IMG/VR virus record: IMGVR_UViG_3300026078_000017 | Coordinates: 256,480 to 320,479 of that record | DNA: 64,000 bases | Strand: one strand, 5' to 3' | Shown: in pieces, positions 1 through 64,000 of the stretch | Layout of the letters: each line of letters begins with the position of its first letter | How positions within the stretch are numbered: the stretch's first letter is position 1 | Notes under the pieces: generated by a model | What the model saw: only the letters and a program-made list of their open reading frames with translations | Databases searched by the model: none | Told to the model about the DNA's origin: nothing | Position numbers and translations under genes: made by a program

Positions 1-48
1 GGTCAAGCCACGTGTGACAGTCACGGTATACGTCTTCTTTTCGGTCAT
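1..48 (-). CDS. hypothetical protein, N-terminal part (runs off window)
   Basis: ATG at 48 with GGAG RBS and promoter at 71-98. Confidence 0.5.
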   Translation of the reverse strand, partial: MTEKKTYTVTVTRGLT

Positions 49-109
49 ATCGTCGACTCCCTATAGATTGAAGATAGCACCAAAATCCTCAGGTGCAAGG
101 GGAAAATGT

Positions 110-175
110 TTGTGCGTCCAACACCCTCGGGTTGCCAGATTCTGCAAATGAATCGGAGTGAACACTAACGCACAA
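110..175 (-). ncRNA. GU-rich stem-loop directly 3' of tRNA-Lys
   Basis: TTGTGCGT/ACGCACAA closing stem, inner GATTC/GAATC arm; mismatches read as G-U only on minus strand. Confidence 0.4.
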
Positions 176-176
176 T

Positions 177-248
177 TGGGCCATCGGGGTAACGATCCCC
201 GTTCGTCGGATTAAAAGTCCGATGCTTCACCATTAAAGCTTATAGCCC
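177..248 (-). tRNA. tRNA-Lys(UUU), atypical A8/U14 and A54/U58
   Basis: cloverleaf: GGGCTAT/ATGGCCC, GCTT/AAGC, TCGGA-CTTTTAA-TCCGA, CGGGG-ATCGTTA-CCCCG. Confidence 0.9.
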
Positions 249-586
249 TAAATCACCAAAACACCAGCATGAATCTCACCGTGACAATTAGAGCATACCA
301 AAACGCACTTGTCAAGCTCTTCTTTTACTCGTTTCCACGACAGAGCCCAATTGCCGCTTATTTGAAATTCCTTGGTTGAGGGATCGAGATGATGAAAATG
401 TAATGACTGTTTACATTTACTATACCCGCAAACAATACATGAATCACCTTTGTAAGCGAAGCACTGTCGTGCTCTTTCTTTACGCCTGGCGTTGACAAGA
501 CAGGTATTACACTGCGTTTTGGTATGGCCTGCTTTTTTACTATAGCTATATGTGCGAGTGCATTGTGAACATTGATTCATGTTCAC
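248..586 (-). CDS. HNH endonuclease (zinc-finger type)
   Basis: CxxC pairs, LHFHHLDP...CVLVCSNCHGEIH. Confidence 0.9.
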   Translation of the reverse strand: MNMNQCSQCTRTYSYSKKAGHTKTQCNTCLVNARRKERARQCFAYKGDSCIVCGYSKCKQSLHFHHLDPSTKEFQISGNWALSWKRVKEELDKCVLVCSNCHGEIHAGVLVI

Positions 587-610
587 AATTTAGATGAAGG
601 CTAGAGCAAT

Positions 611-640
611 GTCTCACTCTGCCAACTGAGCTAACGCCTC
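611..640 (-). pseudogene. isolated 5' half of a tRNA
   Basis: GAGGCGT-TA-GCTC-AGTTGGCA-GAGT-G: acceptor 5' strand plus D arm; no matching 3' half seen. Confidence 0.7.
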
Positions 641-663
641 GAAAGAAGTTAAGTTAAGACACG

Positions 664-760
664 TGGCAGTTTTGATTACCCAGGTACTGCCAGACCTTTT
701 TGACAAAGTGGCTCACAGGGGACACATTCCCACGACAAGTTATGTTGTCGTCCACCCGTC
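664..760 (-). ncRNA. putative structured ncRNA (3-way junction plus hairpin)
   Basis: GACGGGTGG/CCACTTTGTC, ACGACAA/TTGTCGT, GGGA/TCCC, TGGCAGT/ACTGCCA; promoter TTGCTT(793-788)-16-TAAAGT(771-766). Confidence 0.55.
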
Positions 761-781
761 CATCTACTTTAGCAGAAAGAA

Positions 782-841
782 GTGATGAAGCAAGTAGGAA
801 GGGACGCAGCCTGGTGCTTGCCAACCTACTCGCCTCATCAC
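782..841 (-). ncRNA. putative ncRNA, 17-bp closing stem
   Basis: GTGATGAGGCGAGTAGG/CCTACTTGCTTCATCAC; promoter TTGACC(876-871)-16-TAAAGT(854-849). Confidence 0.6.
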
Positions 842-955
842 AAAGAACACTTTATCACAAAACCCTAAAGGGTCAAGAGAAAAGATTGGCTGTTTATCCT
901 CCCCGCAGCCAAGGATCACGGGACACTTTCGTATCAACCGTGAGGAGTCTTTGTG

Positions 956-1141
956 TCAGATCGACTCGATGAAAAGCTCGATCTGATTCTGTTGTCCGGG
1001 CGTTGCCCCTGGAACTTCTGGCATCACACGACCATGCGTGTGATGCTCGCATGCTGCCGCAACCCATGCGCGACGTTCTGCGGTGTTCGGAATGAGACTG
1101 CGAAGGAAGGTCAGACCGGGGTGAACCGTTTCGTTTTCCAT
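956..1141 (-). CDS. hypothetical protein (leaderless)
   Basis: ATG 6 nt after TTGACA-16-TAGGAT. Confidence 0.6.
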   Translation of the reverse strand: MENETVHPGLTFLRSLIPNTAERRAWVAAACEHHTHGRVMPEVPGATPGQQNQIELFIESI

Positions 1142-1185
1142 TTGAATATCCTAGCAGGCTGAAGGATTTTGTCAAGAAGATTTGT

Positions 1186-1312
1186 TGTTGTTGGCTTGAA
1201 CCGGCGCACACAAGGCAAGACAAGAGTTTCACGTGTCACTCGCTCCCACGAGTAAAAACGCTAGGCTTCTGTCAGGGGAGATCCCCATATGCGCCCATTC
1301 AAACCAACAACA
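1186..1312 (-). ncRNA. putative multi-branched ncRNA
   Basis: long interrupted closing stem TGTTGTTGGTTTGAA..GGCGCA/TGCGCC..TTCAAGCCAACAACA, inner hairpins; promoter TTGACA(1346-1341)-16-TAAAGT(1324-1319). Confidence 0.7.
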
Positions 1313-1350
1313 CTCTAGACTTTAGCACCAACTTAGTTTCTGTCAAGACC

Positions 1351-1473
1351 TTTGTGACCTTACAACCCCGATTTATTCCTCGCACCCAAACACATTAAAG
1401 GCATTTGACATATTCGTCTGTCATAGCCCAACGTGTTGTCGGGACCATACGAGGCAGAATCTCAGGTCACAAA
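1351..1473 (-). ncRNA. putative multi-branched ncRNA with possible pseudoknot
   Basis: TTTGTGACCT/AGGTCACAAA, CCTCGTAT/GTGCGAGG, CCCGAC/GTTGGG, TGACA/TGTCA; promoter TTGCAT(1505-1500)-16-TATGCT(1483-1478). Confidence 0.7.
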
Positions 1474-1497
1474 AAGAAGCATAGCAGAGTTTGAGGC

Positions 1498-1914
1498 TTA
1501 TGCAACGTCTCTTTGAAAATCTGTCGAGCTTGCCTCAAGCATGCTAGGAATATTCAGGTGGACATTGTGCGGGAATCTGATACCAAGACGACCCGTAACC
1601 GGACAAGGGAAGATAATCCCAGATTGCCACATCACGAGCATTTCTTCAAGAAGTTCTGTCAGAATGGCACTGGACGCTTTTCGCATGCCAAACTTGAGTG
1701 GACACCTTGACACAATATCCGCGATGATCGGGTCAAAGTGCCATTTCGCGACAGTGGGAGAAATCCAGTCGTCAGTTTCGTACTCGACTTCAGTGGACCT
1801 GTCGCCTTTCAGTCTCACGACAAAATGGACCAAATGACCATAAAGTCGGATACAGGGACGCACAGTAACATCAGACTCACACAGGGATTCAGAGAGAGAC
1901 AGGAAAGTATTCAT
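1498..1914 (-). CDS. hypothetical protein
   Basis: 138-aa ORF, GGAG RBS. Confidence 0.65.
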   Translation of the reverse strand: MNTFLSLSESLCESDVTVRPCIRLYGHLVHFVVRLKGDRSTEVEYETDDWISPTVAKWHFDPIIADIVSRCPLKFGMRKASSAILTELLEEMLVMWQSGIIFPCPVTGRLGIRFPHNVHLNIPSMLEASSTDFQRDVA

Positions 1915-2124
1915 GTCTCCGGGCTATGCACTCACCTTGCCAAGTAAACCCCAGGGGAAAACCCTAGTGATTTCGCGGGCTGTTCTAAAATGCCTTGTGG
2001 CTCATGCCGTACACGTGGGACAAAGGGTGTGCCACGCAGAATTTTGCCCCGTGGGGATAAGGAGACGGCACGTTATTGCGCCGTCTCTATAATGCCTCAG
2101 AGGTGACTTCTGTATTCTTACACC

Positions 2125-2343
2125 CTACGACGTAAGCATGTCCGTCAAACGCTTCACAAGCTCTTGCGCTTCCGCAGGAGTGAGCGTAAGAACGTTTGCA
2201 CGGGGCGCGTGCTCCATGAGAAGCGTGACGTCGATGGTGTCCGCACGGCGAGAAAAAACAACAGAGTCCTCGCCCATGTCGACTTCCGTGATTTCCGTCT
2301 TGCCCGTGTAGTCGTTGACAGTCGTTCGTACGTGAAAGCTCAT
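2125..2343 (-). CDS. hypothetical protein
   Basis: ORF with own promoter. Confidence 0.75.
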   Translation of the reverse strand: MSFHVRTTVNDYTGKTEITEVDMGEDSVVFSRRADTIDVTLLMEHAPRANVLTLTPAEAQELVKRLTDMLTS

Positions 2344-2477
2344 ATCGTGGCTCTCTTTCTCAGTTACCTAATAATAGCACCTAACCTGAGGCATGCAAGT
2401 ACTATTTTGACAAAAGAAAATCGGGCACGGAAACCCAAAGGTCTCACATGTCCGATTGCGGCGCCTAGAAGGCTGTG

Positions 2478-2792
2478 TCAGTCATCGAAGTCGGAAAAGC
2501 TACCGTAGTCCTCGTCCGTTCCGAAACCGCAGGAAGCGAGCGCAGACTCCGCATCGCCATCCATGTCCTCACCGTAAAGGTAATCCTCGATTTCCCCTTC
2601 GGCCTCGATTTCCTCACGCTCACGACGATTCTCTTCCTCATACGCCTCATCGAAGGCAATCTCGATGGACTGCTCGAAATGATGCGTCACGCTATTTGCG
2701 GTGGAATCCGCCTCACGCCAGGCATCGGCGTCAAGCTCAAGTGCCCGAAGATACGTGGAATGGCAGCACTGAATGGTGTGATTCTCGTTCAT
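2478..2792 (-). CDS. highly acidic phage protein
   Basis: D/E-rich, C-terminal MDGDAESALASCGFGTDEDYG; own promoter and RBS. Confidence 0.8.
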   Translation of the reverse strand: MNENHTIQCCHSTYLRALELDADAWREADSTANSVTHHFEQSIEIAFDEAYEEENRREREEIEAEGEIEDYLYGEDMDGDAESALASCGFGTDEDYGSFSDFDD

Positions 2793-2880
2793 GGCATATT
2801 CTCCGTTGTTGAAGTGCCCTGCTGACAAAGAACATAATAGCAGAATGGGGTTGTCGTGCAACCCCTATTTTGCCAGATTT

Positions 2881-3120
2881 CTACCGAGCGAGTTTCTTGG
2901 CGAATGCCTTACGAGCACGCTTGTGGGCATCACGATCCGGCTTTGACATTCCGGCTTCCATACGATACCACTCGTGGACACTAAGACACTCGATCGGAAC
3001 GATGATCTCGCCCCACAAGGGCGCACACAGTCCACAGTTGTCGATGTTCGGATTCGAGTGTGCCTCACCGGGACACTTGACCGCGTGATACCTGACAGCC
3101 TTCGTGGTCGACTTCGTCAT
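2881..3120 (-). CDS. hypothetical Cys/His protein
   Basis: CPGEAH...CGLC; promoter and RBS. Confidence 0.75.
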   Translation of the reverse strand: MTKSTTKAVRYHAVKCPGEAHSNPNIDNCGLCAPLWGEIIVPIECLSVHEWYRMEAGMSKPDRDAHKRARKAFAKKLAR

Positions 3121-3176
3121 GGCGTCCGTCCTTTGTTATGAGGATACTATAGCAAAATAGAAGACACGTGCAAGGA

Positions 3177-3401
3177 TTATTTTTCGGGAAACCACGCCTG
3201 AGTGTATCCGCCACAGTCATACTCAAAGCTCGACACGCGCTTTCCTTCGTCGAAGCTTGCCAAGATCACACGATCGCCTGAATAAGTCGTCTGTGACAGT
3301 TTGCAAGCCTGTAGGTGTGCAGCTTGACGATCCGTGAAAACCGAAACCGTCGAAAGACCCTCGTAAGGAACATTGACTGCAACCATGTGTGCAAGTGCCA
3401 T
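3177..3401 (-). CDS. hypothetical protein
   Basis: promoter and RBS. Confidence 0.7.
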   Translation of the reverse strand: MALAHMVAVNVPYEGLSTVSVFTDRQAAHLQACKLSQTTYSGDRVILASFDEGKRVSSFEYDCGGYTQAWFPEK

Positions 3402-3459
3402 TTCGTCATCCGCCTTTCGATAGATTCAATATAGCAAAAACCGAGAGTATGTGCAAGAA

Positions 3460-3621
3460 TTATTTTTCCTGCACCCGGAGTTTGTTTAGTGCGGCAAAAA
3501 ACGCCACTAAGGACTCGGCAATACACCGATTGATTGCCTTTGCGTCACCTGGACCAAAGGTGTATCCGCCAGCGGACAAAATCCGCTGTAACTTTCGGTA
3601 GTTATTTGGTCGTTTTGTCAC
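3460..3621 (-). CDS. small hypothetical protein (53 aa)
   Basis: GTG just after promoter; MTKRPNNYRKLQRIL... Confidence 0.5.
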   Translation of the reverse strand: MTKRPNNYRKLQRILSAGGYTFGPGDAKAINRCIAESLVAFFAALNKLRVQEK

Positions 3622-3633
3622 CTTTACAGAATA

Positions 3634-3666
3634 GCAAAACCCACTTGACTTTCAAGTGGGTTTTGC
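3634..3666 (-). terminator. perfect 15-bp inverted repeat: terminator-like, overlaps next promoter
   Basis: GCAAAACCCACTTGA-CTT-TCAAGTGGGTTTTGC. Confidence 0.6.
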
Positions 3667-3676
3667 CAGAATGTTA

Positions 3677-3886
3677 TCAGTGGATTTCGATGCCCACACC
3701 GTAAGGCGTGAACGTTCCGCCATCGGCGAGCTTGACGGGCCGAAGAGAAACCTGACCCGTGATCAGGTTCGTGATCTTCGCAGGAAACATGCCACGAAGG
3801 TCGGGCTTGTTGTCGAGGATCTTGACCTCACGGGTCCCACAAGCGAAAAAGAACGACCGACCAATGTTGAAATTGACGATGGACAT
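3677..3886 (-). CDS. hypothetical protein
   Basis: MSIVNFNIGRSF..., GAGG RBS. Confidence 0.7.
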   Translation of the reverse strand: MSIVNFNIGRSFFFACGTREVKILDNKPDLRGMFPAKITNLITGQVSLRPVKLADGGTFTPYGVGIEIH

Positions 3887-3936
3887 TTTCGACACCCTCA
3901 CTTTCTGAATATAGTCTAGCAGGGTTTTGGTAAAGG

Positions 3937-4092
3937 TCAATGCAAAACGTTGGACAGAAGGGTAATCACACCCACGAACGCCAGCCAAGCAACCAAAACC
4001 CATCCAGCCGTCACGGTTGAGCCCGTGATCAAGAATGCAGCGAGGGTGAACAGAAACGCGAGAACGAAGGGGAGAGGATTCATGTTCTGCAT
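3937..4092 (-). CDS. small membrane protein (51 aa)
   Basis: two hydrophobic stretches. Confidence 0.55.
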   Translation of the reverse strand: MQNMNPLPFVLAFLFTLAAFLITGSTVTAGWVLVAWLAFVGVITLLSNVLH

Positions 4093-4116
4093 GATGATTT
4101 CTTTCTATGTTGGAGT

Positions 4117-4377
4117 CTAGCAGGATTCGGGTAAAAGTCGACCCAAATGCAGCAAAGGGTCAAAAAAACCTGAATCGGACATGAGTTGAAAGAAAAAGAA
4201 CGACTGAGGCGTTTGGGTTCCAACAAATGTACTTGAACCACGACACCAAATTTCACCAACATATGAATTCCACGTCAGATATTCTTGCTCTGACAAGTCA
4301 AACTCATATGCCTCTGACACCTCAGGAAGTTCGATTCTCATCGTAAGAAACCTTAGCACAGGTTTCATTGGAAGCAA
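4117..4377 (-). CDS. hypothetical protein
   Basis: ORF abutting upstream gene. Confidence 0.55.
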   Translation of the reverse strand: MLPMKPVLRFLTMRIELPEVSEAYEFDLSEQEYLTWNSYVGEIWCRGSSTFVGTQTPQSFFFFQLMSDSGFFDPLLHLGRLLPESC

Positions 4378-4379
4378 GA

Positions 4380-4643
4380 TTACTTCTTCTCACCGTATTT
4401 CTTTTCGTAGTTTCGCACGTATTCGGTCATGCTAGGACTGAGCAAGTCACAATCAGCCAGAAAGGTCAGACACCCTTCGTACTGTGTCAACTTGTCGCTG
4501 TCAAGCGTGCACTTGAATCGTGCATCCTCATGATTGCCACGGCGCAAGTGTGTCACAGCTTGCCTAAGCACTTCCGTGCCACGACCGTTGTTGACAGTAC
4601 GATTGTAGGCTTCTACCTTATCGGCCAGTTCATCGTTTGTCAT
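4380..4643 (-). CDS. hypothetical protein (leaderless)
   Basis: ATG 6 nt after TAAGAT. Confidence 0.75.
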   Translation of the reverse strand: MTNDELADKVEAYNRTVNNGRGTEVLRQAVTHLRRGNHEDARFKCTLDSDKLTQYEGCLTFLADCDLLSPSMTEYVRNYEKKYGEKK

Positions 4644-4681
4644 GTGCTTATCTTACCAGGCTTTTGACAGAATGCAAGCCC

Positions 4682-5056
4682 TTACTTCTGAGATTCGTTG
4701 TAGGTTTGCCGAAGTAGGTGCTTTGCGTAATTTACACTACTCCGCAGAGAAGTTACCCACGTTGCACCGCATTTTCCTTCCATCTTGACTATGAATTCAT
4801 GGTCATCCACGATATCACGAAGGAGTTGACGCATTGTGTCAAGCTCTTTCTTGAGCTTGACGATTTCGGTTTCTTCCTGTACGACTGGAGCGGTGTATTC
4901 CACTTCGGTCATCACGATCGACAACCCTGCATCGGACGCCAGCGCCCAGAAACACCGTGCTTCATCCGAGAAAATCCACTGTTGAGCATCGGGCTCGATG
5001 AAAAACGAAGCGATCTCACGTCCAGTGGCAATGTCTTTGACAACGGCGATTTCCAT
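4682..5056 (-). CDS. hypothetical coiled-coil protein
   Basis: MEIAVVKD..., AAGGA RBS, promoter. Confidence 0.7.
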   Translation of the reverse strand: MEIAVVKDIATGREIASFFIEPDAQQWIFSDEARCFWALASDAGLSIVMTEVEYTAPVVQEETEIVKLKKELDTMRQLLRDIVDDHEFIVKMEGKCGATWVTSLRSSVNYAKHLLRQTYNESQK

Positions 5057-5124
5057 TGTGTCCGTCCTTTGAATATAAAGAAAGCTTATCACGATTTTTC
5101 TGTCGTGCAAGCTTTCTTTTTGTA

Positions 5125-5215
5125 TGGTTGATTTCTGGAATCGAACCAGATCCGTTCCTGCGGTATGCCGGAACATGCTCCCTCTAGGACTTCCGCCCCT
5201 TACAACAAATCAACC
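5125..5215 (-). ncRNA. aberrant tRNA-like RNA
   Basis: GGTTGATT/AATCAACC-A, T arm TCTGG-TTCGATT-CCAGA; D region carries extra GNRA hairpin; anticodon loop 11 nt. Confidence 0.75.
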
Positions 5216-5232
5216 GTGACCCTAGGAACCTC

Positions 5233-5490
5233 TCAGAACGACTTTTCGATCGTCCAACCTGCCGACTTGAGGGTGATCTCGAAAGCCCGCAGAATCGAAT
5301 TCTGGTGGCGCGTGGTGGTACGCGAGCGCGTCTGACCAAAGAACCGAATCGACTTCTTGACACGATCGACGATCGCGATGTTCATGTCGTAGGAGTGAAC
5401 GTGATCGCCCTTCATCGTCAGTGCGCCACTGACGCAACCAAGGCCAGTGTTGCAGAAATCGACGAATTCGGAGTCGCGATACTTTGCCAT
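5233..5490 (-). CDS. hypothetical protein (GC-rich codons)
   Basis: MAKYRDSEF...SRTTTRHQN; AAAGAGGATATC leader. Confidence 0.8.
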   Translation of the reverse strand: MAKYRDSEFVDFCNTGLGCVSGALTMKGDHVHSYDMNIAIVDRVKKSIRFFGQTRSRTTTRHQNSILRAFEITLKSAGWTIEKSF

Positions 5491-5661
5491 TTCGATATCC
5501 TCTTTCTTTTCCGTGTCAGTCAGTGGATAGATATACTTTACCAGAAACCAAGTCAGAGTCAAGAACGATTTTGCTTTTTCTCGTGTTCCTGACGCATGGC
5601 AAGGATTTCCGACAGAGATCCGATTTTGTACTGAATCCCTGGGAAAATGCAAGAACCAAAT

Positions 5662-5856
5662 TCAGCGATTGACCATCGCATTGGCGAATTCCGTACCATC
5701 CATGCGGATCTCACGCTTGCACGCGAGCCGTGAGACTCGACGCTTCATACGGGAATTCATGACCTTTGCCTGCTTGAGCGTGCCATGACGGCAGCACGAG
5801 CACTTGAAGCCACCAGGACCACGATTGCACTTCTTGGCGGTGTCTCGGATATCCAT
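5662..5856 (-). CDS. small basic Cys protein
   Basis: GPGGFKCSCC, Arg/Lys-rich. Confidence 0.75.
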   Translation of the reverse strand: MDIRDTAKKCNRGPGGFKCSCCRHGTLKQAKVMNSRMKRRVSRLACKREIRMDGTEFANAMVNR

Positions 5857-5899
5857 GTTCTCAACCTCTGAATCTATATTAGCAGAATCAGGTAACCCG

Positions 5900-6097
5900 T
5901 CAACCGTTCTTTTTGGGATTCGGCAACCTGAGTACTTGCTTATAACCATCGCACGGACAGTGGGCACACGGACACTTTTCGTTGAAAGTGAAGTGATTAC
6001 TACGTGGGTGCCCACACTCACACCCAACAATTCCAAGCATTTCCGCTTGTTCTTGGGTGAGATCGACTCGAATCTTTTTGCTCTTTTTCGTAGCCAT
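5900..6097 (-). CDS. zinc-finger-like protein
   Basis: CECGH...H...CAHCPC. Confidence 0.7.
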   Translation of the reverse strand: MATKKSKKIRVDLTQEQAEMLGIVGCECGHPRSNHFTFNEKCPCAHCPCDGYKQVLRLPNPKKNG

Positions 6098-6099
6098 GG

Positions 6100-6495
6100 T
6101 CAATTCCCCACATGACCGCAAAAGGTCACGTCGTCATGGTTCGGTTGACACACAGCATAGCAGCGTCCAGCGGGGTCAAACTGACTCGAAAAGTCACAAA
6201 CTCCATCGCTGGTGTCGCCAAAAAGACACGACTCGCACGCAACGAAGTGATTGATTTCGATATCTTCCATGCAGAAGTGTGCAGCATTGACCGGCGAAGC
6301 GTAGGTAAGACCCACACAAGCCTGCTCACACGTACGACCATTCGACGGATAACCGGCAATGTGGCAGTCGGTCTGCATGCGCTGACAGTCCGACACGCAA
6401 GCTTCCATGGCAGTCTCGTCCGTGTAGGTCATCGCCACCGGCGCGCTACAACCAACAACCGTCGCGAGCATCACGAGCGAAAATAGAGTCTTCAT
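6100..6495 (-). CDS. Cys-rich lipoprotein
   Basis: signal peptide with lipobox VVGC, about 12 Cys. Confidence 0.75.
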   Translation of the reverse strand: MKTLFSLVMLATVVGCSAPVAMTYTDETAMEACVSDCQRMQTDCHIAGYPSNGRTCEQACVGLTYASPVNAAHFCMEDIEINHFVACESCLFGDTSDGVCDFSSQFDPAGRCYAVCQPNHDDVTFCGHVGN

Positions 6496-6555
6496 ATTGG
6501 CATCACTCACTTTCTGAGTATATCTTAGCGGAAAATCTCGATCTGTCAAACTGAT

Positions 6556-6963
6556 TTATAGCCAGTCGTGACAATTGAGCGTTTGCGCCTGAGAGACAAC
6601 ACTTGGGCAATGTTCCAAGGCATATGCCTGTAGTGCACTGTCGATTTGCGACACTGAGGCATCCTCGCACGAATTGTAGGACGAGAAGAAGCCTTCCACA
6701 CACAGAATTTCGTCTTGTGACAAGTCGACACACCCTGGAATTGCCGCATTGGCTACCGCAGTATCGTGACACTTCGTGCGATCTGCCTCGGTCGTCTCGT
6801 AACCGGGCATGGTGCAAGCAAACACAACGTCAAGCATGTTGACGCAATCGGTCGTCAGAAGCGTGTCAGGCGCCAGCAATGGCGTACTACCAGGCGCACT
6901 TGCGCAACCGCTCGCCATCGCCACACCAACCGTCAGAAGAAATGCCATCGTGATTTTCGTCAT
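6556..6963 (-). CDS. Cys-rich lipoprotein
   Basis: signal peptide with lipobox ASGC, many Cys. Confidence 0.75.
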   Translation of the reverse strand: MTKITMAFLLTVGVAMASGCASAPGSTPLLAPDTLLTTDCVNMLDVVFACTMPGYETTEADRTKCHDTAVANAAIPGCVDLSQDEILCVEGFFSSYNSCEDASVSQIDSALQAYALEHCPSVVSQAQTLNCHDWL

Positions 6964-7016
6964 GTCGCTAACCTCAGAAGACAATATAGCAGGGTGAAGG
7001 GATCGTGCAAGGGATT

Positions 7017-7160
7017 TTAGGTAGAAAGCTTCTCTTTGTACTTTTCCAGGGCTTGCAGGAATGCCGACCCGTATCCATGACGAGCGCAAGCGCTCGAAAA
7101 GTCTCGCCCCTGGATTTCGTTGGTTGTGCCATCGAACCAAAACAGGATGAAAGTGCGCAT
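7017..7160 (-). CDS. small hypothetical protein
   Basis: MRTFILFWFDGT...; GGAG RBS and promoter. Confidence 0.7.
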   Translation of the reverse strand: MRTFILFWFDGTTNEIQGRDFSSACARHGYGSAFLQALEKYKEKLST

Positions 7161-7223
7161 GGTGTCGTTTCTCCCTTTGGAATAACTAGCAGGAAAATAC
7201 TTGCGTGCAACCTGCAATATGGC

Positions 7224-7488
7224 TTGCGGGGTTTTAGGTTTCTGCTATTATGATCTTACTCCAGAAGGAGGGGAGAATGAGGGATGGGAATTTTCAGGTT
7301 GGCACGGTTAGTGCTATCGCAATCCCTAGACCATCGTACCAAACTCACTTGGCATAAAACTTTCCCAAAAAGATTTCTTGCTTCTGACGTCAAGCCTGCT
7401 AAAGTGTTGATTGTTGAAGGCGAGACGAAAGAGACGAGAAAAGAGACTCAAAAAAATCTCTTGACGAAGTTTCCGAGTCTGCTAAAGT
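7224..7488 (+). promoter_or_regulatory. stack of tandem promoters at strand-divergence point
   Basis: TTGCGG-16-TATTAT (7224), TTGCTT-16-TAAAGT (7378), TTGACG-16-TAAAGT (7461), all with TGC before -10. Confidence 0.75.
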
Positions 7489-7526
7489 AACCAAGTCCCA
7501 AACGAGAAAAGAAAGAGGATATCAAT

Positions 7527-8078
7527 ATGACGAACGGAATCAAGGTCACGCGCAATGTCACGGGCTCGGTCGATGGCGCGCTTGTGCGTCTTTCCAAGGA
7601 TGGCGAGATCGCCACGGTGCTCGTGCGTGACACGGGGCTTTTGGAGCGTGTGCCTGCCGCGACGCTCACGCCTGCGAAGGGTCGTCCGATCAAGCTCATT
7701 CGCGGTCTTTGCCGTGCGGACGTGAACGAGCTTATCCGTGACGACGACGATTTCTGTCAGGACGCAATCGGCGAGCTTTTCGGTCGTCAGGCGTACGACG
7801 AGCGCGATGCGAAGGCGACCTATCACGACAACGACGTGGGTTTCCGTGCGGACGATGCTCGCCGTGGTTCGATGCTCGCGGTCAAGTCGGCTTGTGCGTG
7901 GGGCGCGGAAGAGTACGCGATGGCGCGTGGCATCCTTCGCAGCTACAGCGGAACGCAGCTTTTCGATATCGCTGCCGAGCGTCTTTCGGAGCGTGAGATC
8001 ATCGAGGCGACGTCCAGCACGGAAACGCAGCGCTGTGTTTCGGAAGTGCTCGCCGACCTTCTGTCGATGGCGGCTTGA
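7527..8078 (+). CDS. hypothetical protein, probably highly expressed (SH3-like N-terminus, KGRP motif)
   Basis: GC-rich codons, three promoters, strong RBS, terminator. Confidence 0.85.
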   Translation: MTNGIKVTRNVTGSVDGALVRLSKDGEIATVLVRDTGLLERVPAATLTPAKGRPIKLIRGLCRADVNELIRDDDDFCQDAIGELFGRQAYDERDAKATYHDNDVGFRADDARRGSMLAVKSACAWGAEEYAMARGILRSYSGTQLFDIAAERLSEREIIEATSSTETQRCVSEVLADLLSMAA

Positions 8079-8093
8079 TTCTCTGACGAAATG

Positions 8094-8124
8094 GGAAGGG
8101 CGGTTTATGTCGCCCTTCCTTTTT
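8094..8124 (+). terminator. rho-independent terminator
   Basis: GGAAGGGCG/CGCCCTTCC plus T-tract. Confidence 0.85.
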
Positions 8125-8162
8125 GTTTGACTTGTTCTCAAAACGTGGTAAAGTGTAGTGCT

Positions 8163-8441
8163 ATGTCCTCTCACACAATTTATCGCGAACCTTTTCGTCC
8201 GGTTGTGAAACCGGAAACCATTTTGATCGTTCGACGTGAACTTGCGTTGTCGATCACGGGAATGGGTCAATACACGGTCGTAAATGGCTTCAAAGGTCCG
8301 GATGCACGGGTCAAGGCCAGTAAATGGCTCGGTGACTTTCTGCGAACCTTGCCCAAGTCATATTCGGCAACTTACATGGTTTGGACCTTGGAAGAGTACG
8401 AAACCCACACCGGGCGGAAATGGGTTTGGCTTACCTTCTGA
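8163..8441 (+). CDS. hypothetical protein
   Basis: ORF after promoter. Confidence 0.7.
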   Translation: MSSHTIYREPFRPVVKPETILIVRRELALSITGMGQYTVVNGFKGPDARVKASKWLGDFLRTLPKSYSATYMVWTLEEYETHTGRKWVWLTF

Positions 8442-8468
8442 CCCCTACCTCCTAGGAGGATCTACAAC

Positions 8469-8759
8469 ATGCTTGAAAAGGATATTCAAGTTGGTGTTTT
8501 GGTAAGCACCATTAAAGGTGTTTACGAACTAAGTAATAACTTAGAATTAGACGTCAATTCTGTGTGGTTTCGTCAAATTCACAGAGAAAGTAAGGTCCAC
8601 ACATTCTTGATTTTGGATATTATCCAAGGTCACAGACCTTGGAATATTGTTAAAGTGTTGTCAGTGGAGTTTCAGGATGTTTGGTGGATTAATCAAACTT
8701 GGCTTGAACCAATGTTTCAGGTTTTTGAGACCCCACCCTCCTCAGCTCTGTGGCGTTGA
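8469..8759 (+). CDS. GD-family small beta-barrel paralog
   Basis: IQVGVLV. Confidence 0.7.
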   Translation: MLEKDIQVGVLVSTIKGVYELSNNLELDVNSVWFRQIHRESKVHTFLILDIIQGHRPWNIVKVLSVEFQDVWWINQTWLEPMFQVFETPPSSALWR

Positions 8760-8819
8760 TTTTTCTTGACCACCTCCTAGGTCCTGCTACAATCTGGTAA
8801 CTTCTTCTCAGTTGGAGAC

Positions 8820-9251
8820 ATGAACATGAATGACTATACCTGGTTCGCTCAGATTCTGGTCGATGCGGATTACACGCCCCGCAAGTATTCTGGTCGTTTC
8901 ATGTATGGAAAGCAGTGTCTTTCCATTCACCTCGATCGCGAGGATTCTCAGGCCCGGACCATCGGTCTGATTCTTGCGAACATGTCGATGGACAACAAGC
9001 ATCCGGCACGGTTCAAGCAGGATGTGCTTGATCTTTCGGAGATCTTGCAGGATGCTCGTGAGGATTCCATGGGCCTTGGAAGCGTCCTGTACTTCCCCAA
9101 GGTCACGTGGAAGGATTCCTACGAGAATCCCACGGGCGAGGAAGAGGATTTCGACGAGGAAGACGAACAGAAGGAATGGGAAGACGAGCGTACCACGAAC
9201 GCTCTTGAGTTGACCTGTTCCGATTCTGAGGAGATTTCTCCTAAGGGTTGA
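8820..9251 (+). CDS. phage hypothetical protein, acidic tail
   Basis: YSGRFMYGKQC...DSMGLGSVLYFP. Confidence 0.8.
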   Translation: MNMNDYTWFAQILVDADYTPRKYSGRFMYGKQCLSIHLDREDSQARTIGLILANMSMDNKHPARFKQDVLDLSEILQDAREDSMGLGSVLYFPKVTWKDSYENPTGEEEDFDEEDEQKEWEDERTTNALELTCSDSEEISPKG

Positions 9252-9335
9252 CACCGGGGGTAGCTCCTGCTACCATTTCCTCTGTCCGTTTTGACATGTT
9301 TTTGAACATGTTTTGATGGACGGAGGAAAACTGCT

Positions 9336-9596
9336 TTGAAGCCCACAGACATTTATACCAACGACTCGGGTAAGTCTTACATCATCACGTGGGTAAGCCC
9401 TGTCGAAAGTCTTATTTCTGCGGAGCCTGTGAGGGCTTTCCAGGGCATTTCTCTACCCCCCCACCTCCTAGCTCCTTCTAGGTTCCGCAGGATTTTCTGT
9501 GCGATTCTCGTGGCGCACTACTGGTTAGTTCGTGGAGTCAAACGCCTTTATTGGGAGTTGATTTACCAGCCAGGGGTTTGGAAGAAACGTGGTTGA
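9336..9596 (+). CDS. hypothetical protein
   Basis: GGAGG RBS. Confidence 0.6.
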   Translation: MKPTDIYTNDSGKSYIITWVSPVESLISAEPVRAFQGISLPPHLLAPSRFRRIFCAILVAHYWLVRGVKRLYWELIYQPGVWKKRG

Positions 9597-9843
9597 CTAT
9601 ATCTACAAACACTTAACGGTCGAAAATCGAACGATTGAAGTTGGAGACTTATTCAGCTTGCCTTCGGCAAGTAAGGTTTATCGAGAGGTTAATGGATTAT
9701 GGCTGGTGATTGCCATTGAAATCAGGGATAAACCTTTTGAAAATGGAGCCGTGTTTGTTTCCGCAGTAAACAAAAACAATCGAAAGGACCATTTTTGGCC
9801 TGAGATTGAAAACGTACAGGTTATTTCTCGTGTACCACCTTGA
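9589..9843 (+). CDS. GD-family paralog
   Basis: IEVGDLF. Confidence 0.75.
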   Translation: MVDYIYKHLTVENRTIEVGDLFSLPSASKVYREVNGLWLVIAIEIRDKPFENGAVFVSAVNKNNRKDHFWPEIENVQVISRVPP

Positions 9844-10057
9844 CAACACAGAACAGGTATATCGCTTTCAACCGGCAACCAATGAGGTTGTTCCTGGGGA
9901 CTTGGTCATTCATAATACTGGAATGGTTCAGCTTTGGTTAGTTTTAGCAGTGTGGGGTCAGGCTCGGGACTGTTGGGTTGAAATGATGAGCTTAACCACT
10001 CATCGCAAAGTGCAGAATCCTATTGAAGTCTTGATGGTTGCGACCCCCACCTCCTAG
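9806..10057 (+). CDS. GD-family paralog
   Basis: VVPGDLV; start uncertain. Confidence 0.7.
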   Translation: MKTYRLFLVYHLDNTEQVYRFQPATNEVVPGDLVIHNTGMVQLWLVLAVWGQARDCWVEMMSLTTHRKVQNPIEVLMVATPTS

Positions 10058-10065
10058 GTGCTCCT

Positions 10066-10323
10066 ATGTTCACCAAGCTTAAACAAAAAATAATCTACAA
10101 GCTCACACGTGTGTTAAACAAGGCAATGTGGGTTCCCGAGAAGGGAGACCTTGTCAAGGGAATTTTCCTAAACCCAAAAGAGCTTTGGCTTGTGATGGAA
10201 GTGAACGACTCAAGCAGTGGGTATGGAAAAACTTTAACGCTCCTGAACTTGAACAGCAATCATATTTTGCAGTTTGGGTGGACAGAAGACATTGAAATTG
10301 TTACGAAGGCGGATGACCAGTGA
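10066..10323 (+). CDS. GD-family paralog
   Basis: PEKGDLV. Confidence 0.75.
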   Translation: MFTKLKQKIIYKLTRVLNKAMWVPEKGDLVKGIFLNPKELWLVMEVNDSSSGYGKTLTLLNLNSNHILQFGWTEDIEIVTKADDQ

Positions 10324-10565
10324 GAGTCAATCCCAAAGTGGGCGACTTGGTTAAACTTGATCGTCAAGATCTTACCAACAGATACGCTTCTGTCAAACAG
10401 GAAAATGAACCCACGTGGCTCATATTGGATCTGGTTGAGGACAGAACAATATCGGGCACCAAAAGGTGGACACATAAAGCCTTGAACTTGCGGTCAAATG
10501 ATGTTATGTGGTTTGGCCTTGAAGGAACTGTGTGGATTGTTGTGTCCTCAGCAGGTCAGAAATGA
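10320..10565 (+). CDS. GD-family paralog
   Basis: PKVGDLV. Confidence 0.75.
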   Translation: MRVNPKVGDLVKLDRQDLTNRYASVKQENEPTWLILDLVEDRTISGTKRWTHKALNLRSNDVMWFGLEGTVWIVVSSAGQK

Positions 10566-10825
10566 TTACCTTTGAACAATTTGAGGCACTTGTCCCTGGG
10601 GACATATTCTCCCGTGAGTGGACCGAACTAGATCAAGATGGCAATAAGTTGCTTTTACGCGATGTGTGCATGGTGCTTGAAAAACCCCGAATGCACGATA
10701 GACCCCACCCACACATGTTGACCGTGTGGTGTCACAGACTAAATACAAACACCAAAATGACATATGTGTGGGCTAGAGAACTAGCTCACACATACACCTT
10801 TTGGGTTGGTCAAGAAGACGAGTGA
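10562..10825 (+). CDS. GD-family paralog
   Basis: LVPGDIF. Confidence 0.75.
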   Translation: MITFEQFEALVPGDIFSREWTELDQDGNKLLLRDVCMVLEKPRMHDRPHPHMLTVWCHRLNTNTKMTYVWARELAHTYTFWVGQEDE

Positions 10826-11061
10826 TTGTCTGTCGAGAAGCGTGACATTCTGATCTTTTGGGTTGCATCATAGGTCACGGGAAACTTCGTGTGTGACTTC
10901 ATCATGAAGTAAGTGACAACCATGTACGGCTTACCATTCTGCTTTCTCGCGTAGTGGTGAATTTCCAGAACCAACATTGCTGCATCCGGGTTGAATTCTC
11001 CGGACAAGGACAGCATGTCGCCAACCTGTAGATCCGTAACACTGGTGAATCCCTGAGACAT
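10810..11061 (-). CDS. GD-family paralog (leaderless)
   Basis: LQVGDML. Confidence 0.75.
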   Translation of the reverse strand: MSQGFTSVTDLQVGDMLSLSGEFNPDAAMLVLEIHHYARKQNGKPYMVVTYFMMKSHTKFPVTYDATQKIRMSRFSTDNHSSS

Positions 11062-11099
11062 GAGGATATTATAGCATCCTCATGATTTAGTGCAAGGGA

Positions 11100-11345
11100 T
11101 TATTCCTTGGGCCAGATTTGCACGCCATCACGAAATACTATCTCAGGACTTTCAATAGGCGTGGCGACTAGACTAAGTGAGCTTTTTTTAGCTCCACTTT
11201 TACCAAAAACAAACGCTTCACCTTGACCAATCAAGGAAATGATGAGATACCAGTCATGGGTGTCGTAAATTAAGTCACCGACTTGAAGCTCATCTCTAAA
11301 GTCACCAAAAACAAGTCTATCGACATACTTGATAGGAAGTCCCAC
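11100..11345 (-). CDS. GD-family paralog, RDG-IWP subfamily
   Basis: LQVGDLI...FRDGVQIWP. Confidence 0.75.
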   Translation of the reverse strand: MGLPIKYVDRLVFGDFRDELQVGDLIYDTHDWYLIISLIGQGEAFVFGKSGAKKSSLSLVATPIESPEIVFRDGVQIWPKE

Positions 11346-11347
11346 AG

Positions 11348-11653
11348 TTAGATTTGTTCCTTAGGCCAGATTTTCTTTCCATCTCGCCAGATTTCATCAT
11401 AGGACAACAAGCCAGGTTCTAGGTCCCATGAACAGGTTTCGTGTGTGGTGAGACACCACAACTTCATGTAACGAGTCATGTCAGTACCAAAACGTGAGGA
11501 GTCTTCTGGTTCATATTCCAAACACAAAAACCAACCTTTATTACGGGTTTCAGGAAAATCATTTCTGGTAAACCACAGGTCACCAGGCTGGACTACTTCT
11601 CTTGCGGACATACCTTCTTGTTCTTCGTTTTCGACAATGTCCCAGTTGGCCAT
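11348..11653 (-). CDS. GD-family paralog, RDG-IWP subfamily
   Basis: VQPGDLW...WRDGKKIWP. Confidence 0.75.
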   Translation of the reverse strand: MANWDIVENEEQEGMSAREVVQPGDLWFTRNDFPETRNKGWFLCLEYEPEDSSRFGTDMTRYMKLWCLTTHETCSWDLEPGLLSYDEIWRDGKKIWPKEQI

Positions 11654-11934
11654 ATTTTCTTTCCGTCTCGAAAAATCTGCATGAGTCTCTTAGACAACAA
11701 GGCTGAGGTGTAAATCAGGTGTTTGGTATTATCTTCAAGACACAAGACATTCCAATAAACGTCGTCTGGAAGACCCATGAATTCTGGTGGTGGCATGTGA
11801 GGTGACACATCCAAAATAAGATATTTTATCCACGTCTCCTCAGAGCCCTGAATTTTTAGGTACAGCAAGTCACCAATCTGACATACCGTACAAATCCTGA
11901 GCTTGTCATCCATCGGCATCCACAAGAGTACCAC
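11593..11934 (-). CDS. GD-family paralog, RDG-IWP subfamily
   Basis: CQIGDLL...FRDGKKIWP. Confidence 0.7.
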   Translation of the reverse strand: MVLLWMPMDDKLRICTVCQIGDLLYLKIQGSEETWIKYLILDVSPHMPPPEFMGLPDDVYWNVLCLEDNTKHLIYTSALLSKRLMQIFRDGKKIWPTGTLSKTKNKKVCPQEK

Positions 11935-11954
11935 AAGAATTCAGGTGGTCAAGG

Positions 11955-12413
11955 TCATTTTTTCTTGGAGGGTGTTCCGGTAGATGAGAGAGGAAATGGA
12001 TAACTTGTTGAATTGGTTATCATCGCCGGAAAAGAAAAACTGGTTGCAGAGCTATTTGTAGTGGTTGATGTGGCATACATCATCTCACGAGGGTCAACTG
12101 GCTCACCTGTTTCCTCTGTAGAAGCAAGCAGTTCAACGCCAGAGTCATTGATTCCATTTGAAGAAAAATAAAATGTGGTTCTCTTGAAGTTGTTGACACC
12201 AGAAGTAAGCCACATGACCTGACATACAAAATACACACTGCCATCAAACTTAGGTTGCGTGATTACCAGAAAGGTAATAGGATCTGGACTCACAGGAACA
12301 GGTCCGTTGTTCTGACTTTGTTGATATTTTACATGCGTGAACATGTCGCCCTTCTTGAAGCGACGTCTTTTCACGGGTAGACTCTTTACTATGTTGAAAT
12401 TTACCACTGTCAT
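11955..12413 (-). CDS. GD-family paralog with Ser/Thr-rich tail
   Basis: FKKGDMF. Confidence 0.7.
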   Translation of the reverse strand: MTVVNFNIVKSLPVKRRRFKKGDMFTHVKYQQSQNNGPVPVSPDPITFLVITQPKFDGSVYFVCQVMWLTSGVNNFKRTTFYFSSNGINDSGVELLASTEETGEPVDPREMMYATSTTTNSSATSFSFPAMITNSTSYPFPLSSTGTPSKKK

Positions 12414-12643
12414 TCCAGGTTCTGCAACAAAATAAATTTCTCCAAGAGACTTTGTTGAAATCTTATCTTTTGCTGCTTCTTGAAGTCAAAGACCCTGTAG
12501 GAAGGTTCTCGGGTCATGCCCAATGCATTTTTCCCGCCCGCCACGTGCTCTAGGACAAGCCATCTTGGCTTAGCTGGGCTGCCATCGTCTCTCACAGTCA
12601 CGAGGGCTACAAGGTCCCCAGGAGCGAACTTAAACTTGGTCAT
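12410..12643 (-). CDS. GD-family paralog
   Basis: FAPGDLV. Confidence 0.75.
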   Translation of the reverse strand: MTKFKFAPGDLVALVTVRDDGSPAKPRWLVLEHVAGGKNALGMTREPSYRVFDFKKQQKIRFQQSLLEKFILLQNLE

Positions 12644-12924
12644 TGGACATCCATCAAAAGACGATAACATGTGCTGTTGTCAACTTGTAGTGAATATCTT
12701 TTGTTTTCGGTGAGACTATAAACGATTACGACATACTCACGGAAATATTGTTCCTTACCGCTAGAGGAAAGCCATCGAGCCCTTTCTGTTAGCTCCTTTG
12801 GTTCATCCACGACCAAGTAGGTCAGTTTCTTACTGTCACCAAGGAATTGGAATATGTCACCCATTTTCAGTGGGTGACTCTTGAACTGAAACTCTCCATC
12901 GCCCTCAAGGAAGTTAAATGGCAT
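12640..12924 (-). CDS. GD-family paralog
   Basis: LKMGDIF. Confidence 0.75.
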   Translation of the reverse strand: MPFNFLEGDGEFQFKSHPLKMGDIFQFLGDSKKLTYLVVDEPKELTERARWLSSSGKEQYFREYVVIVYSLTENKRYSLQVDNSTCYRLLMDVQ

Positions 12925-13156
12925 TCATTTCTTCCCCTGTTTCGCCTGCCCACACACAGTTTGTCTCCAAAAAGTGTTTTCGGACTCGTGATCGTCTGTT
13001 TAGACTAAGGTCCCAAATCAAGTAGTAGTCCACTGCATATTCCTCATATGTGGCTTCCACGGTCTCGGAGCAAATCTGCTCTAAGACCAAGTAATAGTGC
13101 GTTTGGGACAAGTTTGACACAACATCCCCACGTTGATATTTGAACCTAGAAGTCAT
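12914..13156 (-). CDS. GD-family paralog
   Basis: YQRGDVV. Confidence 0.75.
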   Translation of the reverse strand: MTSRFKYQRGDVVSNLSQTHYYLVLEQICSETVEATYEEYAVDYYLIWDLSLNRRSRVRKHFLETNCVWAGETGEEMNAI

Positions 13157-13353
13157 TCGGTTTTCATCTTTAGAAGGCGTGCGTTTACGTAAAGGTAGTC
13201 ATACCAAACAATTTTGTTTGGTTTTAAGTCCCAAAGGACGTATACTTCTTCCTGTAAATCTGTATCCAAGACCATCCACAAGTGTTTGGTTCTTATTCCA
13301 AGCTGTTCCATTTGGAGAAGTTCGCCCACCTTGAATTTGAAGTTAAGGCTCAT
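13153..13353 (-). CDS. GD-family paralog
   Basis: FKVGELL. Confidence 0.7.
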   Translation of the reverse strand: MSLNFKFKVGELLQMEQLGIRTKHLWMVLDTDLQEEVYVLWDLKPNKIVWYDYLYVNARLLKMKTE

Positions 13354-13657
13354 ACTTGAAATTTTGGTCTGTGTCAAATGACCAAAACAATTCTCCATCT
13401 CGATAGACCTTGTCGCTTTTGTAGATGGAGTCAAAGTGGGGATGTTTCCATCCAGACTGGATATCCATAACTTCCCATCGGATGGAATTCCAATAGTCCC
13501 TTGGACTGCGACGTAATACCAGGAAATTAATCCCTCCGGAGTCGACGACGATGTCTCCTGGCACAAGGTTTGCCACAATGGTACGAGCATACTCAACCCA
13601 CTGCGCGTGGATTCTTTCACGTTCCTCTAGGGCAAGCATTTCTTCTTCGGGAGTCAT
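13343..13657 (-). CDS. GD-family paralog, RDG subfamily
   Basis: LVPGDIV...YRDGELFW. Confidence 0.75.
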   Translation of the reverse strand: MTPEEEMLALEERERIHAQWVEYARTIVANLVPGDIVVDSGGINFLVLRRSPRDYWNSIRWEVMDIQSGWKHPHFDSIYKSDKVYRDGELFWSFDTDQNFKYEP

Positions 13658-13917
13658 AGTCGTTGTTGAATTCTAAAAGCTTCCTGGATATGGATCATCT
13701 CATAATCCTTATATCCGAAACTGGAAAATCCATCATTGCACCAAAAATAGACCTGCCAGAAACTTATTTCGTTCCAATTTTGCCAAGTGCACTTAGTAAT
13801 AATGGCCCAGCACTTTATGGCACCTGGACGTTTGAATTCGACCAAGTCACCAGGAGTGTAAAGACACTTGTAGAAGAGAGGATCTTCTGTTGGTTGAGTT
13901 TCAGAAATCATAGGCAA
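13654..13917 (-). CDS. GD-family paralog
   Basis: YTPGDLV. Confidence 0.75.
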   Translation of the reverse strand: MPMISETQPTEDPLFYKCLYTPGDLVEFKRPGAIKCWAIITKCTWQNWNEISFWQVYFWCNDGFSSFGYKDYEMIHIQEAFRIQQRL

Positions 13918-14173
13918 GAGCCTGAGCCAGGTGACTCAGGAAATCCATCACGTCACCATTTGCGAAGTCGATGCGACGAAGCATATCGGCGATCTTCTCC
14001 TGTTCCTGAGCAGGAGCCGAGTACAGAATGGTGTCGATCACCACACCAGCCTCGATCACATTCTCCGTGCCAAGAGGTGCCGTGACGTGGAACGTGTGGT
14101 CACGATCCAGGTCCTTCTCGGCAAAGAAATCGGTGAGGTACTTCTTCGTGGACTGCGTCTTGGTGTTGGACAT
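13901..14173 (-). CDS. phage hypothetical protein (leaderless)
   Basis: FFAEKDL...IDFANGDVMDFLSHLA; ATG 6 nt after TATCAT. Confidence 0.8.
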   Translation of the reverse strand: MSNTKTQSTKKYLTDFFAEKDLDRDHTFHVTAPLGTENVIEAGVVIDTILYSAPAQEQEKIADMLRRIDFANGDVMDFLSHLAQALAYDF

Positions 14174-14256
14174 GAGGTTATGATAGCACCCAACAAAGAA
14201 GGCGCAACAAAAATCTTTTTGTGGCAGTTCAAGACCCTTCATGATAGACTTGTCTC

Positions 14257-14511
14257 GTGGCCTTTAATTTTCTTCAGGAAACAATTGAAGTCGGAGACAT
14301 GCTCAAGTGGCAATATATGCCAAACGGACTACCAGAGTATTTTCTTGTGGTTTCCGCATCATCGATGATAGTCACCGAAAATCAGTTTAATCTCAGGTTT
14401 TTCTGTGAGATTGGAATCCAGGTCTTAGACTTGAAGACTTCACATGTTGAGGTTGACTTGGTGATTGACTCAACAAATCAAGCTTATTGGACTAAGGTTT
14501 ATCCAACCTAG
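14257..14511 (+). CDS. GD-family paralog
   Basis: IEVGDML. Confidence 0.7.
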   Translation: MAFNFLQETIEVGDMLKWQYMPNGLPEYFLVVSASSMIVTENQFNLRFFCEIGIQVLDLKTSHVEVDLVIDSTNQAYWTKVYPT

Positions 14512-14725
14512 ACATCAGAAGGTATTTCTTCTGGTAGTCATCTTGATACATGTTGAAGTCGTGAAATTGTCTTGTAGTGAGGTTGACACAGGTAGCTCGA
14601 ATGCTACCTCGACTTTCATGGTCAACAGCCAAAACAAGCCAACAGTGCATCGGATTAACGGGATTTAATGGAACCGGATTGAAGTACCGGAACAAATCAC
14701 CGACAATCGGATATCTGACTGTCAT
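14492..14725 (-). CDS. GD-family paralog
   Basis: PIVGDLF. Confidence 0.75.
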   Translation of the reverse strand: MTVRYPIVGDLFRYFNPVPLNPVNPMHCWLVLAVDHESRGSIRATCVNLTTRQFHDFNMYQDDYQKKYLLMSRLDKP

Positions 14726-14744
14726 TTCCCTAAATAGGGAAACC

Positions 14745-15053
14745 TTAGGCCGATTGTATCAAAATGTAGGCATGCTGAACAGAATCATCATCCCAAACCA
14801 TATGAGGAATAAGTCTACTTTGATTGAGGGTGTCCTTGATTAGCAGAATCCTAAAAACCCAAACAAACTCTACATCATTCCCAAATGCATATTTTTGGTC
14901 ATAGCTTTTTTCTACATTTAACATAAGCCAGACACAGTCCCACAGTTCATCCTTGACTGGTTCTGGTTTTTTGCCAGAAATACCATCACGAATTGGCACT
15001 CGTTGATCTCGCCAGTAGAACAAGTCACCAACCTGAGGGATTTTGGGTGTCAT
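14745..15053 (-). CDS. GD-family paralog
   Basis: PQVGDLF. Confidence 0.75.
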   Translation of the reverse strand: MTPKIPQVGDLFYWRDQRVPIRDGISGKKPEPVKDELWDCVWLMLNVEKSYDQKYAFGNDVEFVWVFRILLIKDTLNQSRLIPHMVWDDDSVQHAYILIQSA

Positions 15054-15345
15054 CTGTTGCCTGCATCTCAATCATGGTACGCTTTGATTCCGAAATGGTG
15101 ATCTTTCGAGTTATGTTATCTTTGGTCAATATTGTCATTTGAACCCACTTCTTGCATCGTTTGTGGATTTCAAGAACAAGGTAATACGAAAACTCAGGCA
15201 TGTTCCTTTGCCAGGATTGCGTGGCATAGTCCCAAGAAATGCCTTTGTGTTTTTTACGAACAAGCCATCCTTCCTGGACTTTTTGCGTGTCGAATAAAAT
15301 GAACATGTGTATGTCAGACTTTAGCACCGAACCCATAGAGATCAA
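15025..15345 (-). CDS. GD-family paralog (divergent)
   Basis: VQEGWLV...YYLVLE. Confidence 0.65.
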   Translation of the reverse strand: MISMGSVLKSDIHMFILFDTQKVQEGWLVRKKHKGISWDYATQSWQRNMPEFSYYLVLEIHKRCKKWVQMTILTKDNITRKITISESKRTMIEMQATDDTQNPSGW

Positions 15346-15349
15346 ATGG

Positions 15350-15384
15350 AAAAGGATGGAACCCCATTTCGGTGTTCCACCCTT
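15350..15384 (-). terminator. rho-independent terminator
   Basis: AAGGGTGGAAC/GTTCCATCCTT plus T-tract. Confidence 0.8.
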
Positions 15385-15486
15385 CTCAGCAGATTATTGC
15401 GACTTTCGACATTGCTGGCACTTGTCTAAAGCCTAACTGACTTCGGTCCAGCCCCGGTCAGCGTAACAGCCTCGCTTATCTATGAG
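15385..15486 (-). ncRNA. structured RNA domain with candidate kissing loops
   Basis: CTCA/TGAG, AGAT/ATCT, GCGA/TCGC, GCTGAC/GTCAGT, GACA/TGTC; loops GCTGG and CCAGC complementary. Confidence 0.55.
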
Positions 15487-15550
15487 CACAGTTGTTTCTC
15501 TATTATCTTAATTAGAGGGTTGCTAGTTTATTGGTTTGAGTGAGGGAACT

Positions 15551-15707
15551 ATGTTCCTGAGCTGAATGCACCGAGCCTGCTCGTAATCGACCCTACTTGC
15601 CTAAAATTAGGGTGGCTTTCATGCCGACTACCAAGGACTTTATGTGCGCACATACACCTAGGGAGCGTCCTCCAAGGTCAGGTTAGGTGCATTCAACTCA
15701 GGAACAT
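15551..15707 (-). ncRNA. multi-branched ncRNA with 22-bp closing stem
   Basis: ATGTTCCTGAGTTGAATGCACC/GGTGCATTCAGCTCAGGAACAT plus four inner helices; promoter TTGACA(15744-15739)-16-TACAGT(15722-15717). Confidence 0.8.
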
Positions 15708-15740
15708 CATGAACTTACTGTAGCAAGACTTTTGGAAGTG

Positions 15741-16064
15741 TCAAGCTGTTTCCTGCTCGGTCTGCTTGAGCCAGAGACACGAGTTTGCGTCCACACCCTT
15801 GACGATGAACGTCACGTGATCGACGGAGCACTCACGCGGATACATGGTCACATCCGTAGGCTGGATGTTGAAGTGTGCGGCAACAACCGGAATCAGACGA
15901 CTCACCACCTTGCGATAGGCCGTAGACTGACCAATATTTGCCATCTCCGCGTACTGGTCGCCCGTAAGAGCCACACGAACACGACCATTCTTGCGCGGTC
16001 GACCCTTCATGCCGGTCTGCGAGGGAAGCGAAGTGGTCTGCTCAAGAGAAAGAAGCGTCGTCAT
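15741..16064 (-). CDS. hypothetical protein with AT-hook-like KGRPRK
   Basis: GC-rich codons; resembles ORF at 52281. Confidence 0.8.
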   Translation of the reverse strand: MTTLLSLEQTTSLPSQTGMKGRPRKNGRVRVALTGDQYAEMANIGQSTAYRKVVSRLIPVVAAHFNIQPTDVTMYPRECSVDHVTFIVKGVDANSCLWLKQTEQETA

Positions 16065-16139
16065 TTGGGAATCCTTTTGTTGGTGACTTCGAACTCATTT
16101 GTTTTAGCGTATTTTCCGAAAGGCGCAAGAAGTTTTTTT

Positions 16140-16370
16140 TCACTCAGTCCTAGACAAAATTTTGTAAAACCTTATTTGATTCGGCCAGATATGAAAAGAT
16201 CTTGCAAGACCTGCATAGTTGTCAGACAGAAAAAAGGCATGCCACACACGACAACTTTCTCGCCATCCTAAATCCTTTAATAGCAAAACCCGATAATAAC
16301 CAGTGTCATAGTCAACAATGTCACCAACTCGAAATCTTTCAATGTCTTCAAGGTCTTCTTGATTATTCAC
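16140..16370 (-). CDS. GD-family paralog
   Basis: FRVGDIV. Confidence 0.75.
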   Translation of the reverse strand: MNNQEDLEDIERFRVGDIVDYDTGYYRVLLLKDLGWRESCRVWHAFFLSDNYAGLARSFHIWPNQIRFYKILSRTE

Positions 16371-16642
16371 TGGTTATCCTCAGACAACAAAAAATATTCA
16401 TGAGAACGGACATTCCCAATCCACCAACACTCACTGATGGTTTTGTGAAACAGGACTGGAATCTGATTGATTATCCAGCCTTTTCCCTTCCATCTTTCTG
16501 TTGCACGACTGTAATCGTCAACAGTGAAATTTTCAAGCACCAAATAAGTGACTTTGATGAGTGAGCCATCAGACATGGTCTGACGGAGGAAAATCAAATC
16601 ACCTGTTTTAGGTGGTCGAGTTAGAGTCTTCATCACATTCAT
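16367..16642 (-). CDS. GD-family paralog
   Basis: PKTGDLI. Confidence 0.75.
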   Translation of the reverse strand: MNVMKTLTRPPKTGDLIFLRQTMSDGSLIKVTYLVLENFTVDDYSRATERWKGKGWIINQIPVLFHKTISECWWIGNVRSHEYFLLSEDNQ

Positions 16643-17066
16643 CCCACGAGGTCTGACTCATGACTACCTCAGTTGGTACAACAACGCACAGAATGCCTTG
16701 CATCTTGGCAACCCTGACCTTATGTTCCGTCCAACCTTCTGGACTCACCCGATCCCACCCATTTCGCTTGGCATCGCCAACCGACGAGAAAATCTTGAGA
16801 GTGCCGAGAATCTTGGCAAGGTTCCAGTGCCTTGGACACTTGAAAGCAGGCGCACGGGTCAAGTGTAGGTCACTGGTGAGGGATTCCTTCCAGCGTTCGT
16901 CAGGGATTTCGTCAAACCCAACAAAGACCGTCCCAAAGAAGGGCATCCGAATAAGGTGCGTCTTTTCTTTGTTCAGAATTTGAGAGGAATCAAGGTGATC
17001 CTGACATGCCTTAACCCACTCGGGAAGGTCAAAAGGCTTCTCTTCAAGATTTTGTAGAGGACGCAT
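16608..17066 (-). CDS. protein with S4-like RNA-binding motif
   Basis: LAKILGTLKIFSSVGDAKRNGW resembles S4/TyrRS C-terminal helix motif. Confidence 0.6.
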   Translation of the reverse strand: MRPLQNLEEKPFDLPEWVKACQDHLDSSQILNKEKTHLIRMPFFGTVFVGFDEIPDERWKESLTSDLHLTRAPAFKCPRHWNLAKILGTLKIFSSVGDAKRNGWDRVSPEGWTEHKVRVAKMQGILCVVVPTEVVMSQTSWDECDEDSNSTT

Positions 17067-17104
17067 GATTCACCAATCTTAGCATTTAGAGCATGGGTGT
17101 CAAG

Positions 17105-17136
17105 AAAAAAGCCCACCAGTTTTTATCCTGGTGGGC
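17105..17136 (-). terminator. rho-independent terminator
   Basis: GCCCACCAG/CTGGTGGGC plus T6. Confidence 0.85.
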
Positions 17137-17145
17137 CAAAAGGGG

Positions 17146-17310
17146 CTCCTCGTAAAGGACTCGAACCTTCGATAATCGAAACTCTCGGACTCTACAGCTT
17201 CTAGAACACTGCCTTTCAGCACAGAAATTTTCCATTGTTGTACTTCCAACGGATCCAGTCTGACTTACTCGCCGACTCCTACTAGTTTCTCTCACCCACC
17301 ATGACGAGGC
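17146..17310 (-). ncRNA. tRNA-like RNA with large structured insert
   Basis: CCTCGT/ACGAGG acceptor, T arm GAAGG-TTCGAGT-CCTTT, GAAACT/AGTTTC plus three hairpins; own promoter (17346-17319) and terminator. Confidence 0.75.
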
Positions 17311-17342
17311 ATGAAGTTGTTTTAGCTCATTCCTTGGACTTG

Positions 17343-17711
17343 TCAACCACCAACGACAACACATGGAAGCTCGCGAACGCTTTCTCGATGCAGGTAAAAC
17401 CGGCAATAACGTACCGGAAACTTCTGCCTGTAGTTCTTGTGCGACGAGAACGTTTCCACTTCTACCATGAACTTCTCGTCTTGCCAGTTGATGTTCTTCG
17501 TGATAACACGATGCGTACCATAACCATGACCGCAAAGAATATCACCCGCTTCAGCCATACGCCAGGGCGTATATTCGCGCTTCTCGGGACTACGAGTTTG
17601 GTCGAGATATCGACTAGGTCCCGGTCGGACATGCAGCGTTCCCGTCTGCATGTCCATATTCGCCGAGAAGATACTGTGTCCCATTTGAATCTTGAACGTT
17701 TGAGGAGTCAT
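17343..17711 (-). CDS. hypothetical protein
   Basis: 122-aa ORF with promoter. Confidence 0.7.
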   Translation of the reverse strand: MTPQTFKIQMGHSIFSANMDMQTGTLHVRPGPSRYLDQTRSPEKREYTPWRMAEAGDILCGHGYGTHRVITKNINWQDEKFMVEVETFSSHKNYRQKFPVRYCRFYLHRESVRELPCVVVGG

Positions 17712-17741
17712 TTGTCACCACCTGTGTTTTGGTTTTAGCAT

Positions 17742-18437
17742 TTATCTCGTGGTCGTCAATGGATATCTTTCAAGTCGGTGGCGAATGTCCTCACGACCAT
17801 AAGGACGTTCCCGTGGAATCAAGGGATTTACCGTACAGGTGTCATCCTCGATTTCAATCGGCACAAAGGAAATTCGGAAGAACGTCCGTTCGGTTCCCAA
17901 AGGAATGTTGTTTGGACGCCGATGAATCACATAAGGGTCAATGCCATAAATGTGCTCAGCACGCAAGGTGCAAATGTTCGACTCATCTGCCACATCCTGG
18001 AAATACTGGTGGATGTTGTGACGCAGTGGGTCAAAGTCCTCAGGAAGAGTGACTTCCTGGTCAAGCAGTTCTGTGGGATACCTGTTTGTCCAAATGTAGT
18101 TCTGTTCCGGATTGTGGGGAACCCGCATGGAGAAGCCATCCACGTGCCACAGGTCATCCGTAACCGTGTTGATGACACCATGACGAACGGTGACATAAAC
18201 AAAGGGATTGTAGATCTCCTGAGTAAGCTGAACCGTGTTGCAAGCCACGATTGCCGTACGAAGCCACTCCAGTTCTTTCGGAATCTGAAATCCCTCTGAC
18301 CAAGGATTGCGGACCATCATTCGCAGGATCATCTGTGGGCCAGCAGGAAGCTCCAAGTCCAACGTTCGACCAATAAGCACAGCGGGCTGCCCAAAGGTTT
18401 TGCGAGGCGTCAGAAGGTCATGTGCTCGTTCGTACAT
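17742..18437 (-). CDS. 2OG-Fe(II) oxygenase-like protein
   Basis: WHVDG (HxD), distal H in YVIHR, RTFFR. Confidence 0.75.
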   Translation of the reverse strand: MYERAHDLLTPRKTFGQPAVLIGRTLDLELPAGPQMILRMMVRNPWSEGFQIPKELEWLRTAIVACNTVQLTQEIYNPFVYVTVRHGVINTVTDDLWHVDGFSMRVPHNPEQNYIWTNRYPTELLDQEVTLPEDFDPLRHNIHQYFQDVADESNICTLRAEHIYGIDPYVIHRRPNNIPLGTERTFFRISFVPIEIEDDTCTVNPLIPRERPYGREDIRHRLERYPLTTTR

Positions 18438-18473
18438 AAGAAGACTATACCAGATTTTTCTGAGAGGTCAAGG

Positions 18474-18716
18474 TCATTCTGGAAGTACTGGTTTCCATGC
18501 CTGTCGCTGTTTGTAAAAGTCGTATAGAATTACTTTTTCATTGGTAGTGGGTGACCAACACTCATAAACGAAGGCTGCGTCAAAAGGGTCATCCTTACGA
18601 AAATGGGAACAGTATTTCAGGACCAATAAAGACTTAAAGGTTTTCGTGTAAAGATTTACGCCTTTTGCGGTTCTGACCAAAAGCGTTCCTGGAACTTGTG
18701 GTTGTGGCAATTTCAT
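18474..18716 (-). CDS. GD-family paralog
   Basis: QVPGTLL. Confidence 0.7.
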   Translation of the reverse strand: MKLPQPQVPGTLLVRTAKGVNLYTKTFKSLLVLKYCSHFRKDDPFDAAFVYECWSPTTNEKVILYDFYKQRQAWKPVLPE

Positions 18717-18976
18717 GTAGAACTCAAGAGGAAATATTCCTCTTCATAAATCTGAAGCCAGTCCATTGTGCCAACATGTGACTCACATGTTTGTGAGTTT
18801 ACTATGAAAAACAACACAGGGTAACGAATAGGTTTATCTGCTCTTGCTTCCACAGTTTTGCCTTTTTCAAGCACCAAAAACAAATAGTGCTTTCCTGGCA
18901 TAAGAGGGGATTGGAATTTAATCAAGTCTCCAACTTGCCAGTTTTTGTAACAGGCGACTTCTTCACCACTCCTCAT
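18713..18976 (-). CDS. GD-family paralog
   Basis: WQVGDLI. Confidence 0.7.
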   Translation of the reverse strand: MRSGEEVACYKNWQVGDLIKFQSPLMPGKHYLFLVLEKGKTVEARADKPIRYPVLFFIVNSQTCESHVGTMDWLQIYEEEYFLLSST

Positions 18977-19142
18977 TCCGCCATTCCTTCTTGTGTTCCT
19001 TGCGGTCACGCTTGTCAGCATGAACACCGCCACCCGAACGGTGAATGGCACTCAGGGCAATGTCAGAACGCACACCCTGGAAAATCTCCACGGTGGTCGG
19101 AAGGCTGTTGTTCTTCTTGCGCTTGTTCTTCTTGCTTGCCAT
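18963..19142 (-). CDS. small basic protein (59 aa, not in ORF track)
   Basis: MASKKNKRKK...GGGVHADKRDRKEHKKEW; follows promoter. Confidence 0.8.
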   Translation of the reverse strand: MASKKNKRKKNNSLPTTVEIFQGVRSDIALSAIHRSGGGVHADKRDRKEHKKEWRNEEW

Positions 19143-19179
19143 GATGACCAGAGTCTATCAGAGATTATTCTGGAGTCAA

Positions 19180-19554
19180 CTAAATATCGTTGTCTGGTAG
19201 GTTTTTGGTCATTGCTCCATAACACCAGGAGGAAGTAATCCTGTACTTCTCGTTACTTCCAACACTTAGAACAAGAGCACCAAACTCACAATTGTCCTTA
19301 AAATACTCAAGGACAAGGTAAGTCTGTCCAGTAAGGGCAGTCTCAGAGTTAACCCATCCCTCACAAGCAATAAATGCAGCGTCAGTAAGTGGATGAGCCT
19401 TTTCCAGGTCTTTGGGATCAGGAGCAACAAGACGCCAGTGTTCCTTAGTTGATACCATCAGCGTGCCAACAGGAAAGCTCTTAGCAAATGCCTGTGCAGT
19501 CAAGCTTCCATAGAGGTCGGTTATGCCTAGAAAAATGTCACTCATGATGCTCAT
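19180..19554 (-). CDS. GD-family paralog
   Basis: FPVGTLM. Confidence 0.7.
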   Translation of the reverse strand: MSIMSDIFLGITDLYGSLTAQAFAKSFPVGTLMVSTKEHWRLVAPDPKDLEKAHPLTDAAFIACEGWVNSETALTGQTYLVLEYFKDNCEFGALVLSVGSNEKYRITSSWCYGAMTKNLPDNDI

Positions 19555-19843
19555 ATGGTTTTCTAAAGTGTAGCATAAGTTGCGACCAATACAACCACAC
19601 AACCTTATTTTCCGTCAGGTTCCAAACCTTAAGACCCTGATAATTTACCAGCTTAGGTCCTTGTTGAACCGAAAAATAACCAAGAACCATGAGTTGATCA
19701 CCTGAATTTCCAGAATACCCTTTCTCATGACCATCAGTGGCAGTGTTTTGGGGTTTATTCAACCCTACAACATATCCGAATTCGGCTTGCAAAAGCGTGC
19801 CGACCGGGTATCCTTCTCTCAAAATCAACATGCGATCTTTCAT
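19538..19843 (-). CDS. GD-family paralog
   Basis: YPVGTLL. Confidence 0.75.
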   Translation of the reverse strand: MKDRMLILREGYPVGTLLQAEFGYVVGLNKPQNTATDGHEKGYSGNSGDQLMVLGYFSVQQGPKLVNYQGLKVWNLTENKVVWLYWSQLMLHFRKPYEHHE

Positions 19844-20118
19844 AAAGTACTTGACACAACCTCAATTTTACTTACACCACTGTTCGTGTAGGCATTTTGA
19901 CTATTGCCAGGCCAAAATTTGATTAACTTAAAGTTGTCCTTCGCCAAGAGTCTAAACTCCAAAAATTGATTTTCAGGCCAAAGAAAAAATCCCTTGTTTG
20001 TCACTATAGCCCGATGTACACCACCTAAATCTGTGTTTGAGATATAAAGAAATCGAGGCGAAATCGTAACTTCAATCAAGTCACCAATTTGGATGTTTTC
20101 GATGTTGATACCGCTCAT
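19840..20118 (-). CDS. GD-family paralog
   Basis: IQIGDLI. Confidence 0.75.
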   Translation of the reverse strand: MSGINIENIQIGDLIEVTISPRFLYISNTDLGGVHRAIVTNKGFFLWPENQFLEFRLLAKDNFKLIKFWPGNSQNAYTNSGVSKIEVVSSTL

Positions 20119-20399
20119 AAAATGATTGGTAGCCTTACCCAATCCCCACCTGGATAAGCCTCACCACCCTCACAAAGATAAAGTTGATTGTTCTTGGGAT
20201 TTATTTCCACAGTATCTTGTATCTTTTCCAAGTTCCTAAGATTTAGGTAAGTGATCGTAACCTGTCCAAAGTGCTCTTCGATGTCAATTACCAACAAAGC
20301 AGTTTTTTGTTGACGACCGCCTTTGATTATGGAAAATCCCTCCTTGGGATAAATCAAGTCACCAATTGCTAAATTCTCGGGCATCATAAAGTTTACCAC
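20115..20399 (-). CDS. GD-family paralog
   Basis: LAIGDLI. Confidence 0.75.
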   Translation of the reverse strand: MVNFMMPENLAIGDLIYPKEGFSIIKGGRQQKTALLVIDIEEHFGQVTITYLNLRNLEKIQDTVEINPKNNQLYLCEGGEAYPGGDWVRLPIIL

Positions 20400-20537
20400 G
20401 CAAAAAAAGAGCTGTCAAACACGTTGACGCTCTTAGTAAAATGTGGCACACTATAGTTAAATGTATGTTGTGGTATGGTTGGGTAGCTTTAGGATATTTG
20501 ACCTTGGTCTTTGTCAGCTACTCTTGGTTGATTCTCA

Positions 20538-20783
20538 CTAAGGCTGGTCAGAGTCTTCTCCATCAGTCGAAATAACCATCCAACCCTGTAAAATAACATC
20601 AAGTCTCTGAGAGTTTTCAAACTTCTCATTGGTGTTTAGATCAAGCCAAGTCATGGACTTATACAGTCCACTTGACTCGTCAAGTTCACAATTGGAGATT
20701 TTCAACAACATATAACAGCCACTAGTAGCGTTTTTAAGAACGTCTCCAACATGAAGATCTGAAAATGTTGTTGCTTGTTTCAT
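20538..20783 (-). CDS. GD-family paralog
   Basis: LHVGDVL. Confidence 0.75.
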   Translation of the reverse strand: MKQATTFSDLHVGDVLKNATSGCYMLLKISNCELDESSGLYKSMTWLDLNTNEKFENSQRLDVILQGWMVISTDGEDSDQP

Positions 20784-21010
20784 TCTGGTGACTCAACGGT
20801 AAAGTTGTCCCAAAGCTCTTCATCACCAATCCAAGATGCTTTCATGGTTGTTATGTGTTTTAGAGACAGAACCCTAAAGAGATAATAGTGCTGATACTCA
20901 GGTGTGGTAAAAGGTTCTTTACTTAAGATCAACCAAAAGCTTTTATCATGCTTGTTTGTAATCAAGTCACCAGCTTCAAGATCGCCAAATTTCTCTTTAC
21001 GTTTGGTCAC
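20780..21010 (-). CDS. GD-family paralog
   Basis: LEAGDLI. Confidence 0.75.
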   Translation of the reverse strand: MTKRKEKFGDLEAGDLITNKHDKSFWLILSKEPFTTPEYQHYYLFRVLSLKHITTMKASWIGDEELWDNFTVESPE

Positions 21011-21305
21011 TAGATTTGACCTTGTGCAACCTGCAATGAGTTAAGACCTCTGAGCGTCCATCACCGAACAAACCAGAAATGTGGTTGTTTTCCATTTCAA
21101 GAATTTTTACATACCAGGTATTTTGCAGTCGCTCTTTTACTTCCAAGACCATCCAGAAAATAGAGAAGTTTAAGCCAGTTTCCTGACTTATCCTAAGCAG
21201 TTCCAGAATATCCCCAGGTTCCAGATCCTGGAAATAAACGGGTGGTGGAAGGCGGCTATCGACAGAAGACATAGTGATATTCACTCGGGCAAAAGAAAAC
21301 TCCAC
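20997..21305 (-). CDS. GD-family paralog
   Basis: LEPGDIL. Confidence 0.7.
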   Translation of the reverse strand: MEFSFARVNITMSSVDSRLPPPVYFQDLEPGDILELLRISQETGLNFSIFWMVLEVKERLQNTWYVKILEMENNHISGLFGDGRSEVLTHCRLHKVKSSDQT

Positions 21306-21508
21306 ATGCTCTGATATCCCTCAGACTCAAATGCAGAGCTGTGTGTATCACACAGACTATTTAGATGCCAAGTCTTGTAGTGATGAAAATAGGGTCGTGA
21401 ACTTTCATACTTCAAGATCAATTCATATGGTTTATCACCATAGAAAAGTAAAGTCCCTGGTGGCAATGGCGACTTAGGAAAAACGTGAGATGGCTTTTTC
21501 ACGGCCAT
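21281..21508 (-). CDS. GD-family paralog
   Basis: LPPGTLL. Confidence 0.7.
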   Translation of the reverse strand: MAVKKPSHVFPKSPLPPGTLLFYGDKPYELILKYESSRPYFHHYKTWHLNSLCDTHSSAFESEGYQSMWSFLLPE

Positions 21509-21903
21509 TCGGGGAGGGTAGGGTCCTCCTGGAAGGAAGCACGCATCTGTGCAACCTTGTCGTCAGGAACACCATGCGTGTTCTGAAATTGAGTCTTGAG
21601 ACACTTCTGGAAAACCGTGTAACCTGCCTTCTTGGCAAGGTCAACGTATTCCTTGTAGTGTTTGCGGATCAGGTTCGTGTTGTCCACGACGATCAGGTCA
21701 TCACCACGAGCAAGAGCCTGCTCGAAAGCATAACGACACGACCCATGTGCCTTGCCCAAGAGAGCAGAATCGAACTGGTAGGTTCCTGAGCGTTCGAAAT
21801 ACAGGTCAGCGGAACACACGGTAGCCTGAGGAACGTGCGTCTTGATCCAGGTGGATTTACCCGAGCCACTCGCCGCACGCATGAGAATAACTTGCTTAGT
21901 CAT
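21499..21903 (-). CDS. P-loop polynucleotide kinase (AAA_33/N4BP2-like)
   Basis: Walker A ASGSGKST, CSAD, VDNTN, HGVP. Confidence 0.85.
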   Translation of the reverse strand: MTKQVILMRAASGSGKSTWIKTHVPQATVCSADLYFERSGTYQFDSALLGKAHGSCRYAFEQALARGDDLIVVDNTNLIRKHYKEYVDLAKKAGYTVFQKCLKTQFQNTHGVPDDKVAQMRASFQEDPTLPEWP

Positions 21904-21952
21904 CTGGTTATTGTACCTTGCTTTCTATGATTGTCAAGGTATAGTTACTCCT

Positions 21953-22103
21953 ATGGCAACGATCGGTTCACAACCGAAATCTCAGAGCTTTTATTAGCGA
22001 CCAAGAGATTGCTCTCAAGCTTGTCAGTGCTGGTGAAGCAACGCCTGAGCAGGTTTTCTTGGCTTTGAAGGCTGCCAAGGTACTTGACGGCGAAAGTCCT
22101 TAG
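21953..22103 (+). pseudogene. small gene with a 1-nt frameshift
   Basis: leaderless ATG; span 151 nt; second frame VHNRNLRAFISDQEIALKLVSAGEATPEQVFLALKAAKVLDGESP has no start codon. Confidence 0.5.
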
Positions 22104-22120
22104 TGATATAGTCACTCGTT

Positions 22121-22393
22121 ATGATTCTGGATCTTGTTCCTGGGGACTTTTTGTCAAACAATGATAAACCAAACTATACCAAGTTTTTGGTATTGGCGCC
22201 AATTCAATTGTTTTTTGTCCATACAACAGGGTTTTGGTCATCCTCAGGAAAGACAATTGACTTAATGGAGTTTCGTCACGAATATGGTAAAGTTTTGATA
22301 GGGAGATGTACCAGGCACTTGGCTTTGTATCCAGGAATGAAGATCTACCGTGATGGCGAAGTGCTGGACCCATTTAACTCTTCTGGTTCATGA
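22121..22393 (+). CDS. GD-family paralog, RDG subfamily
   Basis: LVPGDFL...YRDGEVL. Confidence 0.7.
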   Translation: MILDLVPGDFLSNNDKPNYTKFLVLAPIQLFFVHTTGFWSSSGKTIDLMEFRHEYGKVLIGRCTRHLALYPGMKIYRDGEVLDPFNSSGS

Positions 22394-22418
22394 AGCAACT
22401 TACAATGCCTCGTGGCAG

Positions 22419-22727
22419 TCATTCGGGCTCTGACACAATCTCGCATGTCTGCCAGAATGCTCGATTCAAAAGCCACACGTTGATGCCAAGGCGGCAGGAA
22501 TAGAGTTTCCAGGTTGCCCCTCGTGTTGGATGAGCCGTTAGCAGGACGAACATGTCATCCGGTCGCGTTTGAATATTGAACTGATAACCCTGCTTCAAGG
22601 GTGCAATGGTGACCGGATCATGATCTGCACAAGAGTACAGATTCAAAAGTCGGGTGCCAAGTCGGGAAGGAGTTGCCTTAGTTCCCCACTTAACCAAAGT
22701 TCCAGGCTTGAGAGTTTTCGGGTCCAC
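22419..22727 (-). CDS. GD-family paralog
   Basis: LKPGTLV; AGGAGG RBS. Confidence 0.75.
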   Translation of the reverse strand: MDPKTLKPGTLVKWGTKATPSRLGTRLLNLYSCADHDPVTIAPLKQGYQFNIQTRPDDMFVLLTAHPTRGATWKLYSCRLGINVWLLNRAFWQTCEIVSEPE

Positions 22728-22971
22728 ACGTACCTCCTACCACCTTCTACGTCAGGAGTCAATCATTTTCTGCAAAGGCAAAAAACACCACAAGCTGAAT
22801 CAAAGCCCAATGGCACAAAAAACTAACAAGAGTGAGAGGGTAGGGTACCAGGAACCCAATAAAGACCGTAATTAATACCGTTAGTTGCAGAAACGTTTCC
22901 AGGGGGAGTCCAATAACTTTCATGAGATAAGTCTAGCACATTCTTTGATGGAGTGCTAGACTTATCTTGTA

Positions 22972-23298
22972 ATGCAACGAGAAGACTATGTTGGACTGTT
23001 AAGGATGGGATGTCACACAACCCAAACATCCCGTCAGTGGTTTTTGCCTGACGTTGGCGATTTGTTTTTTACATTTTCTAGAAGTGGCGCAGAAGCACGT
23101 CGTGTTCTTGTAACAAAAAAGCCCGTGTTGGTTGATCAACACGAGTCAACCGCTTTCTCTTTGTGGAAACTGGAGGGTCTTGGACTTTTTTCTCTTGACT
23201 CTCCAGAGAAGGTCGGGATTGTGTCAGAGTGGATGTTCAACCTAGGTTCGTTCGATAGTTCTGGACATTACCACTATTATATCACTCGTCACCCGTGA
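22972..23298 (+). CDS. GD-family paralog
   Basis: PDVGDLF; start uncertain. Confidence 0.65.
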   Translation: MQREDYVGLLRMGCHTTQTSRQWFLPDVGDLFFTFSRSGAEARRVLVTKKPVLVDQHESTAFSLWKLEGLGLFSLDSPEKVGIVSEWMFNLGSFDSSGHYHYYITRHP

Positions 23299-23626
23299 CA
23301 GCTTCCACCAGTAATTCGTCATCAACACACATCCACACAATTTGGTTGGTCTTAACCACAAGGACCTTTACCCACGTCCACAAAGTGGCAGAGCCATTCA
23401 ATGGCTCGTGATCAAGAACCAAAATATGATTTCCGGCCTTTAAGCCTCTAGTCATGGCACCATCTATGTTGCCAAATTTGTACATTGATTTCTTAAGCTC
23501 TGTGTCTTCAACAACCCACAGGTGTCCAACAGATAGAAACATGTTTCCAACAGGAAACAGCTTCTGTGCCTTTTCTTTATTTTCGATCAGCATTATTCCA
23601 CATCCAATGTAGCAACCAACTGCCAC
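23282..23626 (-). CDS. GD-family paralog
   Basis: FPVGNMF; start probably 23593. Confidence 0.7.
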   Translation of the reverse strand: MAVGCYIGCGIMLIENKEKAQKLFPVGNMFLSVGHLWVVEDTELKKSMYKFGNIDGAMTRGLKAGNHILVLDHEPLNGSATLWTWVKVLVVKTNQIVWMCVDDELLVEAVTGDE

Positions 23627-24000
23627 CGTCCATGGCTATTCCAGTAACCATCGAAAATGTTGTTGTGATTGACACTTTCGTCAAACTTTCTGTGAGTGAC
23701 CATGTCAATGAAGTCAAAGGACGTATACATGCCATCACCAACATGAGCCTTGATGAACATGCAGTTGTTGCCAGAGGGTTGGCCTAGATGATTCAACTTG
23801 ACATACAAGTTGCCGTAAAGGGAATCAAAATAGGCTTGACGAACCTGCTTAGTGAACTGTGGCTTAAGGGAAACGATATTGTTGGCAATCTGCGCCTGAT
23901 AAGCGAGATTTTGTTCATACCACTCAAGAGGAACAAGAGAGTTGCCGGGTTTGTTTCTACGACGATTCTTACGTCGCCAAGCTTTGTATGCCTTGCTCAT
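23593..24000 (-). CDS. hypothetical protein, basic N-terminus
   Basis: 135-aa ORF, translational coupling. Confidence 0.7.
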   Translation of the reverse strand: MSKAYKAWRRKNRRRNKPGNSLVPLEWYEQNLAYQAQIANNIVSLKPQFTKQVRQAYFDSLYGNLYVKLNHLGQPSGNNCMFIKAHVGDGMYTSFDFIDMVTHRKFDESVNHNNIFDGYWNSHGRWQLVATLDVE

Positions 24001-24383
24001 TGGTCTTCTTGGATCTTAGCATTTGTTTCTGGAATTGCAACATTCTTTTCCAGAGGCCAAATCAGTCGTTCCATGTCAGACTGACACAACCAAACTGTGA
24101 TTCCAAGTCTCAATGAGATAAAAGCAAAAAGTCTTGTCTTAAGGCGACTTCTGAGAGGCTTTTTGAAATCTGTCTCATGTGGACTAATCACTCGGAACGA
24201 GTGAACGTTTCCAAGGAAGATCAAAGTATCACTTGTTTCAAGTCTGATTTCGGACTTACGAGTACCAAAATGGGATGTAGCAACCTTTTTGGAAAAATCA
24301 ACACTTGTGGCAGCAAAGATCCAACCCAAATTGGTGGATTTGAGGGCATATAGCTCGCCGATGATAAGGTGTTTAGGTAGCAC
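23997..24383 (-). CDS. GD-family paralog
   Basis: LIIGELY. Confidence 0.7.
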   Translation of the reverse strand: MLPKHLIIGELYALKSTNLGWIFAATSVDFSKKVATSHFGTRKSEIRLETSDTLIFLGNVHSFRVISPHETDFKKPLRSRLKTRLFAFISLRLGITVWLCQSDMERLIWPLEKNVAIPETNAKIQEDQ

Positions 24384-24630
24384 TTTGCACCCATTCCAAG
24401 CATCCCATCACGATAAACTCCTTGTCAACAAAAACAATTCGTTGGGTCAAGGGCAGGAAGAATTTCACATACCTGCGGGTTTTCTTTTCAGGACGCATGT
24501 CGACATGAACCATAAAGGTGTTAGTTGCCCAATATCCTTGTTCGGTCCCATGATAGGTAAACTGAACCCAACAACTACGATCCTTCTTGATTCTGTAGAG
24601 TCTCCCCAGTTTCAAGCTTTCCAGTTTCAT
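24373..24630 (-). CDS. GD-family paralog
   Basis: LKLGRLY. Confidence 0.7.
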   Translation of the reverse strand: MKLESLKLGRLYRIKKDRSCWVQFTYHGTEQGYWATNTFMVHVDMRPEKKTRRYVKFFLPLTQRIVFVDKEFIVMGCLEWVQSAT

Positions 24631-24632
24631 TG

Positions 24633-24965
24633 TTATTCTTCAACCCGAGTCATCTGCGTGCCGAAGAGATAGGTTGGCACATAAACCTTCTTTTGTAGAC
24701 GCAAACAAAACATCAAGCAAAACTCACGCCCAAACTTGAACTTTCTGTTATCCACATACAACAGAAAGTCACCCTTCAAAATCGCTGAGTCATAACTGTT
24801 GATGTTGATGACACCTTCCACATATTTCATGTAGTATTCGTCTTTGAGACCAAATCTTGAGCTGTTGATTTCTCCAATCACATGGAACATTTCTCCATAC
24901 TTCGGATATTCTTCCACGGGCATGCTTTGAAGAGCCAATTTCCTTAGCTGGTACTTGGTTGCCAT
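24633..24965 (-). CDS. GD-family paralog
   Basis: PKYGEMF / ILKGDFL. Confidence 0.7.
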   Translation of the reverse strand: MATKYQLRKLALQSMPVEEYPKYGEMFHVIGEINSSRFGLKDEYYMKYVEGVININSYDSAILKGDFLLYVDNRKFKFGREFCLMFCLRLQKKVYVPTYLFGTQMTRVEE

Positions 24966-24993
24966 GTCGGTCTGGACATGATATCATACAAGA

Positions 24994-25332
24994 ATGACCA
25001 AGACAACCTCGTGGAATCTTTTTCTTGATGATCTTCGAATTCCACCTGAAATGCATCAACCTTCTCTTGAAAATCCGGCTTTTTGGACCCTTGCGCAGTC
25101 CTCACAAGAAGCTATGGATCTGGTTCGGGAAAAGGGCATGCCAGCATTTATGAGTCTTGATCATGACCTCGGAGGTGATGATAAGTCTATGGTCTTCCTA
25201 AATTGGCTGGCTTATGAGTACTGGAATGGAGAAGACAACATTCCGCTTTATGTAGTTCACAGTGCAAATCCCGTAGGTGCCGAGAACATTGAGTCATTTA
25301 TGTTGTCTTGGGTTAGGAGCATGGAATTGTGA
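24994..25332 (+). CDS. cyclic-phosphate-processing receiver-domain protein
   Basis: LFLDDLRIP, SLDHDLG, VHSANPVG. Confidence 0.85.
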   Translation: MTKTTSWNLFLDDLRIPPEMHQPSLENPAFWTLAQSSQEAMDLVREKGMPAFMSLDHDLGGDDKSMVFLNWLAYEYWNGEDNIPLYVVHSANPVGAENIESFMLSWVRSMEL

Positions 25333-25574
25333 AGATTGGTGGACACAGAACCAGCAATAATTGGGACTGTATTGAAGTTGATGTTGGGGATGTTTTTTTG
25401 GCACAACGAGAGGATGGTCAAGAAATGTTCATGGTTCTGAGTATCAACGTTGGCTACATGCACCAGCCAGACATAATCGAATGCCTTAACTTAACTCAGA
25501 ATGTCAAACGCAGATATACGTTTAATCATTGGTACAACCCTAAGATGGTCTGCAAACTTAATGGAGAAAAATGA
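25329..25574 (+). CDS. GD-family paralog
   Basis: VDVGDVF. Confidence 0.75.
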   Translation: MKIGGHRTSNNWDCIEVDVGDVFLAQREDGQEMFMVLSINVGYMHQPDIIECLNLTQNVKRRYTFNHWYNPKMVCKLNGEK

Positions 25575-25867
25575 GCTTATTTGGTGACCTTGTTCCGGTT
25601 CTGTCGGTTGGTGACATGATCACGCATCGCAAGGATGATGCGAAGTACGGTCGCCTGTATTTGATTTTGGGACCTGGCAAACACGTCCGGAACACATTTG
25701 TTTCGAGATATCACCAGAGGTTTGAATATCCAGTTTATCGATACTTGGTATGGGATATTACCAAGGGCAGAATCCACGATGCAGAAGTTGCACCAAACTC
25801 AAACTGGTCCGTCTTTGCAATGTTTAAGGAAAGTGCTACAGTGCTACATCATGTGGAAAACGATTAA
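25571..25867 (+). CDS. GD-family paralog
   Basis: LSVGDMI. Confidence 0.75.
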   Translation: MSLFGDLVPVLSVGDMITHRKDDAKYGRLYLILGPGKHVRNTFVSRYHQRFEYPVYRYLVWDITKGRIHDAEVAPNSNWSVFAMFKESATVLHHVEND

Positions 25868-26018
25868 CATCTATATCCGTGCCGGGTTCATTTCTCTTGG
25901 CCTTGGATTGGTCTTGGTACTTTTGCTGCCAGTGTTTGCCTTGTTGGTGATTGGGGATTATCTCTACCCAAGCAAGGACCCTCGCAAGGACTTTTATGAC
26001 AACGAAGAAGAAGGTTAA
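25851..26018 (+). CDS. small membrane protein
   Basis: one long hydrophobic segment. Confidence 0.6.
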   Translation: MWKTINIYIRAGFISLGLGLVLVLLLPVFALLVIGDYLYPSKDPRKDFYDNEEEG

Positions 26019-26271
26019 ACCTGGATACATTTCACCTAAAGAACTAATGGTGGGTGACATTGTGTCAACTTCTGATCCAGCAGAAGACAAGTCACAGTAC
26101 AAACTTTCTGGCATGTTTCTTGTGTTGCAACGAAATGACTTAGGATTTGCGGATTTTCACCTGGGTGTGCAAATCAAGTACATGCAGTTTCAATCCAACA
26201 TAAAAACTGAAATCATCTATTCTGATAGTGATGTCAAGCCTCTATATTTAGTGTGTCGGACAGATAAATGA
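25996..26271 (+). CDS. GD-family paralog
   Basis: LMVGDIV. Confidence 0.75.
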   Translation: MTTKKKVKPGYISPKELMVGDIVSTSDPAEDKSQYKLSGMFLVLQRNDLGFADFHLGVQIKYMQFQSNIKTEIIYSDSDVKPLYLVCRTDK

Positions 26272-26537
26272 TCTATTGCAGCGAAACTGAGAAGTTTGTC
26301 AGTCAATTTCCTCTTGTTGAAACTTCAAAGGTTGAGGTTGGTGATATTGTCACTTATCACAATGACGCCTTCAAAGACAGCATGTTCCTGATCCTCAAAA
26401 TCTTCAAGGGACAAAAGGACCGTTTCACTTTCCATGCGATGGAAGTTCGATGGGGAAAGTCAGGTAAGCTTAATGTTTTCCTGGAACTTGATCCAGAAGC
26501 TCGGGGATTTCGACTGGTACAAAAAGCTGGTAGTTGA
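26268..26537 (+). CDS. GD-family paralog
   Basis: VEVGDIV. Confidence 0.75.
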   Translation: MIYCSETEKFVSQFPLVETSKVEVGDIVTYHNDAFKDSMFLILKIFKGQKDRFTFHAMEVRWGKSGKLNVFLELDPEARGFRLVQKAGS

Positions 26538-26570
26538 CACCTCCAAGACACATGCTAAGACTAGTGAACA

Positions 26571-26819
26571 ATGACAACGTCAGTAGAACTTAAGTCTGGT
26601 GTTGTTTATACCGTGGCATCAGACTTTATCTTTGTGCCATGTAGTGGCGGATATAAAGCCGCTGTGTCGCCTGGACACAAGTTTCTGTTGACAGTACACA
26701 GTTACTTGCACGATCCAAAACGTCGCGGGGAATGTTTCCACATGATTGGCGAGGAAACTAGTCATGTTTTTGTTATCGAACGCAAATACTTGGATAGATT
26801 GATCGAGGTAGAAAAATGA
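26571..26819 (+). CDS. GD-family paralog (divergent)
   Basis: LKSGVVY. Confidence 0.7.
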   Translation: MTTSVELKSGVVYTVASDFIFVPCSGGYKAAVSPGHKFLLTVHSYLHDPKRRGECFHMIGEETSHVFVIERKYLDRLIEVEK

Positions 26820-26998
26820 ATTCGTCGCTTCGTAGTACCATCTTTGATATCGCTCTTGGGGCGGGTTTGGTGTTGGGGTTGTATAGCAATCCTTATGCCT
26901 GGGCTTGTGTGGTTCTCATGGTCATCATGTCATTGATTAATCCCGTGGTGCCAAAGTCTGTGCAATGTTCGTGCCAGAAAGAAAAGACTCAGGGCTGA
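26816..26998 (+). CDS. small membrane protein
   Basis: two hydrophobic segments. Confidence 0.65.
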   Translation: MNSSLRSTIFDIALGAGLVLGLYSNPYAWACVVLMVIMSLINPVVPKSVQCSCQKEKTQG

Positions 26999-27008
26999 AA
27001 GAAACGGG

Positions 27009-27560
27009 CTAATATTTATTTGCTCGTTCTTTCCGTGTGTAGGTTGGCAAAAGAAGTGTATTATCACGATACGCAAATACCCAACCATTACATTTTTGAA
27101 TGCGATTTTTGCACATACTAACAATAGCTTCATTAGGAATATTACAGGCCCGAGATGCTTCACGAATACCGTTAAATTCCTTTATTTCTTGTGTGGCAAT
27201 ATTGTAACCATGAACAGGTTTCCGTTGATCTTTTTTAATCTTCATCACAACTGGAATTCCAGTCCACCTGTCTGAAACTGCTTTCCTTAGATTATAGCAC
27301 GATCTCTGATTGTCATAAAAAAGGTTCAACCAGTCCTGTTCTCTCAATTCAAGATTTTCAATACAAGAAATTTCCAAGATTTGGGTACTGAAATGTTCAG
27401 TACCTGACTTATTGAAGTCACGTTGTAAAAATATGTTTGGATGCCGATTCCTTCGTAAGTCTCTAAAATGCCTATGCATTCGTGCCTCATATGAACGTGT
27501 ACTTCCGACATAAAATCGACCATTCAAATTGTTGTTGATAACGTAAACGCAAGAAATCAT
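27009..27560 (-). CDS. GIY-YIG homing endonuclease with NUMOD1-like C-terminus
   Basis: CVYVI...FYVGST, R..H, EQ..L, YN; FNGIREASR; AT-rich and antisense to neighbours. Confidence 0.9.
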   Translation of the reverse strand: MISCVYVINNNLNGRFYVGSTRSYEARMHRHFRDLRRNRHPNIFLQRDFNKSGTEHFSTQILEISCIENLELREQDWLNLFYDNQRSCYNLRKAVSDRWTGIPVVMKIKKDQRKPVHGYNIATQEIKEFNGIREASRACNIPNEAIVSMCKNRIQKCNGWVFAYRDNTLLLPTYTRKERANKY

Positions 27561-27699
27561 AGAGTTATTGTTGTTGCACACATGATTTGATGGGTAAAGA
27601 AGAAAGAAAGAAGTTGACTTCCTAAGCTCAGGTGCTAAACCAAGGTAATCGGAAAGCGGAACCCCGCTAACAAACAAAAGAAGAAAAGAGGATACAGTA

Positions 27700-27978
27700 A
27701 TGAAGATTGGAATGCATGTTTCGGTGATCGAGTCGGGTGCGCGTGGTGTGCTTGTCGGCCTTGAGGGTGAGACGGCTACGGTTCGTCTCCGCAATGAGGA
27801 CAAGACGCTTTCGGCCAGCGAGAGCACGTATGCGGTGAGTGCACTCAAGGGTGAGAAGGGTCGTCCGGTTCGTCTGGATCGCCTTGCCGCTCAGGATGCC
27901 ACGGTGACGGCTGAGGCTCCCGCTGCGGAGACGGCTGTCGAGTCGGAGACGTCCACGGATGAGGTTTCGGCTGCCTGA
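27700..27978 (+). CDS. SH3-like protein with KGRP motif, probably highly expressed
   Basis: MKIGMHV...KGRPVRL; resembles 7527 and 41791. Confidence 0.85.
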   Translation: MKIGMHVSVIESGARGVLVGLEGETATVRLRNEDKTLSASESTYAVSALKGEKGRPVRLDRLAAQDATVTAEAPAAETAVESETSTDEVSAA

Positions 27979-28024
27979 TTAGCAGGTTGTCGAACACAAA
28001 AAGCAAGAACAAGAAAACAAAAAA

Positions 28025-28196
28025 CGTTGTAATGTTCGTGTAGTCTATACTTTGTAAGCTGCATTTCTTACGGGGGATGTAGAGAACGACGTAGGGTTAG
28101 GTGTTGGAAGTGACATCGACGCGAAACGTACTTGTATGATTTGGTGAGGGAAAGCCGCCGTTGATCTGGCTTGACTCTGGGGAGAGACCTCGGCCA
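28025..28196 (+). ncRNA. putative structured RNA
   Basis: nested GTTC/GAAC, TCTAT/GTAGA, GTAAG/CTTAC hairpin, then GGTGTT/GACATC and TGGCT/GGCCA stems. Confidence 0.5.
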
Positions 28197-28204
28197 ATTT
28201 TCCA

Positions 28205-28393
28205 ATGTCGAAAAATAAGAAAGAAGCTCATGCTCAGTCTGTTGACATTGAGTCCCTTGTGTCTGATCTAGTTCAAGAACTGGATTATGACATGTGGAAG
28301 TCGCTCTTTGACGAGGAGTGCATGGAAGATCCTGAGGCTGCCGCAGAAACGCGTGAGGCACTCTGTGAGATTGTTCGTAAACACTGTTCATAA
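28205..28393 (+). CDS. hypothetical acidic protein
   Basis: ELDYDMWK. Confidence 0.7.
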   Translation: MSKNKKEAHAQSVDIESLVSDLVQELDYDMWKSLFDEECMEDPEAAAETREALCEIVRKHCS

Positions 28394-28409
28394 GTGTTTA
28401 GCTCTGGTA

Positions 28410-28494
28410 ACTCCTGGATCCAGCGGGTAAGGAACCGTCCTCTTAAACGACAGTGGGTGATAACCCAATGCAGGTTCGAATCCTGCCAGGAGTC
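28410..28494 (+). tRNA. atypical class II tRNA, 9-nt anticodon loop (Leu-UAA-like or UUA)
   Basis: ACTCCTG/CAGGAGT, TCC/GGA, CCGTC-CTCTTAAAC-GACAG, variable arm TGGGT/ACCCA, GCAGG-TTCGAAT-CCTGC. Confidence 0.75.
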
Positions 28495-28495
28495 T

Positions 28496-28717
28496 ATGTA
28501 CAAAATGTTTGAAGACAATTTGGGTTGGGGGTTGGTCATTGTTTTTATTTTGTTTGCATTGTTTGGTGGACTCATGGTTTCCATGATTCAAAGCACTTAC
28601 ACACAGGACTGTCAGGAAATCTGCGATTCCCGTGGCACAGAAATGCGTCGTGTAACTTCGTTCGGATGCCTGTGCGAGAATGGCGAAGTTGTCAACCACT
28701 CCTCCAATCGGCGTTAA
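28496..28717 (+). CDS. membrane-anchored Cys mini-domain protein
   Basis: TM plus CQEICDSRGTEM...CLCENG. Confidence 0.75.
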   Translation: MYKMFEDNLGWGLVIVFILFALFGGLMVSMIQSTYTQDCQEICDSRGTEMRRVTSFGCLCENGEVVNHSSNRR

Positions 28718-28969
28718 ATGCTTGATCCCAATTATTACCTTGACGCAAGAGTTGGGGACATTTGGGACATTGAAGGCACAGCTTGGCGCATTGTAGTCTT
28801 GGTAATAGAACCACTTGACTCAGAAGGTCGTGCCATGTGTCTCAAGTTGAGATTTTGGAATGATGGGAACGATGAAACTCATCGTGGTCCTAGAATATCT
28901 GCCACTGCATTTGTTCATGGCCGTAAAAGATCGACCTTGATCGCAAGGATTGACGACGAAAATCCTTGA
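28718..28969 (+). CDS. GD-family paralog
   Basis: ARVGDIW. Confidence 0.75.
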   Translation: MLDPNYYLDARVGDIWDIEGTAWRIVVLVIEPLDSEGRAMCLKLRFWNDGNDETHRGPRISATAFVHGRKRSTLIARIDDENP

Positions 28970-28999
28970 CCAAAATCGAGAGTCTGCTAAGACCTAGTC

Positions 29000-29371
29000 A
29001 TGCGAAACAACACGACTCAGGTTATGTGGATCAACCCGCGAGCAAGCCTTACCATCGTCGCCAAGGAAAGCCGTCAGCTTGGTCGGTGCTATCATGGCAC
29101 GACCTATGAGGTTTCCAGCACCAAGGAAATTTCTCCTGCGACTCTTTACCAGCTTTTTCTCCTGGGCTTTTTCGGAGCCGGTCAGGAATTCAAGGTGGTC
29201 AGCTCGGAAGAGCACAAGGATTCGATTGCCCCGTGTGTGGTTGACCTGACAACGAACAAGATGATCGAAGGTGCAGTTGCCACGAATCAGTATTCCGGCA
29301 AGCCCTACGAGCCCATGAACATGTCCTATTGGGTTTATCAGGTAGAGCGTCGAACCGACAGTGGTGACTGA
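29000..29371 (+). CDS. hypothetical protein (leaderless)
   Basis: ATG 6 nt after TAAGAC. Confidence 0.8.
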   Translation: MRNNTTQVMWINPRASLTIVAKESRQLGRCYHGTTYEVSSTKEISPATLYQLFLLGFFGAGQEFKVVSSEEHKDSIAPCVVDLTTNKMIEGAVATNQYSGKPYEPMNMSYWVYQVERRTDSGD

Positions 29372-29425
29372 CCCTGTTGACAACTGTCATTTGCCATGCT
29401 AGAAGACTTCTAAGGAGTTCAAGGC

Positions 29426-29812
29426 ATGGCAAATTCAGATTCAGACTCGGGTTCGATTGCAGCATTTCTTGGCAAGGGATTGCTGAAGGTTGTGTTGCAT
29501 TTCTTGTACACCGTTTACGGTGGTTGGGTTTTGACGATTGCATGGGGTTGGTTCGCTGTGGCATTTTTCCACATGGCACCCATTACGATTCTTGGGGCAA
29601 TCGCTCTTTCTCTCTTGCGGAGTGTTTTTTTCATGGACATTGCCACCATGCGAGTGGCACTGGCTGTGGACAAGCATCTTAAGTTGGACAACACGACTAA
29701 GGGACTTGTTGACTGGATTGGTCAACCTCTTTTGGATACCATGGTTCTGATTGCCTGCATTATGACACACTTTGTCCTCTTCCCCTTGCTCATAGCTTTT
29801 GGTCTTTCCTGA
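29426..29812 (+). CDS. multi-pass membrane protein
   Basis: 3-4 hydrophobic segments, AGGAG RBS. Confidence 0.75.
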   Translation: MANSDSDSGSIAAFLGKGLLKVVLHFLYTVYGGWVLTIAWGWFAVAFFHMAPITILGAIALSLLRSVFFMDIATMRVALAVDKHLKLDNTTKGLVDWIGQPLLDTMVLIACIMTHFVLFPLLIAFGLS

Positions 29813-29819
29813 GAAGTGC

Positions 29820-30074
29820 ATGACCGAGCCCGAAAACATTGACAAGTCTCTCATTGACGTGGGGGACTTGCTTTGTTTTAAGTCTTTCAGAGACGATTTT
29901 TACTTGGTTGTGAAAAACAACGACATGGTTGAAGTTGGCTTTGGGGACGACCTTTATTGTATTGCTTATCATCGAATATTGAATCTTCGTGATTTTCGGT
30001 GTGAGCGTATCACAGCGGCAAACTTCGTAGCCAACCCAAACTTTTTTCTTGTAGCAAAAGCCAATCTAGAGTAA
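29820..30074 (+). CDS. GD-family paralog
   Basis: IDVGDLL. Confidence 0.75.
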   Translation: MTEPENIDKSLIDVGDLLCFKSFRDDFYLVVKNNDMVEVGFGDDLYCIAYHRILNLRDFRCERITAANFVANPNFFLVAKANLE

Positions 30075-30085
30075 GATAAGAAACC

Positions 30086-30349
30086 ATGACCAAGACCAAC
30101 TATCTATACACCCACGAGGCTCTAAAAGGTCTTTGGGAGCTTTATTGGGACGCACGGATGCCTAACCACATTCCTGGTGCGGAAGTCCCTAAAGAGAACG
30201 TGGTGTCTCTAAAAATCAAGACTAACATCGAGCAGGTAACCCGAGCTATGACCGAGGCTCTCAATCAGGTTATCGAGGAAAAAAAGAAGAACAAGAAGGA
30301 AGCAAATGACGGATCCGTATCGAGTGAGTCAAAAGCCAGAAACGCCTAA
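30086..30349 (+). CDS. hypothetical protein
   Basis: ORF. Confidence 0.7.
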   Translation: MTKTNYLYTHEALKGLWELYWDARMPNHIPGAEVPKENVVSLKIKTNIEQVTRAMTEALNQVIEEKKKNKKEANDGSVSSESKARNA

Positions 30350-30794
30350 AGTTGAACTTGACCCGAGTCTAAAGCCTTATTTTATTTATCTCGACATTGA
30401 GATAGAAAATAAAAAGACCAAGGCAACCACAGCGGCATATCATCCAGAGTACGAAATGGCTCGTGATAAATACGAGGCGTTTCAGTATGTCTTGACAAAG
30501 CTCAAGAAGATTCACTCTGTTGTGAAGATTAAGGGATTTATGGTTATAGGGCTTGAGGACTTTGGGTGGTTTGCCCCTAGTTCTGCGTCTTTCTTTCCAG
30601 TTCGTCTCATGGCTTTTGGATGTTTTTCCACCCGTGGAATCATCTTGGAACGATTTACTTCTAGTGACAAATATGCCGCACTCAAAAAGATGAGTGATAA
30701 ACATGAGTTTGGTCATGAAAATGTAGTTATTGTCACGGCAGATGACCTTCGACAGGTGGTCAAGAATGCCATAGAAAATGCCAATTCAGAATAG
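30306..30794 (+). CDS. hypothetical protein
   Basis: MTDPYR..., AGGAG RBS. Confidence 0.75.
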   Translation: MTDPYRVSQKPETPKVELDPSLKPYFIYLDIEIENKKTKATTAAYHPEYEMARDKYEAFQYVLTKLKKIHSVVKIKGFMVIGLEDFGWFAPSSASFFPVRLMAFGCFSTRGIILERFTSSDKYAALKKMSDKHEFGHENVVIVTADDLRQVVKNAIENANSE

Positions 30795-31074
30795 CATTCC
30801 TGTCACACTGGATGGATTCACCGAACACCTGACCAGGAATCCAAGAGTTGGTGACGTTATTTACATGCCTCACCCTAGCGGACGTCCATATGATCCAGGG
30901 AGAAGCAAGTTGCTTTTTGTCATCGAAGTAAAAGCGACAAAAGAAAATCAAAACACGAAACTGGATCCCCTGCATGTTCGAGTGATAAACTTGTTCACCA
31001 TGGAAAAGTTTGGCATGTGGATATCGGATTTTGAATATTATCGTCTGATTGCTGAGTTAGAACTTGAAAGATAG
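30778..31074 (+). CDS. GD-family paralog
   Basis: PRVGDVI. Confidence 0.75.
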   Translation: MPIQNSIPVTLDGFTEHLTRNPRVGDVIYMPHPSGRPYDPGRSKLLFVIEVKATKENQNTKLDPLHVRVINLFTMEKFGMWISDFEYYRLIAELELER

Positions 31075-31111
31075 TCCTTGACGCCATCTTGAAATCTGGT
31101 AAGATACTCCT

Positions 31112-31414
31112 ATGCAAACGCTCAAGCTTGAAGAGAAGGTCATCAACGTGGTCGACTACAACGATCTCGATGATTTCATCAGTTTTCACTACGGAGTCCC
31201 TTTCGAGGTTGTTGCCGACCAGGAAATGAACAACTATTCTTCCAAGCTGATCAAGGTCGAGAAGGAAAACCTTGATCAGTGGCAACAGGAAGATTTGAAT
31301 TACCTCAAGGAATCGGGGGACTATAAGGGTGGGTCACTTCGTACACTTTTGGCAGATCTGTGCAACCGTGGACACCTCGCACCCGGAAACTACCTGATTC
31401 AGGTGTTCTGGTGA
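31112..31414 (+). CDS. phage hypothetical protein (leaderless)
   Basis: VDYNDLDDFI...GNYLIQVFW. Confidence 0.8.
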   Translation: MQTLKLEEKVINVVDYNDLDDFISFHYGVPFEVVADQEMNNYSSKLIKVEKENLDQWQQEDLNYLKESGDYKGGSLRTLLADLCNRGHLAPGNYLIQVFW

Positions 31415-31419
31415 CCTGA

Positions 31420-31698
31420 GTGGGACCAGGAGAAAAAGCAAGGATTCGTGTAAGAGGTGGTCAAGTTCCAGAACTTGGTGACCTCATTTACATTGAAGAG
31501 AACTTTGTTGACTCCTTGTCGATTTATGGCATAGTGTGTAGCGAACCAGTACCGATTAGTTTTATTGGACCACCATCCAAAAAATTGCAAACAGAGGTTT
31601 TTAACCTTTTTACGCAACAAAAAGAACGGTTTCTATTCACGACAGACACCTATGGTTCTTGTTTAGTTCAAACATATGAAAGCAAAGAACGGACTTGA
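31420..31698 (+). CDS. GD-family paralog
   Basis: PELGDLI. Confidence 0.7.
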   Translation: MGPGEKARIRVRGGQVPELGDLIYIEENFVDSLSIYGIVCSEPVPISFIGPPSKKLQTEVFNLFTQQKERFLFTTDTYGSCLVQTYESKERT

Positions 31699-31936
31699 GG
31701 TAGAGATTGGGGACTTGTGGTCTTGGAAAATGGCGCCACTCAACGACAAAACAGATAACATCTTTCTTATTTTGAACGCAGAAATCGAAACACTTAAAGT
31801 AGATGGCGTTACACACGAACAAATAGTTTTCGAGGCATTTTGTTTTGAATACCACAAACGACGAAGGTTTCTGTTTCGAAACGATGCTAGATTTTACACT
31901 CTCATTTCAAGGTTAGACAATGGTAAAGACGGTTAA
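31676..31936 (+). CDS. GD-family paralog
   Basis: NGLEVEIGDLWS. Confidence 0.8.
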   Translation: MKAKNGLEVEIGDLWSWKMAPLNDKTDNIFLILNAEIETLKVDGVTHEQIVFEAFCFEYHKRRRFLFRNDARFYTLISRLDNGKDG

Positions 31937-32135
31937 TGGACTTGAGGTTGAACTTGGTGACCTTTGGTCATTTAGAACCGTAGACGAAGAAGACAAGTTG
32001 ATTATGATTATCAGACTTGCCAAACTTCCAGGTGGAGATTCATCATTTCAGGTTCTCGACATGTCAACCAATGAAATCAAGAACTTTGGTTTTGCTCTGT
32101 TGCCTTGGAGATATGCCCTTATTTCGAGAACTTGA
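31920..32135 (+). CDS. GD-family paralog, tandem duplicate of 31676
   Basis: NGLEVELGDLWS...LISR. Confidence 0.8.
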   Translation: MVKTVNGLEVELGDLWSFRTVDEEDKLIMIIRLAKLPGGDSSFQVLDMSTNEIKNFGFALLPWRYALISRT

Positions 32136-32171
32136 CATCTGATTTTAAGTGCGCTAACCTCTGGGTTCCCT

Positions 32172-32720
32172 ATGAGTCCAGCAGAAATTGCCTTAGTCAT
32201 GATGTTGACCCGTGTGTGTATTTCGGAAGGCGGGTTCGATGGTCATAAAGAGTGTGCAGTAATTGTACATGCCTTGACCGAACAAGCTGCCGAAAGAGGA
32301 ATACCTCTCAGAACACAGGTTTGTTTATATGCTCCAAATTCTTGCCTGAGACACCGAACCGATGCACGAAGGTGGATCAATGACCTTGATCCAGAACGAC
32401 GTTCTAGGCCCTCAGGATTTCCTAGAATGCTTTCTTGGACCACATACCGTCCGATGGTGGCTGCCATGTATGTGACAGCTTACAGGGCTTATACGGGCGC
32501 CATTGCAAGTCCATGTCCAGGAGCATTTCACTGGGGTGCCTCCTGGTGTCGTTCTTGTAGAGTCCGAATGCGAGAAGCAGGATTTCAGAGAATTCAGTGT
32601 GAAGGCGTAGGAAATCACTGGTGGGGACACCCTCAGGATTTTAGAAAACCTGAGCCAGAGACATTTGACCCCGTAGCATTTTGTGCTATCTCTTATTCAT
32701 GGATGCCACCGAGCCAGTAG
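32172..32720 (+). CDS. possible cell-wall hydrolase (SleB/Hydrolase_2-like)
   Basis: N-terminal LTRVCISEG, C-terminal GAFHW...GNHWW; family assignment tentative. Confidence 0.5.
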   Translation: MSPAEIALVMMLTRVCISEGGFDGHKECAVIVHALTEQAAERGIPLRTQVCLYAPNSCLRHRTDARRWINDLDPERRSRPSGFPRMLSWTTYRPMVAAMYVTAYRAYTGAIASPCPGAFHWGASWCRSCRVRMREAGFQRIQCEGVGNHWWGHPQDFRKPEPETFDPVAFCAISYSWMPPSQ

Positions 32721-33067
32721 AACACTGCCGAATCTGTCGTCACCCATTCAAGGATTTTGGATGGGGCAAACAGTCGTTGTGTTTTGGATTTGCCTGTTCT
32801 CGGTGTGTGAACAGGGCTTGTCGACTTGTTCGACGTCATAATCGTCGTGCACGGCTTGCGGACGTGAAGGGAAAGATTTTTGCTTTTGACTGGTTGTCGA
32901 TCTTGTTTGCGCATGCATTCAAGTGTGCTACATGTCAAAAGGAAAAGGAGTTGACTCTTGATCACATTCGACCACTGTCGACAGGCGGCCAAAATTTGTC
33001 ATGGAATATTCAGCCTCTATGCCTCTGCTGTCATGGCGAGAAGGACAATATCCGAAAGCGAGTTTGA
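32699..33067 (+). CDS. HNH endonuclease
   Basis: CATC...LTLDHIRPLSTGGQN...NIQPLCLCCH. Confidence 0.9.
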   Translation: MDATEPVEHCRICRHPFKDFGWGKQSLCFGFACSRCVNRACRLVRRHNRRARLADVKGKIFAFDWLSILFAHAFKCATCQKEKELTLDHIRPLSTGGQNLSWNIQPLCLCCHGEKDNIRKRV

Positions 33068-33416
33068 GGCGATATTCTATCCGGTAGGACGAACTTACCG
33101 GATTAGTCCTAAGTCTCTTGCGTCAACCTATTTTCATGGTTGGCCTACGGCAGAGTCACTTTTCAGTGAACTTGACGACCATTCTCAGCACTTTAACGTG
33201 AGAGCTGAGAAGGTGACATTTAAGTCTGGCGATCTTTTGTTATTGCTTGGACATGAAAAGCGTATCCAACCAGATGGTTGGCCCATGGTTATTTGGCACG
33301 TGTTTCACCTGGGTCTACAGAAAAACATGTGGATTCTTGAAAACATTGAGCCACTTGAGCCAACTCTGCTTGATAAAATCCGACAGGCAACAGACAATGA
33401 CTATTCGTTTCCTTGA
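33033..33416 (+). CDS. GD-family paralog
   Basis: YPVGRTY / FKSGDLL. Confidence 0.7.
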   Translation: MARRTISESEFEAIFYPVGRTYRISPKSLASTYFHGWPTAESLFSELDDHSQHFNVRAEKVTFKSGDLLLLLGHEKRIQPDGWPMVIWHVFHLGLQKNMWILENIEPLEPTLLDKIRQATDNDYSFP

Positions 33417-33449
33417 GGGTTGCATCCCTTTAGAAACCTAGTATAGTGT

Positions 33450-33785
33450 GTGGGTATGTCCACAAAAAGATCCCGCAAGCTACAAATTGGTGACTTCATC
33501 AAGTTTGATCCAAATGCTGTCGTGAAGAAGTTTCACAAGCATCCGATGGACGTGATGCACTACCTTGAAGACATTAACAACCCCAAGTTGGTTTACACTG
33601 ACTCAGAAAATATTTTTCCTGAGGTTGAGCAGAACTATCTCATTTCAGATGCCCGAGACTACTTTGACCGTTTCGGTTATCGTACACGGGTCTGTAAGGT
33701 CGTAGGACTGGTCGATTCCTTGGATGGGTGGATGCCTGCTGCGAGTCTAAAGCTCGTGTATGAAGGCTCTGAGGACCCACAATGA
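33450..33785 (+). CDS. GD-family paralog
   Basis: LQIGDFI. Confidence 0.75.
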   Translation: MGMSTKRSRKLQIGDFIKFDPNAVVKKFHKHPMDVMHYLEDINNPKLVYTDSENIFPEVEQNYLISDARDYFDRFGYRTRVCKVVGLVDSLDGWMPAASLKLVYEGSEDPQ

Positions 33786-33952
33786 GCAAACCTCGGTCAG
33801 GTCACATTGGACCTGTTGGATATCTTTGGATTCCATACGATCCAGAGTATCACCAGTCACGATTGCAGTGGGCATTTTATCCCGAGTGTGACTCTGACTG
33901 GTGGTGGGTTCGGGTGCTTGGAGTAGAATTCTGTGTCGAACGCAAGCACTAA
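33782..33952 (+). CDS. small Trp-rich protein (56 aa)
   Basis: ATGA coupling; fills the gap. Confidence 0.55.
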   Translation: MSKPRSGHIGPVGYLWIPYDPEYHQSRLQWAFYPECDSDWWWVRVLGVEFCVERKH

Positions 33953-33953
33953 A

Positions 33954-34211
33954 ATGGAGTCAGATTTAGAAATTGGTGCCTTGTATAGGTGGAAACGAAC
34001 ACCTAAAACCTGGAATTCTTGGGAAATAACAAGTGTTATTTTTGAAGGTTCAACCACTCAACGATTTATGTTTCTTAAGGATATCCAGCGTCCCAGCACA
34101 TATCCACACAGTCTTCCTTACCTACCTCGTTACAAGTTTTGGTTTCTTGATCAAAATAAACTTGTAGAATTCGATCAAAGAGATATAGCAAGATTGGAAA
34201 TGGTAAAGTGA
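33954..34211 (+). CDS. GD-family paralog
   Basis: LEIGALY. Confidence 0.7.
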   Translation: MESDLEIGALYRWKRTPKTWNSWEITSVIFEGSTTQRFMFLKDIQRPSTYPHSLPYLPRYKFWFLDQNKLVEFDQRDIARLEMVK

Positions 34212-34600
34212 CACTGCCTGACACAATTGGTGAAATCTACAAGTGGAAACCTTCTACCGTCAGATTGACATATTGGGATGCATGGGTAGGAAGCACAGAC
34301 AGAAATACTGACCAACCGCCAGTTTCTGCTTATGGTTACTACAAGAGAGTCGATCTCAAGGATCAATTTTTGCTCACAGACATTGTTTCCTGTCAAAACA
34401 TTTTCTCAGACTCTCGTGACTTGTTTGTTTTCCTTGATGTGCTAAGAAACACCAAGGTCCGAATGTTTCCCATGGACGCAGAAGGGTTGATGTTGGCATA
34501 TGACCAAAAAGAAGACACTCAGACAACGGATTCGTCAACTCGACAAGATTCTGGCGAAATGGCACTTCAAGACGTCAAGGGTGACGTTTCGGGTGGGTGA
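34208..34600 (+). CDS. GD-family paralog
   Basis: DTIGEIY. Confidence 0.7.
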   Translation: MTLPDTIGEIYKWKPSTVRLTYWDAWVGSTDRNTDQPPVSAYGYYKRVDLKDQFLLTDIVSCQNIFSDSRDLFVFLDVLRNTKVRMFPMDAEGLMLAYDQKEDTQTTDSSTRQDSGEMALQDVKGDVSGG

Positions 34601-34883
34601 TGTTTGGGAAGTGAGTCCAGATGCCACTGTCAATTTTGATGTGGCAAACACTGATGAACAGCGTGATATTATTCAGTGGTGGGCAACACCCTTTCCTCCC
34701 AAAAGCGCTTTTTTGCTGCTTGCCAAGTCTTCTAGAGAAATGAGAAGGCAGAATGGAATCAACACAGACAGATTTACTTTCTTTGCATTGGAGCTGAAAT
34801 CTCAGATGAAGTACGAAATTGTTTTCTCTCGTAAGGATGTGACAGACAAAGTCATCCGTCGGATTTCTTCCTTGCCTATCTAA
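34500..34883 (+). CDS. GD-family paralog
   Basis: FRVGDVW. Confidence 0.7.
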   Translation: MTKKKTLRQRIRQLDKILAKWHFKTSRVTFRVGDVWEVSPDATVNFDVANTDEQRDIIQWWATPFPPKSAFLLLAKSSREMRRQNGINTDRFTFFALELKSQMKYEIVFSRKDVTDKVIRRISSLPI

Positions 34884-34908
34884 CCAATATCTGCTAAAGT
34901 TCCCTTAT

Positions 34909-35361
34909 ATGGAGTGCAACTTCTATAAAATGTGCGAGAAGGTTCGTGCAGATCTCGTTGAGATTTACACGGGAAATCCTTTTCCTGTAAAAGGCATGGA
35001 AAACTCCCTGATGCTCCTGAACAATGGGCGTTGGCGTTTTTTCGATGAGCAGTTTGGTGGTGCGTGTGGTGTTGGCGCCTACATGTTGACCATTCTTGCA
35101 CGACGACACAATCAGACATTGGTGCTTGCTGGACACCAGGCTCACTTTTGGTGTCAGACACCAGAAGGAACTATCGTTGACCCAACCTATGAGCAGTTTG
35201 ACCCTCGTAGGCCAATTCACGTTGGTGCACCTTTGAAGTGGCATCATGGTTCTGAGGTTGACACTCGTGCCAAGGAAATTCTCAAAAGGTATCCTGAGAC
35301 ACAAAATCCGTTTTCACGATATCATCGCCGGACACTTGAACGATGGATGAATACGCTGTAA
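34909..35361 (+). CDS. transglutaminase/papain-like protein
   Basis: GGAC...HFW...VDPTYEQF, candidate Cys-His-Asp triad. Confidence 0.65.
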   Translation: MECNFYKMCEKVRADLVEIYTGNPFPVKGMENSLMLLNNGRWRFFDEQFGGACGVGAYMLTILARRHNQTLVLAGHQAHFWCQTPEGTIVDPTYEQFDPRRPIHVGAPLKWHHGSEVDTRAKEILKRYPETQNPFSRYHRRTLERWMNTL

Positions 35362-35549
35362 AGTTTGCTGTTGGAAATATTCTTGTGTGGCATAATGTGC
35401 CATGTTATCTAATTTTAAGCGTAATGTTGCAGGATCCTATGAATTTGGGCTTTACCTGCAAAGTGTTAAATTTAAGAACACAAAAGAAAATACACAAAAT
35501 TACAATTGTACCAGAAGCTTGGGAAGTTTGGAAACCAGATGACAAATAA
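35343..35549 (+). CDS. GD-family paralog
   Basis: FAVGNIL. Confidence 0.65.
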   Translation: MDEYAVKFAVGNILVWHNVPCYLILSVMLQDPMNLGFTCKVLNLRTQKKIHKITIVPEAWEVWKPDDK

Positions 35550-35976
35550 CTTAGAGACCTCTGACGTTCCAGAAGAAGAGGAACTTTCAGAAGAAGAAAA
35601 AGAACTACGCAAGATTGCTGCAACCCTGTACAGCATTCGACTTGACTCGCTTGCTCCCGTCAAGGACATAACGCCTGTTGGTTATAGAGTTATGTCACAA
35701 CGTGGGTCAGACAAGTCAGGAATCTATCTCAGTCGTTCTGCGGTTTTTATCTCTCTTGATGCATTTGAGATTTCTGGTGAGGTTATCACGGTCCACAATC
35801 TTGCCAAGTTTTCTTATGTGTATCTCAAGTCTGACCAAGATGGCAAGGAAATCATGGTTGAAGTTCCTTCCCTTCAAGGATATCGAATCAGAAACGGAAG
35901 CCACTACTCAGGACGTGCAAATAGGTTGTGGGTTGAAGGAGACGCACAACCCGGTGGTTTTATTCAAGTCCGATGA
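35539..35976 (+). CDS. hypothetical protein
   Basis: 145-aa ORF. Confidence 0.7.
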   Translation: MTNNLETSDVPEEEELSEEEKELRKIAATLYSIRLDSLAPVKDITPVGYRVMSQRGSDKSGIYLSRSAVFISLDAFEISGEVITVHNLAKFSYVYLKSDQDGKEIMVEVPSLQGYRIRNGSHYSGRANRLWVEGDAQPGGFIQVR

Positions 35977-36233
35977 CAGCTCGGTCTAAATTCGCCCAAG
36001 GTGACATAATCAAGTGGATAGACAAAGATCCACCTGACTATGAGTGTTGGCCTCATTTTGACTTTATTGCAAGGAATGATCAGTTTCTCATCCTCTTTTT
36101 TCACTCATACCCTGCCAAACAGTTCAACCAATATAAGGTGCTTGACCTAACACGGAACAAAATCATTTGGTTAGATCAGGACATGGTAGAGTGTAAATCC
36201 TGGATGAAGCGAACAATGAAAGTCTCAAAATAG
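35973..36233 (+). CDS. GD-family paralog
   Basis: FAQGDII. Confidence 0.75.
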   Translation: MTARSKFAQGDIIKWIDKDPPDYECWPHFDFIARNDQFLILFFHSYPAKQFNQYKVLDLTRNKIIWLDQDMVECKSWMKRTMKVSK

Positions 36234-36282
36234 ACCTTGCATCCCTCAGGCATTTTGCTATAGTATCCTCAGAGGTTGAGAC

Positions 36283-36594
36283 ATGAGCACCAAGGATTTC
36301 CGAATCGTTTACATTGTTTGGTACCAGGCTGGTGGGATCGACGGACGGAGCACCGAGCCTCGGTCGATTGCACTCGCTACCTTTGACGAAAAGGAAGCGG
36401 AGATCAAGGCAAAGGCTGGTTGGTGTGAAGAGGAAGTCGAGGTGCGTGCAGTGGACATGCACGATGCCAAGAACAACGCACTTCGGAAGCTTTCGCCCCT
36501 TGACAAGCTTGCTCTTGGCCTTGGTACGCCTCCTGCAAAGGAAGAGCAGACCAATCGGTCACCCGACAAGTTCAACAACCCTCCCCGTTGGTAA
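36283..36594 (+). CDS. phage hypothetical protein
   Basis: ALRKLSPLDKLALGL; promoter and RBS. Confidence 0.8.
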   Translation: MSTKDFRIVYIVWYQAGGIDGRSTEPRSIALATFDEKEAEIKAKAGWCEEEVEVRAVDMHDAKNNALRKLSPLDKLALGLGTPPAKEEQTNRSPDKFNNPPRW

Positions 36595-36655
36595 ACATTT
36601 TCCTTGCACACAACGCGCATTCTGTTAGAATGTTCTTTGTCAAAGGGAGCTAGAT

Positions 36656-37360
36656 ATGGCCTACAAGATTGCAACGCTTGTTCTCAAGTCCAAGAACGTC
36701 AAGATCGGTGAGGTTTCTGCAACCTACGCCAGCATTGACGGGTCGTGTCCCTCGGATTGCATGCACAAGGGTGCGGGTTGTTATGCTCAGGCTGGCAACG
36801 TGGGAATCCACGTGTCACGCATGAATGCAACCAATAACGTGCGTACCCGTCAGGATGCTCGTGAGGTTGCTCGTGAGGTTGCTCGTGAGGAAGCACGTCA
36901 GATCAAGGCTGCAATCGCCAGCGGAGACGACACGCGCCCCTTGCGAGTGCATGTTTCTGGTGATTGTCGTACGCCTTCCGCAGCACGTGAGATTGCAACG
37001 GCAGTGGAAAATTGGAAGGCTCCCGTGTGGGGCTACACTCACGCGTGGAAGAAAGTCTCACGTCAGGATTGGGGACGTGCTAGCGTTCTTGCCTCGGTGG
37101 ATTCTGCGGAAGACCTTCCCCTGGCATTTTCTCGTGGGTATGCGCCTGCTATCGTGGTAGAGAAGCACCCAGAGAATGGCAAGGCTTTCCTTCGTGAGGA
37201 TGGTGTCAAGGTTATTCCTTGCCCTGCACAAACCCGTGAGGACGTGACGTGTGTCAAGTGTGGTCTGTGCATGAATGCCGACAAGCTTCATGGCATGAAC
37301 GCTGCTATCTCGTTCGCGGCTCATGGAGTTTCCAAGCGAAAGTTGACCGTTATCAAGTAA
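36656..37360 (+). CDS. Cys-rich phage protein, GP88-like (possible Fe-S/radical-SAM-like)
   Basis: N.K, CPSDC..GCYA, RVHVSGD, YTH, CPAQ...CVKCGLC, FAAHG. Confidence 0.7.
   Translation: MAYKIATLVLKSKNVKIGEVSATYASIDGSCPSDCMHKGAGCYAQAGNVGIHVSRMNATNNVRTRQDAREVAREVAREEARQIKAAIASGDDTRPLRVHVSGDCRTPSAAREIATAVENWKAPVWGYTHAWKKVSRQDWGRASVLASVDSAEDLPLAFSRGYAPAIVVEKHPENGKAFLREDGVKVIPCPAQTREDVTCVKCGLCMNADKLHGMNAAISFAAHGVSKRKLTVIK
36856..36890 (+). repeat. in-frame 12-bp tandem repeat, about 3 copies (AREV)
   Basis: TGCTCGTGAGGT repeats. Confidence 0.85.
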
Positions 37361-37379
37361 CGTGCTAGGGTGTTCCCGT

Positions 37380-37658
37380 ATGTCACGAAATAAATACGGG
37401 AACGCTCTCTCGCTTGCTGAGGCATGCGTTTTGACTGTTGGTGATAAGGTTTGGTATCAGTACGTGAAAAACGGAAATGTTCGGATTTCCGAGGAAGTTC
37501 TCGTAAACTACAACGACGGCAGAAATATCCTGTTTGACAACGGATATGACTTCGAACTTGGTAGAGCCCTGAGAACCTCCGGAGATCTCACTCTCATTCC
37601 AGCGAGAGTGGAATGTCATCCTGGTGAGTGTACTTTGTTTCACTTGACCAAGGTGTGA
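37380..37658 (+). CDS. GD-family paralog
   Basis: LTVGDKV. Confidence 0.7.
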   Translation: MSRNKYGNALSLAEACVLTVGDKVWYQYVKNGNVRISEEVLVNYNDGRNILFDNGYDFELGRALRTSGDLTLIPARVECHPGECTLFHLTKV

Positions 37659-37708
37659 CTCCAAGTTATCAGGTGGACAACATTTGTACAGGTTGATACA
37701 CTATGTGA

Positions 37709-38125
37709 ATGGCATTTTACGGTCCACCGACTTCCTATCCGCGGATTTATCCACACTTACCTGTTGTTAGTACTACAAGCGAATATTTGTCCACAGTTTG
37801 GATTAAGAGAAAAATTTGCAAGAGGAAAAAGCCCAAGTATATCTCAAAGCACGAAAAAGTTTGTCCGTTTTTGGTAGGGCAGATTATTTTCAACAAGAAA
37901 CGTCCAACGATTCGCAGACTTGTTATTGGTGAGCCAAGACTCATTAACAAGACCGTGTGGAGTCGTCATAGAACCTGTTGGGAAATTCCAGTGTTGAATA
38001 TTCGCAAGAGTGCGAATAACGGGAAAAAATCTATGTTGGTGATTGAACTAACACGGATTAAGAACTTTGAGATTTTCTCAGACTCTGAGGTTGCCTCTGT
38101 TTTGGAGTGTGCTAATATCGAGTAA
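37709..38125 (+). CDS. GD-family paralog with basic extension
   Basis: FLVGQII. Confidence 0.7.
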   Translation: MAFYGPPTSYPRIYPHLPVVSTTSEYLSTVWIKRKICKRKKPKYISKHEKVCPFLVGQIIFNKKRPTIRRLVIGEPRLINKTVWSRHRTCWEIPVLNIRKSANNGKKSMLVIELTRIKNFEIFSDSEVASVLECANIE

Positions 38126-38149
38126 CTCCACAACAGGTTGAGGTCACTC

Positions 38150-39034
38150 ATGGGTTGTCTGAATTCGCAGGGTCAATTCTCTCACTGGTTTGCAAATATA
38201 CACCTGAGTGGGGCTTGTAATCGATCCTGTTACTTCTGTATCGGGCAACACATGCCCGGTCTTGACCCGATCAACAACCTGGACACTTGGCCTTTGCCAG
38301 GCATGGACGAGTTTTTGACGAAGTGTCGAGAGCAGGGCGTTAAGGAAATTAACCTGACTGGCTCTGACACCGATCCCTTGCTCTATCGTCATCTTCCTGA
38401 GTTGACGGCATTTCTCCGAAAGGAGATTCCTGGTGCCATCCTCGGAATCCGGACGAACGGGGTTTTGGAAGAGCGGCACCCTGACTTGATTGACCTGTTT
38501 GACAAGGGAAGCATTTCTGTCACTTCCTTTGACTCGGCAATCTACAAGAAGACCATGGGTCATGGAAGCCCGCCAGACGTCGCAGGATTTCGTCAGAGGC
38601 ATCCGGGGTTCCGGGTGAAGGGGAACGTGGTCCTATGTCCTGAGACCGTCACAAAGAATTCTAATGGCTTCTGTGACCTTGATGCGACCTTGAAATACTT
38701 CGCTTCCAATGGATTTGAGAAGGTCAACATCCGTGAGCCTTACGGGCAGACTCATATTGGTGATCCGCTCAAGGGATCTCAGTTTGAGCAGATTGGTACG
38801 ATCTATGCCATGCCGATTTACAATGTCTATGGCATGCAGGTTACCTATTGGGATGTTCACTACGTGGAGGTTGAATCTGTCAATCTCTATGCCAACGCCA
38901 ACGTGTCTGTGACTTATCCAGTCACACTTGGACATGACCCTGTTCTTGGCACGGTGTTTGACCAGAGCAAGTTCTTGCAGGGTCGTCAGCATGAACAGTG
39001 GAAAAACAAGCGAAAGCTTTCGGTGGTGAGGTAA
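38150..39034 (+). CDS. radical SAM protein
   Basis: CNRSCYFC (CxxxCxxC), LTG...DPLL, IRTNG. Confidence 0.9.
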   Translation: MGCLNSQGQFSHWFANIHLSGACNRSCYFCIGQHMPGLDPINNLDTWPLPGMDEFLTKCREQGVKEINLTGSDTDPLLYRHLPELTAFLRKEIPGAILGIRTNGVLEERHPDLIDLFDKGSISVTSFDSAIYKKTMGHGSPPDVAGFRQRHPGFRVKGNVVLCPETVTKNSNGFCDLDATLKYFASNGFEKVNIREPYGQTHIGDPLKGSQFEQIGTIYAMPIYNVYGMQVTYWDVHYVEVESVNLYANANVSVTYPVTLGHDPVLGTVFDQSKFLQGRQHEQWKNKRKLSVVR

Positions 39035-39316
39035 ATGGCCAAAAAGAAACTGAAAGTTGGCGACCTTGTCTACATCAACAACACGAGATATGGGTCAATT
39101 CGTGCCATGGAGTGTGATGTAAATTCCATAACAAAATCAAGTTTCGTTTATGTCCACTACGGAATGTTTTTGATTTTGGATACAGAGTCCTTACCACCTG
39201 GTTACTTTTCGAAAACCTCAATGTGGCTTGAGGCTCTAGACTTGAGAAACAACACCAAGATTTTTTTGAACACGGATGACATCATGAAATATGTGGAGAA
39301 TTTTCCTGACCCATAA
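39035..39316 (+). CDS. GD-family paralog
   Basis: LKVGDLV. Confidence 0.8.
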   Translation: MAKKKLKVGDLVYINNTRYGSIRAMECDVNSITKSSFVYVHYGMFLILDTESLPPGYFSKTSMWLEALDLRNNTKIFLNTDDIMKYVENFPDP

Positions 39317-39352
39317 GGTGGCATGTTGTTTGTTGTGTGCTAAAGTAATCCT

Positions 39353-39724
39353 ATGCCTCTTTTCTATAGAAACAGTTTAACTCAGTTGAGTCTGCCATTT
39401 CCTGAGTCGGAACGTGTGTTGATTAAAGGCTACAACCAAGCATTTTTATTTGACCTGGTTGAGTCAGACACGTGGATTGCAACCAAGACCGTTTTATTTC
39501 TAACAGAAACCACTGATTCTGATGGTTCGCCTTATGGTCCAGAAGTGGTTGTTCTTCAAGAAACTTGGACACAAGGTGCATTCTATGTGAATGGCAAAAT
39601 CCAAGCATATACTACCACTGTCAATGAAGCCATAAGAAAATACATGATTGGCGTTTTTTCCTATGAGCGAAATCAGCACGGATGGCTGTGGGCTGGTGAC
39701 TTTAAGGCAAAGTTAGAACAATGA
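39353..39724 (+). CDS. hypothetical protein (leaderless)
   Basis: ATG 6 nt after TAAAGT. Confidence 0.7.
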   Translation: MPLFYRNSLTQLSLPFPESERVLIKGYNQAFLFDLVESDTWIATKTVLFLTETTDSDGSPYGPEVVVLQETWTQGAFYVNGKIQAYTTTVNEAIRKYMIGVFSYERNQHGWLWAGDFKAKLEQ

Positions 39725-39999
39725 CTGACATATGGAGCGACAATCCACCTTTGGCAAAGGTTATGCCAGCAGGCACCTTAATCATGCGAACAGGTGAATA
39801 TGGCAAAGATATCTCATCGACATTTGCATTTATTGCCTTACAGCGTTTTGTTACGCCATCTTGTCGTGAGTATAATCAAGAGAAACCTGGGTTTCTCACT
39901 GGTGTGTGGGCTTGTGTCTACGACATAGAACAACAACGTGTGCGAGACATTATGATCGATTTTTCGACTTCTTGGAAATATACTTTCCAAGAACCGTAG
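39721..39999 (+). CDS. GD-family paralog
   Basis: MPAGTLI. Confidence 0.7.
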   Translation: MTDIWSDNPPLAKVMPAGTLIMRTGEYGKDISSTFAFIALQRFVTPSCREYNQEKPGFLTGVWACVYDIEQQRVRDIMIDFSTSWKYTFQEP

Positions 40000-40037
40000 A
40001 CCCTTGCATTCATGTGAAAAGGTGCTAAAACACCACT

Positions 40038-40235
40038 ATGACCACATCACAGAAGTCGCTAGAGGATGACATTCAGATTCTTGGTGGACTTGCAGAAGTT
40101 CACATGACTGCCACGACCAAGGAAGACTTTCAGCTTTGTCAGCGTGTTCGGGCCACGATCACGTGCTACATGCTGAATCGTCCAGGCTGGATCAAGATTG
40201 AATCTGGCTTGAACCTTTCCACGTCCATGACGTGA
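40038..40235 (+). CDS. hypothetical protein (leaderless)
   Basis: ATG 6 nt after TAAAAC. Confidence 0.65.
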   Translation: MTTSQKSLEDDIQILGGLAEVHMTATTKEDFQLCQRVRATITCYMLNRPGWIKIESGLNLSTSMT

Positions 40236-40519
40236 CAATGGAAAACAAATTTCCATTTGAGGTTGGAGATCTCATTGGCTTCAAGCCAAACATGCAGCCA
40301 GGAAAAATGGTGCCAGATTGGCTTGGACTGGTTTTGACAGCAACAAAACCATATCGCTCATCCTTAGACGACATGGAGGATGAGGATGGCATGTTAGTAC
40401 GATATAAGATTTTCTGTTTTCAAACAGAAAACGTGACCTCCTGGTACCATTATGAAGATGACATGCCTCGTTGGTACTTGGTTGCCTCACCCATCGAAAA
40501 TCTTGTGAGACATGACTGA
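40232..40519 (+). CDS. GD-family paralog, PFxVGD subfamily
   Basis: PFEVGDLI. Confidence 0.8.
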   Translation: MTMENKFPFEVGDLIGFKPNMQPGKMVPDWLGLVLTATKPYRSSLDDMEDEDGMLVRYKIFCFQTENVTSWYHYEDDMPRWYLVASPIENLVRHD

Positions 40520-40727
40520 ACGAACAAAACCTTTTGGTGTTGGTGACATTGTTGGCAACATGTGGATTGAACCACCAGAGTTGGTCTTGGTTGTTGAGGT
40601 TAGAGTTGCTAAGTCATTTTTTGAGTATGACGTGATTTACCTAGACAAGAAACAGGGTGGACATTCGACTTGGGCAGAACTTTCTGACTTTGATCCCATG
40701 TTTAAGCTTTTTTATGAGGCAGATTAA
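40512..40727 (+). CDS. GD-family paralog, PFxVGD subfamily
   Basis: RTKPFGVGDIV. Confidence 0.8.
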   Translation: MTERTKPFGVGDIVGNMWIEPPELVLVVEVRVAKSFFEYDVIYLDKKQGGHSTWAELSDFDPMFKLFYEAD

Positions 40728-40982
40728 ATGTTAAAGCCTCGTACAAAGCCCTTTAAGGCAGGAGACGTTATCGAGTGGAGGTGGGAACAGAGTTGGTCCC
40801 GAGTTTTGGTCCTTGATGTAACCTATGAGAAACAAGTAGCTAATCCTATATGGGTTTATTCTGTTTTGCATCTCAGCGACTCAAATCCACATTGTATTTA
40901 TTTGCAGACCAAGTCTATTTGGCATGAAAATGAATTTCCGTTTGCGCAAAACATCAACCTGGTGTATAGTGTTGAAGAATGA
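40728..40982 (+). CDS. GD-family paralog, PFxVGD subfamily
   Basis: RTKPFKAGDVI. Confidence 0.8.
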   Translation: MLKPRTKPFKAGDVIEWRWEQSWSRVLVLDVTYEKQVANPIWVYSVLHLSDSNPHCIYLQTKSIWHENEFPFAQNINLVYSVEE

Positions 40983-41230
40983 TAAGAAGGCATCCATTTA
41001 AGGTTGGCGACCTAGTCAAGTTCAAGGTTGACAATGACGACTTCATTACAGCCCTTGTTGTCGACGTGAACGTCAGAAGTACCAAAAATATGGGCTTTCA
41101 CTATTTCTACGATATTGTCCACATTGGTGGAAGCACTCATGGAAGCAAGGGCATTTGGAATGAGTGTCCAGGTTTTGGAATAACGTTTTCAAATGACTTT
41201 ATCCTGGTGTCATCATGCAAGACAACTTGA
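40979..41230 (+). CDS. GD-family paralog, PFxVGD subfamily
   Basis: PFKVGDLV. Confidence 0.8.
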   Translation: MIRRHPFKVGDLVKFKVDNDDFITALVVDVNVRSTKNMGFHYFYDIVHIGGSTHGSKGIWNECPGFGITFSNDFILVSSCKTT

Positions 41231-41469
41231 AGTTTGTGCCATTCAAGGTTGGTGACATTGTCGAGCGTGACCTAGAAGGTGCTCCGAAGCGACTAGGATT
41301 AATTTTAGATATTTGGCCTTTTAGAACCAACACCACTGAAAGACAGTGTTTGCTTTACAAAGTGTGTCTTTTGGATGTGGCTATGTGGCGAATAGTCTCT
41401 TGGCAACATGAAAATTTGCCAAGATGGCCAAATATTCACTACAGGCTTATTTGTGGAACTGACACATGA
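41215..41469 (+). CDS. GD-family paralog, PFxVGD subfamily
   Basis: PFKVGDIVER...GLILD. Confidence 0.8.
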   Translation: MQDNLKFVPFKVGDIVERDLEGAPKRLGLILDIWPFRTNTTERQCLLYKVCLLDVAMWRIVSWQHENLPRWPNIHYRLICGTDT

Positions 41470-41708
41470 GAAAGACTTTCGAGATTGGTGATGTGGTCGA
41501 ACGAACCTTTCGAGGCAATGTTCGTACCACATACACTGGTTTGATTTTGGATGTGACAAACACCAAAACAAACAAGTTATATACGGTTTTTGTTTTTGGT
41601 GCTAATCAGAAAGTCACCTGGATCCACGACTTGATGTATCGTGATACAACAGTCACCTACAAACTCTGTTCTGAGGATTCCGAAAAAGAAGACAAAGAAA
41701 CCGTTTGA
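41466..41708 (+). CDS. GD-family paralog, PFxVGD subfamily
   Basis: FEIGDVVER...GLILD. Confidence 0.8.
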   Translation: MRKTFEIGDVVERTFRGNVRTTYTGLILDVTNTKTNKLYTVFVFGANQKVTWIHDLMYRDTTVTYKLCSEDSEKEDKETV

Positions 41709-41790
41709 CAAGTTCCTGAATGGTGCTAAAACAAAATGGTGATGAGGAGGTGACAATCAAGTCGCCCTCAAACAAATAGAGAAAAAGACA

Positions 41791-41973
41791 ATGAAGATCG
41801 GTATGATGGTTGAGACGGCTCGTTCGTGTGGCGCTCTTGGTGAGCGTGGTGGTGTGGATCTCGGCGCGGAGACGACGGGCAAGCTGCTCGGCATTCGCGG
41901 AGATCACTGCAAGTTGGAGCTTGCGGATGGCAAGGTCGTTTACCTTGCGACCGAATATCTGAAGTGGCGTTGA
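41791..41973 (+). CDS. small SH3-like protein (GC-rich codons)
   Basis: MKIGMMV...; own promoter and terminator. Confidence 0.8.
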   Translation: MKIGMMVETARSCGALGERGGVDLGAETTGKLLGIRGDHCKLELADGKVVYLATEYLKWR

Positions 41974-41988
41974 GCCCAAAAAGACGTT

Positions 41989-42037
41989 CTCACGTTCGAT
42001 TCGGCGCTGTTGTGGCGTTTAGGGTTGACAGCGTGAG
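41989..42037 (+). other. GU-rich 3'-UTR hairpin
   Basis: CTCACGT/GCGTGAG, CGATTC/GGGTTG, GGCGCT/GGCGTT. Confidence 0.45.
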
Positions 42038-42049
42038 TTGATCACCTGG

Positions 42050-42087
42050 AAGGGTGGCAGGAGAAATCTTGCCACCTTTTCTTTTTT
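42050..42087 (+). terminator. rho-independent terminator
   Basis: AGGGTGGCAGGA/TCTTGCCACCTT plus T-tract. Confidence 0.85.
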
Positions 42088-42151
42088 GTTCTTCTCCTGG
42101 GATTTTTAACCAGGTTGCACTAAAATCTAAAGGGTGATAGTCTTAGGTATC

Positions 42152-42307
42152 ATGGAAACTCTACTGGTTGTCTCTGGCTGGTCTTGCCTCGTGACTGGTT
42201 TCTTTCTGTTTGTGCCGCTCATGATCCTTGGATCCAAGGCAGGTTACAGTATCGGTGCAGCCATTGGTGGAAGTCTTGGAAGATTTTTTAGGTCCTTTGT
42301 TGAATGA
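42152..42307 (+). CDS. small membrane protein (51 aa)
   Basis: hydrophobic ORF after promoter. Confidence 0.6.
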   Translation: METLLVVSGWSCLVTGFFLFVPLMILGSKAGYSIGAAIGGSLGRFFRSFVE

Positions 42308-42663
42308 CTAAATCACCCTTTGCTAAGGTTCAGGCAGGAGACATGATCCAGACAACAAAGTTTGGGGCATGGACTTTTTTGAAGAGAAACGACTACAGGA
42401 AGAATTCCCGAGATTGGAATCACTGTGAAGGGTGGTTTTTGGTTATTGAAACAAGAACCTGGAAAATCAGTGACGAGCATCCTTGGATTTTAACCTTAGA
42501 TCTTTGGTCACCCAAGGAAAATTACTGGTGTGACATTAGAGTGTACTTATATCAAGAAGATATTCCAAAGGATGTTGAAAGTCAATTGGAGATGGTTGAA
42601 GTTAATGAACTCAACAACCCAAAATTGCTGACACATATACCTTGTGTCTCTGAGACAAAATAA
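42304..42663 (+). CDS. GD-family paralog
   Basis: VQAGDMI. Confidence 0.75.
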   Translation: MTKSPFAKVQAGDMIQTTKFGAWTFLKRNDYRKNSRDWNHCEGWFLVIETRTWKISDEHPWILTLDLWSPKENYWCDIRVYLYQEDIPKDVESQLEMVEVNELNNPKLLTHIPCVSETK

Positions 42664-42674
42664 AGGAAAACAAA

Positions 42675-43067
42675 ATGAACGTTATTCAAGTAGTTATGGG
42701 CGATTGGTCACAGGATGGTCACAACCACACAGAAACTGTGGTCATTATGAGCGACCACACCGCAAAGCAAATGGAAAAGGCATATAAGGCAGGTGTCAAA
42801 AAGTGCAAGTTTGACATTTCTTCATTCTGTGAGGAATATGAAGACAACACCATTTCCAATAAAATGTTTCTTTATTTTTTCAATTGGGGTGTGGAGATGG
42901 AAGAAAACTACGACGAAGATGCCGACCATCAGCCAATTGGTTATTCTGACTTTGCCAACATTTACTTGAAGACGTGCGAAATTGGAGATCCGACATTTAA
43001 GTACGTGAGAGTTGACTCCAATGCTTCTTCGGTCAATATTGGCGGATATGGGTTGTTTTCGAATTGA
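42675..43067 (+). CDS. phage hypothetical protein
   Basis: GDWSQDGH...CEEYED...IGGYGLF. Confidence 0.85.
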   Translation: MNVIQVVMGDWSQDGHNHTETVVIMSDHTAKQMEKAYKAGVKKCKFDISSFCEEYEDNTISNKMFLYFFNWGVEMEENYDEDADHQPIGYSDFANIYLKTCEIGDPTFKYVRVDSNASSVNIGGYGLFSN

Positions 43068-43146
43068 AAGTAAATTTGATACAACGCCAAACCAATCTAG
43101 ATACTACTGCTTAGAGCATCCACATTTGCTCTAGAAAGTAGTTAAA

Positions 43147-43302
43147 GTGAGAAAATACGAATACAAAATCGAGTCTTTTACAAGTAATATGTACCAGCCT
43201 ACATATCTGGAAAATCATCTCAATAAACTTGGAGAAGACGGTTGGAAACTGATCGATAAAGACAAAGAGGTTATCATCCTCAGGCGTCGTAAACAGGCTT
43301 AA
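43147..43302 (+). CDS. DUF4177-like small protein
   Basis: YEYKI...LNKLGEDGWKL. Confidence 0.7.
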   Translation: MRKYEYKIESFTSNMYQPTYLENHLNKLGEDGWKLIDKDKEVIILRRRKQA

Positions 43303-43312
43303 TTAACTTGAC

Positions 43313-43963
43313 ATGTTTTGGATTTACGCGCTTCTTGATGAAAAAGGTTTTCCTAGATATGTTGGAAAAACCTATGACTTGAAAGAACGACTGAGAAATC
43401 ATCTCAAAGAGAAAGGTCGTTGTCATCGAATCTGTTGGCTTAAATCTATGAAATCTAAGGGACTCAATCCCACATTGATTGCATTGGATTCTAAGCCAAC
43501 AGAGCAAGAAGCTTTGGATGAAGAAGTTTTTTTGATATCTTATTTTCGTTATTTGGGTGCTGATTTAACCAACGGAACAGATGGTGGTGAAGGAATCTCT
43601 GGACACAAACATTCCTTAGAAACAAGAAACAAAATGTCCAAAAGTCGGATAGGACATATAACTTCACCTGAAACTCGACGTAAGTTGTCTGAATCAAACA
43701 AAGGTAAACCACATAAAGGTGGATGGCATCATAATGAAACAAGTAAGAAAAAAATAACAGGTAGAAAACCAAGGCAAATTCAAGACTCGCATGGAAAAGT
43801 CTTTGCGTCTGTTCGTGAAGCTGCTAAAGTGTTTGGTGTAAGCATCGATCAAATCAAATATGCCCTTCAAAAGGGCACTCCCACCCACAAAGTACCAAGG
43901 TTACATTATGTTGAAGGTTCAAGAATATCTACTGACGCACACATTGAACGATTTAGCTCGTGA
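43313..43963 (+). CDS. GIY-YIG homing endonuclease with NUMOD3 repeats
   Basis: IYAL...RYVGKT, LTNGTDGGEG, HSLETRNKMS, SPETRRKLS. Confidence 0.9.
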   Translation: MFWIYALLDEKGFPRYVGKTYDLKERLRNHLKEKGRCHRICWLKSMKSKGLNPTLIALDSKPTEQEALDEEVFLISYFRYLGADLTNGTDGGEGISGHKHSLETRNKMSKSRIGHITSPETRRKLSESNKGKPHKGGWHHNETSKKKITGRKPRQIQDSHGKVFASVREAAKVFGVSIDQIKYALQKGTPTHKVPRLHYVEGSRISTDAHIERFSS

Positions 43964-45089
43964 ACATGGCGTCTATTCTCGCTTCAGCACGAAAAATCCT
44001 TTGAAGTGGTCTCTAAATTACGACCAGATCGAAGCGAAGGATGCAGATCCGATCGCTCAGGAGTGTCGTGGTCTGGTTCTTGCGACGGAAGAGCCGTTGG
44101 CAGACATGGATCCGACGCTTGGCGCAATGGGCGTTACGGTTGGCGAGACGAAGATTCGTGGTCTTCCCATGGGACGGTTTTTCAACTACGGCCAGGGCTC
44201 TGCCGCTACGGTTGACCTGGATTCGCCTGACACGCGCTTCTGTGAGAAGCTCGACGGAACCCTGTGCATCATGTATTGGGATCGTCACCTTGGAGAGTGG
44301 TCCATTGCCACGCGATCTGTTCCAGACGCTGACCTTCCTATGGATGGTTTTGGCAATCAGACGTTCACGGATCTCTTCTGGAAGGCTTTTAAGGCTTCTG
44401 GTGGAATGATTTCGCAGTTGGACTATGCACGTGGGTGGCATACCTTCTGTTTCGAGCTTTGCACGCCCGATAACCAGATTGTGGTCAAGTACCCGGACTA
44501 CAAGGTTTATCTCCTGGCTGCTCGTGAGAACGAGACCGGAATCAACATGGATCCTCAGCCTTGGGCGGTCCAGATGTCGGTGGAGTGTGCTCCGACGTAT
44601 CGTTTCGGCTCCACGGACGAAATGCTGAATTTCGTTTCCTCGCGAAATCCCTTGGCTCACGAGGGAATCGTCGTTGTTGACAAGGACTTCAATCGAGTCA
44701 AGGTCAAGAATGCGGGATATCTCGCTTACAACAAGATCAAGGACTCTGTTGCAAAGTCTCCTCGTGCGGTAATGGAGATCGTTCTTCTTGGCAAGGAAGA
44801 CGACGTTATGCCGCTCGTTCCCGAGCATGTGCAGAAGGTCATCCTTGACACCAAGGATCGCCTGGCGGCATTTTTGCGAGTCACGGACGAGGAATACACG
44901 GCTTGCTATCACACGGACCGTAAGACGTTTGCTCTTGCCATTCAGGCGGGTTCTGGTAACATGGGACCACAGATGGCACGATGGTCGGGAAAGTGTGCTT
45001 CTACCAAGGACTGGATCTTCTCTCAGCGGAAGGATGGAAATTGGTCAGATGGGTTCCTTGACTCGCTTATGCGTATGTGTAAGGAATAA
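43908..45089 (+). CDS. RNA ligase, T4 Rnl1-like
   Basis: ECRGL, RFFN, EKLDGT, FEL, EGIVV, RVKVK. Confidence 0.9.
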   Translation: MLKVQEYLLTHTLNDLAREHGVYSRFSTKNPLKWSLNYDQIEAKDADPIAQECRGLVLATEEPLADMDPTLGAMGVTVGETKIRGLPMGRFFNYGQGSAATVDLDSPDTRFCEKLDGTLCIMYWDRHLGEWSIATRSVPDADLPMDGFGNQTFTDLFWKAFKASGGMISQLDYARGWHTFCFELCTPDNQIVVKYPDYKVYLLAARENETGINMDPQPWAVQMSVECAPTYRFGSTDEMLNFVSSRNPLAHEGIVVVDKDFNRVKVKNAGYLAYNKIKDSVAKSPRAVMEIVLLGKEDDVMPLVPEHVQKVILDTKDRLAAFLRVTDEEYTACYHTDRKTFALAIQAGSGNMGPQMARWSGKCASTKDWIFSQRKDGNWSDGFLDSLMRMCKE

Positions 45090-45364
45090 TGGGAACAGAC
45101 TGGCGGATTGAGGTAGTCCCTGGTGCTCATCCAGAGCATGTCGGGGACTATTTTCAATTGACAGCATATCGCGTGAATCTCATGTGGCTTCCCAAAAACA
45201 CCCTATCTGCCTTAAATGAAACATGGAGGGTTTCTGACATAGCCCTTTATCTAGGAAACAATGAGTTTCTGGTTAATGGAGAAAGGCTTGTTATGTTTAA
45301 TGACCTTCATCTTGATTGGAATTTCTACTTGACGCCAGCAAAGATCCTACCGAAGGACGACTGA
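45089..45364 (+). CDS. GD-family paralog, YLG subfamily
   Basis: HVGDYF...LYLGNN. Confidence 0.7.
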   Translation: MGTDWRIEVVPGAHPEHVGDYFQLTAYRVNLMWLPKNTLSALNETWRVSDIALYLGNNEFLVNGERLVMFNDLHLDWNFYLTPAKILPKDD

Positions 45365-45366
45365 AA

Positions 45367-45651
45367 ATGTCACAGGATTTGAATCAAACACGTCCAATTG
45401 GCGGACATGCTGATAAAATCGGTGAGCTTTTTGTCATGTGTGTGGATCGTCCAGGTCCAATAAGGTGGAATTCCTCAGACTTGTTAGATGATGCCTGGTA
45501 TCCTGAGGATGTTGTCATGTATCTTGGTGACAACATGTTTTGGTGGATTAAAGGAAATTACTTGCGCGAAGTTTATTCTAAGCTAGAACCTTGGGACGAC
45601 TGGTTTAGTCCTTGGAAGCCCACATGCACAACTTCACAAAAGTCAGGATGA
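45367..45651 (+). CDS. GD-family paralog, YLG subfamily
   Basis: KIGELF...MYLGDN. Confidence 0.7.
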   Translation: MSQDLNQTRPIGGHADKIGELFVMCVDRPGPIRWNSSDLLDDAWYPEDVVMYLGDNMFWWIKGNYLREVYSKLEPWDDWFSPWKPTCTTSQKSG

Positions 45652-45923
45652 ACAAAAAGGCCAAGAAGATCTGGGACCAACGGATTGGAAGCCTCTTTGT
45701 TTTCAACAAAGAGGGCTACAAATATCCTCGATGGGACCTTGAGCCTATCGTTCCTATCGAGTCAAGAAGTTCAACTCTAAAAAAATCCTCGGTGGATCAT
45801 TGGGGATTTATTTTGTATCTTGGTGAAGACCTGTTTTTCTCTTATGGGCTTAACCACAAGATTAGGATGATGAGTGACATGTTTGAGTGGGATGGTTGGC
45901 TCAAGTCTGTCGATCAGGAGTAA
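45648..45923 (+). CDS. GD-family paralog, YLG subfamily
   Basis: RIGSLF...LYLGED. Confidence 0.7.
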   Translation: MNKKAKKIWDQRIGSLFVFNKEGYKYPRWDLEPIVPIESRSSTLKKSSVDHWGFILYLGEDLFFSYGLNHKIRMMSDMFEWDGWLKSVDQE

Positions 45924-45927
45924 GACA

Positions 45928-46341
45928 ATGGGAGCTTGGGGAACAGAACCAAAAGATAATGACGAGTCAGCCGACTTGTTTTACGAGATTGAGACCACGT
46001 GGGATGCTTGTGGTCTTGAAATTGCTACTCGTAATCTTCATGGACAACTCAAGACCACCGAAACGAATTATTCGGATGGCACACAACGCAAGTTTGAACT
46101 ACTTGGAATGACTCAGTTGTTTTTCGACAAACTTGAAGAAGGTTACGAAGGATCTCTTACCTACGACAACCTGTGGAAAGATGAACTGATTCCTGACATT
46201 TTGTGGACATGTCATCAATATGCCCAGGATTGCCTAAACGACACACCCTGGCAAAAGCAGTGGATGGAAACACAAAAACTGGTGGACAATCTTCATCTCT
46301 TCAAAAAGAACACCCTGGAACTTGTCAAGAAAACATTGTGA
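45928..46341 (+). CDS. DUF4259-like protein
   Basis: MGAWGTEPKDNDESAD. Confidence 0.65.
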   Translation: MGAWGTEPKDNDESADLFYEIETTWDACGLEIATRNLHGQLKTTETNYSDGTQRKFELLGMTQLFFDKLEEGYEGSLTYDNLWKDELIPDILWTCHQYAQDCLNDTPWQKQWMETQKLVDNLHLFKKNTLELVKKTL

Positions 46342-46396
46342 GCATTGACAACATTTAATGGACATGATAGACTTGTTATCTTAATGGAGAAAAATA

Positions 46397-46594
46397 GTGA
46401 AGATCATTATTCGTGAGTCGGATTTTTCAACTGGAACTTCAAAGAGTGTTGCTGGTCAGGCGGTTCGTTATGCTGTCATTGACCTTATGAACTCTCATCA
46501 GCTTGACAGATTTTTCCGTGCCAAGCGAGTGTGGTGGGATTCTTCCAAAGTAGTCAACAAGAATATCTTGTCTGGCCTTGTGTTTGAGGAGTGA
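46397..46594 (+). CDS. hypothetical protein
   Basis: promoter and GGAG RBS. Confidence 0.65.
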   Translation: MKIIIRESDFSTGTSKSVAGQAVRYAVIDLMNSHQLDRFFRAKRVWWDSSKVVNKNILSGLVFEE

Positions 46595-46597
46595 CAT

Positions 46598-46822
46598 ATG
46601 AGAGTACTTGCCAAAAACTATGCCATTTTTGAGCGTGACAAGAGAAAGAAAACCGCTCCAAAACGCATCCATAACTCGATGCTTCCAGCCGGATCTCCGA
46701 TGTATTTCTATTGTCTGTCATGCAATCACCTCTGTGATGTTTTGCCAGAATCCTACACCTGTCGCCCAAAGAACTATTGTGAAGAGTGTCAGCCTTTGGT
46801 AGACAAAGGTTGGATTCGATGA
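46598..46822 (+). CDS. zinc-ribbon-like protein
   Basis: AGSPMYFYCLSC...CEEC. Confidence 0.75.
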   Translation: MRVLAKNYAIFERDKRKKTAPKRIHNSMLPAGSPMYFYCLSCNHLCDVLPESYTCRPKNYCEECQPLVDKGWIR

Positions 46823-47019
46823 AGAATGTGCCAGAAATTGGCGACGTCTACTTAAACGAAGCACAGTTGCCCCAATATGGCAACACCATTCTGATTTTAG
46901 ACATAATGCTTAATCAAACAATTTTGTGGTTTCAGGTATACGAGTTAGACAGACAAAAAAAGGCTATGAGGTCAGAATATGAAATCTCCTCATATTACAA
47001 AAAGGTAACAGAAACATGA
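46819..47019 (+). CDS. GD-family paralog
   Basis: PEIGDVY. Confidence 0.7.
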   Translation: MKNVPEIGDVYLNEAQLPQYGNTILILDIMLNQTILWFQVYELDRQKKAMRSEYEISSYYKKVTET

Positions 47020-47225
47020 CAAATCCATTCGCTCCGCACACCAAGTTTATCATCGAAGGCACCCAACAGGAGCTTGAGACGCTTCACAAGGCTCTCAGTG
47101 CCGTTCTGAGTGACCCAAATAATGGTCAGGCTCAGGTCATCACAGACAAGTTCAACGTGATTTTCCGCAAGGATGACTCAAGCGGAACCCAAGGTGGCTT
47201 GGATGAAGTTGACGACGGCAACTGA
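47016..47225 (+). CDS. hypothetical protein
   Basis: coupled ORF. Confidence 0.7.
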   Translation: MTNPFAPHTKFIIEGTQQELETLHKALSAVLSDPNNGQAQVITDKFNVIFRKDDSSGTQGGLDEVDDGN

Positions 47226-47243
47226 ATCTGCTAATCTTCAAGA

Positions 47244-47519
47244 ATGCAACTAACCCTTGAAGACCTCAAAGACTTGAAAAGTGCTGATGACTTCAAAGAA
47301 TGGGGTTGGCTAATTTTTAATCGTGGTGGTCAAGTTAAAATCCTTGAACCAGGAAGTCAGCCGCTAAAACTCAGCGAAGCATATAAAGCCACTGTCATGT
47401 TGCGTTGGCATTGGGATGCCGATGACATGTGGGTTTTCAAGAATATGTGGGGCGAAACTGGAGTTTGGGTTTCACAAACCACCATTAGTCAAAGACCAAA
47501 TCATGACAACCTTGGTTGA
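47244..47519 (+). CDS. hypothetical protein
   Basis: ORF after promoter. Confidence 0.7.
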   Translation: MQLTLEDLKDLKSADDFKEWGWLIFNRGGQVKILEPGSQPLKLSEAYKATVMLRWHWDADDMWVFKNMWGETGVWVSQTTISQRPNHDNLG

Positions 47520-47778
47520 TCTCACACCTTTGGATGAGCCTTTGGTTCATGGCGACTTGTTGCAACATCGTCTCAATGAACGATATTATGTTGTCATTCT
47601 TGGTCCAGGAAAAGACTGGCATGTCGAGGATGACGAAAGATTGCGTCAAACCAAACTTGAGATAAAGCAAGGAAAAACCTGGAATATCTTCATGATGATC
47701 GATGAAGGTTTCAGGTCTAACATGTGTGAGGAAGCTATTCGACTTGACTTCCAAAAGGTGCTATTGGAAGAGAAATAA
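47503..47778 (+). CDS. GD-family paralog
   Basis: LVHGDLL. Confidence 0.7.
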   Translation: MTTLVDLTPLDEPLVHGDLLQHRLNERYYVVILGPGKDWHVEDDERLRQTKLEIKQGKTWNIFMMIDEGFRSNMCEEAIRLDFQKVLLEEK

Positions 47779-47781
47779 CCC

Positions 47782-48030
47782 ATGTCAATCCCTAACAGTT
47801 ATGTTTTTTGTCCTGGTGATACTTGCATTAGGTTTCTTGATGATGGCCGTGTTTATGACACCTATTTGTTGCTTGAACACAATAATCACAATGATTGGAA
47901 GGTTCTACAACTTTCTGACAATAAAATATTGGGCTTGTCAAGACTCTATTGTAAAACGTATTGGTTTCTTCTTGACGACCCTATGGTTGTAGAGTATCTT
48001 ACACAGAGTTTCCCAAAGGAAGAGAAATAA
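47782..48030 (+). CDS. GD-family paralog
   Basis: FCPGDTC. Confidence 0.7.
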   Translation: MSIPNSYVFCPGDTCIRFLDDGRVYDTYLLLEHNNHNDWKVLQLSDNKILGLSRLYCKTYWFLLDDPMVVEYLTQSFPKEEK

Positions 48031-48032
48031 TC

Positions 48033-48317
48033 ATGAGTAAAAAGACGAAGGCAAAGGCGAAGGACAAGCGTGCAGCAGAGAAGCGCTCGCGGAAGGCGAG
48101 TCAGAAGGCTCAGTATCAGGCATGGGCAGCGGCTGGTGTGACGAAGGGCAGCAAGCGTCAGCGAAGCAAGAAGGCTTCTGACTACAAGCTCTTGAATCCC
48201 CGCAAGAAGGGTCGTACGAGGATTCCGTTCCCGGTTCACCTGTGGTTGGACAAGAACGGCAAGCTCAAGGCTGGTGCTCCGCATCGTGCTTGGCTTGAGC
48301 TTAATCGTCAGTCGTGA
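48033..48317 (+). CDS. very basic Lys/Arg-rich protein
   Basis: K/R-rich, GC-rich codons. Confidence 0.8.
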   Translation: MSKKTKAKAKDKRAAEKRSRKASQKAQYQAWAAAGVTKGSKRQRSKKASDYKLLNPRKKGRTRIPFPVHLWLDKNGKLKAGAPHRAWLELNRQS

Positions 48318-48616
48318 CGATTGAGAGACAAATTCCGGAAGATGTACGTGTGGGTGATATTGTTGAATTCACCTTCACGTACATCTATAAAAGTCCCACA
48401 TCCTTGCCGCCAGTAAAAGAAATCTGGCGTGCACTGATTTTAGAGCTTGTTGGTAATGATGAGTGGAAAGTGTTTGTTCTCAAGAACGACACATATCCTA
48501 CACAGAACAATAGCGTTCACTTTTGGAGCACCAAGCAAGCTAGTAACGAAACAGTAGAAATTATTGGGTCAGTTGACATGGAAGATTTTCCTGCTAGTCT
48601 TAAGGAAAGAGGGTAA
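48314..48616 (+). CDS. GD-family paralog
   Basis: VRVGDIV. Confidence 0.75.
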   Translation: MTIERQIPEDVRVGDIVEFTFTYIYKSPTSLPPVKEIWRALILELVGNDEWKVFVLKNDTYPTQNNSVHFWSTKQASNETVEIIGSVDMEDFPASLKERG

Positions 48617-48620
48617 ACTC

Positions 48621-48962
48621 ATGGAACTCACGAATCGAATGTTGATTGGCCTTGGACGCGCAATTGGCGCTACGACGGAAGCTGGTCGTAGTGCTCATGG
48701 GTGGATTCGTCTGGCACGGGTTCGCTCACGTCAGGATGAGAACAAGAATACCTACGTGATCGCCATCCGTGAGACCAAGCAGGGACTTCAGTTCGGATGT
48801 TCTTGTCCTCATTGGATCTATCGTGTGCGACACAACCCGGGCGCCCTTTGCAAGCACCAGGAGCTTTTTCTAGGCCACACGGCAGGAACCGCACCCAAGA
48901 CCGGGGTTTGGCTCTATCGTGCCGGGAAGGCATTTTTGCAGCAGACGCAGAAGGGTACGTGA
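48621..48962 (+). CDS. SWIM zinc-finger protein
   Basis: CSCPHW...CKH. Confidence 0.85.
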   Translation: MELTNRMLIGLGRAIGATTEAGRSAHGWIRLARVRSRQDENKNTYVIAIRETKQGLQFGCSCPHWIYRVRHNPGALCKHQELFLGHTAGTAPKTGVWLYRAGKAFLQQTQKGT

Positions 48963-48966
48963 CCTC

Positions 48967-49365
48967 ATGACCTACGCAATCGCAAACGTGGTGTATGGCA
49001 TCGACCTCACCTATGATGAGAATTGGCTCAAGGAACTGCCCAAGGAACTTGAACAAAGTTTCGATGACAATCCTGAGAACATTGGGATTACCACCGACTA
49101 CTCGGGAAATGGTGAGCGTCCCATGTGGTTTGGGATTAAGCTGTGTGAGTTTGACGAGTGTCAGACCATTCGTCTGGACGAGATCGCCAAGTACAACAAT
49201 CCCACGGATGAAATCAAGCAAAAGTGGGCAAAGAAGGTTGAGAATCTCGACCCCGAGCTTCACAAGATTTTGATTGATCATTTCGGTAGGTCAAATCCGG
49301 TTCCGGATGGAAGTGGCGGTCATTCTTTGAGGCCGGAAGTTCTTATTATTTGGAGTAGCTCTTAA
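48967..49365 (+). CDS. hypothetical protein
   Basis: VVYGIDL...YSGNG. Confidence 0.75.
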   Translation: MTYAIANVVYGIDLTYDENWLKELPKELEQSFDDNPENIGITTDYSGNGERPMWFGIKLCEFDECQTIRLDEIAKYNNPTDEIKQKWAKKVENLDPELHKILIDHFGRSNPVPDGSGGHSLRPEVLIIWSSS

Positions 49366-49379
49366 CAAAAGGGAAAACA

Positions 49380-49565
49380 ATGAAAACATACATGCAGGCG
49401 GTGTGGATTTTGGCTTTTGGCATTGCTGGTTACATGATTGGAGAGGCAGTGTTTTCCACTCCAACTGAACGTGCAGAAACCGCATGCCACCAAAGCTGTG
49501 GGTATCATGGAGTTGCCAGCTTTTCCTCTGACTCTAGTGGCAATGTGACTTGTACCTGTCGCTAA
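49380..49565 (+). CDS. membrane-anchored Cys mini-domain protein
   Basis: TM plus CHQSCGYHG...CTC. Confidence 0.7.
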   Translation: MKTYMQAVWILAFGIAGYMIGEAVFSTPTERAETACHQSCGYHGVASFSSDSSGNVTCTCR

Positions 49566-49607
49566 TTCTGCTATCTTTTGACTTCACCTGGTCAAAGGAG
49601 CAAGGCA

Positions 49608-50255
49608 ATGAGTTTTCGCGATAATCAAGTTGCACGTGAGGAACGTGAAAAGGTTGAGCTTCGGGATCGTGTTCTTTCCTTGAAAGAGGAGAATGAACGC
49701 CTTGCCCGTGAGCTTGCAATTGCCAAGCACAAGGAAGAGCAGACGGCTGAGGAAGATGCAATCGTCAATCGGCACAAGTACCTTGACAAGGTTGCTGTCC
49801 TTTTCGAAAAGATTTCCTATCCCTTCGTTGCCCTTGGCCGAGGGATTTTCGCCGTTCTTTCCTTTCCTGCAAGGATTTTCTCCTCACGACCAAACAAGGC
49901 TGAGGCTTTGGGTGGTATGTTCATTGCCTTGACCATTCTGACCATTGTTGGTTGTCTCGTTTGGCAGGAGTTTTATGCCGAGCGTGATGGTTATGTGGTT
50001 GGAAAGAACTACTATCCCGAGCATGAATCTTGTTCTTGGGAAGAAACCTGCACTGGTTCTGGTTCAACCCGATCCTGTACCAGCAACTACGTGTGTCACA
50101 CTGTGCCTCCACAGTGGACTCTTGACATTGCTTATCAGGGCAATTCTGCCACATGGTCAGTTTCTGAGTCAGACTACGAAGCCACACAATATGGTGAGTG
50201 GTTTTGTGCTCGCGACCTTCTCCACACGGACCCTTGTGTCCAACCCCCACGATGA
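49608..50255 (+). CDS. coiled-coil, TM and Cys-rich external domain protein
   Basis: heptad N-terminus, TM, CSWEETCTGSG...C. Confidence 0.8.
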   Translation: MSFRDNQVAREEREKVELRDRVLSLKEENERLARELAIAKHKEEQTAEEDAIVNRHKYLDKVAVLFEKISYPFVALGRGIFAVLSFPARIFSSRPNKAEALGGMFIALTILTIVGCLVWQEFYAERDGYVVGKNYYPEHESCSWEETCTGSGSTRSCTSNYVCHTVPPQWTLDIAYQGNSATWSVSESDYEATQYGEWFCARDLLHTDPCVQPPR

Positions 50256-50563
50256 CTCACAATTCACTCATTTACTTCAATCACTCACAAACTGCTGATT
50301 GGAGAAATTTAAATCTGGAGTATGCCTCACGGCTTTTCGATCGATGGATTGGAGAAGTCTTTGTGTGCCATGCCAATTATGTTGGTATGTCATCATCCAA
50401 GCCGACATTTTGGATTTATCTAGATGAGGGTAATTTCCTTGTTTGTTGTGGAAATTACGGCGGCATAGATGGAACCCTTGAATTTTTGATTGCCAAATCC
50501 TCAGCCAAAGTCTTGGTTAAGATTAACGATTTCGACAATTTCTTTAAGAAGGCTGATGACTGA
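50252..50563 (+). CDS. GD-family paralog (divergent)
   Basis: WIGEVF. Confidence 0.65.
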   Translation: MTHNSLIYFNHSQTADWRNLNLEYASRLFDRWIGEVFVCHANYVGMSSSKPTFWIYLDEGNFLVCCGNYGGIDGTLEFLIAKSSAKVLVKINDFDNFFKKADD

Positions 50564-50816
50564 CCTTAAGGATTTTTGTGCCAACACAACCGTGTTGGTG
50601 AGTACGGACAACATCAACTTCTGTGACCACACAGAGGCTGACTGGATGCGTTTTGCTGGTGAGTTTTATCAGCATGCTTACACAAACGACACATTTATGT
50701 TCCTTGGCAAGTTTGTTAATAGTTGTTTGATATTTTGGAACTTGAATCAAAATACCATCGTAGAAATTCCTCTCTCTGGTTTTTACCGCCTTTTAAGGAT
50801 ATCTAAAGAACCTTAG
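50556..50816 (+). CDS. GD-family paralog (divergent)
   Basis: shares H..ADW with 50252; FAGEFY. Confidence 0.65.
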   Translation: MTDLKDFCANTTVLVSTDNINFCDHTEADWMRFAGEFYQHAYTNDTFMFLGKFVNSCLIFWNLNQNTIVEIPLSGFYRLLRISKEP

Positions 50817-50840
50817 ATGCTGTAAACTGACCCTAAGACG

Positions 50841-51110
50841 ATGAGCAAACCACTCCTCTTAGATAAACGCCAAGTAAAAGCCTTAAAAACAGGTGACCTG
50901 ATCGAAATTGACTTCACACAGTTTCGTAGGATGAAAGACTCTCAGGTAGGCCAGTTTCTCTTTCTGAGTCACTGCAAGGTAACAGACTTCATCTCTGGCA
51001 AAACTGCCAGGGGAGTTGAACTGGTGGCATTAACTACCGAAAGGAAGTGTTATCTTACCTATGAGCATCTGTGTGGACTATGGACAACGAGATTAGTTTC
51101 GAGAATTTAA
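50841..51110 (+). CDS. GD-family paralog
   Basis: LKTGDLI. Confidence 0.75.
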   Translation: MSKPLLLDKRQVKALKTGDLIEIDFTQFRRMKDSQVGQFLFLSHCKVTDFISGKTARGVELVALTTERKCYLTYEHLCGLWTTRLVSRI

Positions 51111-51397
51111 CTCCAAGTGACCTAATAGGTTGTATTCTTTGGACAACAGAAATGTTTTCTGAGTCAACTCCTAAAAATGGAGATCCTCATCTCATTCTTG
51201 AAGCTGGATATGACCACATCCAAAATGTCATAAGACCACCCGTCTTTCAGGTGAAGCTTCTTCATATCGCCCGTAACTTTGTTTTCAAGACTCGATGGGA
51301 TGGTTATGAAAACTGGAGTCACATGTTATTGCAGAGTGTCAACGGTCAAACCTTCCAGGTGATTGGAAGGGGAGAGGTCTTGACCAGATTTAGATGA
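51071..51397 (+). CDS. hypothetical protein, possible GD-family
   Basis: LIGCIL. Confidence 0.65.
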   Translation: MWTMDNEISFENLTPSDLIGCILWTTEMFSESTPKNGDPHLILEAGYDHIQNVIRPPVFQVKLLHIARNFVFKTRWDGYENWSHMLLQSVNGQTFQVIGRGEVLTRFR

Positions 51398-51711
51398 CTT
51401 ATAAGCTGCCACCTGTTGCATACCAGTGGGATCCCAAATACAAAGTCGACCCACCATTTGAGGTGGGTGATCTGGTCATGCTTAAAGAAGCAAAATACAT
51501 CATGAATCCAGCAACCAAGATGTATTTTCCAAAGTTCTTTTATGGAATGGCGATTGTCCTTGAAAACAAAAAAATCACTCTGTCAAGCGGAGAAAACTCC
51601 GTTGAGGAGTTTTGCTTTACTGTATTTTGGCACCTTAAGGAACAGATCAAAATCGCCACATATGTGTGGGATGGCTCTATCACTCTGGTGAGTCATAAAC
51701 CCGAACAATAA
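51394..51711 (+). CDS. GD-family paralog
   Basis: PFEVGDLV. Confidence 0.75.
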   Translation: MTYKLPPVAYQWDPKYKVDPPFEVGDLVMLKEAKYIMNPATKMYFPKFFYGMAIVLENKKITLSSGENSVEEFCFTVFWHLKEQIKIATYVWDGSITLVSHKPEQ

Positions 51712-51910
51712 ACACACGCCCGTATTCGCGTTTGGTCACAGGGTTTGTTACCATGTTGCCAATAATGTCAAACTCGGGCTGAATGAGGATTTTCTCTATA
51801 TAGCCATCAGCTTCTGATGCCAGCCACACGTCATTCCAGGAAAGGAACTTTCCATCCTTTTCTACCTTGTAAGACAAATATCCTATCTGACCACGTGTCA
51901 TCGTTTCCAT
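51680..51910 (-). CDS. hypothetical protein
   Basis: ORF. Confidence 0.65.
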   Translation of the reverse strand: METMTRGQIGYLSYKVEKDGKFLSWNDVWLASEADGYIEKILIQPEFDIIGNMVTNPVTKREYGRVFIVRVYDSPE

Positions 51911-51911
51911 G

Positions 51912-52193
51912 TTACTCGGTCACTTTCTCCAACCACCACTCCGGATATAACTTGATGGACATTTTGGTTTGGGTGTTCAGATTCAACAGAATTATGCGTT
52001 CAACCTGAATTGGTAGTCCAGACGGGTGGGTTAGAGGACGTAACTCGCCTTCAGAAACACCAAGTGTTGGTACTGTCTCAATTGCAAGAACCAAGTATTT
52101 TGTGTTAAGTAAGTTGCCTCTGTAGCGAACTTGAACAATGTCAGAAAGGGCAATGCCCTGAGAAAGAGTGTCCATCTTTTGGAAGCTTAACAC
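51912..52193 (-). CDS. GD-family paralog (divergent)
   Basis: IALSDIV...YLVLA. Confidence 0.65.
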   Translation of the reverse strand: MLSFQKMDTLSQGIALSDIVQVRYRGNLLNTKYLVLAIETVPTLGVSEGELRPLTHPSGLPIQVERIILLNLNTQTKMSIKLYPEWWLEKVTE

Positions 52194-52214
52194 TTGTCAC
52201 ACCAAAGTGCAATC

Positions 52215-52253
52215 AAAAACAAATCGAGCCACCCAGCTTTATGAGTGGCTCGA
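52215..52253 (-). terminator. rho-independent terminator
   Basis: TCGAGCCAC/GTGGCTCGA plus T-tract. Confidence 0.75.
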
Positions 52254-52280
52254 CTTGGAGATTGGAACCTTTGCAGGTTT

Positions 52281-52589
52281 TCAGGCAGCCGTCACCGGCG
52301 CAGGGCGAACCGTCACGGCCAGGTCCGTGAGAACCTCACGCGACTTGATCATGAAGTACCCGTGCTCGTGGCGCGCAATCACGGTCGTGTTCGGCAGGCC
52401 GAGCTGAGCACGAAGCAGCGCGAACGCCTGGCGCCGAATCTGCTTCTCCGTCGCACCCTCGCGCATGAGGCGCTCACACCCGACCAGCGAGAGGTACACG
52501 CGGGCATTCGCCTGCGGGCGACCAGCGCCCTCCGAGTGAGCACTACGAGCAACCTGAGCAGCCGTCACAGTAAGATTCATCGTCGTCAT
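52281..52589 (-). CDS. hypothetical protein with GRP motif (GC-rich codons)
   Basis: GAGRPQANARV; resembles 15741. Confidence 0.8.
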   Translation of the reverse strand: MTTMNLTVTAAQVARSAHSEGAGRPQANARVYLSLVGCERLMREGATEKQIRRQAFALLRAQLGLPNTTVIARHEHGYFMIKSREVLTDLAVTVRPAPVTAA

Positions 52590-52741
52590 TGTGGTATCCT
52601 TCTTTCTTTCTTGTTTGGTTTCTTGTTGTTTGGGAACAGGCACTAGAACTTTTGCTTCTTCTTTTTCTCTTCGGCGATCTCGCCAACAACTTAGGTTTAG
52701 CAGAACTCCCATTGTGGTCAACCTCTTTCTGATCTTTTCTT

Positions 52742-53089
52742 TCAGACCACCGTTTCAACACTAGAAACGGTCATGGATTCAGTCACTTCCGAAAGCGCCT
52801 GAACAATCCTAAGCTCATCAGAATGAAAGAACACACGCAGTTTCATTCCGGGACATTCCGGTTTGACCTGAGACATAAGCGTCTGATCGGCCCACAAAAC
52901 AAGAACGTCATACTGATAGGCGTTCGGGTCACCATCAGGCCAAACGAGGTGAGAACGCGTCAGTGTTGTCTTAGAAAGGCACTCAGACAGCACCAGGTAC
53001 TTGGCAAGAAGACTCTTGGTGCTGTTGACACGTACTATAATGTCACCAGTGTGACATGGGGGCTGACACACCCAAATCTTGGCAGACAT
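52742..53089 (-). CDS. GD-family paralog
   Basis: CHTGDII. Confidence 0.7.
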   Translation of the reverse strand: MSAKIWVCQPPCHTGDIIVRVNSTKSLLAKYLVLSECLSKTTLTRSHLVWPDGDPNAYQYDVLVLWADQTLMSQVKPECPGMKLRVFFHSDELRIVQALSEVTESMTVSSVETVV

Positions 53090-53418
53090 TATTCAATCCT
53101 CTGGACGAGAGACCAAGTGCCACTTTGAATCCTTTTGTCGCGGGATTCGGGCACAGTAATCATGCCTCTTGCGCCTGCTCCTCTTGGCGCAGCAGGCCCA
53201 ATATAAAGATTCTTCAAGTCACCGCCCAAGTTTATGACTGTATAGGTGTGCAAAGGAATCTTCATATGAGAAGATTCAGCAGGAACTGTGCCAGCATACT
53301 TGATGACGAAAAATAAATGACTGTCAAAGTCTAAACCCGTGTCAGAGATGAAATTATATGAAATAATGTCACCAGGTTGGAAAGGTCCACGGTACTTGGG
53401 TGGGTTGATTGTCACCAC
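53089..53418 (-). CDS. GD-family paralog
   Basis: PFQPGDII. Confidence 0.75.
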   Translation of the reverse strand: MVTINPPKYRGPFQPGDIISYNFISDTGLDFDSHLFFVIKYAGTVPAESSHMKIPLHTYTVINLGGDLKNLYIGPAAPRGAGARGMITVPESRDKRIQSGTWSLVQRIE

Positions 53419-53666
53419 TCCGTTTTAGCAGAAAGCTCTTCCATGGCAAGTTTTTCTTGCCAGTCATTAAATAACAAGTCACTATATGACAGACGGACAA
53501 CTTTGTTGTTTTTTAAATCCCAAGCCCTAAGGCTTGTATGTTTTATTGGACTTTCCAACAACAAATAAAGAGAAGGTATTGAATCTTTCTTTGATTCCTT
53601 GAGATCGAGACTGTAAGTCCACCCATTGTATGACACTAAGTCGCCACACTTATGAAAATGTGTCAC
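53412..53666 (-). CDS. GD-family paralog
   Basis: HKCGDLV. Confidence 0.7.
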   Translation of the reverse strand: MTHFHKCGDLVSYNGWTYSLDLKESKKDSIPSLYLLLESPIKHTSLRAWDLKNNKVVRLSYSDLLFNDWQEKLAMEELSAKTEW

Positions 53667-54025
53667 ACCTCATCCTTACGGTCGTAATATTTCCAGAAGA
53701 GGGTTGGATCCTTGAACCAAACCGTGTCAAGCTTCTTGTTGTCGTCACACTTGAGGATTTTCAGGCGAACCCTTGGTGAAGCTGTAACCGGAGAATTTTC
53801 CTCTACCTTATCCAAGGACACTTCAAGAATCGTGTAAAACCGATTCTGATCGTGCTTTGGTACAATAAGCATGCCAACGACCGGCACATTTGCTGGAATC
53901 GTATAAGGTAACGAGTTTGCCATATCCACTTTCTCTTCTTCTTCCTTTTGTTCTGCTGGTTCATTTGCTCCAATGAACCTATCAATCATTGACCTAAGCA
54001 TATTTTTCATTCTAATGTACTCCAA
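53663..54025 (-). CDS. GD-family paralog
   Basis: PVVGMLI. Confidence 0.7.
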   Translation of the reverse strand: MEYIRMKNMLRSMIDRFIGANEPAEQKEEEEKVDMANSLPYTIPANVPVVGMLIVPKHDQNRFYTILEVSLDKVEENSPVTASPRVRLKILKCDDNKKLDTVWFKDPTLFWKYYDRKDEV

Positions 54026-54249
54026 ACTTCTACACGAAAACCTTCATTTACGTACCAATAGTCAAGTTCTGACCTTAAAATTATCAGGAGATGTTGTGTA
54101 AATGATGACTTTCCAAGACGAACCACCTTGAAATAATGTGCGTACTCATGAAGTACACCATTATCAAGAGCCAAAAATAACAGGTCATTTGAATCGATAC
54201 CGATGATACCGATGATTATGTCGCCTGCTTTGGCTGGAAATGGCTTCAC
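54007..54249 (-). CDS. GD-family paralog
   Basis: AKAGDII. Confidence 0.7.
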   Translation of the reverse strand: MKPFPAKAGDIIIGIIGIDSNDLLFLALDNGVLHEYAHYFKVVRLGKSSFTQHLLIILRSELDYWYVNEGFRVEVWSTLE

Positions 54250-54253
54250 GAAG

Positions 54254-54649
54254 TTAGACTAGCACATGGAATGGCAATGTGCCATTGTAATCAGTCAAGT
54301 TTATTAGGTACTCATAGTGTGAGTGATTGCACCAAAACACAAACCGAATACAAGATTCCATTTGACGATTCTCAAGAACGACAGGCCAGTAAATGTTCAT
54401 CAACATTGCACCTTGCCCACGTTTGGCAGTGTGCCATCCTAGGATTTTACCTTGACCTGGAGAAGAGTTGCCTCCAGATTGAACTTGACACATCGTACAT
54501 GCAAAATCAAAGGCTACAGCAGTTCCACGAGGCAACTTGTCCCAATAGCCCCTAAGATTTTCCAGTTTCTTCGTGCGAGCCTTCGTTCCGTTGAATAAAT
54601 CTTCGGCTATCGACTTAGCCAAATTTACCAAAATGGAACGAACCGTCAT
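54254..54649 (-). CDS. hypothetical protein, possible GD-family
   Basis: LPRGTAV. Confidence 0.65.
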   Translation of the reverse strand: MTVRSILVNLAKSIAEDLFNGTKARTKKLENLRGYWDKLPRGTAVAFDFACTMCQVQSGGNSSPGQGKILGWHTAKRGQGAMLMNIYWPVVLENRQMESCIRFVFWCNHSHYEYLINLTDYNGTLPFHVLV

Positions 54650-54662
54650 TCCATTAAATATG

Positions 54663-54962
54663 CTATCTCTTTTGAACCAACTTCAAAAACTTGTAAACCA
54701 TGTGGTCAGGGACGGTCATGACAACGATCTGACCTTGGTCAATCATTTTGACTCCCACAAGCTCCATAAGCTTGTAGTCACCATTGCAATCGGTGTCCCA
54801 ATCAAGAGACGGGGTTCGTTTGGCGCCCATGAAAACAACTGTGCTTCCAGCCTTCAACACCCCTTTGACTCTTTTTTGACCTTGAGCTATTTCACACACG
54901 TGTTCTTGCTTGACCTTAAGCAAGTCCCCGTTACGAAAGAAGTTCAGACGTTTTTTAGGCAT
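54663..54962 (-). CDS. GD-family paralog
   Basis: FRNGDLL. Confidence 0.75.
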   Translation of the reverse strand: MPKKRLNFFRNGDLLKVKQEHVCEIAQGQKRVKGVLKAGSTVVFMGAKRTPSLDWDTDCNGDYKLMELVGVKMIDQGQIVVMTVPDHMVYKFLKLVQKR

Positions 54963-55254
54963 GTGAAACCACTAGAAAGTCATCAATGTCCGAAATGTGA
55001 CTCAACACAAAGTAACACACAACCCGATTGTTGCTCAAGTCTAAAAGTTTCATACTATGGAAGTTTGGTGGTACTTCAAGTACAGTTCCATCAAAAAACG
55101 GAACTTTTTCCCCAAGACCAATTTCTAAAACCAAGTAATTGCTGGAACTGTTAACAAACATATGGTCATAGGCGAAACCAGCAAATCGATGTTCTTGGTC
55201 CTTGTTTACCGTAACAATGTCTCCAACTTGATATTTGTCACACAAGGTCATCAA
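54955..55254 (-). CDS. GD-family paralog
   Basis: YQVGDIV. Confidence 0.75.
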   Translation of the reverse strand: MMTLCDKYQVGDIVTVNKDQEHRFAGFAYDHMFVNSSSNYLVLEIGLGEKVPFFDGTVLEVPPNFHSMKLLDLSNNRVVCYFVLSHISDIDDFLVVSHA

Positions 55255-55333
55255 CTAGTACCTTAGCATCAAAAAGAAAAGAAGGCAAGAATCCCTGCCT
55301 TCTTCTCGTTAACAAAGTTATGTGATTTTGGGT

Positions 55334-55600
55334 TCAGCGCCCAAAATGCTTGGAGAGTGTTTCGTAGAGTGCGCGTGCCTGACGTCCCGACATTTCGACC
55401 TTGACCACACGCTTGCCGCCTGTAATCGTGGTCGAAGGCAAAAGAACCTCAACACTTGAACCCTTCTTGGTTCCGTGCGACTCTACACGAACACCTGCGG
55501 CAGTCGAGTGAGTGGTGCGAACTGCAAACGTTGCCTTGTCGGCGAGTTTGTCATAAAGCTTGGACTTCGTGATATGCGACTTAGATTTAGAATTCTTCAT
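55334..55600 (-). CDS. basic phage protein
   Basis: MSGRQARALYETLSKHF; AGGAG RBS. Confidence 0.8.
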   Translation of the reverse strand: MKNSKSKSHITKSKLYDKLADKATFAVRTTHSTAAGVRVESHGTKKGSSVEVLLPSTTITGGKRVVKVEMSGRQARALYETLSKHFGR

Positions 55601-55638
55601 GTTTTCTCCTGGTGTCACTTACTAGTGATAGCTCTATC

Positions 55639-56010
55639 TTAGTCATCCTTTGGAGGATTGTTAACTTGATTCTTTCTCGACTTTCTTGTTTTGCTTTCTG
55701 ACTCTTCCACAGGAAGTTGTTCTTCGGTTGCTTCAATGCTAGAAATCATAACATTTTCAACTTGCTGGTCAGTTGGTTCAATCCCAGAAACTGCCAATAT
55801 TTGTTTTTTGGCAGAATCTATGAAAGTGTTCATATCTAGAAGCAACTTGGCTTCCTTGAGAAAATCAGGCGAAAGCTCATATGTGTCTTGATGATCCTGA
55901 CACCATGTATCAAGCTGTGCCTGTGTGGAAATCTGTTCGGACTCTAACCACTGACCTACCGAAAACCTTCTGCGTTGGAGAAGGTGACCAAAATCAACTT
56001 TGTTCGTCAT
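55639..56010 (-). CDS. hypothetical protein in sigma operon
   Basis: coupled to 55994. Confidence 0.75.
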   Translation of the reverse strand: MTNKVDFGHLLQRRRFSVGQWLESEQISTQAQLDTWCQDHQDTYELSPDFLKEAKLLLDMNTFIDSAKKQILAVSGIEPTDQQVENVMISSIEATEEQLPVEESESKTRKSRKNQVNNPPKDD

Positions 56011-56284
56011 TTTCTTGTTCCTTGTGAGCGAGATAAAGAATGTCGCTCAAATACTCGTGAATGTTTGCGTCCTTTAGGAGGCTGTCCAGGTTGAAGTCGA
56101 TGTTGTCCTTGTGCTTTCCTTGGATCTCCCCAGCAATGCCTGTAAGGAGTTTTTCCATGGCTACAATCAACTGATTTCGAGCAGTGGCGTGGTTCATACG
56201 AAATCCGTTTGCTGTCATTACCTTCGCAATGCTACGGAAATCCAAACCTTCTTCAAGGGTGATATACTTTTTCTCTTTTGACAT
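55994..56284 (-). CDS. sigma region-4-like HTH protein
   Basis: GLDFRSIAKVM...MNHATARNQL..AMEKL. Confidence 0.65.
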   Translation of the reverse strand: MSKEKKYITLEEGLDFRSIAKVMTANGFRMNHATARNQLIVAMEKLLTGIAGEIQGKHKDNIDFNLDSLLKDANIHEYLSDILYLAHKEQENDEQS

Positions 56285-56444
56285 AAAACTCCGGGTTACT
56301 GTTTTCTAACAGGGGATACGGGAACGATTTCTAGTGTAGGTTGTGGCAGATATGGTAAGGTTTTTGGTGTCTTTTGAACCTCTTGTTCGATAGACTCTAC
56401 ACCATAACCCTCAACGTCTGGTTCGTCGCCTAAAAGGTCAATGA

Positions 56445-57251
56445 CTACAATTCCTCGCTTTGTTTCGTCCATTTTTTACCCAGGTGTTTTACATCATCAT
56501 TTGTAATTACGTTAAACCTAAGTAATAATACCAGCCTTTCGCGTGGCGATAGCTCATTCAGAGCCTTTTTGACGAACTTGATCATAAGCTGTTGATCAAT
56601 CTTTTGGTCCTGATAAGGCATTGGATCTACAAGGTTTTCCTTGAGAGAGCAACCCGTGTCATCTCCAAAGATCTTCACTTCCTCATCCAAGGACTTGATG
56701 TACTTGCTGGAAATGGCGCTACCAATCGAGGCGAGCATTTTGTTAGTGATGGGATACTTGGCTGTGTCAAGCGTGGTAGAAGACGAGATAAGCTCCTGAA
56801 ACTCAGTGTTTTCGTCTTTAAGCTGCCTGAGAAGTTTGTTCTGAGCTGTTCTCACATGTGAGGGAACGTGAATCGTTGGCTCAACGTTGATAAGGTAGTT
56901 GTTTACCGCCTGACGAATCCACCAGGTTGCATAGGTCGAAAACCTGAAACCCTTGTTTGGGTCAAATCCATCAATAGCAGACAATAAACCAATATTGCCT
57001 TCCTGCAACAAGTCGTCTCTGAGTGTCTTGTGTTGAGCCTTGTTTGAGTAATACTTGTTAACAATGAACGTAACAAGCGGTTGATTCTTCAAGGCAATCC
57101 TTGACCGAAGATTTGTGTCTCTGTTGCCAAAGTACTCGAAAAACATCTTGTCGATATTTTTTGGCAAAATCTCAGCAGGGATCTCTTCTTCTACTAAAAG
57201 TGCCGGCATGTCTGCCACAACATTTTCAACTGCAATAGTGTCTGATTTCAT
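56445..57251 (-). CDS. sigma70-family RNA polymerase sigma factor lacking region 4.2
   Basis: DLLQEGNIGLLSAIDGFDPNKGFRFSTYATWWIRQA; ends soon after LSPRERLVLLLRF. Confidence 0.92.
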   Translation of the reverse strand: MKSDTIAVENVVADMPALLVEEEIPAEILPKNIDKMFFEYFGNRDTNLRSRIALKNQPLVTFIVNKYYSNKAQHKTLRDDLLQEGNIGLLSAIDGFDPNKGFRFSTYATWWIRQAVNNYLINVEPTIHVPSHVRTAQNKLLRQLKDENTEFQELISSSTTLDTAKYPITNKMLASIGSAISSKYIKSLDEEVKIFGDDTGCSLKENLVDPMPYQDQKIDQQLMIKFVKKALNELSPRERLVLLLRFNVITNDDVKHLGKKWTKQSEEL

Positions 57252-57329
57252 ATTTCCTTTACGTAAGATTCATTCTTACCTGACTCTTTTACTATGAGTG
57301 TACATTCACACTCTTTTAACTCCATTGAC

Positions 57330-57740
57330 TCACTTAGGTTTTGACAGGCGGAACTTGATATGGTCATCTAAGTTCATGAAATGAAAGCAAAAAATGTGTG
57401 CAGCTCTTTGGTAGGCGTCTGCCAGGTCCTTAGGTGTCCAACTTGAACCGAGAATACCACTCATTCTCAAATAAACGACGGACTGAATCCTCAGGAAAAA
57501 GAACTTGTAAACGATAGAATCTCCCTGCTTCTGTATTTGAAGCAAGGAGTTTTCTGACAAATTCTTCTCCAACAACAAAACCTGATCTCCGGGTTCTAGC
57601 CCAAGACCAGGTTCAAATAACTTAATTGACTTATTTGGCTCAGTAAATGAAGGCGTGACTCTTAACATGTTTGTGCTAAGGGCGCATGAAGCCACATAGA
57701 TACCACCAATTTTGGGTACTCGGTTGTTAAGAAGGAGCAT
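57330..57740 (-). CDS. GD-family paralog
   Basis: PKIGGIY / LEPGDQV. Confidence 0.7.
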   Translation of the reverse strand: MLLLNNRVPKIGGIYVASCALSTNMLRVTPSFTEPNKSIKLFEPGLGLEPGDQVLLLEKNLSENSLLQIQKQGDSIVYKFFFLRIQSVVYLRMSGILGSSWTPKDLADAYQRAAHIFCFHFMNLDDHIKFRLSKPK

Positions 57741-57794
57741 GTATCTAGGATGATAATGCTCCTGTTAGGAATGTCAACTCCTAACCTGACGATT

Positions 57795-58121
57795 TTACAC
57801 GATTTCTTTTCGGGTGATCCACTCAGCCGGAATTGGATCCATGTAGTCCACAAATCGTACGAAGTCCGGATCAGAAGGAACTACCTGTTTCCACTCGTCT
57901 GACCAAGAACCATAATCCGAGTATGGACCACCTTCGGAATAAATCCACACGTGAGCAATATAGATGCCACTTGGCAACTGGAACAGTTCATGTTTCTTTG
58001 TGCCAAAGTTGTCCACAGTGGCAACGTAGTCAATAATCAGTTTTGCCTGACTTTTGTCAAACCACCGATCGCCACCAATTTTGATGAAGTCGTCCTTTTT
58101 CACATGACGGGATTCACTCAT
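57795..58121 (-). CDS. hypothetical protein
   Basis: coupled ORF. Confidence 0.7.
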   Translation of the reverse strand: MSESRHVKKDDFIKIGGDRWFDKSQAKLIIDYVATVDNFGTKKHELFQLPSGIYIAHVWIYSEGGPYSDYGSWSDEWKQVVPSDPDFVRFVDYMDPIPAEWITRKEIV

Positions 58122-58525
58122 GGGATCATGCCTTTCGATCGAGCGTGCTGAATGATGGTAGCATGATCGAAGCACAAATTCAAGTCAGCCACGTCACAGT
58201 CAACCATTTTGACGTTCTTGGCATCATCCCCAGCCACAGGCGTGTCCGTGATGACTGCCACAAAGGCAATCGACACAACATGCCTACGAGGGTCTCTCTG
58301 TGGGTTAGAATAAACTCCAAGCAGTTGCAGAGTCTTCAAGTCCACATTAAGCTCTTCCTTCATCTCACGGCGAGCTGCATTTTCCACAGTCTCTCCAACA
58401 TCCACAAATCCGCCAGGGATTGCCCAGCCAAGCGGTGGATACTTTCGCTCAATCAAGGCAATCTTGCCACTGACCGGGTGATAGCAAATAACGTCAACTG
58501 CCAACTTGGGCGTTTCAATGTTCAT
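58118..58525 (-). CDS. NUDIX hydrolase (ADP-ribose pyrophosphatase-like)
   Basis: WAIPGGFVDVGETVENAARREMKEE, RDPR, AGDDA, FDH. Confidence 0.92.
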   Translation of the reverse strand: MNIETPKLAVDVICYHPVSGKIALIERKYPPLGWAIPGGFVDVGETVENAARREMKEELNVDLKTLQLLGVYSNPQRDPRRHVVSIAFVAVITDTPVAGDDAKNVKMVDCDVADLNLCFDHATIIQHARSKGMIP

Positions 58526-58639
58526 CTTTGTCGTTCCTTTTTTCCCATTCCATAAACTTCCGCAGAAGTAGAGTAAAAGCATTTATAATCAAGAGAGCCA
58601 AAAAGACAATGGAACAAAGAGCCACTTGAAGAGTGTTGT

Positions 58640-59512
58640 TTACTTGATCCATGTCAGCGGCTCCGAAGAGTGATAGACTTCGATCTTATCACCCATTTTA
58701 AGTTCCACCTGATTCGTCGACCCATCCCAGCAAATCAAAGACTCTCTCATCTTTGACACAAGTTCCATTTTCTGACCTGGCGTGACGAACCCACGAGCGT
58801 GTGTGTACTTGCCAGAAGGCTTATATGGCTCGCGTACTCTGTACTGAAGCTTGTTATCATGCCACATTTGGAGAGAGCCACCAGCACTTTTCATGGCAGC
58901 ACTCGACCCAAGAGGAGCACACACCCAAATGCCAGAAGACTTCTGAGCTTCTCCATTCAGAAAGTAAGAGCTTGTCGAGGCAGGATGCTTGTGACAAAAC
59001 AGAATGTCGTTTAGTACCCGTGAGGTTTGTTCCTTGCCATTGACAGAAAATGCCAGGCGTGTCACGGTTCTGTTAATCGGCCAACCAATGTGCTTTTCTT
59101 TTTCATCTGTCAGATAGCGTTCAAGCTGAACCTCAAAAGAGAACATGTCAGCCGCACACAAATATCCAACAGACCGTCCAGGATCAGAGTTGACACCAAA
59201 GACAGGAATGTCAGAACCTACAAAACTCTGTGTCCAAAGCAAGGTACCGTCACCACCCACAGAAACCACCAGGTTCTCGTCCTTGGCAACAGAAACATCC
59301 CGACGTGGATTCACCTCGGTCTTACATCCAGATTTTTCTAGAGTCTTGAGGACGGTTTCAATGGTTCGCTCATTTGCCTCATGAGAGGCAAACATGGACT
59401 GAGTCGTAATGTCACCAGAGTCCAACAAAGCCTTAATGTGTTCATTTTTACGTTCTTCAACGTAAATCTGATACATCGACTTTTTATGGACAACTCTGAC
59501 TTTCATGTTCAT
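58640..59512 (-). CDS. nadK: NAD kinase
   Basis: GGDGT, GVNSD, GYL, LND, SSG...GSSA..SAGG. Confidence 0.9.
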   Translation of the reverse strand: MNMKVRVVHKKSMYQIYVEERKNEHIKALLDSGDITTQSMFASHEANERTIETVLKTLEKSGCKTEVNPRRDVSVAKDENLVVSVGGDGTLLWTQSFVGSDIPVFGVNSDPGRSVGYLCAADMFSFEVQLERYLTDEKEKHIGWPINRTVTRLAFSVNGKEQTSRVLNDILFCHKHPASTSSYFLNGEAQKSSGIWVCAPLGSSAAMKSAGGSLQMWHDNKLQYRVREPYKPSGKYTHARGFVTPGQKMELVSKMRESLICWDGSTNQVELKMGDKIEVYHSSEPLTWIK

Positions 59513-59790
59513 TCCATGGGACGATACATCGCACCGTAGTCCAAAGTCAGAGTGTGACCATTGTTGCACACACACATGAGATCATGAATATGAGACATTT
59601 CGGTACCTCTGCGCACACAGGCACTGGCACATCCAGCTTGACGAACGTTGGAGCTACCACGTTCCATGCCATTGTTGAAGGTACTAGGACCCATAGTCAT
59701 AAGACAAATAAGTCCACCAAGAATAATGCCAGCAATAATGCCAAGAAACATCGAAGCCTTTTCGCCACCTGTCATGTCATCACTTGCCAT
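59509..59790 (-). CDS. membrane-anchored Cys mini-domain protein
   Basis: TM plus CASACVRRGTEM...CVCNNG. Confidence 0.75.
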   Translation of the reverse strand: MASDDMTGGEKASMFLGIIAGIILGGLICLMTMGPSTFNNGMERGSSNVRQAGCASACVRRGTEMSHIHDLMCVCNNGHTLTLDYGAMYRPME

Positions 59791-59791
59791 T

Positions 59792-60058
59792 TTATTCTGC
59801 CTTTACTAAAGACCCAAGTCCCATGAGAGGAAGTTGGAACCAAGAAACCATAACACAAAGTGCCAAGGCATGCAACTTCTCTTTTAGAGAAGACTGATTC
59901 CAGTCGCCCTCAGCCTGAATCTCTGTCATAACCTCGTACACATGACCAAAAGTGTAACACACTCTCAGACCAAAAAAGAACAGGTAAATAACGCCTATGA
60001 TTTCGAAGAAGAAGACCATTTGATAAACTTGTGTCCTAAATACTCTTTCTCTTGCCAC
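59792..60058 (-). CDS. two-TM membrane protein
   Basis: two hydrophobic segments. Confidence 0.65.
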   Translation of the reverse strand: MARERVFRTQVYQMVFFFEIIGVIYLFFFGLRVCYTFGHVYEVMTEIQAEGDWNQSSLKEKLHALALCVMVSWFQLPLMGLGSLVKAE

Positions 60059-60237
60059 ATGTCAAATACCAGGATTGGTAGGGTAATGGGCCAAAAGAAC
60101 GAACAGGTCAGCCAAAAGCGAAACTCATGTCGACCCCACTTACGTACATTTTGATATTGTGGCATGGTAAACATCCACAGCAGGAAAATGCACCCAAAGA
60201 AAACTTGCCAGGCCAAATAGGCCATCAATAAAAACAT
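59995..60237 (-). CDS. two-TM membrane protein
   Basis: FWL...FFWP. Confidence 0.65.
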   Translation of the reverse strand: MFLLMAYLAWQVFFGCIFLLWMFTMPQYQNVRKWGRHEFRFWLTCSFFWPITLPILVFDMWQEKEYLGHKFIKWSSSSKS

Positions 60238-60240
60238 GTG

Positions 60241-60537
60241 TCAAGAACCTTTTTGTTTTAGCTTGAGGAACAACCACTTGGCAAATCGATCCATGGCTGA
60301 CTTAAACCATTCCTTGGAAAACACAGTGGCTTCGAAAATCTGAATGCATGCAATAATGGGCCAAACAAAAAGACAAAGCCAAAAAATGCCAAGCATTTCC
60401 CGGTTGGCACTGTTGACAGTCATGTCTTTCCAGACCTCATATTTGGAATAGTTGATTTGACGCCAAAGGTCAATCAAGCCCGTAATGACAGAGCAAATCA
60501 ACCACACACAGATCAAAGCAAAAATCATCATAGTCAA
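60241..60537 (-). CDS. two-TM membrane protein
   Basis: FWL...FVWP. Confidence 0.7.
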   Translation of the reverse strand: MTMMIFALICVWLICSVITGLIDLWRQINYSKYEVWKDMTVNSANREMLGIFWLCLFVWPIIACIQIFEATVFSKEWFKSAMDRFAKWLFLKLKQKGS

Positions 60538-61049
60538 CTCTTCTTCTTATTGTAGTGCTTCACAATGAAGTCGTAAATGCCAATAGAGGCAGCATTTGCA
60601 AGGTTCATGTCATTCTGCAACCCATATTGCGGGATGCTGACGACGCTGTGAGCCCTTGCAAGGATTCGGTCAGGAATCCCCGTCTTCTCGTTTCCAAAGA
60701 CAAGGACGGGATTCTCAGGGTAGGAAAAACCCATCAGACAGTGTGAGTCCATGTCAGGACGGCGCTCGAAACAAACAAGAGGAGCATTCTCAGCAAGAAA
60801 GTCCTCTTCCGTCACATGTCGAATGTTTTCCCACTTGTGAGTGCCCATGGTTGCACGCTCATAAAATGCGGGCGTGTCAACCAGGATGATTTCCTTCACA
60901 AGGAAAATGTGAGCGCTACGAATGATTGCGCCAGTGTTGAAGTAGTTGTCAGACCCACAAATCGCCACAGAAACTGGATGACGAACTTCATTCAGTGTCG
61001 TTCGAATCTCTTGCTTGGTGAATTGCGACAAGTCGGGCGGCTTTGACAT
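60534..61049 (-). CDS. TrmH/SpoU (SPOUT) RNA methyltransferase
   Basis: NTGAIIRSA, LVFGNEKTGI, IPQYG...MNLANAASI. Confidence 0.9.
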   Translation of the reverse strand: MSKPPDLSQFTKQEIRTTLNEVRHPVSVAICGSDNYFNTGAIIRSAHIFLVKEIILVDTPAFYERATMGTHKWENIRHVTEEDFLAENAPLVCFERRPDMDSHCLMGFSYPENPVLVFGNEKTGIPDRILARAHSVVSIPQYGLQNDMNLANAASIGIYDFIVKHYNKKKS

Positions 61050-61431
61050 TTTCTACTTCTTCCAGGAACGAGAAAAGCTTTTTGTTGTAAACGCCAAATG
61101 GACCATTCAGCAAAGATTCTTTATCAACAGAACGCACAACACCTGTTTCTTTTGTCTCGTGTTTTCCAATAATAACACCTTCAAAACAGTATGTCAAGTA
61201 TTCCACGCCATCTTTGCCGCCAGGACACATGGAAACAAAACACAACTCGGGATTGATAAAGTCATATCCCGTCTCTTCCTTGACCTCACGGACAATTGCC
61301 TCAAGGGGAGTTTCCCCGGGATCAACCTTGCCACCTGGCAAGCCAAAAGCGTTTGGGTCATCCTTGCGAGACACCGCCAAGATACCACGTCCAAGATGGA
61401 CGTAAGCGCACACTGCCTTGAGAATAGTCAC
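60988..61431 (-). CDS. NUDIX hydrolase
   Basis: GLPGGKVDPGETPLEAIVREVKEETG. Confidence 0.9.
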   Translation of the reverse strand: MTILKAVCAYVHLGRGILAVSRKDDPNAFGLPGGKVDPGETPLEAIVREVKEETGYDFINPELCFVSMCPGGKDGVEYLTYCFEGVIIGKHETKETGVVRSVDKESLLNGPFGVYNKKLFSFLEEVENVKAARLVAIHQARDSNDTE

Positions 61432-61769
61432 TTGGATCGCCTTTCGAGAAAGTGTTCCCAAATTCGGTCAGTTGACAAGTCGGCTGGCGGGAACAATGGC
61501 AAGCATCGAACCTTTTGCGGTTGTTCAGACTTGACCATGAAGTCTACCAAAGCTGGACATCCCTCATGTAGGTGAATGTTAGTGATGAAAAGCCATTTCT
61601 CATCACCAATGAGATTTATCATGTCGTTGGGTTTTTTGGATTGGAAATATACCAGAGCTTCCTCACGTGAGTCAAAACACCACAAGGAATTGTTCTTGGA
61701 AAGCTGATACCACTCTCCAATTTCCGGCAACCAAGATCGAATGGCAGCTTCACTGTTCTTTGTTGACAT
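61428..61769 (-). CDS. GD-family paralog
   Basis: PEIGEWY. Confidence 0.7.
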   Translation of the reverse strand: MSTKNSEAAIRSWLPEIGEWYQLSKNNSLWCFDSREEALVYFQSKKPNDMINLIGDEKWLFITNIHLHEGCPALVDFMVKSEQPQKVRCLPLFPPADLSTDRIWEHFLERRSK

Positions 61770-61995
61770 CGGATTTTTTCTCTGCCGGCTTCTCGTGTGG
61801 ATTGTGAGACTGTTGATGGCGACGATTCAACATCGCTTCCACCACAGGTGGCAACACAGCCCCAATCAAAGTAGGAATCGCAACCAAAGCCAGTTGCTGC
61901 CAAAATGTCGGCCCACCCTCAGAACCTCTAGGAAGAAAACTCATTTCTGTTTGTGCCTCTTGATGAGTTCTAGCATGACTCGACCAATGTTGCAA
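61750..61995 (-). CDS. small membrane protein
   Basis: hydrophobic core; start probably near 61944. Confidence 0.55.
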   Translation of the reverse strand: MQHWSSHARTHQEAQTEMSFLPRGSEGGPTFWQQLALVAIPTLIGAVLPPVVEAMLNRRHQQSHNPHEKPAEKKSDVNKEQ

Positions 61996-62504
61996 GCGTC
62001 GTCAATTCCCCTGTGATGTTGCCCTTCCCAAGTCATCCCAAAATATTCCACAGCCTCTTTGGCTCCAATACCACGTCCAAGCCCTTCCAATAGAGCCATC
62101 ATGGTTTTCACGTTAATGTGACCCACTCCAAAGGGATACTCAACGTGCATTGTACGACATTGACGTTCAAGCATCGTTCTGTCATAGTCTCCCCAGGAAC
62201 ACCACACCTTGTTCTTTGGACCAAACTTGTTAAGCCATCGAATAGCCTCTGGAAATGTACGAGCACCATTCTTGGCAAGAACATCCTCGGCCGTGATTGT
62301 GGTAAGTTGAGTACAGAAAGGTGTGATCCAGGATTTAACCGGAGTAATGAACGTACTGTCCTTATCAACCACTTCACCCTTTTTTAGGTCAATGACAGCA
62401 ACACCAATTTCGATCACTTCAGATTCGAACTTGGGTGGTTTGGGATCATCACAGGTTGCTTCAAGGTCTACAATAATCAACTTATCAAGATTTGAGGATG
62501 CCAT
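61941..62504 (-). CDS. DEDDh 3'-5' exonuclease (KapD/ERI-1-like)
   Basis: VDLEATC, IEIG, CTQLT, SWGDYD, HRGIDDA. Confidence 0.92.
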   Translation of the reverse strand: MASSNLDKLIIVDLEATCDDPKPPKFESEVIEIGVAVIDLKKGEVVDKDSTFITPVKSWITPFCTQLTTITAEDVLAKNGARTFPEAIRWLNKFGPKNKVWCSWGDYDRTMLERQCRTMHVEYPFGVGHINVKTMMALLEGLGRGIGAKEAVEYFGMTWEGQHHRGIDDACNIGRVMLELIKRHKQK

Positions 62505-63011
62505 TTATTTCTCTATGTTTTTCTGTTCAAATAAGACAGGAGGTATTTCTTCGTCGTCTTTCAAGGGAGTTGGATATGAGCTAAGAAGTTCACCAATATA
62601 CTGGAACAACCACTTAGCCACAAAGTGTGCTTCTTTCAGACCTTGAGCCTTGCTCAACTCAACAAGTTGAGCAATAGCTGCAAGTCCCCAATGTGACTTG
62701 GAGACAGACTGTATGAGTTCCTGACCAAATTTCTCGACGTCGTCAAACCAGGCGTCATCAATCTCTGCCAATTCCTTCGGAAGATTATTCATCTCTTCCG
62801 GAGTGTGCTCAAAAAAGGGATTGGGCCAAGGTGTCGTCTTGAAAACAAACTCTGGATCATTGGAAATGACCAAGCCCCAGTCACCAGGATCCATCATAGA
62901 ACCATGTTCGGTGGCACGAACCAAAAAGTATTTCCCAAGGATAGGAGGATTTTCATTTTCTTTTGGGAGCGGAAAATACATTTCCGTCTTAGCTGCACAC
63001 ATCTCACACAT
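62505..63011 (-). CDS. hypothetical protein
   Basis: MCEMC..., 168 aa. Confidence 0.75.
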   Translation of the reverse strand: MCEMCAAKTEMYFPLPKENENPPILGKYFLVRATEHGSMMDPGDWGLVISNDPEFVFKTTPWPNPFFEHTPEEMNNLPKELAEIDDAWFDDVEKFGQELIQSVSKSHWGLAAIAQLVELSKAQGLKEAHFVAKWLFQYIGELLSSYPTPLKDDEEIPPVLFEQKNIEK

Positions 63012-63054
63012 GTTGTAAGGAATGATACTCCAAGATCACCGAAAGTCAACAGAC

Positions 63055-63438
63055 TTATTTTTTCTTCCGGGTGGATTCCACAGCATTTTCAAGCTGCTTG
63101 CCCGAGTAAACATAATCTGACCTGACGTGTTCATCTGGCTTAAAGCAGACTTTACAGTACCACTCATATACTGGACTTGCATCTTCTTGCATAAAGACTA
63201 CAATGTGCCAGTCTACACCTGTCTCATCCCAAGTGTGACAGTTCTTACAGTGAACGCCGTTCAACTCCGCACAACCTCTGAGAAGCTCTAGGGTTGGAGG
63301 AACAATGATCGTCTTCTTTTTGTCGTTGTCATGAGCTGCCAACAACTTGTAAGCAGAAGGAAATGGCGAAGAAGACCTTTTGCGTTCCTTAGACATAGTA
63401 AGTCTAAATATTATCTTCGTCGTCCTCGGTCCACCCAA
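63055..63438 (-). CDS. zinc-ribbon-like protein
   Basis: CKNC...CKVC; start probably 63396. Confidence 0.65.
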   Translation of the reverse strand: MGGPRTTKIIFRLTMSKERKRSSSPFPSAYKLLAAHDNDKKKTIIVPPTLELLRGCAELNGVHCKNCHTWDETGVDWHIVVFMQEDASPVYEWYCKVCFKPDEHVRSDYVYSGKQLENAVESTRKKK

Positions 63439-63712
63439 GTCTTTGCTTTACTTCATCCCAGGTGTAATAATACTTCATGTATCCCTGAGCCTGACCAATA
63501 GCAAGTTTCCAACCCAAACGCCAACTGATATATGGGTCTTCCTTGGCAAGTTCCTCGGTGTTTTCATCAATCCAGGAGCCTTTTTGGTACTTGTAGGCGT
63601 GCCAGGGAACAAGCAGGTAGTATCTGCAACGCCACACACGGATGTACCAAGGCTGGTGTTGATAACGGTCGTCAGGTTTTGTCATGGGTCCATTGGGACA
63701 TATTTGCCCCAT
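63404..63712 (-). CDS. hypothetical protein
   Basis: RYQHQPWYIRVWR...YYTWDEV. Confidence 0.7.
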   Translation of the reverse strand: MGQICPNGPMTKPDDRYQHQPWYIRVWRCRYYLLVPWHAYKYQKGSWIDENTEELAKEDPYISWRLGWKLAIGQAQGYMKYYYTWDEVKQRLGWTEDDEDNI

Positions 63713-63918
63713 CCTCTAAACTTGTGATAAGCACCCATGGCATCAACCCAAGACTTTGCTTTAATCGAGAAGACAAGCTTGGCATCTTTCTCAATAAGTC
63801 CACGACGTTTCATGTCTGCTATGTTATCGGCAAATGTAAACGTGCTAGAACACGAATCATCCCATGCCTCAAACAAGGTGAGTTCTGTTTTCTTTTTCTT
63901 GTTTGTGGTCATGGTCAA
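63682..63918 (-). CDS. hypothetical protein
   Basis: AKSWVDAM...GWGKYVP. Confidence 0.7.
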   Translation of the reverse strand: MTMTTNKKKKTELTLFEAWDDSCSSTFTFADNIADMKRRGLIEKDAKLVFSIKAKSWVDAMGAYHKFRGWGKYVPMDP

Positions 63919-63947
63919 CAGCCAATGTAAGCAAGCAAATCATACAA

Positions 63948-64000
63948 TAGGGATTGTGGGACTCGAACCCACAAGAGCTTTCACTCGATTGATTTTAAGT
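63948..64000 (-). tRNA. tRNA-Leu(UAA), 3' part (truncated by window end)
   Basis: CTTAAAA loop, long variable arm GAGTGAAAGCTC, GTGGG-TTCGAGT-CCCAC. Confidence 0.85.

What the first reader, a model, noticed from the sequence alone, without database searches (positions are those of the whole stretch)
664..1505. Head-to-tail array of promoter-driven structured ncRNAs
Seen: four non-coding units (664-760, 782-841, 1186-1312, 1351-1473) each begin about 5-7 nt after their own TTG[A/C]NN-16-TAnnnT promoter. In each, the 5' end starts a long closing helix that encloses further hairpins or a loop. Stem mismatches read as G-U pairs on the minus strand, which agrees with promoter direction. Three units end at or overlap the -35 box of the next cassette. 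Unit 1351-1473 can form a pseudoknot (loop AACAC with GTGTT). Inference: this phage uses the same cassette format for small structured RNAs as for small proteins. They could be a library of RNA decoys or aptamers against host RNA-sensing defence, RNA polymerase or RNA-binding proteins. I recognise no known family.
Basis: partly seen in the sequence, partly recalled or inferred. Interest (0 to 1): 0.85.

Follow-up and report, generated by a model that had tools for sequence, protein, structure and literature searches.

The report
Promoter-driven structured RNAs in a jumbo phage
A 320-kb uncultured phage carries, next to its only tRNA gene, several short non-coding units that each have their own early promoter and fold into very stable RNA shapes; two keep their shape in the only known relatives, so they are real RNA elements of unknown function, not chance.

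Summary
All four units sit 5-7 nt after a promoter of a motif found 46 times in the window against 2.7 expected. Units 2, 3 and 4 fold far better than shuffles (z -6.9, -7.5, -6.0). Units 2 and 3 are the most stable windows of their length in the whole 64 kb. Pairing is strand-specific: 31 G-U pairs against 1 A-C mismatch. No unit has a credible ORF.

Only two related lineages exist in the collections searched.
- Unit 3 is syntenic in one of them, at 65% identity, with 7 double compensatory changes and conserved loops.
- Unit 1 folds weakly but keeps four helices through 13 double changes. It is the 5' leader of an HNH-tRNA-Lys transcript.
- Unit 4 has no demonstrable homologue. A protein gene fills its slot in the relative.
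- Unit 2 is a lone hairpin with a U-rich tail, and may be a terminator or an empty cassette.

There is no Rfam match. The units are therefore real RNA-level elements, but they differ in kind. The "decoy/aptamer library" idea is untested, and the claimed pseudoknot is an ordinary nested helix. I rate this a new variant of a known kind (phage-encoded small RNAs), of moderate interest.

The parts
1478..1505 (-). Promoter of unit 4 (TTGCAT, 16-nt spacer, TGC-TATGCT). It overlaps the stop codon of the 138-aa ORF 1498-1914.
   Evidence: Motif match; sequence.
1351..1473 (-). Unit 4: a 123-nt non-coding RNA. A 9-bp closing helix encloses a chain of six further helices.
   Evidence: MFE -51.4, z -6.0, against -34.4 on the plus strand. 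8 G-U pairs and 0 A-C. Top 0.2% of windows. No ORF from the start site. No significant homologue. A 90-aa ORF fills the slot in L003.
1319..1346 (-). Promoter of unit 3 (TTGACA, 16-nt spacer, TGC-TAAAGT).
   Evidence: The promoter is conserved in L003.
1186..1313 (-). Unit 3: a rod-like RNA of about 127 nt. It has a terminal helix of 16+6 bp with a G/G mismatch, inner helices P3-P5, a conserved apical loop UGGGAG and a conserved internal loop CUCCCCUG.
   Evidence: MFE -65.9, z -7.5. Most stable 127-nt window in 64 kb. Syntenic homologue at L003:3042-3168, z -6.0. 7 double compensatory and 5 one-sided changes, permutation p 3e-4. Substitution simulations.
1148..1175 (-). Promoter of the leaderless 61-aa ORF. 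It separates unit 3 from the ORF.
956..1141 (-). 61-aa ORFan. It is leaderless (ATG 7 nt after the -10) and conserved as a protein in L003 (59% identity).
886..912 (-). Hairpin after the 61-aa ORF. The 7-bp stem covaries (2 double changes) and the 13-nt loop YGGGGNGGAUAAA is nearly invariant. A U-rich tail follows in the window.
   Evidence: Sequence comparison with L003:3528-3556. Substitution simulation z -4.0, 0.4%.
849..876 (-). Promoter of unit 2 (TTGACC, 16-nt spacer, TGA-TAAAGT).
782..841 (-). Unit 2: a 60-nt hairpin with a 17-bp stem plus inner pairs, followed by UUCUUUCU. Its 3' arm holds the -35 of the next promoter.
   Evidence: MFE -35.3, z -6.9. Most stable 60-nt window in 64 kb. 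No homologue. A 25-codon ORF starts at the predicted start site, but it lies inside the helix.
766..793 (-). Promoter of unit 1 and of the HNH-tRNA-Lys transcript.
   Evidence: The equivalent promoter is in L003.
664..760 (-). Unit 1: the structured 5' leader. A three-way junction (Pa, Pb, HP1 with conserved loop CAUAAC, HP2) is followed by HP3, whose A-rich loop is conserved.
   Evidence: Weak by energy, z -1.55. The centroid architecture is the same in the window and in L003. 13 double compensatory changes in 4 helices, permutation p about 1e-5.
603..623 (-). A 21-nt stretch identical in the window and L003. It forms a hairpin just upstream of the HNH start codon.
   Evidence: Alignment A4.
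248..580 (-). HNH endonuclease ORF. It is driven by the unit 1 promoter and abuts the tRNA.
   Evidence: phrog_2255, E 8.6e-26.
177..248 (-). tRNA-Lys (UUU), the only tRNA in the window.
   Evidence: ARAGORN; Rfam 49.9 bits.
15548..15744 (-). A second locus in the same format: promoter 15717-15744, then a 164-nt RNA whose 22-bp closing helix encloses a branched core.
   Evidence: MFE -72.7, z -6.4.
15346..15547 (-). Non-coding tail of that transcript. The core 15405-15500 is homologous to L003:3610-3700, with a covarying stem. An intrinsic terminator lies at about 15351-15385.

Best explanation
The region is a run of early, host-sigma70-type transcription units in the small-gene region of an uncultured 320-kb phage. 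Several of these units make structured non-coding RNA instead of a small protein.

Shown:
- Each unit has its own promoter, and the predicted start site lies at the base of the fold.
- The folds are extreme and strand-specific.
- No unit is credibly coding.
- Structure is conserved through compensatory change for units 1 and 3.

Inferred:
- Unit 3, and by format unit 4 and the unit at 15548-15711, are stand-alone small RNAs. Their paired 5' and 3' ends would protect them from exonucleases, or mark them for excision from read-through transcripts by a double-strand-specific RNase.
- They would act in trans through the conserved terminal helix and the conserved loops (UGGGAG, CUCCCCUG), by binding a protein or an RNA partner.
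- Unit 1 is a cis leader of the HNH-tRNA-Lys transcript.
- Unit 2 is a minimal hairpin RNA, or a terminator or insulator.

The units are not paralogues of each other. They swap with protein ORFan cassettes between relatives.
For: - Promoter motif: 46 found against 2.7 expected.
- Leaderless cassettes fix the start site 7 nt after the -10.
- z-scores from -6.0 to -7.5, with weaker folds on the other strand.
- 31 G-U pairs against 1 A-C.
- Units 3 and 2 rank first among about 18,200 windows.
- The unit 3 homologue is syntenic and has its own promoter. It has 7 double and 5 single compatible changes and 3 broken pairs at helix ends, p 3e-4.
- Placing the same 42 substitutions at random gives -32 +/- 3.8 against the real -57.2, 0 of 1000. 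Permuting the new bases at the same sites gives -49 +/- 4.5 against -59.9, 1.4%.
- The 27 nt of unit 3's outer helix arms are identical although the flanks are about 70-77% identical.
- Unit 1 has 13 double changes in 4 helices, and independent folds give the same architecture.
- The same format recurs at 15548-15744.
Against: - There are no expression data.
- Only two independent lineages exist, so covariation statistics are weak. The tool's own count, on a model-fitted and partly misregistered alignment, gives 5 double changes against 2.5 +/- 1.2 in shuffles, 24 of 500.
- I chose the helices of unit 1 by eye in both sequences.
- Units 3 and 4 have no terminator. Their promoters would read into the next cassette, so they may never exist as discrete RNAs.
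- Units 2 and 4 have no homologue.
- A similar 5'-terminal hairpin at 9283-9323 precedes an ordinary SD-led ORF. That shows such hairpins can be mere mRNA features.
Confidence: 0.6

Rival explanations
1. The structures are cis-acting parts of early transcripts and not trans-acting RNAs. They would be 5' stabilising hairpins, terminators or insulators between cassettes, and RNase III-type processing sites. Such elements would separate read-through RNA in a system where only a 5'-terminal AUG is translated.
For: - Unit 1 is clearly a leader of HNH-tRNA-Lys.
- Unit 2 is followed by UUCUUUCU and overlaps the next -35.
- The hairpin at 9283-9323 sits at the 5' end of a normal mRNA.
- Units 3 and 4 have no terminator.
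- Closing helices of 20 bp or more fit RNase III substrates (established knowledge).
Against: - A consensus promoter sits directly in front of each structure, and a second promoter directly behind it. That is wasteful for a mere insulator, yet the arrangement is conserved in L003.
- The phage's clear terminators are short GC stems followed by T5-6, unlike units 3 and 4.
- The loops are conserved and the terminal helix is invariant in sequence. That points to specific recognition.
Confidence: 0.27
2. The units, unit 2 above all, are empty cassettes. They would be scars left when a small ORF was lost by recombination between promoter/stem-loop elements, as with PeSLs in T4-type phages.
For: - Cassette content differs between relatives: unit 4 against a 90-aa ORF, and extra units in L003.
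- The order promoter, hairpin, promoter at 766-876 looks like two adjacent PeSL-like elements (PMC2839356).
- Tandem promoters with only 49 nt between them lie at 7378-7488.
Against: - Scars would not keep structure through 7 to 13 compensatory changes, nor rank first in stability genome-wide.
- Regions upstream of promoters are not generally structured: -13.8 against -13.7 kcal/mol.
- The stem-loops share no sequence.
Confidence: 0.08
3. A unit encodes a very small leaderless peptide. The candidates are the 25 codons from GTG 841 in unit 2 and the 33 codons from GTG 755 in unit 1.
For: Leaderless translation is common here, and both ORFs begin 1-4 nt from the predicted start site.
Against: - In unit 2 the start codon is buried in a 17-bp helix.
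- In unit 1 the conserved nucleotides fall in different frames in L003, and the frames end at different places.
- Units 3 and 4 hit a stop within 3-5 codons.
Confidence: 0.03
4. The units are DNA-level elements: MITE-like inverted repeats, cruciforms, an origin or a recombination site.
For: Long inverted repeats of 23-29 bp flank 80-100 bp.
Against: - The G-U against A-C asymmetry is strand-specific, and folds on the transcribed strand are more stable.
- Each unit is single-copy, with no paralogue by covariance model.
- The inner helices covary.
Confidence: 0.02

Closest known systems
T4 RNAC and RNAD (species 1 and 2 stable RNAs in the tRNA gene cluster)
   Same: They are small stable non-coding RNAs encoded beside phage tRNA genes in a large virulent phage. 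Their function is still unknown (PMC9697503).
   Different: - The T4 RNAs are classed as late and are matured from the tRNA precursor (the maturation is from my own knowledge).
- Here each unit has its own early-type promoter.
- I did not compare the sequences.
PeSL cassettes of T4-type phages (promoter-early stem-loop)
   Same: - The promoters are strong and sigma70-like, one per small ORFan.
- Stem-loops lie next to promoters.
- Cassettes are swapped or lost between relatives (PMC2839356, PMC4122927).
   Different: - PeSL stem-loops are short terminators upstream of the promoter, and the whole motif of about 100 bp is repeated.
- Here the structures lie downstream of a promoter, are 60-160 nt long, are unrelated to each other in sequence and are conserved by compensatory change.
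- Regions upstream of promoters are not generally structured.
RNA anti-CRISPRs (Racrs; solitary repeat units)
   Same: They are short non-coding RNAs placed immediately downstream of their own promoter in phage genomes, and they act as protein decoys (PMC10651486).
   Different: - Racrs are defined by mimicry of a host CRISPR repeat.
- The host here is unknown, so no repeat can be compared.
- Units 3 and 4 are much longer and more complex than a repeat.
Adenovirus VA RNA, 6S RNA and Y RNAs (closed-end decoy RNAs)
   Same: The 5' and 3' ends pair in a long terminal stem that encloses a central domain. Such RNAs act by binding a protein. This comparison rests on my own knowledge.
   Different: There is no sequence or model match: Rfam 6S, Y_RNA and YrlA give no hit even at E up to 10. 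The resemblance is in architecture only.

Membership tests
Any Rfam 15 family (tRNA, 6S, Y RNA, pRNA, riboswitches, ribozymes, T-box and others) | A covariance-model score at or above the gathering threshold. | tested here: not met
   The only hit in the window is tRNA-Lys at 177-248. At E up to 10 over 1-2500 there is one chance hit on the wrong strand, Mu-gpT-DE at 19.6 bits against a threshold of 49. The relatives give tRNAs only.
PeSL (T4-type promoter-early stem-loop) | A sigma70-like early promoter in front of each small ORFan. | tested here: met
   46 plus 16 motif matches against about 2.7 expected for each.
PeSL (T4-type promoter-early stem-loop) | A terminator stem-loop immediately upstream of the promoter, as a general feature. 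| tested here: not met
   The mean MFE of the 69 nt upstream of 57 promoters is -13.8, against -13.7 for background. Only a few promoters have a terminator there.
PeSL (T4-type promoter-early stem-loop) | A composite motif of about 100 bp that is repeated and similar in sequence between copies. | tested here: not met
   The units share no sequence. The covariance model of unit 3 finds no paralogue in the window or in the loci.
PeSL (T4-type promoter-early stem-loop) | Cassette gains, losses and swaps between relatives at these motifs. | tested here: met
   The unit 4 slot holds a 90-aa ORF in L003. L003 also has extra units and a second HNH-tRNA pair.
Intrinsic terminator | A GC-rich stem directly followed by a run of U. 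| tested here: inconclusive
   The scan finds none at the unit ends. Unit 2 is followed by UUCUUUCU. Units 3 and 4 have no U run.
Racr (RNA anti-CRISPR) | Similarity to a CRISPR repeat of the host. | not testable with these tools
   The host is unknown. The closest cultured phages share 32% protein identity or less.
Racr (RNA anti-CRISPR) | A non-coding RNA immediately downstream of its own promoter. | tested here: met
T4 RNAC/RNAD-type stable RNAs | Encoded within or beside the phage tRNA cluster and matured from the tRNA precursor. | tested here: inconclusive
   The units lie 420-1300 nt upstream of the sole tRNA, on the same strand. Only unit 1 shares its transcript. Processing cannot be tested.
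Conserved structured RNA (general criterion) | Base pairs maintained by compensatory substitutions in homologues. | tested here: met
   Unit 3: 7 double changes and the simulations. Unit 1: 13 double changes. The evidence rests on two lineages, and the tool count on a fitted alignment is weaker. Units 2 and 4 could not be tested, because they have no homologue.

The most novel reading that the evidence does not exclude
Unit 3, unit 4 and the unit at 15548-15711 are a new class of early phage RNAs with closed ends, analogous to VA RNA. They would be made in bulk straight after infection to occupy a host protein that binds double-stranded or structured RNA, such as RNase III, an RNA-sensing cyclase of CBASS type, or another immune sensor. 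They would evolve as swappable cassettes alongside protein anti-defence ORFans.
Probability: 0.12. Interest if true: 0.85.

Novelty: new variant of a known kind. Interest (0 to 1): 0.58.

Why it matters
Phage small RNAs are much less well catalogued than phage small proteins. Here non-coding RNAs fill the same promoter-bounded slots as ORFan genes in a leaderless early region, and they swap with those genes between relatives. If the RNAs act in trans, gene-centred annotation of phage accessory and anti-defence regions is missing a class of effectors. Unit 3 gives a concrete subject for experiment: it is small, extremely stable, and has conserved loops and an invariant terminal helix.

Tried and rejected
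- Stop-codon recoding. It could have explained the lack of long ORFs, but no code gives a clear gain.
- Rfam at gathering and at permissive thresholds. Nothing matched.
- GenBank phages by blastn. Only HNH and tRNA fragments matched.
- IMG/VR by protein and by three DNA patterns. Only the source contig was found.
- JGI metagenomes by a unit 3 pattern. The scan found the source, the L003 contig and two chance matches.
- GTDB genomes by a looser pattern. It gave 108 chance hits, and none scores with the unit 3 covariance model.
- Protein routes to more relatives. The profile of the 138-aa family found one more homologue (P0005), in an unrelated small phage with no units. The profile of the 61-aa ORF found only variants of the L003 clade.
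- L007 as a unit 4 homologue. The global alignment is only about 46% identical, blastn finds nothing, and the L007 tail is an open ORF. I rejected it as evidence.
- A fixed 120-nt sliding scan. It missed units 3 and 4 because their closing helices span more than 120 nt. I replaced it with scans at the exact lengths.
- A shared C-rich motif, TCCCCTG. It is not enriched over the window, 9 found against 6.6 expected. Three copies fall within 716-1958, but I noticed this after the fact.
- A T-box reading of unit 1 (GGGUGGAC, A-rich loop). The motif is absent from L003 and there is no Rfam hit, so I rejected it.

Full report
**Source and setting.** The window is the last 64 kb of IMGVR_UViG_3300026078_000017, a 320,479-bp viral contig. 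It has almost no long ORFs. Stop-codon recoding does not explain this. The larger ORFs include an Rnl1-like RNA ligase, a sigma factor, a radical SAM protein, an NAD kinase and GIY-YIG/HNH homing endonucleases. The closest cultured phages share 32% protein identity or less, so the host is unknown.

**Promoters.** The motif TTGNNN-N13-TGnTAnnnT occurs 46 times against 2.67 expected. With a spacer one base longer it occurs 16 times against 2.73 expected. The sites lie on the minus strand up to about 24 kb. Many protein cassettes are leaderless. At least eight have the ATG or GTG exactly 7 nt after the -10, and about twenty have it within -1 to +6 of that point. This fixes the likely start site, which coincides with the first paired nucleotides of each unit.

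**Folding.** On the minus strand, unit 2 (782-841) has z -6.9, unit 3 (1186-1312) has z -7.5 and unit 4 (1351-1473) has z -6.0. Unit 1 (664-760) has only z -1.55. Except for the weak unit 1, the plus strand folds less well, for example -65.9 against -51.8 kcal/mol for unit 3. The predicted helices of the units hold 31 G-U pairs and one A-C 1x1 mismatch. I also scanned every window of the same length on both strands, about 18,200 per length. None is as stable as unit 3 or unit 2, and unit 4 is in the top 0.2%.

**Coding potential.**
- Units 3 and 4 meet a stop within a few codons of the start site.
- Unit 2 has a 25-codon frame from the start site, but its start codon is buried in a 17-bp helix.
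- Unit 1 has a 33-codon frame, but in the relative the conserved bases fall in other frames.

**Relatives.** Searches by protein and by DNA pattern found only two related lineages.
- The L003 clade comes from ENA and Logan assemblies and has three near-identical variants.
- L007 is a 3.9-kb JGI contig that ends 126 nt after the neighbouring gene.
- L003 is syntenic at about 70-77% nucleotide identity.

**Unit 3 in L003.** It is present at L003:3042-3168, behind its own promoter and ahead of the promoter of the homologous leaderless 63-aa ORF. The two copies are 65% identical, and the L003 copy also folds with z -6.0. Helix by helix, 24 pairs are unchanged, 5 change on one side compatibly, 7 change on both sides and stay paired, and 3 at helix ends are broken (permutation p 3e-4).

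I ran two simulations on the substitutions:
- Placing the same 42 substitutions at random gives -32.2 +/- 3.8 kcal/mol against the real -57.2, 0 of 1000.
- Keeping the sites and permuting the new bases gives -49.2 +/- 4.5 against -59.9, 1.4%.

The tool count on a model-fitted alignment is weaker: 5 double changes against 2.5 +/- 1.2 in shuffles, and 0-2 when partners are slid. That alignment includes a reverse-strand row and a one-base misregister in the apical helix. The outer arms of the terminal helix (14 and 13 nt), the apical loop UGGGAG and the internal loop CUCCCCUG are unchanged between the two phages. GGGAG and CUCCC are complementary, so a loop-loop contact is possible. That is inference only.

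**Unit 1 in L003.** It has the same architecture in both phages: a three-way junction and a 3' hairpin. Single-sequence folds predict this independently for each. There are 13 double compensatory changes across four helices, and two loops are conserved (p about 1e-5). I picked the helices by eye, which favours the result. In both phages no promoter separates this element from an HNH endonuclease ORF that abuts tRNA-Lys(UUU). Unit 1 is therefore a 5' leader.

**Units 2 and 4.** Neither has a significant homologue. In L003 the slot of unit 4 holds a 90-aa ORF. The L007 tail is an open frame and is not demonstrably related.

**3' ends.** The phage's clear terminators are GC stems of 9-11 bp followed by T5-6. 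None follows unit 3 or unit 4. Unit 2 is followed by UUCUUUCU. Transcripts from the promoters of units 3 and 4 would therefore read into the next cassette unless they are processed. Because the downstream ORF is leaderless, such read-through RNA would probably not be translated (inference).

**The same format elsewhere.**
- Promoter 15717-15744 drives a 164-nt RNA with a 22-bp closing helix (z -6.4).
- A non-coding tail follows it. The core of that tail is homologous to a promoter-driven unit at L003:3610-3700, and the tail ends in a terminator.
- A 5'-terminal hairpin at 9283-9323 precedes an ordinary SD-led ORF. Not every such hairpin is an RNA gene.
- The covariance model of unit 3 finds no paralogue.

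**Conclusion.** It is strongest for unit 3, then unit 1. For units 2 and 4 it rests on thermodynamics alone. The units differ in kind. The closest known things are T4 RNAC/RNAD, PeSL cassettes and promoter-proximal Racr RNAs (PMC9697503, PMC2839356, PMC4122927, PMC10651486). Membership of any of these is either not met or not testable. The function remains inferred.

Noticed in passing
window-wide, e.g. ORF starts at 1141, 4643, 11061, 14173, 18437, 21903 (-) and 31112 (+): Many cassettes are leaderless: the ATG lies exactly 7 nt after the -10 hexamer. Others have ordinary SD leaders. This may be a clue to the host or to the expression strategy.
   Followed up: partly
window 177-640 (-); L003:3700-4258 and 4960-5439: HNH endonuclease ORFs abut or overlap the 5' end of tRNA genes. 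There is one pair here (Lys) and two in the relative (Glu, Lys). The 21 nt at window 603-623 are identical in both phages. Window 596-640 reads like a tRNA acceptor plus D-arm fragment, but it scores with no tRNA model.
   Followed up: partly
window 177-248 (-) and 43860-45089 (+): The only tRNA is Lys(UUU), and the window encodes an Rnl1-like RNA ligase (phrog_562, E 1.8e-39). Together they suggest a defence against anticodon nucleases.
   Followed up: no
window 15346-15744 (-): A second non-coding transcription unit of about 360 nt has a promoter, a 164-nt closed RNA, a tail conserved with L003:3610-3700 and an intrinsic terminator.
   Followed up: partly
window 9248-9336 (+): A promoter with a 17-nt spacer is followed by a 5'-terminal hairpin of about 20 bp (the 120-nt window has z -7.25). 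A GGAGGA Shine-Dalgarno site and a TTG-start 86-codon ORF come next. This is probably an mRNA-stabilising hairpin.
   Followed up: partly
window 7378-7488 (+): Two consensus promoters lie in tandem, separated by 49 nt of purine-rich, unstructured, non-coding sequence. This may be an empty cassette.
   Followed up: no
window 886-912 (-); L003:3528-3556: A hairpin after the 61-aa ORF has a covarying stem and a nearly invariant SD-like 13-nt loop, YGGGGNGGAUAAA. In L003 it sits inside a unit with its own promoter.
   Followed up: partly
window 3634-3666: A perfect 15-bp palindrome overlaps divergent promoter-like sites on both strands.
   Followed up: no
L003:2730-3002 (+): The 90-aa ORF that fills the unit 4 slot in the relative has a weak, sub-threshold match to the ribosomal L7/L12 C-terminal domain (E 1.6e-4, 22.4 bits against a cutoff of 25.9).
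   Followed up: no
Genome-contig loci L020-L022, L062, L069, L076 and others: Many Bacteroidales MAGs (Paludibacteraceae, Aphodosoma) share a 120-nt stretch bounded by the two search words. It is probably a conserved gene unrelated to the phage (covariance model scores about 16 bits).
   Followed up: no
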